6,966 bases of DNA, from IMG/VR virus record IMGVR_UViG_2534682338_000001, positions 1 to 6,966 of that record; one strand, given 5' to 3'. Both the position numbers and the translations under genes were made by a program. How positions within the stretch are numbered: the stretch's first letter is position 1; each line of letters begins with the position of its first letter. This DNA is from a virus (Duplodnaviria > Heunggongvirae > Uroviricota > Caudoviricetes). Under the pieces are notes generated by a model. The model was not told where the DNA came from. It saw only the letters and a program-made list of their open reading frames with translations, and ran no database searches. This document shows positions 1 through 6,966 of this stretch, one piece after another.

Positions 1-260
1 TGCGCACACCAGTCGGCTCACGGGTGATGCGTCGTGATTACGGCTCGTTGCTGGCGTCAATGATTGACCAGCCGCAGACCCCGGCGCTTGAGTTGCAGAT
101 TAAGGTCGCCTGTTACATGGCGGTGCTGAAATGGGAACCCCGCGTCACCCTGTCATCCGTCACCACTGAGCGCAGTTTTGACGGGCGAATGACGGTCACG
201 TTAACCGGCCAGCACAACGACACCGGCCAGCCACTTTCGTTAACCATCCCTGTGAGTTGA
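1..260 (+). CDS. W: Baseplate assembly protein W (P2 gpW family), 3' portion; the 5' end lies upstream of the window
   Basis: The frame is open from nt 3 with no upstream stop, so the GTG at 24 in the ORF track is probably internal. Translation (..YGSLLASMIDQPQTPALELQIKVACYMAVLKWEPRVTLSSVTTERSFDGRMTVTLTGQHNDTGQPLSLTIPVS) is recognisable as the C-terminus of P2 gpW. Stop at 258-260 lies 4 nt before the J start; high GC; synteny W-J-I-H-G. Confidence 0.8.
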   Translation, partial: RTPVGSRVMRRDYGSLLASMIDQPQTPALELQIKVACYMAVLKWEPRVTLSSVTTERSFDGRMTVTLTGQHNDTGQPLSLTIPVS

Positions 261-264
261 AACC

Positions 265-1173
265 ATGCCGATTATCGACCTGAACCAGCTACCCGCACCG
301 GATGTGGTCGAGGAGCTGGACTTTGAAACCATTCTTGCCGAACGCAAGGCGACACTGATTTCCCTTTACCCGGAAGACCAGCAGGAGGCGGTCGCCCGTA
401 CCCTGACGCTGGAATCCGATCCTCTCGTCAAACTGCTGGAGGAAAATGCGTATCGCGAGCTTATCTGGCGTCAGCGTGTGAATGAGGCTGCACGGGCGGT
501 GATGCTGGCCTGTGCAGTCGGTAATGACCTTGATGTGATTGGTGCCAATTACAACACCACGCGCCTGACTATCACCCCGGCAGATGATTCGACTATCCCG
601 CCGACACCGGCAGTGATGGAGTCTGACACCGATTATCGTCTGCGTATTCAGCAGGCGTTTGAAGGCTTAAGCGTCGCCGGGTCGGTGGGAGCCTATCAGT
701 ATCATGGTCGCAGTGCCGACGGGCGTGTCGCGGATATCTCTGTCACCAGTCCGTCTCCGGCCTGTGTCACCATCTCTGTGCTGTCACGTGAAAATAACGG
801 TGTGGCATCTGAAGACCTGCTGGCTGTGGTGCGCAACGCCCTGAATGGCGAGGACGTCAGACCGGTGGCCGACCGTGTGACCGTGCAGTCTGCCGCCATC
901 GTTGAATACCAGATAAATGCCACGCTTTACCTTTACCCTGGCCCCGAAAGCGAACCCATTCGCGCTGCCGCCGTGAAAAAACTGGAAGCGTACATCACGG
1001 CACAGCACCGGCTGGGGCGCGACATCCGTCTGTCTGCCATTTATGCCGCCTTGCATGTGGAAGGCGTGCAGCGTGTCGAACTGGCTGCACCACTGGCCGA
1101 CATCGTGCTCAACAGTACGCAGGCGTCTTTCTGCACCGAATACCGCGTCGTGACCGGAGGCTCGGATGAGTGA
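265..1173 (+). CDS. J: Baseplate assembly protein J (P2 gpJ family, baseplate wedge)
   Basis: 302-aa ORF, the length I recall for P2 gpJ; N-terminus MPIIDLNQLPAPDVVEELDFETILAERKA.. is recognisable as gpJ; tight spacing after W and an 8-nt overlap with I (ATGAGTGA), typical of coupled P2 late genes. Confidence 0.9.
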   Translation: MPIIDLNQLPAPDVVEELDFETILAERKATLISLYPEDQQEAVARTLTLESDPLVKLLEENAYRELIWRQRVNEAARAVMLACAVGNDLDVIGANYNTTRLTITPADDSTIPPTPAVMESDTDYRLRIQQAFEGLSVAGSVGAYQYHGRSADGRVADISVTSPSPACVTISVLSRENNGVASEDLLAVVRNALNGEDVRPVADRVTVQSAAIVEYQINATLYLYPGPESEPIRAAAVKKLEAYITAQHRLGRDIRLSAIYAALHVEGVQRVELAAPLADIVLNSTQASFCTEYRVVTGGSDE

Positions 1174-1696
1174 TTCGCGCCTGCTGCCGACCGGCTCATC
1201 ACCGCTTGAAGTCGCTGCCGCGAAAGCCTGTGCGGAAATTGAAAAAACGCCGGTCAGTATTCGTGAGCTGTGGAACCCGGACACCTGCTCGGCAAATCTG
1301 CTGCCGTGGCTGGCGTGGGCGTTTTCGGTCGACAGGTGGGATGAAAAGTGGCCGGAAGCGACAAAACGCGCCGTTATCCGCGATGCCTATTTCATCCACT
1401 GTCATAAGGGCACGATAGGTGCAATCCGACGTGTGGTGGAGCCGCTCGGCTATCTCATCAACGTGACGGAGTGGTGGGAAAACAGTGACCCGCCCGGCAC
1501 CTTCCGGCTCGATATTGGTGTACTGGAAAGCGGTATCACAGAGGCAATGTATCAGGAAATGGAACGGCTGATTGCTGATGCCAAACCTGCAAGCCGTCAC
1601 CTTATTGGTCTGAACATTACCCGGGACATTCCCGGCTACCTGTTCGCCGGTGGTGTGGCTTACGACGGCGATGTAATTACGGTTTACCCCGGATAA
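1166..1696 (+). CDS. I: Baseplate/tail protein I (P2 gpI family)
   Basis: 176-aa ORF matching the length I recall for P2 gpI; start overlaps the J stop; followed 10 nt later by H with a GAGG Shine-Dalgarno at about 1697-1700. Confidence 0.88.
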   Translation: MSDSRLLPTGSSPLEVAAAKACAEIEKTPVSIRELWNPDTCSANLLPWLAWAFSVDRWDEKWPEATKRAVIRDAYFIHCHKGTIGAIRRVVEPLGYLINVTEWWENSDPPGTFRLDIGVLESGITEAMYQEMERLIADAKPASRHLIGLNITRDIPGYLFAGGVAYDGDVITVYPG

Positions 1697-1706
1697 GTGA
1701 GGAATA

Positions 1707-3893
1707 ATGAGCACAAAATTTAAAACCGTTATCACCACTGCCGGTGCAGCAAAGCTGGCAGCGGCAACCGCACCGGGAGGGCGGAAGGTCAACATTACCA
1801 CGATGGCCGTCGGGGATGGCGGTGGTAAATTGCCTGTCCCGGATGCCGGGCAGACCGGGCTTATCCACGAAGTCTGGCGACATGCGCTGAACAAAATCAG
1901 TCAGGACAAACGAAACAGTAATTATATTATCGCAGAGCTGGTTATTCCGCCGGAGGTGGGCGGTTTCTGGATGCGTGAGCTTGGCCTGTACGATGATGCG
2001 GGAACGCTAATTGCCGTGGCAAACATGGCCGAAAGTTATAAACCAGCTCTTGCCGAAGGCTCAGGGCGTTCGCAGACCTGTCGCATGGTCATCATCGTCA
2101 GCAGTGTGGCCTCAGTGGAGCTGACCATTGACACCACAACGGTGATGGCGACGCAGGATTACGTTGATGACAAAATTGCAGAGCACGAACAGTCACGACG
2201 TCACCCGGACGCTTCGCTGACCGCAAAAGGTTTTACTCAGTTAAGCAGTGCGACCAACAGCACGTCTGAAACACTGGCCGCAACGCCGAAAGCGGTAAAG
2301 GCCGCGTATGACCTTGCTAACGGGAAATATACCGCACAGGACGCCACCACAGCGCGAAAAGGCCTTGTTCAGCTGAGTAGCGCCATCAACAGCGATTCTG
2401 AAACGCTTGCGGCAACGCCAAAGGCGGTTAAGACAGCGTATGACCTTGCTAACAGGAAATACACTGCACAGGATGCCACCACAGCGCGAAAAGGTCTTGT
2501 CCAGCTAAGTAGCGCCACCAACAGTGATTCTGAAACGCTGGCCGCAACATCAAAAGCGGTGAAGTCTGCCTATGACAATGCTGAAAAACGTCTTCAGAAA
2601 GATCAGAATGGTGCGGATATTCCGGGAAAGGATACCTTCACGAAAAATATCGGTGCCTGTCGTGCTTATAGCGGCGCTTTGAGCACTGAAGCCGGAAACT
2701 GGACAACCGCTCAGTTTATTGAATGGCTGGATTCCCGTGGTGCATTTAATCATCCGTACTGGATGTGCAAAGGCTCCTGGTCATATGCAAATAACAAAAT
2801 CATTACGGATACCGGATGTGGTGATATCCACCTGGCTGGTTGTGTCGTCGAGGTCATGGGAACTAAATCTGCAATCACTATCCGAGTGACCACACCGACA
2901 ACATCAAGCGGTGGCGGTACAACCAGCGCACAATTCACTTACATTAATCATGGGGACGGCTACTCCCCCGGCTGGCGTCGTGACTGGAATCGTCAGGGCG
3001 ACGCAATGACCGGAACGATTAATCAGGACGGTGGAAGCCAGAATGCCTATATGTCTACGGCCTTATGTTCAGGCACAAGAGGCGGCAAAAAATATCTCAG
3101 AAAGTTTCGTGGTGGAGAAGGAGACACTATCTGGCATGAAACAGTACAGGGCGGGGTAGTTCGTTGGGCGACTGGTAATACTGATGCTCAGGAAGAATTA
3201 TCACTCAGCTCCGCTTATGGTCTCCGTTCAAGAGGTGAGATTACATCACTCAGTGCTAATGGTCTGCGCATTGCTTATGGCAATTATGGTTTCTTTATCA
3301 GGAATGATGGCAGCAGCACTTATTTTATGTTGACTAAATCAGGTGACAGATTAGGAACTTATAATAATTTAAGACCGCTGATTATAAATGATGCCACTGG
3401 TGCTGTATCAATGGGGCATGGCCTGAATGTTACTGGTGATATTGTCTCAAGTACCAAAGTACGTGCCGGTAGCGGGAAAAAATTCACGGTCAGCAGCAGT
3501 AATACATCCACGAAGGAAGCCGCATTCAATTTGTGGGGAAACTCAAGTCGTCCGGTGGTGGCTGAATTAGGTGATGATGCAGGCTGGCATTTTTACAGTC
3601 AGAGAAATACAGATAACAGCATCACTTTTGCTGTTAACGGGCAGGTATCACCATCTAACTATGGCAACTTTGATTCACGCTATGTCCGGGATATCCGGCT
3701 TGGTGGTGCTGCCACATACAAACCTGCGAACAATGGCATGACATGGACACATCAGGCACCGTCCGGGTGTGTATATTCCGGCATTATTGTTCAGGATACC
3801 GGCTCAAACTCTGCCGATAACATTGGTGGCATATATTACAGACCGGTGCAGAAATACATTAACGGGACATGGTATAACGTAGCGCAGGTATAA
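1707..3893 (+). CDS. H: Tail fibre protein H (P2 gpH family): conserved high-GC N-terminal baseplate-attachment part, internal tandem repeats, divergent low-GC C-terminal receptor-binding part
   Basis: 728-aa ORF with N-terminus MSTKFKTVITTAGAAKLAAATAPGGRKVNITTMAVGDGGGKLPVPDAG.. typical of P2-like gpH; SD GAGG upstream; the SETLAATPKAVKxAYD motif recurs as in many tail fibres; sample-line GC drops from about 68% (line 1741) to about 40% (lines 3301, 3361). Confidence 0.9.
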   Translation: MSTKFKTVITTAGAAKLAAATAPGGRKVNITTMAVGDGGGKLPVPDAGQTGLIHEVWRHALNKISQDKRNSNYIIAELVIPPEVGGFWMRELGLYDDAGTLIAVANMAESYKPALAEGSGRSQTCRMVIIVSSVASVELTIDTTTVMATQDYVDDKIAEHEQSRRHPDASLTAKGFTQLSSATNSTSETLAATPKAVKAAYDLANGKYTAQDATTARKGLVQLSSAINSDSETLAATPKAVKTAYDLANRKYTAQDATTARKGLVQLSSATNSDSETLAATSKAVKSAYDNAEKRLQKDQNGADIPGKDTFTKNIGACRAYSGALSTEAGNWTTAQFIEWLDSRGAFNHPYWMCKGSWSYANNKIITDTGCGDIHLAGCVVEVMGTKSAITIRVTTPTTSSGGGTTSAQFTYINHGDGYSPGWRRDWNRQGDAMTGTINQDGGSQNAYMSTALCSGTRGGKKYLRKFRGGEGDTIWHETVQGGVVRWATGNTDAQEELSLSSAYGLRSRGEITSLSANGLRIAYGNYGFFIRNDGSSTYFMLTKSGDRLGTYNNLRPLIINDATGAVSMGHGLNVTGDIVSSTKVRAGSGKKFTVSSSNTSTKEAAFNLWGNSSRPVVAELGDDAGWHFYSQRNTDNSITFAVNGQVSPSNYGNFDSRYVRDIRLGGAATYKPANNGMTWTHQAPSGCVYSGIIVQDTGSNSADNIGGIYYRPVQKYINGTWYNVAQV
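2220..2580 (+). repeat. About 2.6 copies of a diverged 132-bp (44-codon) in-frame tandem repeat inside H
   Basis: Unit starts (CAG Gln codons) at 2238, 2370 and 2502, exactly 132 nt apart. Encoded units: QLSSATNSTSETLAATPKAVKAAYDLANGKYTAQDATTARKGLV / QLSSAINSDSETLAATPKAVKTAYDLANRKYTAQDATTARKGLV / QLSSATNSDSETLAATSKAVKSAYDNAEKR.. (third partial). Nucleotide identity between units is roughly 80-85% by eye. Confidence 0.8.
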
Positions 3894-3896
3894 TTT

Positions 3897-4424
3897 ATGC
3901 AGCATTTGATAAATATAATGGCGGGTAATCCAAAAACAGTTGAACAATATCAATTGACAAAGGGCTTTGATGTTGTCTGGTTTTTTACAGAAGATGGTAA
4001 GAACTGGTACGAAGAACAAAAGTATTTTGCTGATGACACGATAAAAATAGCGTACGACAAAGATAATATCATCCGCTATGTGGAAAAGGATGTGACAGCT
4101 ATCAGACCGGATGGATTAAGTGTGGTTGAAGTGGCGGATATTACTGCTAACCGACGGGCGGATATTTCAGGGGGCTGGATGTTTAAGGACGGCAAAGTGA
4201 TTAAACGCATTTATACGGCGGAGGAATTACAGCAGCAGGCAGAAATTCGGAAAGCCAGACTTCTTGCAGATGCTGAATCCGTGATTTTGCCGCTGGAGCG
4301 CGCGGTCAGACTGAACATGGCAACAGAGGAGGAGCGCACACGGCTGGAGGCTTGGGAACGCTACAGCGTTCTGGTCAGTCGTGTGGATCCTGCAAATCCT
4401 GAATGGCCGGAAATGCCGCAATAA
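3897..4424 (+). CDS. G: Tail fibre assembly chaperone G (P2 gpG / Tfa family)
   Basis: 175-aa ORF starting 3 nt after the H stop, matching the P2 gpG length; C-terminus ..[43 protein letters not shown] is recognisable as gpG. The N-terminal third is low GC (about 32% on line 3901) and the C-terminal part high GC (about 57% on line 4261), suggesting mosaic exchange together with the H distal domain. Confidence 0.88.
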
Positions 4425-4485
4425 GTTGTATGAACTCTGGTGTGAGCTTACACATCTATGGCACAGAGTAAAGCCTAATCTGACA

Positions 4486-4513
4486 GTCCGCTCTGTGCCA
4501 GAAGCGGACTTTA
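4486..4513 (+). terminator. Candidate weak intrinsic terminator downstream of G
   Basis: 6-bp stem GTCCGC (4486-4491) / GCGGAC (4504-4509) with a 12-nt loop, followed by TTT. It overlaps a second inverted repeat, GGCACAGAG (4460-4468) / CTCTGTGCC (4491-4499). The T-tract is short, so terminator function is uncertain. Confidence 0.3.
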
Positions 4514-4551
4514 GCAGAGTAGAGATTATCAATAGTGCAAAAAATAACTGG

Positions 4552-4590
4552 TTGAAACATTTGTACGTAAATGTTAGTTGTATTTAGATA
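4552..4590 (+). promoter_or_regulatory. Candidate sigma70-type promoter for the cargo gene
   Basis: TTGAAA at 4552-4557 is a good -35 hexamer, followed by AT-rich sequence with only poor -10 candidates (for example TAGATA at about 4585-4590). Position is about 40-80 nt upstream of the cargo start. Not verified. Confidence 0.25.
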
Positions 4591-4618
4591 AGGTCGTAGG
4601 ATATTTTATTCACATAAA

Positions 4619-5101
4619 ATGGAGTTTAATATGGAAGACTCTTGTAAGAAAAAAATAATGGTTGTTGTTGGAGCTGGCGCTTCGGTTGAATTAGGTATGC
4701 CAAGTGTCAGTGAGATAGATAAGCTGTTTTCGTTATGGGCGAAAGATGGTTACACTTTAGCTAGTGATAAAGATAAAAGTTTGTATTGCTACATTAAGGA
4801 GGAGGTTAATCGTCATTATGGATTGAATCCAAAAAAAGAATTAAGAAAAGAAACTAATTTTGAAGAGTTATTATATGTAATCCTTAATTTATCAGCAGCC
4901 TTGGGGGATAATAACTACAATTTTCCAATGAATGCATTCTGGGGAATAAGGGAACTTCCAAAAATAATTGGAGTTAATGGTGAGAAGTCGGTTGATGGAA
5001 ATGATTTAAGGCACCTTTACTCAAGGTTGAATGATAAACTAATTGGGGAATTTAGAGAGCGTTGTAAAATCGTTAAGGAGGAAAAAAAGAGGAGTTTTTA
5101 G
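4619..5101 (+). CDS. SIR2-like NAD-binding protein, N-terminal fragment (Rossmann GAGAS..GMP motif) of a frame-disrupted single gene; likely true start is the ATG at 4631
   Basis: Translation ..KKKIMVVVGAGASVELGMPSVSEIDKLF.. carries the hydrophobic-GAGxS-x3-GxP signature of the sirtuin/DHS-like NAD-binding fold. GGAG at 4621-4624 sits 6 nt before the ATG at 4631, while the ATG at 4619 has no SD. GC is about 28-38% on sample lines. The ORF ends at TAG 5099-5101 immediately after an A7 tract (5082-5088), while the SIR2 domain continues in frame +1. Confidence 0.7.
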   Translation: MEFNMEDSCKKKIMVVVGAGASVELGMPSVSEIDKLFSLWAKDGYTLASDKDKSLYCYIKEEVNRHYGLNPKKELRKETNFEELLYVILNLSAALGDNNYNFPMNAFWGIRELPKIIGVNGEKSVDGNDLRHLYSRLNDKLIGEFRERCKIVKEEKKRSF

Positions 5102-5886
5102 TTTTTGAAAAATTTATTAACCAACTTAATAATGACTATGACGTTGCTTTTATTACATTAAATTATGACAATCTTATAACTCAAGCTTGTCCAACTCTTT
5201 TTACTGGCTTTAGCAAAAGTACTGGCTTATTTGAAGAGGCAAGTGTTTATGCACAGTCTAAGTGGGGTTTAATTTATCATCTGCATGGTTCAGTTCACTT
5301 TGATATGCAAGGAACCCACTCAGATATGCATGCTGTCAAATGGAATAATGACTTACACTCTGAATTCAATCAGAATGCTTTTGGTAGAAACTCACAAAAT
5401 ACCTCTGAAGGTATAAGCATACCAACCTCGGCAATTGTCGCTGGTTACGCCAAAACCAGTCAGATTCAGCGGGTACCATTCCGTACTTATTACTCGAAGA
5501 TAGATGAGATTGCTTATAAAGCAGATGCTTATTTGTTTTTAGGGTATGGGTTCAATGATCCTCATCTAAATAACTCCCTGCATTCAATAAGAGATGGTAA
5601 ACATAATAAACCAGTCGTTATTATAGACTGGGCATCAGACACCCAAGACCCGATGCGGTTTAGACACGATGAGTGGTCTATAAATCTATGTAAGACTGTT
5701 CGTTCTAATGCTAATGAAATGGCAACGAGAAATTATAAGCACTCGGCTCCAGAAATAAGTAAATTAAAATCCACAGGAGCATTTGAAGTATCTTGCAATC
5801 CAGATTACCCATTATCAATTTGGTATGGTGGTTTTATACAAGCCTGCTCAAATTTTGATAAAATAAAATATGAATTAGGCATGTAA
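5077..5886 (+). CDS. SIR2-like protein, C-terminal part (catalytic Asn and His motifs plus GYGFND motif), reading frame open from 5077; same gene as 4619-5101, separated by a frameshift
   Basis: The frame of ORF 5305-5886 is open back to 5077 (stop TAA at 5074-5076) and reads GGKKEEFLVFEKFINQLNNDYDVAFITLNYDNLITQACPTLFTGFSKSTGLFEEASVYAQSKWGLIYHLHGSVHFDMQGTH.. The Asn codon in TLNYD is at 5161-5163 and the His codon in HLHG at 5284-5286, 41 residues apart, matching the roughly 38-40 residue Asn-to-His spacing I recall for defence SIR2 domains (ThsA, DSR2). ..AYLFLGYGFNDPHL.. at about 5540-5565 resembles the distal SIR2-like motif. There is no ATG between 5077 and 5305, so this segment cannot be translated alone. 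Confidence 0.7.
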   Translation, partial: GGKKEEFLVFEKFINQLNNDYDVAFITLNYDNLITQACPTLFTGFSKSTGLFEEASVYAQSKWGLIYHLHGSVHFDMQGTHSDMHAVKWNNDLHSEFNQNAFGRNSQNTSEGISIPTSAIVAGYAKTSQIQRVPFRTYYSKIDEIAYKADAYLFLGYGFNDPHLNNSLHSIRDGKHNKPVVIIDWASDTQDPMRFRHDEWSINLCKTVRSNANEMATRNYKHSAPEISKLKSTGAFEVSCNPDYPLSIWYGGFIQACSNFDKIKYELGM

Positions 5887-5940
5887 GCAATAAATTAGTT
5901 TATGTTAGTTAAGAGTAGCCTGGGGATGTCTGGCCTAGTC

Positions 5941-5968
5941 AAAAGCGGATTTTGTCATGTCCGCTTTT
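5941..5968. terminator. Perfect 9-bp inverted repeat hairpin (AAAAGCGGA / TCCGCTTTT, 10-nt loop); possible weak bidirectional terminator after the cargo gene
   Basis: AAAAGCGGA at 5941-5949 pairs perfectly with TCCGCTTTT at 5960-5968. The A/T-run symmetry would give a U-tract on either strand; the GC core is only 4 bp, so strength is doubtful. Confidence 0.35.
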
Positions 5969-6051
5969 CGCTCAAAGCAGACTGTCAGAATTGATAGCGT
6001 TTGGGCTATGTAAATTGTCAGTCGGAAAATGAGTGAGTACAAATCAGGACA

Positions 6052-6078
6052 GGCGGGCGAATTGCCCGCCTTTTCTTT
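6052..6078 (+). terminator. Rho-independent terminator separating the cargo unit from the sheath promoter
   Basis: GGCGGGC (6052-6058), loop GAATT, GCCCGCC (6064-6070), followed by TTTTCTTT (6071-6078): a GC-rich 7-bp stem plus T-tract. Confidence 0.7.
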
Positions 6079-6094
6079 ATCTGTTGTTTCATCC

Positions 6095-6165
6095 ACTGAC
6101 CAGCCAGGTCAAATAGCGTCTCAGGCACGGCCCAATAGAAAATAGTTGCACCCATTAACCACGGA
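6095..6165 (+). promoter_or_regulatory. Candidate P2-type activator-dependent late promoter (PF-like) plus SD for FI
   Basis: Dyad TGACC-AGCCA-GGTCA at 6097-6111, resembling the partial-dyad element (TGT-N12-ACA class) that lies about 55 nt upstream of P2 late promoter starts; AT-rich possible -10 around 6136-6146 (AATAGAAAATA); GGAG at 6162-6165 sits 9 nt before the ATG at 6175. Assignment is from recalled P2 promoter architecture. Confidence 0.4.
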
Positions 6166-6174
6166 GTTAAACGG

Positions 6175-6852
6175 ATGAGTGACTATCATCACGGCGTGCA
6201 GGTGCTGGAGATTAACGACGGCACCCGCGTCATGTCCACCGTATCCACCGCCATTGTCGGCATGGTCTGCACGGCCAGCGATGCGGATGCGGAAACCTTC
6301 CCCCTCAATAAACCGGTGCTGATTACCAATGTGCAGAGCGCAATTGCAAATGCCGGTAAAAAAGGCACGCTGGCGGCATCGTTGCAGGCCATCGCCGACC
6401 AGTCAAAACCGGTCACCGTTGTCGTGCGTGTGGAAGACGGCACCGGCGACGACGAGGAAACGAAACTCGCGCAGACCGTTTCCAATATCATCGGCACCAC
6501 TGACGAAAACGGTCAGTACACCGGACTGAAAGCCCTGCTGGCGGCGGAGTCGGTAACCGGTGTTAAACCGCGTATTCTTGGTGTGCCGGGGCTGGATACC
6601 AAAGAGGTGGCTGTTGCACTGGCATCAGTCTGTCAGAAGCTGCGCGCTTTCGGGTATATCAGCGCATGGGGCTGTAAAACCATTTCCGAGGTGAAAGCCT
6701 ACCGCCAGAATTTCAGCCAGCGTGAGCTGATGGTCATCTGGCCGGATTTCCTCGCATGGGATACAGTCAACAGTACCACCGCCACCGCGTATGCCACCGC
6801 CCGTGCGCTGGGTCTGCGTGCCAAAAATCGACCAGGAGCAGGGCTGGCATAA
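6175..6852 (+). CDS. FI: Tail sheath protein FI (P2 gpFI family), 5' portion; the frame is broken from about 6824 and sheath-like coding continues in shifted frames to the window end
   Basis: N-terminus MSDYHHGVQVLEINDGTRVMSTVSTAIVGMVCTASDADAETFPLNKPVLITNVQ.. is recognisable as P2-type sheath. The ORF stops at TAA 6850-6852 after 225 aa, whereas this family is about 390-400 aa. The last 66 nt (6901-6966) are back in the original frame and read ASVFWDLQESGTDADLLNESGV. Confidence 0.85.
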   Translation: MSDYHHGVQVLEINDGTRVMSTVSTAIVGMVCTASDADAETFPLNKPVLITNVQSAIANAGKKGTLAASLQAIADQSKPVTVVVRVEDGTGDDEETKLAQTVSNIIGTTDENGQYTGLKALLAAESVTGVKPRILGVPGLDTKEVAVALASVCQKLRAFGYISAWGCKTISEVKAYRQNFSQRELMVIWPDFLAWDTVNSTTATAYATARALGLRAKNRPGAGLA

Positions 6853-6966
6853 AAACGCTGTCCAAACGTCGGGGTAAAACGGTGTTAACCGGCATCAAGC
6901 GCGTCCGTATTCTGGGATTTGCAGGAGTCCGGTACCGATGCTGACCTGCTTAACGAGTCTGGCGTC

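Follow-up and report, generated by a model that had tools for sequence, protein, structure and literature searches.

In phage P2, the cargo between genes G and FI is fun(Z), which blocks phage T5. Vassallo et al. (2022, PMC9519451) report this fun locus as the second defence-enriched hotspot of P2. Among the SIR2-effector systems, Thoeris ThsA, DSR1/DSR2, Avs5 (SIR2-STAND), SPARSA SIR2-APAZ and KomC each have an identifiable sensor or partner linked to SIR2, which may be SLOG together with ThsB, a STAND NTPase, pAgo or a C-terminal domain longer than 600 aa. Both the hotspot and NAD depletion by SIR2 proteins are already known, so an island of the kind described here is, as such, expected biology. 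The window analysed (the whole stretch of 6,966 nucleotides) contains such an island. We favour, with moderate confidence, the reading that it is a slot cassette of ~1.44 kb carrying a stand-alone SIR2_2 protein, which would act as an NAD+-hydrolysing anti-phage effector, and that the break in its gene is a probable artefact.

The slot between genes G and FI

Genes W, J, I, H, G and FI were assigned in the window using Pfam. The preliminary description had ended G at 4424 and recognised the interval from 4425 to 6050 as the Z/fun slot; both placements agree with our analysis, in which G is the ORF 3897-4424 (Caudo_TAP) and the P2 reference annotation gives the order G, fun(Z), FI. The island had been located inside the late operon. 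It actually follows the V operon (V W J I H G) and precedes the F operon. The terminator reported ahead of FI was recovered as a strong intrinsic terminator (6051-6071 plus T-tract) with a 9-bp stem, 7 GC pairs and an MFE z of -3.95. Mapped by homology to P2, the activator site of the F operon lies at ~6082-6107 and the transcription start at ~6149-6151.

The low GC content of the island is real: it is 0.360 for 4425-6050, ranging from 0.24 to 0.48 in 100-nt windows, versus 0.527 in the second half of G and 0.574 in FI. Using a local two-breakpoint likelihood segmentation, the edges of the island were placed at 4509 and 6044. The contrast on the left is less unique than had been described, as GC is also low in the first half of G (0.394) and in the C-terminal region of H (0.454); the best global segmentation begins at 3175. 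Similarly, the extent of 4425-6050 holds as a compositional unit, but the variable cassette defined by homology covers only 4513-5956.

These limits were obtained by BLAST against five P2-like phages, with which homology stops at 4512-4517 (in one case 4541) and restarts at 5957-5960. The five phages carry five different cargoes with breakpoints in common. The alignment of the G-to-FI interval that had been proposed as a check yielded conserved P2-like flanks around differing cargo. The cargo of the window is also compositionally foreign, with a GC content of 0.349 versus 0.527 and 0.574 in the flanks. Of the 5,426 complete E. coli genomes, about 1,127 share the flanks, but only 2 contain the SIR2 cargo; no phage record matched this cargo. 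Alternative cargoes at the site in the complete E. coli genomes include a restriction endonuclease, DUF4145, DUF6615 and a lysogenic-conversion protein. The interval is therefore a horizontally acquired cassette of ~1.44 kb in a variable slot.

The locus resembles the P2 Z/fun hotspot in its position between G and FI, its conserved flanks, and its AT-rich, foreign and variable cargo. It differs in that the cargo is a rare SIR2 gene on the + strand, and SIR2 cargo was not found among the systems named in the accessible part of Vassallo et al. 2022 (PMC9519451). The claim that varied anti-phage cargo occupies the slot was borne out to the extent that the cargoes differ, that the payload is a defence-type SIR2, and that PMC9519451 describes the hotspot.

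Table 1. Coordinates of features in and around the cassette, numbered from the first nucleotide of the window.
Feature	Position	Strand	Basis
Gene G (tail-fibre assembly); left anchor and final gene of the V late operon	3897..4424	+	ORF; Pfam Caudo_TAP 1.5e-33; tail fiber assembly annotation in L001, L002 and P2
Conserved left flank, P2 backbone, GC 0.477	4425..4512	+	BLAST against five P2-like phages
IR-L hairpin, TCTGACA-GTCCGCT-CTGTGCCAGA-AGCGGAC	4479..4509	.	Longest inverted repeat in the region; z = -3.05
Exchangeable AT-rich cargo cassette, 1,444 bp, GC 0.349	4513..5956	+	Homology breakpoints; composition; rarity
Shine-Dalgarno GGAG (4621-4624), 6 nt, ATG at 4631	4621..4633	+	Sequence reading
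SIR2 N-terminal part, frame 2, with GAGxS NAD-binding loop; ends at premature TAG	4631..5101	+	ORF
SIR2 C-terminal part, frame 1, with TLNYDN, HLHGS and GYGFND motifs	5077..5886	+	Open from 5077
A7 homopolymer, cause of the frameshift; 0-frame context A_AAA_AAG	5082..5088	+	Alignment with relatives
Terminator-like hairpin, AAAAGCGGA-N-TCCGCTTTT, 55 nt past the SIR2 stop	5941..5968	+	MFE -20.8 kcal/mol, z = -3.25
Conserved right flank, P2 backbone	5957..6174	+	Holds terminator, F-operon activator site and transcription start
IR-R hairpin, GTCCGCT-TTTCGCTCAA-AGCAGAC-TGTCAGA	5959..5989	.	P2-like homology resumes at 5957-5960
Intrinsic terminator within the right flank	6051-6080	+	Terminator scan; fold
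FI (tail sheath), 5' part; right anchor	6175..6966	+	Pfam Phage_sheath_1, Gp18_domIII_N

The SIR2 gene and the break at its A-run

The intact allele (gene 4631-5886) encodes one protein of 418 aa, P0001 / WP_069907393.1. The ATG at 4631 is the RefSeq start in both L001 and L002, in which locus position 6207 corresponds to position 4631 of the window. The single-gene payload described earlier is found as this intact allele in relatives, but the window itself shows it as a pair of ORFs, 4619/4631-5101 and 5305-5886, that lie in different frames. The product of the first is identical to residues 1-153 of WP_069907393.1, and the C-terminal frame has its earliest in-frame start codon at 5305. No other ORF of at least 60 aa occurs in the island outside the two SIR2 frames.

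Using the repaired protein, the Pfam SIR2_2 domain (PF13289) was recovered at 2.1e-14, with a score of 54.3 bits against a cut-off of 24.5, and it is the sole recognisable domain in the 418 residues. Residues G14, G16, N178, D180, H219, G220 and S221 are invariant among 60 homologs of 40-76% identity, and the TLNYD and HLHGS motifs align with TTNYD and KLHGS of PsSIR2. The AlphaFold2 model has a pLDDT of 92.9 and a pTM of 0.91; the protein shows the SIR2 fold, and its NAD-binding and catalytic motifs are intact. Full-length members of the family are uniformly 400-460 aa and without fusions, the profile covering them end to end; 248 cluster representatives were retrieved at E <= 1e-30, and the family comprises about 250 clusters at 50% identity.

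The defence-finder check proposed in the preliminary description, performed with PADLOC, returned a generic SIR2 match but no named system: only the generic SIR2 and Aga_SIR2 models were matched (~1e-18). Assignment to a named PADLOC system was rejected, as no named single-gene system was among the matches. In NCBIfam, no match was found for the protein, and in PHROGs there was only a weak match to a family of unknown function. No curated library names the compact SIR2-only family of 400-460 aa, and our literature search found no experiment on it. Identity with the single-gene SIR2 of pFR88 (Rousset et al.) was also rejected, that protein being of a different lineage and originating from a P4 hotspot.

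A promoter of the island's own had been suggested. The promoter scan detected no sigma-70-like site upstream of the SIR2 gene and two internal sites in the island, versus 5.3 expected by chance; a laxer scan of 4475-4635, accepting 8/12 matches, likewise yielded none. Since no promoter was identified, we infer, rather than observe, independent expression of the cargo. The hairpin at 5941-5968 comprises the last part of the cargo together with the right repeat's inner arm, and it was not called by the consensus terminator scan because its loop exceeds 8 nt.

The SIR2 gene is split into two ORFs because the A-run at 5082-5088 has contracted by one base (A8->A7); all 7 other copies examined have A8. 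The preliminary description had made no mention of the frameshift. Judged from sequence comparison, the contraction is most probably a sequencing or assembly artefact and at most a very recent private mutation. Specifically, the window and the prophage L018 differ by 0 substitutions in 6,966 bases and by seven single-A indels, a pattern that indicates error rather than evolution. Six of these are single-A insertions in FI, at 6823, 6851, 6864, 6876, 6887 and 6897, within the last 145 bases of the window, and they break the essential sheath gene. It is the combination of 0 substitutions with these six further insertions near the 3' end that makes the frameshift probably artefactual. No truncated SIR2 product occurs among about 15 billion proteins, whereas 129 contigs carry the intact protein.

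It is unlikely that the A7 allele is real, either as a recent pseudogene or as the OFF state of a slipped-strand switch that is perhaps selected because the effector is costly. The A8 run is the longest homopolymer of the region, a classic substrate for replication slippage, and it lies mid-contig, far from the degraded 3' end. Moreover, neither fragment keeps the full active site: the N-terminal piece stops short of N178, D180 and H219, and translation of the C-terminal frame could begin no earlier than its first start codon, at 5305, past H219. Loss of a toxic effector could be selected. Against a real allele stand the seven single-A indels without a substitution, six of which wreck the sheath gene, as well as the occurrence of the contraction in 0 of the 7 other copies and the missing products in the protein collection. 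Nor is there any sign of a selected switch, because the A-run is not conserved in homologs.

A programmed frameshift, through a -1 slip on A_AAA_AAG (5083-5089) or RNA polymerase stutter that would give a 156-aa fragment plus the full-length enzyme, is highly improbable and was rejected together with phase variation: the heptamer does have the slippery form X_XXY_YYZ in the frame of 4631, a form that we take to be of the dnaX type, and a -1 slip would restore the exact wild-type sequence KEEKK-EEFLV, but every relative encodes the protein in one frame with A8, the A-run is missing from homologs at this site, no downstream stimulatory structure was found in the fold of 5060-5140 (z = +1.08), the AGGAGG ahead of the heptamer lies directly against it and not at the stimulatory distance of ~10-14 nt known from dnaX, and the heptamer exists only as a by-product of the deletion. 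The A7 break is not a regulatory device. For annotation practice, the case shows that a gene in such an island may look split into two ORFs through a homopolymer artefact.

Hairpin repeats at the cassette boundaries

The cassette is bounded by two hairpin repeats, IR-L and IR-R, that the preliminary description did not record. They are 31 nt, inverted with respect to each other and 84% complementary. The left type reads GTCCGCT-CTGTGCCAGA-AGCGGAC and the right type GTCCGCT-TTTCGCTCAa-AGCrGAC. IR-L was present in all P2-like phages examined and in the copy of the cassette in a CP4-type island, where an identical SIR2 cassette is bounded by the same repeat pair. The repeat pair likewise flanks a TIR-domain cassette, seen at four different positions in islands; the contexts of the TIR cassette have the inner arm and loop of the hairpins in common and diverge at the outer arm. 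In total, 101 boundary-type hairpins were found, versus 0 in shuffled controls.

In loci of Pantoea, Yersinia, Erwinia and Enterobacter, the two types form co-oriented R.L doublets of ~66 nt, frequently with AAC...GTT ends, and these doublets separate array units of 0.54-1.8 kb. In the P2 slot, the two halves of the doublet are split across the cargo. Because the SIR2 and TIR cassettes share the repeat pair and doublets form arrays elsewhere, we tentatively suggest, as a doubtful but possible reading, that an unrecognised cassette-exchange system in Enterobacterales uses the boundary hairpins as recombination sites. If so, the Z/fun slot would be a docking site into which defence cassettes are shuttled by a hairpin-specific mechanism, either integron-like or REPIN/RAYT-like, and exchange at Z/fun would be more than homologous recombination swapping DNA. 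The repeat-bounded cassette offers a testable handle on the movement of defence genes between phages and genomic islands.

Several searches around the hairpins were negative. In the stems of 137 hairpin copies, pairing was no better than in column shuffles, and an argument from compensatory changes, based on examples chosen by eye, was therefore dropped. Inspection of the 4-14 kb flanks by motif and by eye revealed no integron integrase (tyrosine-recombinase-like ORF). Rfam returned no match to the boundary hairpins at E <= 1, and the literature search found no paper with the repeat sequences verbatim; the integron-defence papers searched made no mention of SIR2.

Compared with integron cassettes, the E. 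coli copy is similarly a discrete, repeat-bounded, single-gene unit found in unrelated elements. Its boundaries, however, are two inverted hairpins of 24-31 nt rather than Vibrio-type attC, and the breakpoints of cassette sharing fall in or beside the hairpin loops, not at a GTT core.

Contexts of the SIR2 family and comparison with known systems

The SIR2 gene behaves as a self-contained module: it turns up in an integron and in defence islands, and E. coli carries it in two kinds of mobile element. A homolog of 73% identity in Vibrio parahaemolyticus is a single-ORF, attC-bounded integron cassette in an array that has 24 copies of the repeat across 17 kb. In L016, the homolog is part of a defence island, flanked by DUF4238 and by a separate SIR2+HerA pair whose HerA goes with its own SIR2 of 544 aa. 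The identical SIR2 cassette is also found in the CP4-type genomic island L019. Neighbouring genes differed in every context examined (Vibrio, Shewanella, Pectobacterium and metagenomic contigs), and no partner gene was conserved beside the SIR2 homologs in these contexts. P2 phages, CP4-type islands, Vibrio/Shewanella cassette arrays and defence islands have each acquired the family independently.

The closest structural kin of the protein are the NADase subunits of SIR2-HerA / Nezha (GAO_19), represented by PDB entries 8w9l, 8yhx, 8j4u, 8uae and 8sub. From sequence and predicted structure, we infer NADase activity, a trigger, an abortive outcome and the mode of transcription. The 418-aa SIR2_2-family protein would defend against phage by hydrolysing NAD+. 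It would stay inactive in a lysogen until triggered by a superinfecting phage, whereupon NAD+ depletion would abort the infection, an outcome that would protect the lysogen population and the resident prophage. It counts against this explanation that the closest structural relatives need HerA for activation and that neither promoter scan detected a site upstream of the gene.

We consider it unlikely that the protein does not deplete NAD and is a deacylase, an ADP-ribosyltransferase or some other non-defence factor of lysogenic conversion. This alternative draws on the presence of SIR2_2 as the only recognisable domain, SIR2 domains being able to act as deacylases or ADP-ribosyltransferases, and on the cargo of the Z/fun slot, which also includes non-defence NUDIX and HAD hydrolases; integron cassettes, too, have many functions. 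A canonical sirtuin deacylase was rejected, as the Cys4 zinc-binding module in the Rossmann fold was not found.

Even less probable is a split system in which the SIR2 protein has a partner elsewhere, such as a HerA-like ATPase or a 414-aa protein encoded at the S/V slot of the same prophage. The closest structural relatives are indeed obligate partners of HerA, and the L017, L018 and L021 prophages carry an unannotated minus-strand gene of 414 aa between S and V, designated an 'ATP-binding protein' in RefSeq. However, the CP4-type island L019 has the identical SIR2 cassette and no 414-aa gene within 7 kb, the homologs in Vibrio, Shewanella, Pectobacterium and the metagenomic contigs have no neighbour in common, and the Vibrio copy is a single-gene integron cassette.

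The favoured NADase effector differs from the SIR2 systems coupled to a sensor or partner in that it is 418 aa long and contains only the SIR2 domain. With respect to Thoeris, Pfam detected no SLOG/STALD domain, the island contains no TIR gene, and PADLOC matched only 24 residues to the ThsA models, at E of about 1e-4. Membership in DSR1/DSR2 was rejected on the basis of the length of the protein (418 aa, in a family of 400-460 aa) and the lack of a long C-terminal sensor domain; Garb et al. are said to have described DSR1/DSR2 in 2022 as proteins of about 1,000 aa or more.

The likeness to SIR2-HerA / Nezha is one of structural type, the 418-aa protein having the fold of the SIR2 subunit. The two differ in that identity is only 17-19% and that ~120 residues are unaligned, including a beta-rich insertion at ~225-270 and the C-terminal ~70 residues. 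In addition, herA (DUF87/FtsK-like ATPase) was not adjacent to the SIR2 gene in any context examined. If the protein defends alone, few SIR2 defence proteins would be smaller, and it would need explaining how infection is sensed and toxicity kept in check when a SIR2 of the HerA-dependent type has no HerA. By analogy, the SIR2-subunit-like kinship, combined with the low identity and the lack of an adjacent herA, suggests that the protein plausibly works like the SIR2-HerA subunit, as an NADase, without being a member of that system. The SIR2-only family is structurally the SIR2 half of SIR2-HerA, yet always occurs alone.

The slot between G and FI

Over 4425-6050, the interval between the late genes G and FI averaged 36.0% GC, ranging from 24% to 48% in 100-nt windows. 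By local likelihood segmentation, base composition shifts at 4509 and again at 6044. Neighbouring values were 52.7% for the second half of G and 57.4% for FI, as expected of the AT-rich island in the preliminary description. However, the C-terminal part of H (45.4%) and the first half of G (39.4%) were also GC-poor, so that the contrast on the left, though real, has parallels elsewhere in the window. The terminator proposed ahead of FI was recovered: a 9-bp stem with seven GC pairs (fold z = -3.95) followed by a T-tract. Within H, positions 2225-2582 comprise three tandem units of approximately 132 nt each, 76-83% identical, which encode the tail fibre's Phage_fiber_2 repeat.

Features of the window and of related loci (window positions unless a locus is named)
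Feature	Sequence	Position	Description	Basis
W	window	24-260	P2-type late gene	ORF and Pfam
J	window	265-1173	P2-type late gene	ORF and Pfam
I	window	1166-1696	P2-type late gene	ORF and Pfam
H	window	1707-3893	P2-type late gene	ORF and Pfam
G	window	3897-4424	P2-type late gene	ORF and Pfam
Left repeat	window	4479-4509	31-nt inverted hairpin repeat	
First island ORF	window	4619/4631-5101	part of SIR2 gene	
Second island ORF	window	5305-5886	part of SIR2 gene	
Terminator-like hairpin	window	5941-5968	3' of SIR2 stop codon	
Right repeat	window	5959-5989	31-nt inverted hairpin repeat	
Terminator ahead of FI	window	6051-6071	followed by T-tract	
FI, 5' part	window	6175 onward	P2-type late gene	ORF and Pfam
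Boundary repeats	L019, CP4-type island	6849-6879 and 8330-8360		
Boundary repeat	L022, CP4-type island	1546-1576		
Boundary repeat	L024 and L025, CP4-type islands	2457-2487		
Boundary repeat	L026, CP4-type island	2430-2460		
Hairpin array	L033, Enterobacterales	959/1808/2492/3301		
Hairpin array	L037, Enterobacterales	3261/4090/4946		
Hairpin array	L043, Enterobacterales	1230/1769		
Hairpin array	L056, Enterobacterales	7502/9310/10991		

In reference P2, the annotated order is G, fun(Z), FI, with the activator site and the transcription start of the F operon both a short way ahead of FI. Mapped onto the window, these fall at approximately 6082-6107 and 6149-6151, respectively, both directly after the conserved terminator. 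The slot thus separates the V late operon from the F late operon, rather than being inside the late operon as had been proposed.

Based on five phages with five different cargoes, P2-like homology stops at 4512-4517 (4541 in one phage) and restarts at 5957-5960. These breakpoints define an exchangeable cassette at 4513-5956 (1,444 bp, 34.9% GC), narrower than the island originally delimited. The flanks were common to 1,127 of 5,426 complete E. coli genomes, only two of which carried the SIR2 cargo; with the P2 gene order, this bears out the proposal of foreign cargo in the known Z/fun hotspot. Alternative cargoes in complete E. coli genomes included restriction endonucleases, DUF4145, DUF6615 and fun-like lysogenic-conversion proteins. 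The SIR2 cargo occurred in no record of the phage collection searched. Vassallo et al. 2022 (PMC9519451) had already described a second P2 hotspot enriched in defence genes, at the fun locus; the P2 gpA-gpQ hotspot analysed by Rousset et al. 2022 (PMC9122126) is a distinct locus.

The surroundings of the cassette were mosaic. Compared with L001/L017, E. coli P2-like prophage loci carrying it, the window has 22 substitutions in FI (6249-6960) and only two in the 6.2 kb leftward; L018, another such locus, has none anywhere, and L020 differs in H (2114-3336). One and the same SIR2 cassette thus occurs with more than one allele of FI and of H, which is what homologous recombination in the flanks would produce. 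Beyond the limits of the window, the prophage has a 414-aa minus-strand ORF with tail gene S on one side and tail gene V on the other (300-1544 of L017, L018 and L021). It is annotated in RefSeq as an 'ATP-binding protein' (WP_000648253.1), has no Pfam match and does not accompany the SIR2 cassette in the CP4-type island. This S/V position is another cargo slot, the orf30 position of P2.

A SIR2 gene split at an A-run

The two island ORFs are in different frames. The motifs TLNYDN and HLHGS are encoded in frame 1, open from 5077, and both ORFs therefore belong to one SIR2 gene, broken within the A-run at 5082-5088. The payload is a single gene, as originally described, and of defence type, but it is split in the window, probably by an artefact. 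The run is A8 in two complete genomes. Their RefSeq annotation has an unbroken 418-aa 'SIR2 family protein' (WP_069907393.1), whose start codon is the ATG corresponding to window 4631, with GGAG ahead at a 6-nt spacing. In total, seven copies besides that of the window were examined, and each has A8. Over 6,966 bases, the sole differences between the window and L018 are seven single-A indels: the change from A8 to A7 and single-A insertions at 6823, 6851, 6864, 6876, 6887 and 6897. Each inserted A extends an A or A-run, and jointly they break the sheath gene FI, truncated at 6852, in a pattern that fits degradation at the end of a contig or errors in homopolymers. The intact SIR2 protein is recorded on 129 contigs; no truncated product was found in a collection of approximately 15 billion proteins.

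The frameshift is thus most probably a sequence artefact. Less probably, it is a private mutation, since no other homopolymer in the region is as long as A8. There is little to favour a programmed frameshift: the A7 context happens to give an in-frame A_AAA_AAG, at which a -1 slip would regenerate the wild-type protein, but homologs have no A-run at the matching position, no RNA structure was found downstream, and in relatives one frame covers the whole protein.

The sequence scan revealed no sigma-70-like promoter upstream of the SIR2 gene, and the promoter ascribed to the island is accordingly not evident there. The 118 nt ahead of the start codon are 28% GC. Promoter-like sites in the region were at chance level (two found versus 5.3 expected). 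A promoter-like TTGAAA-17-AATAAT (10/12 matches) at 5105-5133 lies inside the gene, just 3' of the frameshift. The terminator-like hairpin 3' of the stop codon is AAAAGCGGA…TCCGCTTTT.

The SIR2 protein and its genomic company

In Pfam, the protein matched SIR2_2 alone (2.1e-14). PADLOC, one of the checks suggested for the locus, returned generic SIR2 and Argonaute-associated SIR2 models (~1e-18) and no others; NCBIfam held no model for it, and PHROGs gave only a weak match to a family of unknown function. Residues G14, G16, N178, D180, H219, G220 and S221 were invariant in 60 homologs (40-76% identity), and an AlphaFold2 model built on their alignment was confident (pLDDT 92.9, pTM 0.91). In a sequence alignment, TLNYD and HLHGS matched TTNYD and KLHGS of PsSIR2. 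The protein contains no CxxC pairs and therefore lacks the zinc module of canonical sirtuins. Searching 1.84 billion representative proteins with a profile yielded 248 clusters at E <= 1e-30. All full-length family members were 400-460 aa, with end-to-end profile coverage and no sensor fusions.

The gene had neither herA nor another conserved neighbour in any context examined, and in E. coli it is the sole occupant of the slot. In Vibrio parahaemolyticus, the homolog (73% identical) is an integron cassette of one gene: attC-type repeats flank it at 7840-7970 and 9260-9389 of locus L003 (1-17263), in an array with 24 copies of the repeat in 17 kb. The same superintegron also carries AbiJ_NTD4, HEPN_RiboL-PSP, YfbU, NTP_transf_6 and HNH_2/DUF6157 cassettes, several of them defence-like. 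A Shewanella copy and one metagenomic copy sit in comparable arrays of small genes on one strand, toxin-antitoxin pairs among them. IS elements adjoin the gene in Pectobacterium and on another contig. In a defence island (L016), a homolog has a DUF4238 gene on one side and, on the other, a SIR2+HerA pair distinct from it; a TIR-TPR gene is close by.

The cargo belongs to an uncharacterised HerA-less SIR2 family. Its best-supported reading is an anti-phage effector that would hydrolyse NAD+, based on fold, intact motifs, structural kinship to known NADases and genomic company. The effector may act via abortive infection or superinfection exclusion, benefiting the lysogen. We infer its NADase activity, trigger, autoinhibition and expression. 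The literature search found no experimental test of the family; the single-gene SIR2 of pFR88 (Rousset et al.) is of a different lineage and comes from a P4 hotspot. Overall, the preliminary description was essentially right in observation and largely right in interpretation.

Boundary repeats and hairpin arrays

Among these findings, the most interesting lead is the repeat-bounded structure of the cassette. The left and right repeats, at the inner ends of the conserved flanks, are 84% complementary and form the region's longest inverted repeat. Each arm is itself a hairpin (GTCCGCT-N10-AGCGGAC), and both were present in every P2-like phage examined, P2 itself among them. Upstream of the left repeat, TGGCACAGAG (4456-4468) is the exact reverse complement of CTCTGTGCCA (4490-4502), which lies within the left hairpin's arm and loop, giving the conserved left flank a second layer of inverted symmetry.

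An identical SIR2 protein occurs in the CP4-type island L019, alongside an AIDA-type (Ag43-like) autotransporter, a YeeP-like GTPase, an antirestriction protein, RadC and AlpA. The DNA common to L019 and the window, 4475-5988, starts within 1-2 nt of the left repeat's outer end; near-identity ends at approximately 5974, in the right-repeat loop, beyond which the repeat has diverged in L019. In another genome, this island site holds a TIR-domain gene enclosed by the same repeat pair, and in others the site is empty. The TIR cassette was found in 111 genomes and occupies three more positions in islands, always with the hairpin pair at its ends. From one of its contexts to another, each hairpin keeps its inner arm and loop and differs in its outer arm; divergence points between contexts lie in or beside the hairpin loops.

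Beyond E. coli, an exact 22-mer of the left hairpin occurred in 36 stretches from genomes representative of their species (Enterobacter, Pantoea, Pectobacterium, Yersinia, Klebsiella, Erwinia, Rahnella, Citrobacter and others), none containing P2 tail genes. These Enterobacterales loci (L027-L062) held 101 hairpins of two loop types, versus none in shuffled sequence, nearly all co-oriented per locus. Right-type/left-type doublets of approximately 66 nt, often with AAC…GTT ends, separate units of 0.54-1.8 kb. The genes between pairs are mixed: GNAT, SDR and isochorismatase enzymes, regulators, small unknown ORFs and defence-like proteins. Judged by motif and eye, the short flanks (4-14 kb) contained no integrase. 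The hairpins had no Rfam match, and no paper containing their sequences was found; part of the repeat story may already be known, as the title of Nilsson et al. 2004 suggests. Stem pairing was 85% over 137 copies, no better than column shuffles, and thus gives no covariation support for the stems. The two hairpin types are near-complementary (20 of 24 positions), and a doublet can therefore also fold as one long imperfect palindrome. In this palindrome and in their organisation as arrays, the doublets resemble integron attC sites or REPIN elements.

What the first reader, a model, noticed from the sequence alone, without database searches (positions are those of the whole stretch)
4619..5886. 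Standalone SIR2-like candidate NADase defence gene carried by the prophage
Read across the frameshift, the locus encodes one protein of about 418 aa with the full sirtuin/DHS-like signature set in the right order and spacing: IMVVVGAGASVELGMPSV near the N-terminus, FITLNYDNL with the catalytic Asn at 5161-5163, IYHLHGS with the His at 5284-5286 exactly 41 residues later, and LFLGYGFNDPHL at about 5540-5565. In characterised defence systems such SIR2 domains deplete NAD+ on phage sensing, but they are usually fused or paired with a sensor (SLOG in ThsA, a long C-terminal domain in DSR, HerA, TIR, pAgo). Here the SIR2 domain fills almost the whole protein and no partner ORF is visible in the island, so the trigger mechanism is unexplained. 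The likely true start is the ATG at 4631, with GGAG 6 nt upstream, rather than 4619.
Basis: partly seen in the sequence, partly recalled or inferred. Interest (0 to 1): 0.85.

Follow-up and report, generated by a model that had tools for sequence, protein, structure and literature searches.

The report
Frameshifted standalone SIR2 gene, P2 prophage
A P2-type prophage carries, in a known slot for anti-phage cargo, a single gene for a small SIR2-type enzyme that probably destroys NAD+ to block rival phages; in this sequence it is split by one missing A, probably a sequencing error, so the find is real but fairly ordinary.

Summary
Window 4631-5886 encodes a 418-aa SIR2-like protein, split by one missing A in an A-run (A7 at 5082-5088). 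Near-identical loci in two complete E. coli genomes have A8 and an intact gene, WP_069907393.1, "SIR2 family protein". All four motifs, the catalytic Asn (5161-5163), the His (5284-5286) and the ATG at 4631 check out.

It is truly standalone:
- No neighbour is conserved across 38 loci.
- None of the 150 best relatives listed exceeds 478 aa.
- A 73%-identical Vibrio homologue is a single-gene integron cassette.
- The E. coli cassette, bounded by inverted repeats, also sits in a non-P2 island.

The site, between tail genes G and FI, is the published P2 Z/fun defence hotspot. A single-gene "sole-Sir2" NADase defence of about 440 aa is already reported in a preprint.

NADase activity and defence are inferred, not shown, and the trigger is unknown. 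The frameshift is more likely a homopolymer miscall than a real pseudogene, because the same contig's end carries six similar errors. It is not programmed. I class it as a new member of a known kind, of modest interest.

The parts
3897..4424 (+). P2 gpG-type tail fibre assembly gene; left flank, last gene before the cargo slot
   Evidence: Pfam Caudo_TAP, E 1.5e-33. Annotated 'tail fiber assembly protein' in L001 and L002.
4479..4509 (.). Left inverted repeat of the P2 Z/fun cargo slot
   Evidence: 31-nt arm, 84% complementary to 5959-5989. It aligns with the annotated 'left inverted repeat' of P2-EC67, AJ512685.1, after which the cargo differs. It is present in 2325 of 5426 complete E. coli genomes.
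4621..4624 (+). GGAG ribosome-binding site, 6 nt before the ATG at 4631
   Evidence: Read directly from the sequence. The PGAP start of the intact allele corresponds to 4631.
4631..5101 (+). SIR2 gene, 5' part in the original frame: 156 codons ending at TAG 5099-5101. It carries the GAGxS NAD-binding loop but lacks the catalytic Asn and His.
   Evidence: Translation. On its own it has no Pfam hit. G14 and G16 are invariant in the family.
5082..5088 (+). A7 tract where one A is missing relative to the A8 of the intact allele. In the original frame, 5083-5089 reads A_AAA_AAG.
   Evidence: Alignment to L001 and L002 and the homopolymer list. The tract is not conserved in homologues. There is no flanking RNA structure.
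5089..5886 (+). SIR2 gene, 3' part in the -1 frame. It holds the catalytic Asn (5161-5163), the His (5284-5286), the GYGFND motif (5533-5568) and the stop TAA at 5884-5886.
   Evidence: Translation and motif coordinates. The Pfam SIR2_2 hit falls in this part.
5959..5989 (.). Right inverted repeat of the cargo slot. It overlaps a hairpin just after the SIR2 stop codon.
   Evidence: Inverted-repeat pair I1. P2-conserved sequence resumes at about 5953-5960. AJ512685.1 annotates a 'right inverted repeat' there.
6051..6071 (+). Terminator-like GC hairpin followed by a T-run, in P2-conserved sequence upstream of FI
   Evidence: Terminator scan: 9 pairs, 7 of them G-C.
6175..6966 (+). P2 FI tail sheath gene (right flank). 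It is itself broken in the window by six 1-nt insertions at 6820-6900.
   Evidence: Pfam Phage_sheath_1 and Gp18_domIII_N. Indels listed against L001 and L002. Against the best of 1701 genomes, 792 nt align to 786 nt.

Best explanation
The locus is a one-gene anti-phage cargo ('moron') carried by a P2-like prophage in the Z/fun slot, between tail genes G and FI.

Shown. It encodes a 418-aa protein with a SIR2 fold that has the NAD-binding GAGxS loop and the Asn178/His219 catalytic pair. It has no zinc-binding module, no added sensor domain and no conserved partner gene. Its closest solved relative is the SIR2 subunit of SIR2-HerA.

Inferred. In the lysogen the protein sits in a self-inhibited, probably oligomeric, state. 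Infection by an unrelated phage supplies a cue, either a phage protein or an infection-induced molecule. That cue is sensed by the family-specific parts of the same polypeptide: the helical insertion at about residues 26-169 and/or the conserved C-terminal lobe at about 340-418. The active site then hydrolyses NAD+ to ADP-ribose and nicotinamide. This starves the infected cell and aborts the infection, which protects the prophage's clonal hosts.

In this window the gene is interrupted by the loss of one A from an A8 run. This is more likely a homopolymer miscall in a draft contig (about 0.6) than a real inactivating mutation (about 0.4). If it is real, the main product is a 156-aa fragment without the active site. 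Only a small fraction of full-length protein could then arise by -1 slippage on A_AAA_AAG.
For: - Fold and catalytic residues. Pfam SIR2_2 scores 54.3 bits against a cut-off of 24.5. G14, G16, N178, D180, H219, G220, S221 and G305-F308 are invariant in 74 homologues. The AlphaFold model has pLDDT 93.6 and pTM 0.92.
- Not a deacetylase type. There is no CxxC pair.
- Standalone. The largest shared neighbour cluster covers 4 of 38 loci, at varying offsets. None of the 150 best cluster representatives listed exceeds 478 aa, and the complete ones match end to end. The V. parahaemolyticus homologue sits alone between attC-type repeats. The E. coli cargo plus inverted-repeat core recurs at 99.6% identity in a non-P2 island.
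- Defence context. The slot between G and FI holds P2 fun and was called a second defence-enriched locus of P2-like phages (PMC9519451). Distant homologues lie beside TIR-TPR, DUF4238 and SIR2-HerA, Shedu, and an MmeI-type enzyme with ATPases next to an integrase.
- Precedent. A single-gene 'sole-Sir2' of about 440 aa converts NAD+ to ADPR, and a close homologue of it protects E. coli from T2 and T4 (bioRxiv 10.1101/2024.12.27.630466).
- Frameshift as miscall. A8 is intact in both complete genomes, and the exact 418-aa protein is indexed in 246 blocks of the assembly collection. The window's truncated products are absent from about 15 billion proteins. A8 would be the longest homopolymer in the region. 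The same contig has six 1-nt insertions at 6820-6900 that no complete genome shares.
Against: - No experiment on this protein or its family was available, so NADase activity, toxicity and phage protection all rest on analogy.
- The closest solved relative, PsSIR2, is an auto-inhibited dodecamer that needs HerA to switch on its NADase (PMC11472057). A HerA-less relative might be inactive, or might work differently.
- Sequence similarity to every characterised defence SIR2 is weak. The best PADLOC hits are about 64 bits to generic SIR2 and Aga_SIR2 models. The score against NCBIfam SIR2_antiphage is 12 bits against a cut-off of 500.
- The gene is rare: 2 of 5426 complete E. coli genomes and none of 50,697 phage records.
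- The promoter scan found no sigma-70-like site upstream of the gene.
- Apart from the low-quality end, the contig has only this one indel, so a genuine mutation cannot be excluded.
Confidence: 0.65

Rival explanations
1. The missing A is real. In this strain the SIR2 gene is a dead pseudogene in a decaying prophage and does nothing.
For: - The frameshift removes Asn178 and His219 from the main product.
- The tail sheath gene in the same window is also out of frame.
- Prophages with this cargo do decay elsewhere: IS21 sits next to the tape-measure gene, whose product is shortened to 774 aa, in L001 and L015, and IS elements abut the prophage in L014 and L016.
- A toxic NADase gene would be under pressure to be lost.
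Against: - The sheath indels are six single-base insertions within 80 bp at the contig end. That looks like poor sequence, not mutation, and none of 1701 genomes with a related sheath gene shares them.
- The rest of the window has no indel and only 2-3 substitutions before position 6249.
- The one internal indel falls in what would be the longest homopolymer.
- The truncated products occur in no other assembly.
Confidence: 0.35
2. The protein is an active SIR2 defence enzyme but does not act by bulk NAD+ depletion. Instead it uses NAD+ to ADP-ribosylate a protein or nucleic acid, or it has a second activity such as DNA cleavage.
For: [quoted passage not shown]
Against: - Characterised defence SIR2 relatives in the hit list with a documented mechanism in the papers read here (SIR2-HerA, DSR2) consume NAD+; the same is commonly reported for ThsA, KomC and Avs5 (my knowledge, not checked here).
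- 'sole-Sir2' yields ADPR from NAD+ in vitro.
- No nuclease motif or extra domain was detected.
Confidence: 0.15
3. The SIR2 protein is only an effector. It needs a sensor or activator encoded elsewhere, for example a HerA-like ATPase, a TIR signal producer, or the 414-aa ATP-binding protein carried between gpS and gpV of the same prophage.
For: - The closest structural relative depends on HerA.
- The same prophage carries a second cargo gene, a 414-aa 'ATP-binding protein' on the opposite strand about 5 kb upstream.
- One distant homologue lies about 1 kb from a SIR2-HerA pair.
Against: - The identical gene occurs without that prophage, in a CP4-like island (L012).
- A 73% homologue is a lone integron cassette.
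- No neighbour is shared beyond 4 of 38 loci.
- The SIR2-HerA pair in L019 has its own 544-aa SIR2.
Confidence: 0.1
4. The gene is prophage cargo with a non-defence role, such as modifying host metabolism or acting as a protein deacylase (lysogenic conversion).
For: - P2 Z-region cargo has been annotated as 'putative lysogenic conversion protein' (AJ512685.1).
- Sirtuins in general are deacylases.
Against: - The protein has no zinc module.
- It matches Pfam SIR2_2 rather than the sirtuin deacetylase family.
- It recurs in defence islands and mobile elements.
Confidence: 0.08
5. The A7 allele is a programmed -1 ribosomal frameshift, or a phase-variable ON/OFF switch, that keeps a toxic enzyme at low level.
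For: - In the original frame, 5083-5089 reads A_AAA_AAG. From my own knowledge, this is the slippery heptamer used by E. coli dnaX and IS911.
- A -1 slip there yields exactly the 418-aa sequence of the A8 allele.
- The 0-frame stop lies three codons downstream.
Against: - The A-tract and the local peptide (KEEKKEEF) are not conserved in 72-73% identical homologues.
- The flanking RNA folds no better than shuffled sequence (z +0.57).
- The SD-like AGGAGG abuts the heptamer rather than lying about 10 nt upstream.
- The A7 allele occurs in no other assembly, whereas A8 is widespread.
Confidence: 0.03

Closest known systems
SIR2 subunit of the SIR2-HerA (Nezha) anti-phage system (PDB 8w9l, 8yhx, 8j4u, 8uae)
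   Same: - It has a similar size (360-400 aa).
- It shares the catalytic Asn/His, the lack of a zinc module and a helical small domain inserted into the Rossmann fold.
- It is the only PDB sequence hit with E below 0.001 (8w9l, E 4e-4).
   Different: - There is no HerA gene next to it, here or in 38 related loci.
- Sequence identity in the structural alignments is only 11-20%.
- It scores 12 bits against the NCBIfam SIR2_antiphage cut-off of 500.
- PsSIR2 needs HerA to activate its NADase, so the control of this protein must differ.
'sole-Sir2' single-gene system (bioRxiv 10.1101/2024.12.27.630466)
   Same: - It is a single protein of about 440 aa that consists of little more than a Sir2-like domain.
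- The recognisable Sir2 match is in the C-terminal half, as with the Pfam hit here at residues 173-339.
- The preprint reports NAD+ to ADPR conversion in vitro, and protection from T2 and T4 by a close homologue.
   Different: - It was found inside type I-C cas operons under crlRNA control. No cas genes were seen near the homologues whose annotated gene neighbourhoods were examined here.
- Its sequences are not held in the paper library, so it could not be tested whether the two are one family.
Cargo of the P2 Z/fun hotspot (P2 fun; three PD systems of Vassallo et al. 2022; P2-EC67 ORF1)
   Same: - The cargo occupies the same slot, between tail fibre assembly gene G and sheath gene FI.
- It is flanked by the same inverted repeats.
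- The slot is described as a defence-enriched locus (PMC9519451).
   Different: - The cargo gene itself is unrelated. It matches no PD-T4, PD-T7 or PD-lambda model in PADLOC.
- P2-EC67 carries a different ORF after the shared left repeat.
ThsA (Thoeris), DSR2, Avs5 (SIR2-STAND), KomC (Kongming) and SIR2-APAZ of short pAgo systems
   Different: Each of those has a sensor module or a partner: SLOG with ThsB, a long C-terminal domain, a STAND NTPase, KomA/B, or APAZ with pAgo. None is present here.

Membership tests
SIR2_2 (Pfam PF13289), the DHS-like NAD-binding SIR2 superfamily | Profile match above the curated cut-off | tested here: met
   The repaired protein scores 54.3 bits against a cut-off of 24.5, E 2e-14, over residues 173-339. 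The 3' fragment alone scores 25.9 bits.
SIR2_2 (Pfam PF13289), the DHS-like NAD-binding SIR2 superfamily | Catalytic Asn and His, plus the glycine-rich NAD loop | tested here: met
   N178, H219, G14 and G16 are invariant in 74 family members. Window codons 5161-5163 and 5284-5286 encode the Asn and His.
SIR2_2 (Pfam PF13289), the DHS-like NAD-binding SIR2 superfamily | Rossmann-type sirtuin fold | tested here: met
   [not shown]
Canonical sirtuin protein deacylases | Zinc-binding module with two CxxC pairs | tested here: not met
   The protein has seven scattered Cys residues and no CxxC pair.
SIR2-HerA (Nezha) | Adjacent HerA-type ATPase gene | tested here: not met
   There is no other ORF in the island, and no conserved neighbour in 38 loci.
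SIR2-HerA (Nezha) | Match to the SIR2_antiphage equivalog (NCBIfam NF042942) | tested here: not met
   12.2 bits against a cut-off of 500.
SIR2-HerA (Nezha) | Fold of the SIR2 subunit | tested here: met
   [not shown]
Thoeris ThsA | C-terminal SLOG domain and a neighbouring TIR protein (ThsB) | tested here: not met
   ThsA models match only about 24 residues, at E 1.7e-4 or worse. There is no SLOG hit in Pfam and no neighbouring ORF.
Defence-associated sirtuins DSR1/DSR2 | N-terminal SIR2 domain followed by a long C-terminal sensor domain (about 1000 aa in all) | tested here: not met
   The protein is 418 aa. No Dsr model appears among the PADLOC hits at E up to 1. None of the 150 best relatives listed exceeds 478 aa.
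Short pAgo SIR2-APAZ (SPARSA) | APAZ domain and an adjacent pAgo gene | tested here: not met
   Only a weak Aga_SIR2 match over the SIR2 part, at 63.5 bits. There is no partner ORF.
sole-Sir2 (CRISPR-supervised single-gene SIR2) | Single gene of about 440 aa made of little more than a Sir2-like domain | tested here: met
   The protein is 418 aa. Complete family members range from about 390 to about 478 aa, and there is no partner.
sole-Sir2 (CRISPR-supervised single-gene SIR2) | Sequence relatedness to the published sole-Sir2 proteins | not testable with these tools
   The preprint's sequences (Supplementary Data 1) are not held.
P2 Z/fun hotspot cargo | Location between G and FI, bounded by the conserved inverted repeats | tested here: met
   
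Programmed -1 ribosomal frameshift site | Slippery heptamer conserved among homologues, with a stimulatory element | tested here: not met
   The heptamer exists only in this A7 allele. The tract is absent from homologues. There is no RNA structure (z +0.57).
Anti-phage NADase (functional class) | NAD+ hydrolysis triggered by infection, and a reduced efficiency of plating | not testable with these tools
   This needs wet-lab assays. Only analogy to characterised relatives is available.

The most novel reading that the evidence does not exclude
This family of about 415 aa is a fully autonomous SIR2 immune protein. On this reading it branched from the SIR2-HerA type of SIR2, dispensed with HerA, and both senses infection and kills through one compact polypeptide. 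That would make it one of the smallest self-contained NADase defences, small enough to travel as a single integron cassette or as cargo in a prophage slot bounded by inverted repeats. A less likely add-on is that the A7 allele is real and is kept leaky by -1 slippage on A_AAA_AAG.
Probability: 0.4. Interest if true: 0.5.

Novelty: new member of a known kind. Interest (0 to 1): 0.3.

Why it matters
If the intact allele defends on its own, it gives a minimal model for how a SIR2 NADase is kept silent and then switched on without HerA, SLOG, STAND, APAZ or a long sensor domain. Its position in the P2 Z/fun slot, and as a Vibrio integron cassette, adds to the picture of small defence genes moving as single-gene cassettes. 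For this particular window the practical point is smaller. The 'frameshift' is a one-base difference in a homopolymer and is probably a sequencing error. The gene is already annotated in RefSeq, and both the architecture and the hotspot have precedents.

Tried and rejected
- Programmed -1 frameshift or contingency tract. I rejected it because the tract is not conserved, there is no RNA structure, and A8 is the common allele.
- Partner gene search. I clustered six-frame ORFs within 4 kb either side of the gene in 38 loci. Nothing was shared beyond 4 loci. Gene tables of the annotated contexts showed no recurring neighbour.
- cas-operon association, as reported for sole-Sir2.
- Looking for other assemblies with the A7 allele. 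The exact truncated products are absent from the collection. The one contig that shares the 193-aa C-terminal ORF (L017) has different, multiple homopolymer deletions and is itself error-prone.
- Deposited phage genomes. There was no DNA or protein match. Plasmids gave only distant SIR2 proteins (no more than about 28% identity over most of the length) in rhizobia and other soil proteobacteria.
- Rfam. Nothing in the window.
- Promoter scan. No sigma-70-like site passed the threshold upstream of 4631, so expression signals remain unassigned.
- Literature search for the accession, or for a named system covering this family. Only sole-Sir2 turned up.
Full report
**Setting**

The window is the late (tail) region of a P2-like prophage of E. 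coli. Its ORFs are baseplate J (265-1173), gpI (1166-1696), tail fibre H (1707-3893), tail fibre assembly G (3897-4424) and tail sheath FI (from 6175). They match the annotated genes of two complete genomes at 99.5% identity. Between G and FI lies a 1.7-kb stretch of 32-41% G+C, set in a 55-60% G+C background. This stretch is the finding.

- An ORF runs 4619-5101, and the -1 frame continues open to 5886.
- All four motifs are present in the stated order. Asn is at 5161-5163 and His at 5284-5286, 41 codons apart.
- GGAG precedes the ATG at 4631 by 6 nt. NCBI's pipeline starts the intact gene at the equivalent position, giving 418 aa: WP_069907393.1, 'SIR2 family protein'.

**The frameshift**

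- Across window 4560-5900, the only difference from NZ_CP195389.1 and NZ_CP159455.1 is one missing A. The window has A7 at 5082-5088; those genomes have A8.
- A8 would be the longest homopolymer in the window.
- The exact intact protein is indexed in 246 blocks of the public assembly collection.
- Neither truncated product of the window exists among about 15 billion proteins.
- The last 150 bases of the window carry six single-base insertions in short A or C runs. These break the essential sheath gene. No complete genome shares them: 792 nt align to 786 nt in the best of 1701 genomes. The contig therefore has homopolymer-type errors.
- I judge the A7 to be a miscall (about 0.6) rather than a true mutation (about 0.4). 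Only reads can settle this.

**Is the frameshift programmed? No**

- In the original frame, 5083-5089 reads A_AAA_AAG. From my own knowledge, this is the heptamer used for -1 frameshifting in dnaX and IS911. A -1 slip there would recreate exactly the 418-aa sequence.
- However, any A8-to-A7 loss in this codon phase creates that heptamer.
- The tract and its peptide (KEEKKEEF) are not conserved in homologues of 72-73% identity.
- The surrounding RNA folds no better than shuffled sequence (z +0.57).
- At most, a real A7 allele would be slightly leaky.

**What the protein is**

- In PADLOC it hits only generic SIR2 and pAgo-associated SIR2 models, at about 64 bits. It hits none of the Dsr or PD-T4/T7/lambda models, and its only ThsA hits are marginal (about 24 residues, E 1.7e-4 or worse).
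- It scores 12 bits against the NCBIfam SIR2-HerA equivalog, whose cut-off is 500.
- Among 74 aligned homologues of 40-76% identity, G14, G16, N178, D180, H219, G220, S221 and the GYGF motif (305-308) are invariant. The last 75 residues are also well conserved.
- There is no CxxC pair, so the protein lacks the zinc module of deacetylase sirtuins.
- AlphaFold gives a confident single-body model, with pLDDT 93.6 and pTM 0.92.
- That closest relative is an auto-inhibited dodecamer whose NADase is switched on by HerA (PMC11472057).

**It is standalone**

- The island holds no second credible ORF.
- A profile search of 1.84 billion cluster representatives finds 250 relatives at E up to 1e-30. The complete ones among the best 150 match end to end, and none exceeds 478 aa. 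There are therefore no sensor-fused forms.
- I clustered all ORFs within 4 kb either side of the gene in 38 distinct loci. The most widely shared neighbour occurs in only 4 loci, at varying distance and orientation.
- In Vibrio parahaemolyticus, a 73%-identical homologue sits alone between two attC-type repeats of a chromosomal integron array (L003 5841-5977 and 7261-7397).
- In E. coli the cargo is bounded by 31-nt imperfect inverted repeats at 4479-4509 and 5959-5989. The segment 4475-5988 recurs at 99.6% identity in a CP4-like island unrelated to P2 (L012).

**Context points to defence**

- The inverted repeats are the ones annotated in GenBank AJ512685.1 around a different cargo in the P2-EC67 'Z-region'. 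The left one is present in 2325 of 5426 complete E. coli genomes.
[quoted passage not shown] From my own knowledge of the P2 map, fun (Z) lies between G and FI, which matches the 'Z-region' label and shared repeats of AJ512685.1, so I take this to be the same slot.
- More distant homologues lie next to a TIR-TPR protein, DUF4238 and a SIR2-HerA pair. Others lie next to Shedu, next to an integrase, an MmeI-type enzyme, a DEAD helicase and AAA ATPases, or inside other mobile elements.

**Mechanism**

Shown:
- a SIR2 fold with an intact catalytic pair;
- no partner gene and no added domain;
- carriage as mobile single-gene cargo in defence-rich places.

Inferred, from characterised SIR2 defence proteins and from the 'sole-Sir2' preprint, whose protein of about 440 aa converts NAD+ to ADPR and whose close homologue protects against T2 and T4:
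- The protein is kept inactive in the lysogen, probably as an oligomer.
- It is switched on by a cue from an infecting phage. The cue is sensed by the family-specific helical insertion (about residues 26-169) or by the C-terminal lobe (about 340-418).
- It then hydrolyses NAD+ and aborts the infection.

Confidence in the whole chain is about 0.65.

**Comparison and novelty**

By fold the protein works like a HerA-less version of the SIR2-HerA SIR2. It is not a member of that system, nor of Thoeris, DSR, Avs5, Kongming or SPARSA, because each has a defining partner or domain that was tested here and not found. It fits the architecture of sole-Sir2, but sequence relatedness could not be tested because the sequences are not held. 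The gene is already named in RefSeq, the slot is a published hotspot, and a single-gene SIR2 defence has precedent. I therefore class it as a new member of a known kind. It is of modest interest: a good candidate for a minimal SIR2 defence, but not a surprise.

Noticed in passing
window 4479-4509 and 5959-5989; L012 7845-9359: The SIR2 cargo is bounded by 31-nt imperfect inverted repeats. They are the same repeats annotated around a different cargo in P2-EC67 (AJ512685.1). The repeat core plus cargo recurs at 99.6% identity in a CP4-like island outside any P2 prophage. This suggests cassette exchange through these repeats.
   Followed up: partly
window 6820-6900: Six single-base insertions, in short A or C runs within 80 bp, break the tail sheath gene FI (the ORF stops at 6852). 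None of the 1701 complete genomes with a related sheath gene has them. This looks like a low-quality contig end.
   Followed up: yes
L003 5841-5977 and 7261-7397 (V. parahaemolyticus CP196793.1): The 73%-identical homologue is a single-gene cassette between attC-type repeats (TAACAAA...GCGTTAG) in a chromosomal integron array. The array also holds acetyltransferase, HEPN_RiboL-PSP and NTP_transf_6 cassettes.
   Followed up: partly
L001 1-615 and L010 1300-2544 (outside the window, about 5 kb upstream): The same prophage carries a second cargo gene: a 414-aa 'ATP-binding protein' with no Pfam hit, on the opposite strand between tail completion gene S and baseplate gene V. It may be another defence candidate.
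   Followed up: no
window 2225-2582 (inside tail fibre gene H): There are three tandem copies of a unit of about 131 nt (about 44 aa; motif ...LSSATNS[DT]SETLAATPKAVK.AYDLAN.KYTAQDATTARKG...). They showed up as internal self-matches in BLAST.
   Followed up: no
L017 (Logan SRR15989034 contig, 2317 nt): Another assembly of the same SIR2 gene shows several different homopolymer deletions (A7 to A6, a 2-nt gap in the central A-run, and T5 to T4). This shows how easily the gene's A/T runs are miscalled.
   Followed up: yes
L001 10016-12318 (NZ_CP195389.1): In one of the two complete genomes with the intact SIR2 gene, an IS21-family element (ISEc12, istAB) lies just upstream of the tape-measure gene, whose product is shortened to 774 aa (815 aa in L002). 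That prophage copy is therefore probably defective although its cargo is intact.
   Followed up: no

Follow-up and report, generated by a model that had tools for sequence, protein, structure and literature searches.

Our analysis of a 6,966-nt stretch of P2-like prophage DNA (hereafter the window) shows that a SIR2-like gene is divided there between two reading frames by a one-base difference in a run of A residues, and we put at roughly 95% the probability that this frameshift is a base-calling or consensus error, an A8 tract having been under-called as A7 in the draft assembly GCA_000190855.1 of Escherichia coli H120. The window comes from an error-prone record and the same strain, when resequenced, carries A8; the frameshift is therefore best read as a sequencing error. 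By dropping one A from the tract, the draft assembly would have created the apparent split, and the real locus would be one uninterrupted gene of 1257 nt encoding a stand-alone SIR2_2-domain protein of 418 aa. Homopolymer sequencing error was the first explanation listed in the original prediction, and it is the one favoured both by the resequenced strain and by the documented abundance of frameshifts in the assembly. Since the resequenced strain has an intact gene, it follows that nothing biological is happening at the site of the split. The artefact is of a type already flagged in the literature for the H120 assembly. The apparent pseudogenes of the window (the split defence gene and a truncated tail-sheath gene) should not be taken as biology, because this draft assembly has already been reported to contain many false frameshifts.

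One gene in two reading frames

The N-terminal open reading frame of the split gene occupies positions 4619-5101 of the plus strand and ends at a TAG codon (5099-5101). An ATG at 4619 is an alternative start, the homologues in RefSeq beginning at the second ATG, at 4631; counted from there, the 5' part of the gene (4631-5101) encodes residues 1-152 and then an out-of-frame tail of 4 residues (RSF*), and includes the GAGAS NAD-binding motif (4670-4684). The 3' part lies in the -1 frame, which is open from 5077, immediately after a TAA at 5074-5076, to the stop codon at 5884-5886 (3' part 5077-5886, plus strand). The two frames overlap by 25 nt (5077-5101, GGAGGAAAAAAAGAGGAGTTTTTAG), with the A7 run at 5082-5088 and a T5 run at 5095-5099, and the upstream frame crosses the overlap to its stop as AAG GAG GAA AAA AAG AGG AGT TTT TAG. 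Adding one A to the A7 run fuses both frames into a 418-aa protein identical to WP_069907393.1. The original prediction had proposed exactly this, a single SIR2-like gene that a 1-nt shift within the A run breaks and A8 restores, and all of its coordinates proved correct on checking. It had also placed the catalytic Asn/His segment (5102-5304) outside both open reading frames, and TLNYD (5155-5169) and HLHGS (5278-5292) indeed sit in that segment, ahead of the earliest start codon in frame (ATG 5305). Its statement that the segment contains no ATG holds for in-frame starts but not overall, as ATGs occur at 5132, 5138, 5165, 5249 and 5285, every one of them out of frame. No in-frame ATG, GTG or TTG was found within 5102-5304.

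The split is not a chance pattern of open reading frames, since residues 6-342 of the repaired protein, and with them the junction at residue ~152, are covered by the alignment to a single PADLOC SIR2 model. Homologues of the repaired protein numbered 253 in a search of 5.8 billion protein clusters, and the 120 homologues among the matches listed are all single proteins covering ~78-100% of the query (nearly all 96-100%), nearly all ~405-445 aa in length and typically about 415 aa. On this ground we reject a native two-gene architecture; the original prediction had named two separate genes in other genomes as evidence against its reading, and all homologues examined were single proteins. Thirty aligned homologues (41-76% identity) are continuous through the junction, and the GxGAS, NYD and HGS motifs are invariant among them (residues G14/G16/A17/S18, N178-Y179-D180 and H219-G220-S221). 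The AF2 model of the repaired protein is one compact domain (pLDDT 88.9, pTM 0.89) in which two long core helices lie on either side of the junction. The intact protein is present on 129 contigs, indexed in 246 blocks, and the 160-, 156- and 193-aa products expected from the A7 allele are absent from a collection of 15 billion proteins, an absence that weighs less for NCBI records, where pseudogenes are given no protein. The scaffold from which the window derives, GL871841.1, carries no gene call over the SIR2 region.

The H120 assembly, its resequencing and the pattern of indels

The window is 100% identical to positions 1827-8792 of scaffold GL871841.1 (L010) of E. coli H120 (GCA_000190855.1), where it forms one contig flanked by runs of 145 and 752 N. 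The H120 assembly GCF_000190855.1 has been described as riddled with frameshift errors, and the strain was resequenced with Illumina to give a corrected record, GCA_902876715 (Rousset et al. 2020, bioRxiv 10.1101/2020.05.25.114553). The corresponding contig in GCA_902876715.1, CADILR010000002.1 (L011), has 6967 nt and the same ends as the window, from which it differs solely by A8; its gene at 4631-5887 encodes the intact 418-aa protein. In both H120 records the tract length is that of the assembled sequence rather than of raw reads.

Across the gene, two complete E. coli chromosomes match the window at every base apart from an A8 run where the window has A7, and both annotate the 418-aa product as a "SIR2 family protein" (WP_069907393.1); the seven further E. 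coli loci encoding the intact protein all have A8 as well. The comparison with homologous loci that had been proposed as a check on the original prediction thus gave A8 in all nine of the other E. coli loci fetched (L001-L009), or in 10/10 other records when the corrected H120 contig is included, and neither A7 nor A9 was seen among these ten. Of 5426 complete E. coli genomes, just 2 have the gene, which is absent from the INPHARED phage set, and exact-pattern scans of IMG/VR viral contigs and GTDB species-representative genomes for the tract at lengths A5-A10 returned no match. At A8 the tract would be the longest homopolymer of the 7-kb window. The split is a direct instance of the homopolymer miscalls of draft assemblies (Rousset et al. 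2020), with an indel in the longest A run; the window and such assemblies also share an excess of indels far above substitutions, errors near gapped contig ends, and correction by resequencing.

The closest relative of the window (L004, GCA_043242095.1) shows 0 substitutions over the 6966 nt and exactly seven indels, each of one single A. In the SIR2 gene an A8 run is shortened to A7, which accounts for one of the seven. The remaining six bear the same error signature; each adds an A within 6823-6897 (plus strand) of the tail-sheath gene FI, all within 75 nt and 69-143 nt from the contig end (A4 to A5 twice, A2 to A3, A3 to A4, and A1 to A2 twice), and together they leave FI truncated at 225 aa. 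This part of FI is matched by 1704 E. coli records and 121 phage records, none of them at 99% identity or above, and in all 32 of the FI matches listed just 861 nt of the record align to the 867-nt query, the six extra bases being missing. The aberrant 225-aa sheath product has an exact match in only two records, GL871841.1 and CADILR010000002.1. The corrected record's fix is thus not exhaustive, as it retains all six sheath insertions. These insertions, together with the old contig ends, suggest that the corrected record was built on the old contigs rather than independently assembled, and we therefore infer a reference-based correction, which by the same reasoning may have been unable to repair a dense cluster of indels at the end of a contig.

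The six FI insertions probably represent errors at the contig end that escaped correction; alternatively, the sheath gene may really be dead. Contig ends in GCA_000190855.1 are generally unreliable, because the neighbouring contig also has an insertion near its end: the next H120 contig of GL871841.1 carries one inserted nucleotide 63 nt before its 3' end (position 11771 of the scaffold). Comparison with L004 shows that the gap of 145 N on the left side of the window (1682-1826 of the scaffold) replaces just 14 nt of real sequence. Another public assembly, of a related prophage (L007; GCA_051218095.1, JBPKIG010000004.1, 1368-8332), has an intact SIR2 gene, while its genes I, H and FI contain between them four single-base insertions with respect to L004 and are left without gene calls; the insertions reflect either indel errors of the assembly or decay of the prophage.

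Mutation, slippage and recoding at the A tract

A genuine loss of function is very unlikely, although it is the alternative that fares best. According to this explanation, one A had really been lost from the H120 lysogen used for the first sequencing, and with it the function of a potentially toxic SIR2 NADase. The A8 run, as the longest homopolymer of the region, is the likeliest site for replication slippage, and NADase effectors can be costly to their hosts. However, the same strain has A8 on resequencing, so that the original stock would need to have differed; the source record is documented as error-ridden; truncated products are found in no other assembly; and a single inactivating mutation is a poor fit to the pattern of 0 substitutions and seven A indels that separates the window from its nearest relative. 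Inactivation in the lysogen, the second of the explanations in the original prediction, accordingly finds no support in the resequenced strain.

It is more doubtful still that the A8 tract is a real but low-frequency mutational switch and that the original culture contained a substantial A7 sub-population. In such cells the SIR2 NADase would be turned down, not off, because a small share of ribosomes would slip -1 on the in-phase A_AAA_AAG and produce exactly the full-length protein. If this were true, the A7 state would be a leaky and reversible off-state of a costly prophage defence gene.

We consider phase variation proper even less probable. Here the A tract would be a contingency locus subject to slipped-strand mispairing, and the two H120 records would represent its two states; two records of one strain do differ only in tract length, and defence genes that phase-vary through homopolymers are known from other systems. 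Yet A8 is present in 10/10 other records, with no A7 or A9, and a tract of this length is short for efficient switching in mismatch-repair-proficient E. coli. Nor is the tract conserved: it is missing in the orthologues from Vibrio, Pectobacterium and one metagenomic relative, in which the site is a variable linker rich in Lys, Glu and Asn. On/off switching by slippage had been ranked last in the original prediction, and the uniform tract length lends it no support.

Finally, the A7 run could be real and the full-length protein be made by -1 ribosomal frameshifting on A_AAA_AAG (5083-5089) or by transcriptional slippage. The zero frame of the A7 version reads GA A_AAA_AAG AGG, with the heptamer in phase and followed by the rare codon AGG, and a -1 slip at the heptamer gives exactly the intact 418-aa protein. 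A_AAA_AAG is among the most efficient -1 motifs of E. coli when stimulators are present, whereas without them such motifs raise frameshifting only 2- to 10-fold over a background of ~0.05% (PMC4066793). The region downstream of the heptamer has no stimulatory structure (MFE -6.3 kcal/mol, z = +1.0), 173 of 200 shuffled sequences folding at least as well. The Shine-Dalgarno-like AAGGAGG ends 1 nt before the heptamer and 2 nt before the P-site codon AAA, which argues against a role in recoding. The spacing of such sequences that favours -1 shifts is 10-14 nt. The motif is not conserved in homologues, all relatives having single open reading frames, and outside the erroneous record the two-frame layout does not occur. 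The site therefore resembles the -1 sites of dnaX and IS911 in having an in-phase A_AAA_AAG in its A7 version, but differs from them in lacking stimulators and conservation, and the two-frame layout on which the resemblance depends is an artefact. With no stimulators, no conservation and, above all, A8 in the strain itself, we reject programmed frameshifting as the least credible of these alternatives; the in-phase A_AAA_AAG and AGG at 5083-5092 are a coincidence of the miscall and no signal.

The SIR2_2 protein and its cassette

Read with A8, the gene encodes a protein with a sirtuin-like fold. Pfam SIR2_2 (PF13289) matches residues 173-339 of the repaired protein with 54.3 bits against a cut-off of 24.5, the Rossmann GxGxS NAD-binding motif and the catalytic Asn and His are all present, and Foldseek retrieves the SIR2 subunit of SIR2-HerA, SIRT2, CobB, ThsA, Avs5 and DSR2. 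The best match among solved structures and by sequence is the SIR2 subunit of SIR2-HerA (Nezha; PDB 8uae, 8sub, 8j4u, 8w9l), which is of similar size (~380-415 aa); Foldseek gives E 4e-10 and TM ~0.55 and profile comparison E 5.7e-12, with only 13-16% identity, and the NYD and LHGS motifs align to those of PsSIR2 (8w9l). The protein is by inference a predicted NADase and a plausible single-gene, NAD+-depleting anti-phage effector, which may consume NAD+ in the manner of effectors that prophages carry to exclude competing phages.

The protein lacks the defining features of these SIR2 systems. A HerA-type ATPase/helicase partner next to the SIR2 gene is absent from the window and from L005, L012 and L014, and a single-gene cassette without an adjacent HerA is not a SIR2-HerA (Nezha) system. 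Pfam detects no SLOG domain and there is no adjacent TIR gene, as would be expected for Thoeris ThsA, whose models give just a 24-residue local match (E 1.7e-4). The NCBIfam equivalog NF042942 (SIR2_antiphage) scores 12.2 bits against a cut-off of 500. The DSR1 and DSR2 proteins have ~1000 aa and a C-terminal sensor region, as opposed to a single domain of 418 aa, and DSR2 appears only as a distant fold match. PHROGs yields only a weak match, to an entry of unknown function. No experimental report of the stand-alone SIR2_2 family was found in Rousset 2022, in Vassallo 2022, in a free-text literature search, or under WP_069907393. The family, made up of stand-alone proteins of ~415 aa, is widely distributed and uncharacterised, and the intact gene of the cassette would be a reasonable candidate for an anti-phage NADase.

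The window covers the late-gene region of the P2-like prophage, from the 3' end of W through J, I, H (tail fibre, 1707-3893) and G (3897-4424); an AT-rich insert follows G, and the tail-sheath gene FI extends from 6175 to the end of the window. The insert holds the SIR2 gene as a single-gene cassette of 1.5 kb (4475-5974, plus strand, 35.5% GC), and a terminator-like GC-rich hairpin followed by a T run (6051-6071, plus strand) lies downstream of it, upstream of FI. Another E. coli (L005) carries this cassette within a non-P2 island, where its neighbours are AlpA, DUF932, antirestriction and Ag43 genes. A 31-nt imperfect inverted repeat (84% complementary; left arm 4479-4509, right arm 5959-5989) flanks the cassette, coincides with the limits of nucleotide identity to the L005 copy (4475-5974), and may be a signature of the mobility of the cassette.

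The position of the cassette in the late operon is that of the P2 Z/fun defence hotspot. Z/fun is a variable region of P2 between the tail genes G and FI (Odegrip et al. 2006; Vassallo et al. 2022, PMC9519451). Vassallo et al. described a second defence-enriched locus of P2-like phages there, with three new systems besides fun. The SIR2_2 gene is not among the systems validated in that study, in which the only SIR2 system, PD-T7-2, is a two-gene SIR2 and ATPase system, unlike the single-gene cassette (PMC9519451).

A 44%-identical homologue (P0092) lies in a defence island (L015 1-10760; ENA ERZ27245821 k141_63270), where its neighbours are a TIR-TPR protein, a DUF4238 protein and, as a separate unit with its own SIR2 of 544 aa, a complete SIR2-HerA pair; this setting supports a defence role for the stand-alone SIR2_2 family. 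In Vibrio parahaemolyticus (L012/L013; CP196793.1, CP196802.1), a 73%-identical homologue (P0004) is part of a long array of small same-strand genes (e.g., acetyltransferase, NUDIX, HEPN_RiboL-PSP, and DUFs) that resembles the cassette array of a chromosomal integron. Upstream of the cassette, the tail-fibre gene H contains, at 2200-2560 of the window, three tandem copies of a segment of ~40 residues (…TAQDATTARKGLVQLSSA.NS.SETLAAT.KAVK.AYD…), which are ordinary phage-fibre repeats.

What the first reader, a model, noticed from the sequence alone, without database searches (positions are those of the whole stretch)
5570..5886. Uncharacterised C-terminal tail of about 105 aa, and a long insert between the Rossmann motif and catalytic Asn, as candidate sensor regions
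After the GYGFND motif the protein continues for about 105 residues (..IIDWASDTQDPMRFRHDEWSINLCKTVRSNANEMATRNYKHSAPEISKLKSTGAFEVSCNPDYPLSIWYGGFIQACSNFDKIKYELGM) with no motif I recognise. The stretch between the GAGAS motif and the catalytic Asn is about 160 residues, noticeably longer than I recall for ThsA-type SIR2 domains. If the gene is a defence effector, these are the only places a phage-sensing or autoinhibitory function could reside.
Basis: inference. Interest (0 to 1): 0.45.

Follow-up and report, generated by a model that had tools for sequence, protein, structure and literature searches.

The report
Stand-alone SIR2 gene in P2 prophage
The "mystery tail" and "long insert" are built-in parts of a 418-residue, single-domain SIR2 (NAD-cleaving type) protein that sits in a known phage-defence slot of a P2-like prophage; they are not add-on sensor domains, and the gene copy in this window is broken by a one-base deletion.

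Summary
The intact protein is WP_069907393.1, 418 aa, with GAGAS at 14-18, catalytic N178/D180/H219 and GYGFND at 305-310. That leaves 160 residues between the first motif and the Asn, and 108 after the last motif.

The "insert" is the sirtuin small (cap) domain, enlarged and without zinc. In the closest solved relatives, the Sir2 subunits of SIR2-HerA systems, this is the element that autoinhibits the NADase. The "tail" is not a separate module:
- It is kept by the whole family.
- It is modelled as one compact body with the core (pLDDT 94, pTM 0.92).
- Its beta-strand co-varies with the segment after the last Rossmann strand.
- E. coli SIR2-HerA Sir2 also has about 105 residues after the same motif.

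The gene fills the fun(Z) slot of P2, between G and FI. Homologues occur as a single integron cassette and in defence islands, with no constant partner. It most likely encodes a self-contained, autoinhibited abortive-infection NADase of a family not filed under any named system in the profile libraries and papers searched here.

In this window an A8 run has become A7, which truncates the protein before its catalytic residues.

The parts
4514..5965 (.). Low-GC cargo (about 1.45 kb, GC 0.32-0.40) that occupies the fun(Z) slot of a P2-like prophage, between tail-fibre assembly gene G (3897-4424) and sheath gene FI (6175-)
   Evidence: Homology to the P2 backbone stops at about 4513 and resumes at about 5966. 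In the P2 reference, fun(Z) lies between G and FI. GC profile.
4620..4623 (+). GGAG ribosome-binding site, 7 nt before the ATG at 4631
   Evidence: Read from the sequence. RefSeq starts the intact gene at the equivalent ATG.
4631..5101 (+). 5' part of the SIR2 gene as it reads in this window: residues 1-153, then RSF and a stop. It lacks every catalytic residue.
4670..4684 (+). GAGAS NAD-binding (Rossmann) motif, residues 14-18
4754..5086 (+). Small (cap) domain, residues about 42-152. It has helices 51-63, 77-91 (carrying the conserved TNFEE motif) and 99-102, a beta-hairpin at 111-120 and a long helix at 123-151. There is no zinc module.
   Evidence: AF2 secondary structure; conserved N76, invariant E78, L81, Y82, P110, D135; F77-Y179 covariation; no CxxC; analogy to the PsSIR2 small domain 53-130
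5082..5088 (+). A7 run where intact alleles have A8. This one-base deletion causes the frameshift.
   Evidence: The run is not conserved in homologues.
5089..5886 (+). 3' part of the SIR2 gene in the shifted frame: residues 154-418 plus the stop codon
5161..5169 (+). N178-Y179-D180 catalytic motif (matches N163/D165 of PsSIR2)
5284..5286 (+). H219, the invariant catalytic histidine (matches H212 of PsSIR2)
5542..5559 (+). GYGFND motif, residues 305-310, at the end of a Rossmann strand
5569..5646 (+).
   Evidence: L304-I332 covariation
5647..5883 (+). C-terminal extension of the large domain, residues 340-418: helix 348-356, a variable loop at 357-375, helix 376-382, a beta-hairpin at 386-388/395-398 and terminal helices 402-417
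6051..6071 (+). GC-rich hairpin followed by a T-run, in P2 backbone sequence upstream of the FI promoter region. It is the only terminator-like site after the SIR2 gene.

Best explanation
The segment encodes the last 105 residues of a 418-aa, single-domain SIR2_2 protein (the immunity-type 'SIRim' branch of sirtuins). The gene is carried as lone cargo in the fun(Z) slot of a P2-like prophage.

The protein is bilobed. The large lobe is an enlarged Rossmann domain. Residues 314-339 are its normal last helix and strand. Residues 340-418 add a hairpin strand that lies against the segment following the last Rossmann strand, plus two terminal helices. The small lobe (about 42-152) is the sirtuin cap domain, zinc-free and about 30 residues larger than in PsSIR2. 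It packs on the catalytic N178-Y-D motif.

Most likely mechanism: in uninfected lysogens the cap domain, probably braced by the C-terminal helices, keeps the NAD+ pocket closed. A phage cue, or phage-induced change of oligomeric state, releases it. The enzyme then hydrolyses NAD+ and aborts the infection.

Shown here: gene identity, intact allele, motifs, family-wide conservation of both regions, single-body model, best fold match to SIR2-HerA Sir2, absence of a conserved partner, and location in a defence slot.

Inferred: NADase activity, autoinhibition, the trigger, and abortive infection.

In this particular window the gene carries a one-base deletion (A8 to A7). If the deletion is real, the product ends at residue 153 and is dead.
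For: Identity and intact allele.

Catalytic N178/D180/H219 are invariant and align with PsSIR2 N163/D165/H212.

Model: pLDDT 94.1, pTM 0.92, tail pLDDT 92-98.

In those relatives the small domain autoinhibits, the C-terminal helix braces it or drives assembly, and the large domain is an eight-stranded sheet with extra insertions. E. coli Sir2 also has about 105 residues after GFGFGD.

The full-length architecture is kept in nearly all of the top 150 representatives.

Covariation: A335-Y399 (rank 1), D333-Y399, M342-I397, F77-Y179 (rank 5).

The tail alone has no fold match and no Pfam hit.

Solo status and defence context:
- P2 fun(Z) slot, named as a second P2 defence hotspot in PMC9519451.
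- A one-gene integron cassette in Vibrio parahaemolyticus.
- Neighbours include Shedu, a separate SIR2+HerA pair, TIR-TPR, methyltransferases and toxin-antitoxin genes, but no constant partner.
Against: There is no experiment on this family: the accession search found no paper and the SIR2 literature searches surfaced none on a stand-alone SIR2 of this size.

Similarity to SIR2-HerA Sir2 is moderate (TM about 0.55). Profile-profile alignment covers only the catalytic core, 151-322. So the equivalence of the tails rests on length, topology and analogy, not on a residue-level superposition.

I had no access to model coordinates or PAE. 'Integral' is inferred from pTM, covariation and conservation. 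Covariation and AF2 use the same alignment signal, so they are not independent. Only the top 10-20 DCA pairs are trustworthy at Neff 181.

The cap domain and residues 340-375 are the fastest-evolving parts (35% identity in distant members against 47-51% for the core). That is compatible with a role in specificity.

The copy in this window is frameshifted.
Confidence: 0.6

Rival explanations
1. One reading: the C-terminal ~105 residues are an autonomous sensor or autoinhibitory domain appended to a SIR2 core, as the C-terminal sensor regions of DSR2 or the SLOG domain of ThsA are.
For: The tail folds with high confidence on its own alignment (pLDDT 91, pTM 0.85). It has no sequence-profile match to the Nezha Sir2 tail. 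Residues 340-375 evolve faster than the core. In PsSIR2, mutations in the distal C-terminal helix partly activate the enzyme.
Against: About a quarter of the segment (314-339) is the ordinary last Rossmann helix and strand. The top covariation pair ties Y399 to A335. Whole-chain pTM is 0.92. There is no match to any known domain. The tail is present in essentially every family member, with no domain swapping or length variation. Comparable tails in SIR2-HerA Sir2 are described as part of the large domain.
Confidence: 0.15
2. The protein is an effector that needs a partner encoded elsewhere: a HerA-like ATPase, or a signal-making enzyme whose product it binds.
For: The best fold matches are Sir2 subunits that are inactive without HerA. 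One homologue lies 1.1 kb from a SIR2+HerA pair.
Against: There is no HerA or other constant neighbour in the window or in the nine distinct contexts examined. The adjacent HerA has its own 544-aa SIR2. The Vibrio copy is a one-gene integron cassette. The protein starts at the first Rossmann strand (residue 8) and so lacks an N-terminal helix before it, whereas the alpha1 helix is the element of PsSIR2 and SaSir2 that contacts HerA; whether their alpha1 actually precedes the first strand was not checked, so this point is weak. There is no SLOG, Macro or other ligand-binding domain. It fails the NCBIfam SIR2-HerA Sir2 model (12 bits against 500).
Confidence: 0.12
3. It is not a defence NADase but a sirtuin-like protein modifier (deacylase or ADP-ribosyltransferase) that serves prophage or host regulation.
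For: The SIR2 fold supports several chemistries. No activity has been measured for this family.
Against: It falls in Pfam SIR2_2, not canonical SIR2. It lacks the zinc module that PMC12700824 says canonical deacetylation requires (absence of CxxC shown). Its nearest structures are antiphage NADases. It sits in defence hotspots and cassettes. PMC12700824 and the Bonhomme et al. preprint place SIR2_2/SIRim proteins with immune NADases.
Confidence: 0.08
4. In this genome nothing works: the gene is a decaying pseudogene, and neither the tail nor the catalytic half is translated.
For: The window has A7 where the intact allele has A8, with a stop at 5099-5101.
Against: Apart from the single gap, the 1391-base segment (4560-5950, covering the gene) matches the intact allele, which is reported at 99.9% identity over its full length. 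So the change is very recent or a homopolymer sequencing error. The run reads A_AAA_AAG in frame 0, where a -1 slip would restore the exact protein. That is possible, but no stimulatory element was shown.
Confidence: 0.45

Closest known systems
Sir2 subunit of SIR2-HerA (Nezha) systems: PsSIR2 8w9l, EcSir2 8j4u/8sxx, SaSir2 8yhx
   Different: No HerA gene here or beside homologues. NCBIfam NF042942 scores 12 bits against a cut-off of 500. Only the core aligns at profile level. TM-score is only about 0.55. There is no helix before the first strand. The cap domain is about 30 residues larger and has a beta-hairpin at 111-120.
ThsA of type I Thoeris
   Different: No SLOG or Macro ligand-binding domain and no TIR (ThsB) neighbour. 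The PADLOC ThsA models match only about 24 residues around GYGFND. From memory, not checked here: the catalytic Asn of BcThsA is N112, so the motif-to-Asn spacing is about 100 against 160.
DSR1/DSR2 and Avs5 (SIR2 fused to large sensor domains)
   Different: Avs5 (768-833 residues in the solved chains) and DSR2 (SIR2, MID and C-terminal sensor domains, abstract; DSR1/DSR2 are about 1000 aa from memory) have dedicated sensor domains. This protein is 418 aa and all of it is SIR2 fold.
FAM118B / KomC (short, single-domain SIR2_2 proteins that act as filaments)
   Different: They are much shorter (264-350 aa) and need a paralogue or partner (FAM118A, KomB). They lack the enlarged cap domain and the C-terminal extension.
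P2 fun(Z)
   Same: Same genomic slot between G and FI, holding non-essential lysogenic-conversion cargo that blocks another phage (T5).
   Different: Not the same cargo: fun(Z) is a longer gene (1587 nt against 1257 nt) on the opposite strand, and the two phages share only backbone sequence on either side of the slot; the proteins themselves were not compared.

Membership tests
SIR2_2 / SIRim superfamily (Pfam PF13289) | Score above the Pfam gathering threshold | tested here: met
   54.3 bits against a cut-off of 24.5, residues 173-339
SIR2_2 / SIRim superfamily (Pfam PF13289) | GAGxS Rossmann motif, catalytic N-x-D and H, and no zinc-binding Cys4 module | tested here: met
   G14, G16, N178, D180 and H219 invariant in 70 sequences; no CxxC
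SIR2-HerA (Nezha) Sir2 | Adjacent HerA-type ATPase gene | tested here: not met
   The window holds only P2 tail genes on either side. No HerA partner in the contexts examined. The one nearby HerA has its own SIR2.
SIR2-HerA (Nezha) Sir2 | Match to NCBIfam NF042942 (SIR2_antiphage equivalog) above its cut-off | tested here: not met
   12.2 bits against 500. hhalign against a Nezha Sir2 profile aligns only the core, probability 83.5%.
SIR2-HerA (Nezha) Sir2 | Fold: bilobed, with an enlarged Rossmann domain and a helical cap | tested here: met
ThsA (Thoeris) | C-terminal SLOG (or Macro) signal-binding domain and a TIR-domain ThsB neighbour | tested here: not met
   No such domain. The tail has no fold match. 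No ThsB-type TIR gene immediately adjacent in any context; the only TIR protein seen (a TIR-TPR fusion) lies about 3.4 kb away with three genes between.
DSR1/DSR2 | SIR2 followed by a large C-terminal sensor region (about 1000 aa in total) | tested here: not met
   418 aa, single compact body
SPARSA (SIR2-APAZ with short pAgo) | APAZ domain fused to SIR2 and an adjacent short pAgo | tested here: not met
   PADLOC Aga_SIR2 matches the SIR2 part only (E 4e-18, residues 6-342). No APAZ domain and no Argonaute-family (PIWI) hit among the neighbouring genes; several neighbours have no Pfam hit at all.
Canonical sirtuin deacylases (Pfam SIR2, PF02146) | Zinc-binding module in the small domain, and a Pfam SIR2 match | tested here: not met
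   No PF02146 hit at E<=1; no CxxC pairs
Anti-phage defence system (functional class) | Protects cells from phage and depletes NAD+ on infection | not testable with these tools
   Context evidence only: the P2 fun(Z) hotspot, an integron cassette and defence islands

The most novel reading that the evidence does not exclude
This about 415-aa family is a self-sufficient, one-gene SIR2 defence system: a SIR2-HerA-type Sir2 that has dispensed with HerA. Its enlarged cap domain (variable hairpin 111-120) and the variable loop 357-375 of the C-terminal extension would read a phage cue directly. It spreads as a minimal cassette between P2 prophages, genomic islands and chromosomal integrons. That would make it the smallest SIR2 immune protein carrying sensor, switch and effector in a single fold.
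Probability: 0.35. Interest if true: 0.55.

Novelty: new variant of a known kind. Interest (0 to 1): 0.33.

Why it matters
SIR2 NADases are among the commonest abortive-infection effectors, but every characterised one is coupled to a separate sensor: HerA, pAgo, a SLOG domain, a STAND NTPase, or the long DSR tail. This family is compact and partner-less, and it sits in proven defence hotspots. If it works alone, it would show how a bare SIR2 fold senses infection through its own cap domain and oligomer surfaces.

It would also give a small, tractable model of only 418 aa. For the specific finding, the practical message is where to cut. Cap-domain deletion (about 42-152) and removal of the terminal helices (402-418) are the informative mutants. 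Removing the whole 105-residue 'tail' would probably just unfold the protein.

Tried and rejected
- Pfam on the insert alone and on the tail alone found nothing, even at E<=10.
- hhalign of the family against a Nezha-type Sir2 alignment aligned only the core.
- A homologue search seeded with a 127-aa PsSIR2 fragment returned only proteins of 223 aa or less, so no full-length PsSIR2 relatives were recovered. That search was wasted.
- AFDB Foldseek was unavailable.
- Model coordinates are not exposed to the scripting tool, so contact and PAE analysis was replaced by mean-field DCA. Only its top pairs are used; pairs below about rank 30 look like noise.
- Programmed frameshifting or phase variation at the A-run: the heptamer A_AAA_AAG is in phase. 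However, the SD-like AAGGAGG is only 1 nt upstream, too close (from memory) for the roughly 10-nt spacing seen at dnaX. The run is absent from homologues. I rejected this as the leading reading.
- PD-T7-2 of Vassallo et al. is a SIR2 plus ATPase pair, not this protein.
- No paper mentions WP_069907393.
- The phage collection holds no near-identical DNA.

Full report
**What is in the window.** The window is the late (tail) region of a P2-like prophage. It holds gpW (partial), J (265-1173), I (1166-1696), tail fibre H (1707-3893), fibre assembly G (3897-4424), and tail sheath FI from 6175. Between G and FI lies a low-GC island, GC 0.32-0.40 against 0.52-0.60 in the flanks. Comparison with the P2 reference shows that backbone homology stops at about 4513 and resumes at about 5966. 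In P2 this slot holds fun(Z), a non-essential gene that blocks phage T5. Vassallo et al. describe the fun locus as a second defence-enriched hotspot of P2-like phages (PMC9519451).

**The gene and the observation.** The island holds one gene, and in the window it is split. One frame runs from ATG 4631 (RBS GGAG at 4620-4623) to a stop at 5099-5101. A second frame continues to the stop at 5884-5886. Two complete E. coli chromosomes carry the same prophage locus at 99.9% identity. They have A8 where the window has A7 (5082-5088), which gives an intact 418-aa 'SIR2 family protein', WP_069907393.1. That exact protein is on record in 246 collection blocks.

In the intact protein GAGAS is 14-18, the catalytic motif is N178-Y-D180, the histidine is H219 and GYGFND is 305-310. 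The quoted peptide is present, although the finding's start coordinate is one base out of phase (residues 314-418 are 5569-5883). The spacing is indeed long: about 131 residues in E. coli SIR2-HerA Sir2 and about 90 in KomC.

**Family.** Pfam assigns SIR2_2 (54.3 bits). PADLOC's generic SIR2 and pAgo-associated SIR2 profiles cover residues 6-350 at E about 1e-18. The NCBIfam model for SIR2-HerA Sir2 is far from met, at 12 bits against 500.

A database search gives 253 homologues. The 120 listed are about 410-420 aa and cover 97-100% of the query down to 40% identity. An exhaustive profile search finds 3064 cluster representatives at E<=1e-3 and 250 at E<=1e-30. Nearly all full-length proteins among the top 150 match from profile position about 3 to about 413 of 415. 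So both the 'insert' and the 'tail' are fixed features of a deep family, not lineage-specific additions.

Both regions contain strongly conserved positions:
- In the insert: D30, L51, Y52, N76, E78 (invariant), L81, Y82, P110, L129, L133, D135, L137, F141, C145.
- In the tail: R345, D347, W349, K380, E386, S388, P394, L395, W398, G401 (invariant), A405, C406.

They contain almost no gaps. They are nevertheless the faster-evolving parts. Identity to the query in distant members is 0.35 for residues 42-152 and for 340-375, 0.45 for 376-418, and 0.47-0.51 for the catalytic core.

**Structure.** AlphaFold2 on a 70-sequence alignment gives pLDDT 94.1 and pTM 0.92, with the last 80 residues at 92-98. 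By inference, a pTM this high for 418 residues leaves no room for a loosely tethered 80-100-residue module.

The secondary structure reads as follows:
- Rossmann strand 8-13, then helices 16-19 and 26-41.
- A lobe made of helices 51-63, 77-91 and 99-102, a hairpin at 111-120 and a long helix at 123-151.
- Helix 153-169 leading into the strand that carries N178.
- The H219 strand, a beta-rich stretch at 224-265, and helix 284-297.
- The GYGFND strand at 300-304, helices 311-322 and strand 329-332.
- Finally helix 348-356, a loop, helix 376-382, a hairpin at 386-388/395-398 and helices 402-417.

**What the two regions are.** The papers on those structures describe a bilobed protein. The large domain is a Rossmann fold with an eight-stranded sheet, extra insertions and C-terminal helices. 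The small domain is a helical cap inserted after the second helix.

In PsSIR2 the small domain (53-130) blocks the NAD+ pocket, and deleting it activates the NADase. Mutating the distal C-terminal helix (F361A/Q362A), which packs on helices alpha2 and alpha7, partly activates it. The insertions mediate dodecamer assembly. In E. coli Sir2 the C-terminal helix drives assembly. E. coli Sir2 has GFGFGD at about 306-311 of 415 residues, the same 105-residue remainder as here.

It is zinc-free (no CxxC) and about 30 residues larger than in PsSIR2. The 'tail' is the last Rossmann helix and strand (314-339) plus a C-terminal extension of the large domain (340-418).

A mean-field covariation analysis on 201 full-length members (Neff 181) supports this. 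The strongest pair in the protein is A335-Y399. D333-Y399 and M342-I397 are also high. These place the 395-398 strand against the segment that follows the last Rossmann strand. F77-Y179 (rank 5) places the conserved TNFEE helix of the cap domain on the catalytic NYD motif. Sanity pairs such as A173-L214 and L304-I332 link segments modelled as beta-strands (171-176 with 214-217, 300-304 with 329-332), as expected for neighbouring strands of one sheet; without coordinates I could not confirm their adjacency in the model. Pairs below about rank 30 are not used.

Caveats:
- I could not access coordinates or PAE.
- Profile-profile alignment with Nezha-type Sir2 covers only residues 151-322.
- The tail-to-tail equivalence with SIR2-HerA Sir2 therefore rests on length, topology and the published descriptions.

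**Partner or solo.** The window has no HerA, TIR, pAgo or other candidate partner. The distinct contexts examined show no constant neighbour:
- The identical protein also sits in a non-P2 island with RadC, antirestriction and Ag43-like genes.
- The 73%-identical Vibrio parahaemolyticus homologue is a single cassette of a chromosomal integron. attC-like repeats at 5840-5961 and 7260-7380 bracket the gene at 6001-7263, and there are 19 such repeats in 13 kb.
- Other homologues lie next to an IS element; a DNA methylase, an ORC/CDC6-like protein and an integrase; toxin-antitoxin genes; a D12 methyltransferase and a transposase; TIR-TPR, DUF4238 and a separate complete SIR2(544 aa)+HerA pair; and Shedu.

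**Mechanism proposed.** The family is most likely a self-contained abortive-infection NADase. The cap domain, probably braced by the C-terminal helices, holds the pocket shut. Infection, through a phage protein or a change of oligomeric state, opens it, and NAD+ is then depleted. Chemistry, autoinhibition, trigger and phenotype are all inferred by homology and context; none is shown.

The most variable patches are the hairpin 111-120, the helix junction 151-160 and the loop 361-380. The hairpin and the loop are the best guesses for specificity determinants.

Rivals, with my estimates:
- The tail as a true separate sensor domain (0.15).
- An effector that needs a partner in trans (0.12).
- A non-defence protein modifier (0.08).
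- Independently of those, the copy in this window is simply dead (0.45).

**The frameshift.** The A7/A8 difference is the only difference from the intact allele over the 1391 bases compared, 4560-5950. The run is not conserved in homologues. A recent mutation or a homopolymer sequencing error is the simplest reading. In the window's frame 0 the run reads A_AAA_AAG, the classic -1 slippery heptamer, and a -1 slip would regenerate exactly the intact protein. No suitably spaced stimulator is evident, so this is recorded as a curiosity only.

**Verdict.**
- Observation: confirmed.
- Interpretation: partly supported. The insert is a plausible autoinhibitory element, but it is the canonical cap domain.
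- Family: it was not found under any named defence system in the profile libraries (Pfam, PADLOC, NCBIfam) or in the papers searched here. It differs from SIR2-HerA Sir2 by lacking HerA and failing its family model. I rate it a new variant of a known kind, of moderate interest.

Noticed in passing
window 5075-5089: The frameshift site reads AAGGAGG then A_AAA_AAG in frame 0. That is the dnaX-type -1 slippery heptamer in the correct phase, and a -1 slip would give exactly the intact 418-aa protein. The SD-like element is only 1 nt upstream and the A-run is absent from homologues, so this is probably just a homopolymer indel.
   Followed up: partly
L012 6830-8345 (GCA_045573905.1) against window about 4473-5975: The identical SIR2 gene also sits in a non-P2 genomic island (RadC, antirestriction, DUF932, Ag43-like autotransporter, YeeP-like GTPase). 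The shared DNA includes about 40 nt of P2 backbone on the left (ctaatctgacagtccgctctgtgccagaagcggac). This suggests the island copy came from a P2-like prophage.
   Followed up: partly
L003 5840-7380 (Vibrio parahaemolyticus CP196793.1): The 73%-identical homologue is a single-gene cassette of a chromosomal integron. attC-like repeats flank it, and there are 19 such repeats in 13 kb.
   Followed up: yes
window 4480-4513: P2 backbone sequence at the left edge of the cargo slot forms a short hairpin (GTCCGC...GCGGAC) and is conserved in the P2 reference. It may mark the recombination boundary used when cargo is swapped.
   Followed up: no
L001 1-615 / L010 300-1544 (outside the window, same prophage): There is a second piece of cargo in this prophage: a 414-aa minus-strand 'ATP-binding protein' (WP_000648253.1, no Pfam hit on record) between tail gene S and baseplate gene V.
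   Followed up: no
L017 7348-10760: One homologue (P0092) lies 1.1 kb upstream of a complete, separate SIR2 (544 aa) + HerA-like pair, and downstream of TIR-TPR and DUF4238 genes. Another homologue (P0098, L018) abuts a Shedu gene. These are defence-island contexts.
   Followed up: partly
window 3000-4050: GC falls from about 0.55 to 0.42-0.47 in the 3' third of tail-fibre gene H, and to 0.39-0.40 at the start of G. This is the usual sign of a swapped receptor-binding module.
   Followed up: no
protein residues 74-82 (window 4850-4876): A strongly conserved K-x-T-N-F-E-E-x-L-Y motif (E78 invariant) lies inside the cap domain and co-varies with the catalytic NYD motif (F77-Y179). I did not find it described for other SIR2 families in the papers read.
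   Followed up: partly

Follow-up and report, generated by a model that had tools for sequence, protein, structure and literature searches.

Six extra adenines in the FI tail sheath gene of a P2-like prophage of Escherichia coli H120 are most probably homopolymer over-calls

Among the errors of 454 data insertions rank first; they become more frequent along the read and are associated with homopolymers, and mismatches are rare (PMC3116506). For Escherichia coli H120, Rousset et al. (bioRxiv 10.1101/2020.05.25.114553) described many sequencing errors in the assembly GCF_000190855.1 that create frameshifts and stop codons. The same authors resequenced the strain by Illumina and, after read mapping with breseq, made a corrected genome available as GCA_902876715. 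The tail cluster of phage P2, to which the locus studied here is related, has one known recoding event, namely the programmed -1 frameshift of E/E' (tail assembly chaperone) directly 3' of FI and FII.

Here we analyse a stretch of 6,966 nt, referred to as the window, which corresponds to a complete contig in the draft GCA_000190855.1 of E. coli H120 (positions 3271-10236 of scaffold GL871841.1). Based on the sequence alone, an earlier note had pointed to a cluster of single-A insertions that disrupts the tail sheath gene FI near the end of this contig. We conclude, with a probability of about 0.9, that the six extra A's are consensus homopolymer over-calls in the draft and no property of the phage gene. 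This reading is based on the position of the cluster at a contig end beside an N gap, its absence from independent copies of the prophage, a difference profile that consists of indels only and the published record of an error-rich assembly. Handles such as L009 designate the loci used for comparison, with L005 being the H120 scaffold itself.

A P2-type sheath gene interrupted by six adenines

By its domains, sequence identity and synteny FI is an ordinary P2-type sheath gene, the 5' two-thirds of which lie in the window (Table 1). The product as written has 225 amino acids, is annotated as EGB44454.1 (Escherichia coli H120) and matches the Pfam families Gp18_domIII_N and Phage_sheath_1. In an intact homologue of 396 amino acids these two families and Phage_sheath_1C all score above the Pfam cut-offs; the Phage_sheath_1C region of the H120 gene falls past the contig end. 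At the DNA level, a query of 867 nt shows 97.8% identity to P2. The gene order J-I-H-G, cargo, FI-FII-E-T-U-D, which is visible in L005, L008 and L009, agrees with that of P2, and J, I, H and G are intact inside the window.

Translation of frame 1 from the ATG at 6175 gives ...ALGLRAK followed by NRPGAGLA and a stop, and the sheath peptide returns further downstream. Both in-frame TAA codons listed in Table 1 are present in this translation, as the earlier note had stated. A three-way alignment of window positions 6700-6966 with P2 (OU784750) and E. coli 602687 contains exactly six gaps, each corresponding to one additional A in the window, and zero substitutions relative to P2. When the six A's are taken out of 6175-6966 the sequence matches FI of L009 at every base and the sheath frame is intact.

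Table 1. Coordinates of the features discussed, in window numbering
Feature	Position	Strand	Remark
A7 run (A8 in all relatives and in patched H120)	5082..5088	+	Homopolymer under-call
FI, 5' two-thirds, P2-type tail sheath gene	6175..6966	+	Truncated at the contig end, 6966
Extra A no. 1	6823..6827	+	A5 versus A4 in relatives
Extra A no. 2	6851..6855	+	A5 versus A4 in relatives; source of the in-frame TAA at 6850-6852
Extra A no. 3	6864..6866	+	A3 versus A2 in relatives
Extra A no. 4	6876..6879	+	A4 versus A3 in relatives
Extra A no. 5	6887..6888	+	A2 versus A1 in relatives; source of the TAA at 6886-6888
Extra A no. 6	6897..6898	+	A2 versus A1 in relatives; frame 1 is back downstream
Last 68 nt of the contig	6899..6966	+	Error-free; followed by 752 N in the scaffold

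These alignments fully bear out what had been read from the sequence, apart from a slip of one base in one coordinate. The earlier note had followed the sheath peptide by changing frames along the path AK / IDQEQGWHK / TLS / NVGV / NGV / TGI / SASVFWDLQESGTDADLLNESGV, and intact relatives have precisely this peptide as their FI sequence; the FI peptide proposed in the note was correct. The alignment to P2 FI that the note had proposed gives a continuous sheath sequence once the six single-A gaps are removed, and the net shift of +6 restores the frame as predicted, with L009 FI as the exact outcome. No substitution occurs in the stretch relative to either P2 or L009, again in line with the note. 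All six runs said to carry an additional A were recovered by alignment, one of them with a corrected coordinate, as the fourth run spans 6876-6879 and not 6877-6880.

We then asked how widely the interrupted allele occurs. A megablast search with positions 6100-6966 as query (867 nt) gave alignments of 861 nt to each of the phage and E. coli records listed. None of the 1,701 FI-carrying complete E. coli genomes and none of the 121 matching phage records found by megablast has the six-A allele, and exact-pattern scans for it gave no match in the GTDB species representatives or in IMG/VR. By exact-sequence look-up the 225-aa product is recorded from two H120 assemblies only, GL871841.1 and CADILR010000002.1 (GCA_902876715.1). 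Within the cluster the additional A's are unevenly distributed over the available sites. The corrected interval 6823-6898 contains 12 A-runs, and exactly one A was added in all four runs of at least two (lengths 4, 4, 2 and 3) versus two of the eight single A's, a preference with a hypergeometric p of 0.03.

Contig setting and other copies of the prophage

In the scaffold the window contig is flanked by runs of N, 145 to its left and 752 to its right, and the six-A cluster is located 69-144 nt from the right end, beside the 752-N gap. The N runs of GL871841.1 lie at 3126-3270 (145), 10237-10988 (752) and 13279-13744 (466). Their lengths do not reflect the true gaps, which by comparison with L009 measure 14, 1682 and 293 nt; the missing 1682 nt comprise the remainder of FI, FII, E/E' and the beginning of T. 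The first base of the scaffold, too, already falls inside the prophage. The mismatch in gap size together with this scaffold start suggests repeat-induced breaks in the assembly graph, perhaps caused by a second P2-like element in H120.

An exact look-up of the 728-aa tail fibre protein H retrieved many independent assemblies that carry the same prophage at the same site next to yegQ. In all of them FI is intact with 396 amino acids and the SIR2-domain gene is intact with 418 amino acids. Comparison of the four H120 contig pieces with L009 (GCA_051217855.1) and L012 (GCA_013051965.1) covers 15,042 nt and reveals no substitution, only eight indels of one base each. The same eight indels are found relative to L011 (Logan SRR31115533), plus 7 substitutions which are all outside the window. 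The eight comprise the six A's, A7 instead of A8 at 5082-5088 and an extra T at position 13215 of L005, so that seven of them lengthen or shorten an A-run or a single A. Seven of the eight also lie within 150 nt of contig ends that flank a gap, a zone that accounts for 6% of the compared sequence, and the eighth is the A8 to A7 miscount. Over the 15,042 nt aligned between the H120 scaffold and L009, the probability of finding at least six of eight indels inside one 75-nt span is bounded at about 5e-10. Differences that consist of indels only and sit at contig ends and homopolymers are the signature of flow-based sequencing error and not of evolution. The true FI gene of H120 is most likely the intact 396-aa gene seen in L009, L011 and L012.

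The extra T is outside the window, where the scaffold reads ATGTCGCC compared to ATGCGCC. It shifts the frame of gene U 33 nt past its start and is a second indel near a contig end of this scaffold, as the next contig ends 64 nt away.

The nearest complete genomes (CP195389 and CP159455; L003 and L004) differ from the window by 2-3 substitutions and A7/A8 up to position 6248, while the final 718 nt (6249-6966) contain 22 substitution sites relative to the same two loci. The last 267 nt (6700-6966) equal P2 except for the six A's. This pattern marks a recombination mosaic boundary just inside FI. As the boundary is common to L009, L011 and L012, it is real and no chimera of the assembly. In the same prophage lineage IS21-family (ISEc12-like) insertions are present at 11575-12961 of L003, in the T region of CP195389, and at 2307-4609 of L009, in the lysis region.

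The corrected H120 genome provides a further comparison. Its contig CADILR010000002.1 (L006) differs from the window in one position only, A7 to A8 in the SIR2 gene, and keeps all six A's despite this repair 1.7 kb upstream. The repair confirms that the window holds at least one homopolymer sequencing error. Since L006 shares its first and last bases with the window contig and is contig number 2 in both assemblies, it represents a patch of the old contigs and no independent assembly.

The SIR2 gene and the cargo slot between G and FI

The SIR2-domain gene (4631-5886, 418 aa) is split by the A7 run into two open reading frames at 4619-5101 and 5305-5886. It matches SIR2_2 in Pfam and SIR2 / Aga_SIR2-like in PADLOC, and is intact in L006 and in L008-L014. 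A8 is back in the patched H120 assembly, which shows the split to be a sequencing error. A7/A8 is thus an error independent of the six A's, of the same class and in the same contig.

The slot between G and FI (window 4425-6174) is a site of cargo exchange among similar P2-like prophages, occupied here by SIR2 and in P2 by two minus-strand genes. In other strains, among the database hits and in L001 and L002, it holds an S1 peptidase, DarT/macro-domain genes (DarTG-like), HsdR-N with DUF2971, or DUF3800. The slot resembles a defence-gene hotspot and would be separate from the gpA-gpQ one reported in PMC9122126. Just 3' of the SIR2 gene and 5' of the FI promoter region, positions 6052-6078 contain a G+C-rich hairpin, read by eye (GGCGGGC gaatt GCCCGCC), which is followed by the T-run TTTTCTTT. 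It looks like an intrinsic terminator, and this putative element might insulate the cargo gene from the late tail operon. A further gene, outside the window on the minus strand of L005 (1069-2313) between the tail genes S and V, encodes a 414-aa 'ATP-binding protein' without a Pfam match. It is also present in L003, L004 and L008-L012 and may be another cargo or defence gene.

Origin of the six adenines and comparison with known systems

Over-calls of this kind would arise where the contig runs out beside the unassembled gap, with a consensus presumably based on thin coverage by one or very few low-quality read tails. The most likely mechanism would be a flow-based signal error of the pyrosequencing type. 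We take the platform to be 454, as presumably used for the Broad Institute E. coli drafts of 2010-2011. If the A-flow signal were inflated by about 25-37% across a stretch of flows, A-runs of 2-4 would be rounded up by one. Single A's would reach 1.25-1.4, just under the calling threshold, and noise would convert a minority of them to two. One multiplicative factor of 1.25-1.375 indeed reproduces all four runs (4 to 5, 3 to 4 and 2 to 3) by rounding. To account for the clean last 68 nt, a simple decay of quality at the read end needs a second read across these 68 nt.

A variant of this explanation, possible but clearly the less likely form, places the fault with the assembler. Reads of a second P2-like element, or an error-laden read tip, would have been merged or left dangling at a repeat boundary, with the consensus corrupt near the branch point and the correct sequence in another contig. 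This would also explain why the Illumina correction is missing. The assembly interrupts the prophage three times, and the scaffold begins inside it; moreover, the true gap of 14 nt resembles a mini-contig dropped between branch points rather than a shortage of reads, and the missing 1682 nt correspond to the FI-FII-E-T region. Many draft genomes have contig breaks inside FI (partial products of 130-254 aa), and the complete E. coli genomes contain about 17% more FI places than genomes, which indicates that genomes with two P2-like prophages are common. Weak support (p ~0.05) comes from the first base of the next contig, which is a site differing from L007 and P2. However, a second P2-like prophage is not directly seen in H120, and the literature assigns the RT-SLATT system of this strain to a P4-like satellite rather than to a second P2-like phage. 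Mixing of two alleles should furthermore yield substitutions and not same-base insertions.

The alternative that the six insertions are real in H120, left open in the earlier note as an unusual mutational process, appears improbable to us. It supposes one localised event in which six A-containing sites inside a 75-nt stretch of FI each received a further A, and candidate routes would be a slippage-prone repair-synthesis tract or a recombined patch of error-prone cDNA. The 0 substitutions relative to L009 and L012 imply that such an event, if real, was very recent and took place in a single step. What speaks for it is that the Illumina-corrected assembly keeps the six A's, yet fixes the other homopolymer error in the same contig, and this retention is the sole evidence favouring real insertions. 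Reference-guided correction should have removed the six A's had the reads mapped normally to a single-copy locus. A failure of the correction could be explained by reads that went to another, error-free copy or to an overlapping contig, or by a loss of reads close to the contig end. Retention in L006 thus lifts the odds of real insertions somewhat, but the contig-end position offsets this rise, since it gives a plausible reason for the failure of polishing and is also expected under the artefact model. The position of the cluster, 69-144 nt away from a gap-flanking contig end, would be a coincidence of about 4% for real insertions, and for an artefact it is expected. The insertions are in addition of the same error type as the demonstrated A7/A8 error and the additional T near another contig end, the corrected assembly only patches the same contigs, and the allele is missing from every other data set searched. 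We know of no bacterial mutational process by which +1 insertions of one and the same base would come about at six sites over 75 nt, some of them non-repeated A's. Should this improbable case nevertheless hold, a slippage-prone tract of local synthesis would have produced a one-step 'insertion shower' of same-base additions, a mutational signature not described before in bacteria. The P2-like prophage would then be defective, as it could not build a contractile sheath and could not serve the P4-like satellite of H120 as a helper.

Ordinary pseudogene decay or programmed recoding of the sheath gene by ribosomal frameshifting has next to no probability, even though frameshifts and stop codons break the gene as written. 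Under decay, a mixture of substitutions and indels would be expected all over the element, and we rejected it on the basis of 0 substitutions in 15 kb and the intact tail genes J, I, H and G. This agrees with the view of the earlier note that six same-base indels are unlike ordinary pseudogene decay. Recoding predicts conservation, but none of the six shifts occurs in any FI homologue of the 1,701 E. coli genomes and 121 phage records, and programmed frameshifting was therefore rejected as well. To our knowledge, six successive +1 shifts past two TAA codons are without precedent. Adenine mutagenesis of the type exerted by diversity-generating retroelements (DGR) produces A-to-N substitutions and not insertions; it was rejected as insertions are observed, and we know of no DGR element near the FI locus.

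Homopolymer over-calling in the draft thus remains the preferred reading, and the suggestion of the earlier note that the cluster is a localised sequencing or assembly artefact is supported by its contig-end position, the insertion-free independent assemblies and the published errors of this assembly. The sheath gene of the H120 P2-like prophage is most likely intact, and EGB44454.1 is most likely the annotation of a sequencing error. The SIR2 defence-gene candidate of the same contig was also falsely frameshifted in the original record. Clusters of same-base indels near contig ends in drafts of the 454 era call for caution, as they lead to false pseudogenes and false calls of a 'defective prophage', and they can outlast reference-guided polishing, as exemplified by GCA_902876715.

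Compared to known systems, the locus differs from the E/E' shift of P2, which uses a single conserved slippery site and lies outside the window in the unassembled gap, unlike the six unconserved +1 shifts in FI. It shares a truncated sheath annotation (225 aa, EGB44454.1) with genuinely defective P2-like prophages. These, however, carry substitutions, deletions and IS insertions, while H120 differs by 1-nt indels of the error type only; the IS21-family insertions in L003 and L009 represent real prophage decay and are in this respect unlike the H120 indels. The closest likeness is to flow-based miscalls (454, Ion Torrent), which share indels only, extension of same-base runs, preference for longer runs, location at contig or read ends and spurious frameshifts and stops. 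Relative to typical miscalls the H120 cluster is extreme, since one base is over-called six times in 75 nt, twice at a single A. The errors documented by Rousset et al. in GCF_000190855.1 belong to the same assembly, in which A7/A8 was corrected and the six-A cluster, in the same contig, was not. The six-A anomaly is thus no new biological feature and fits flow-based homopolymer miscalls in an assembly published as error-rich.
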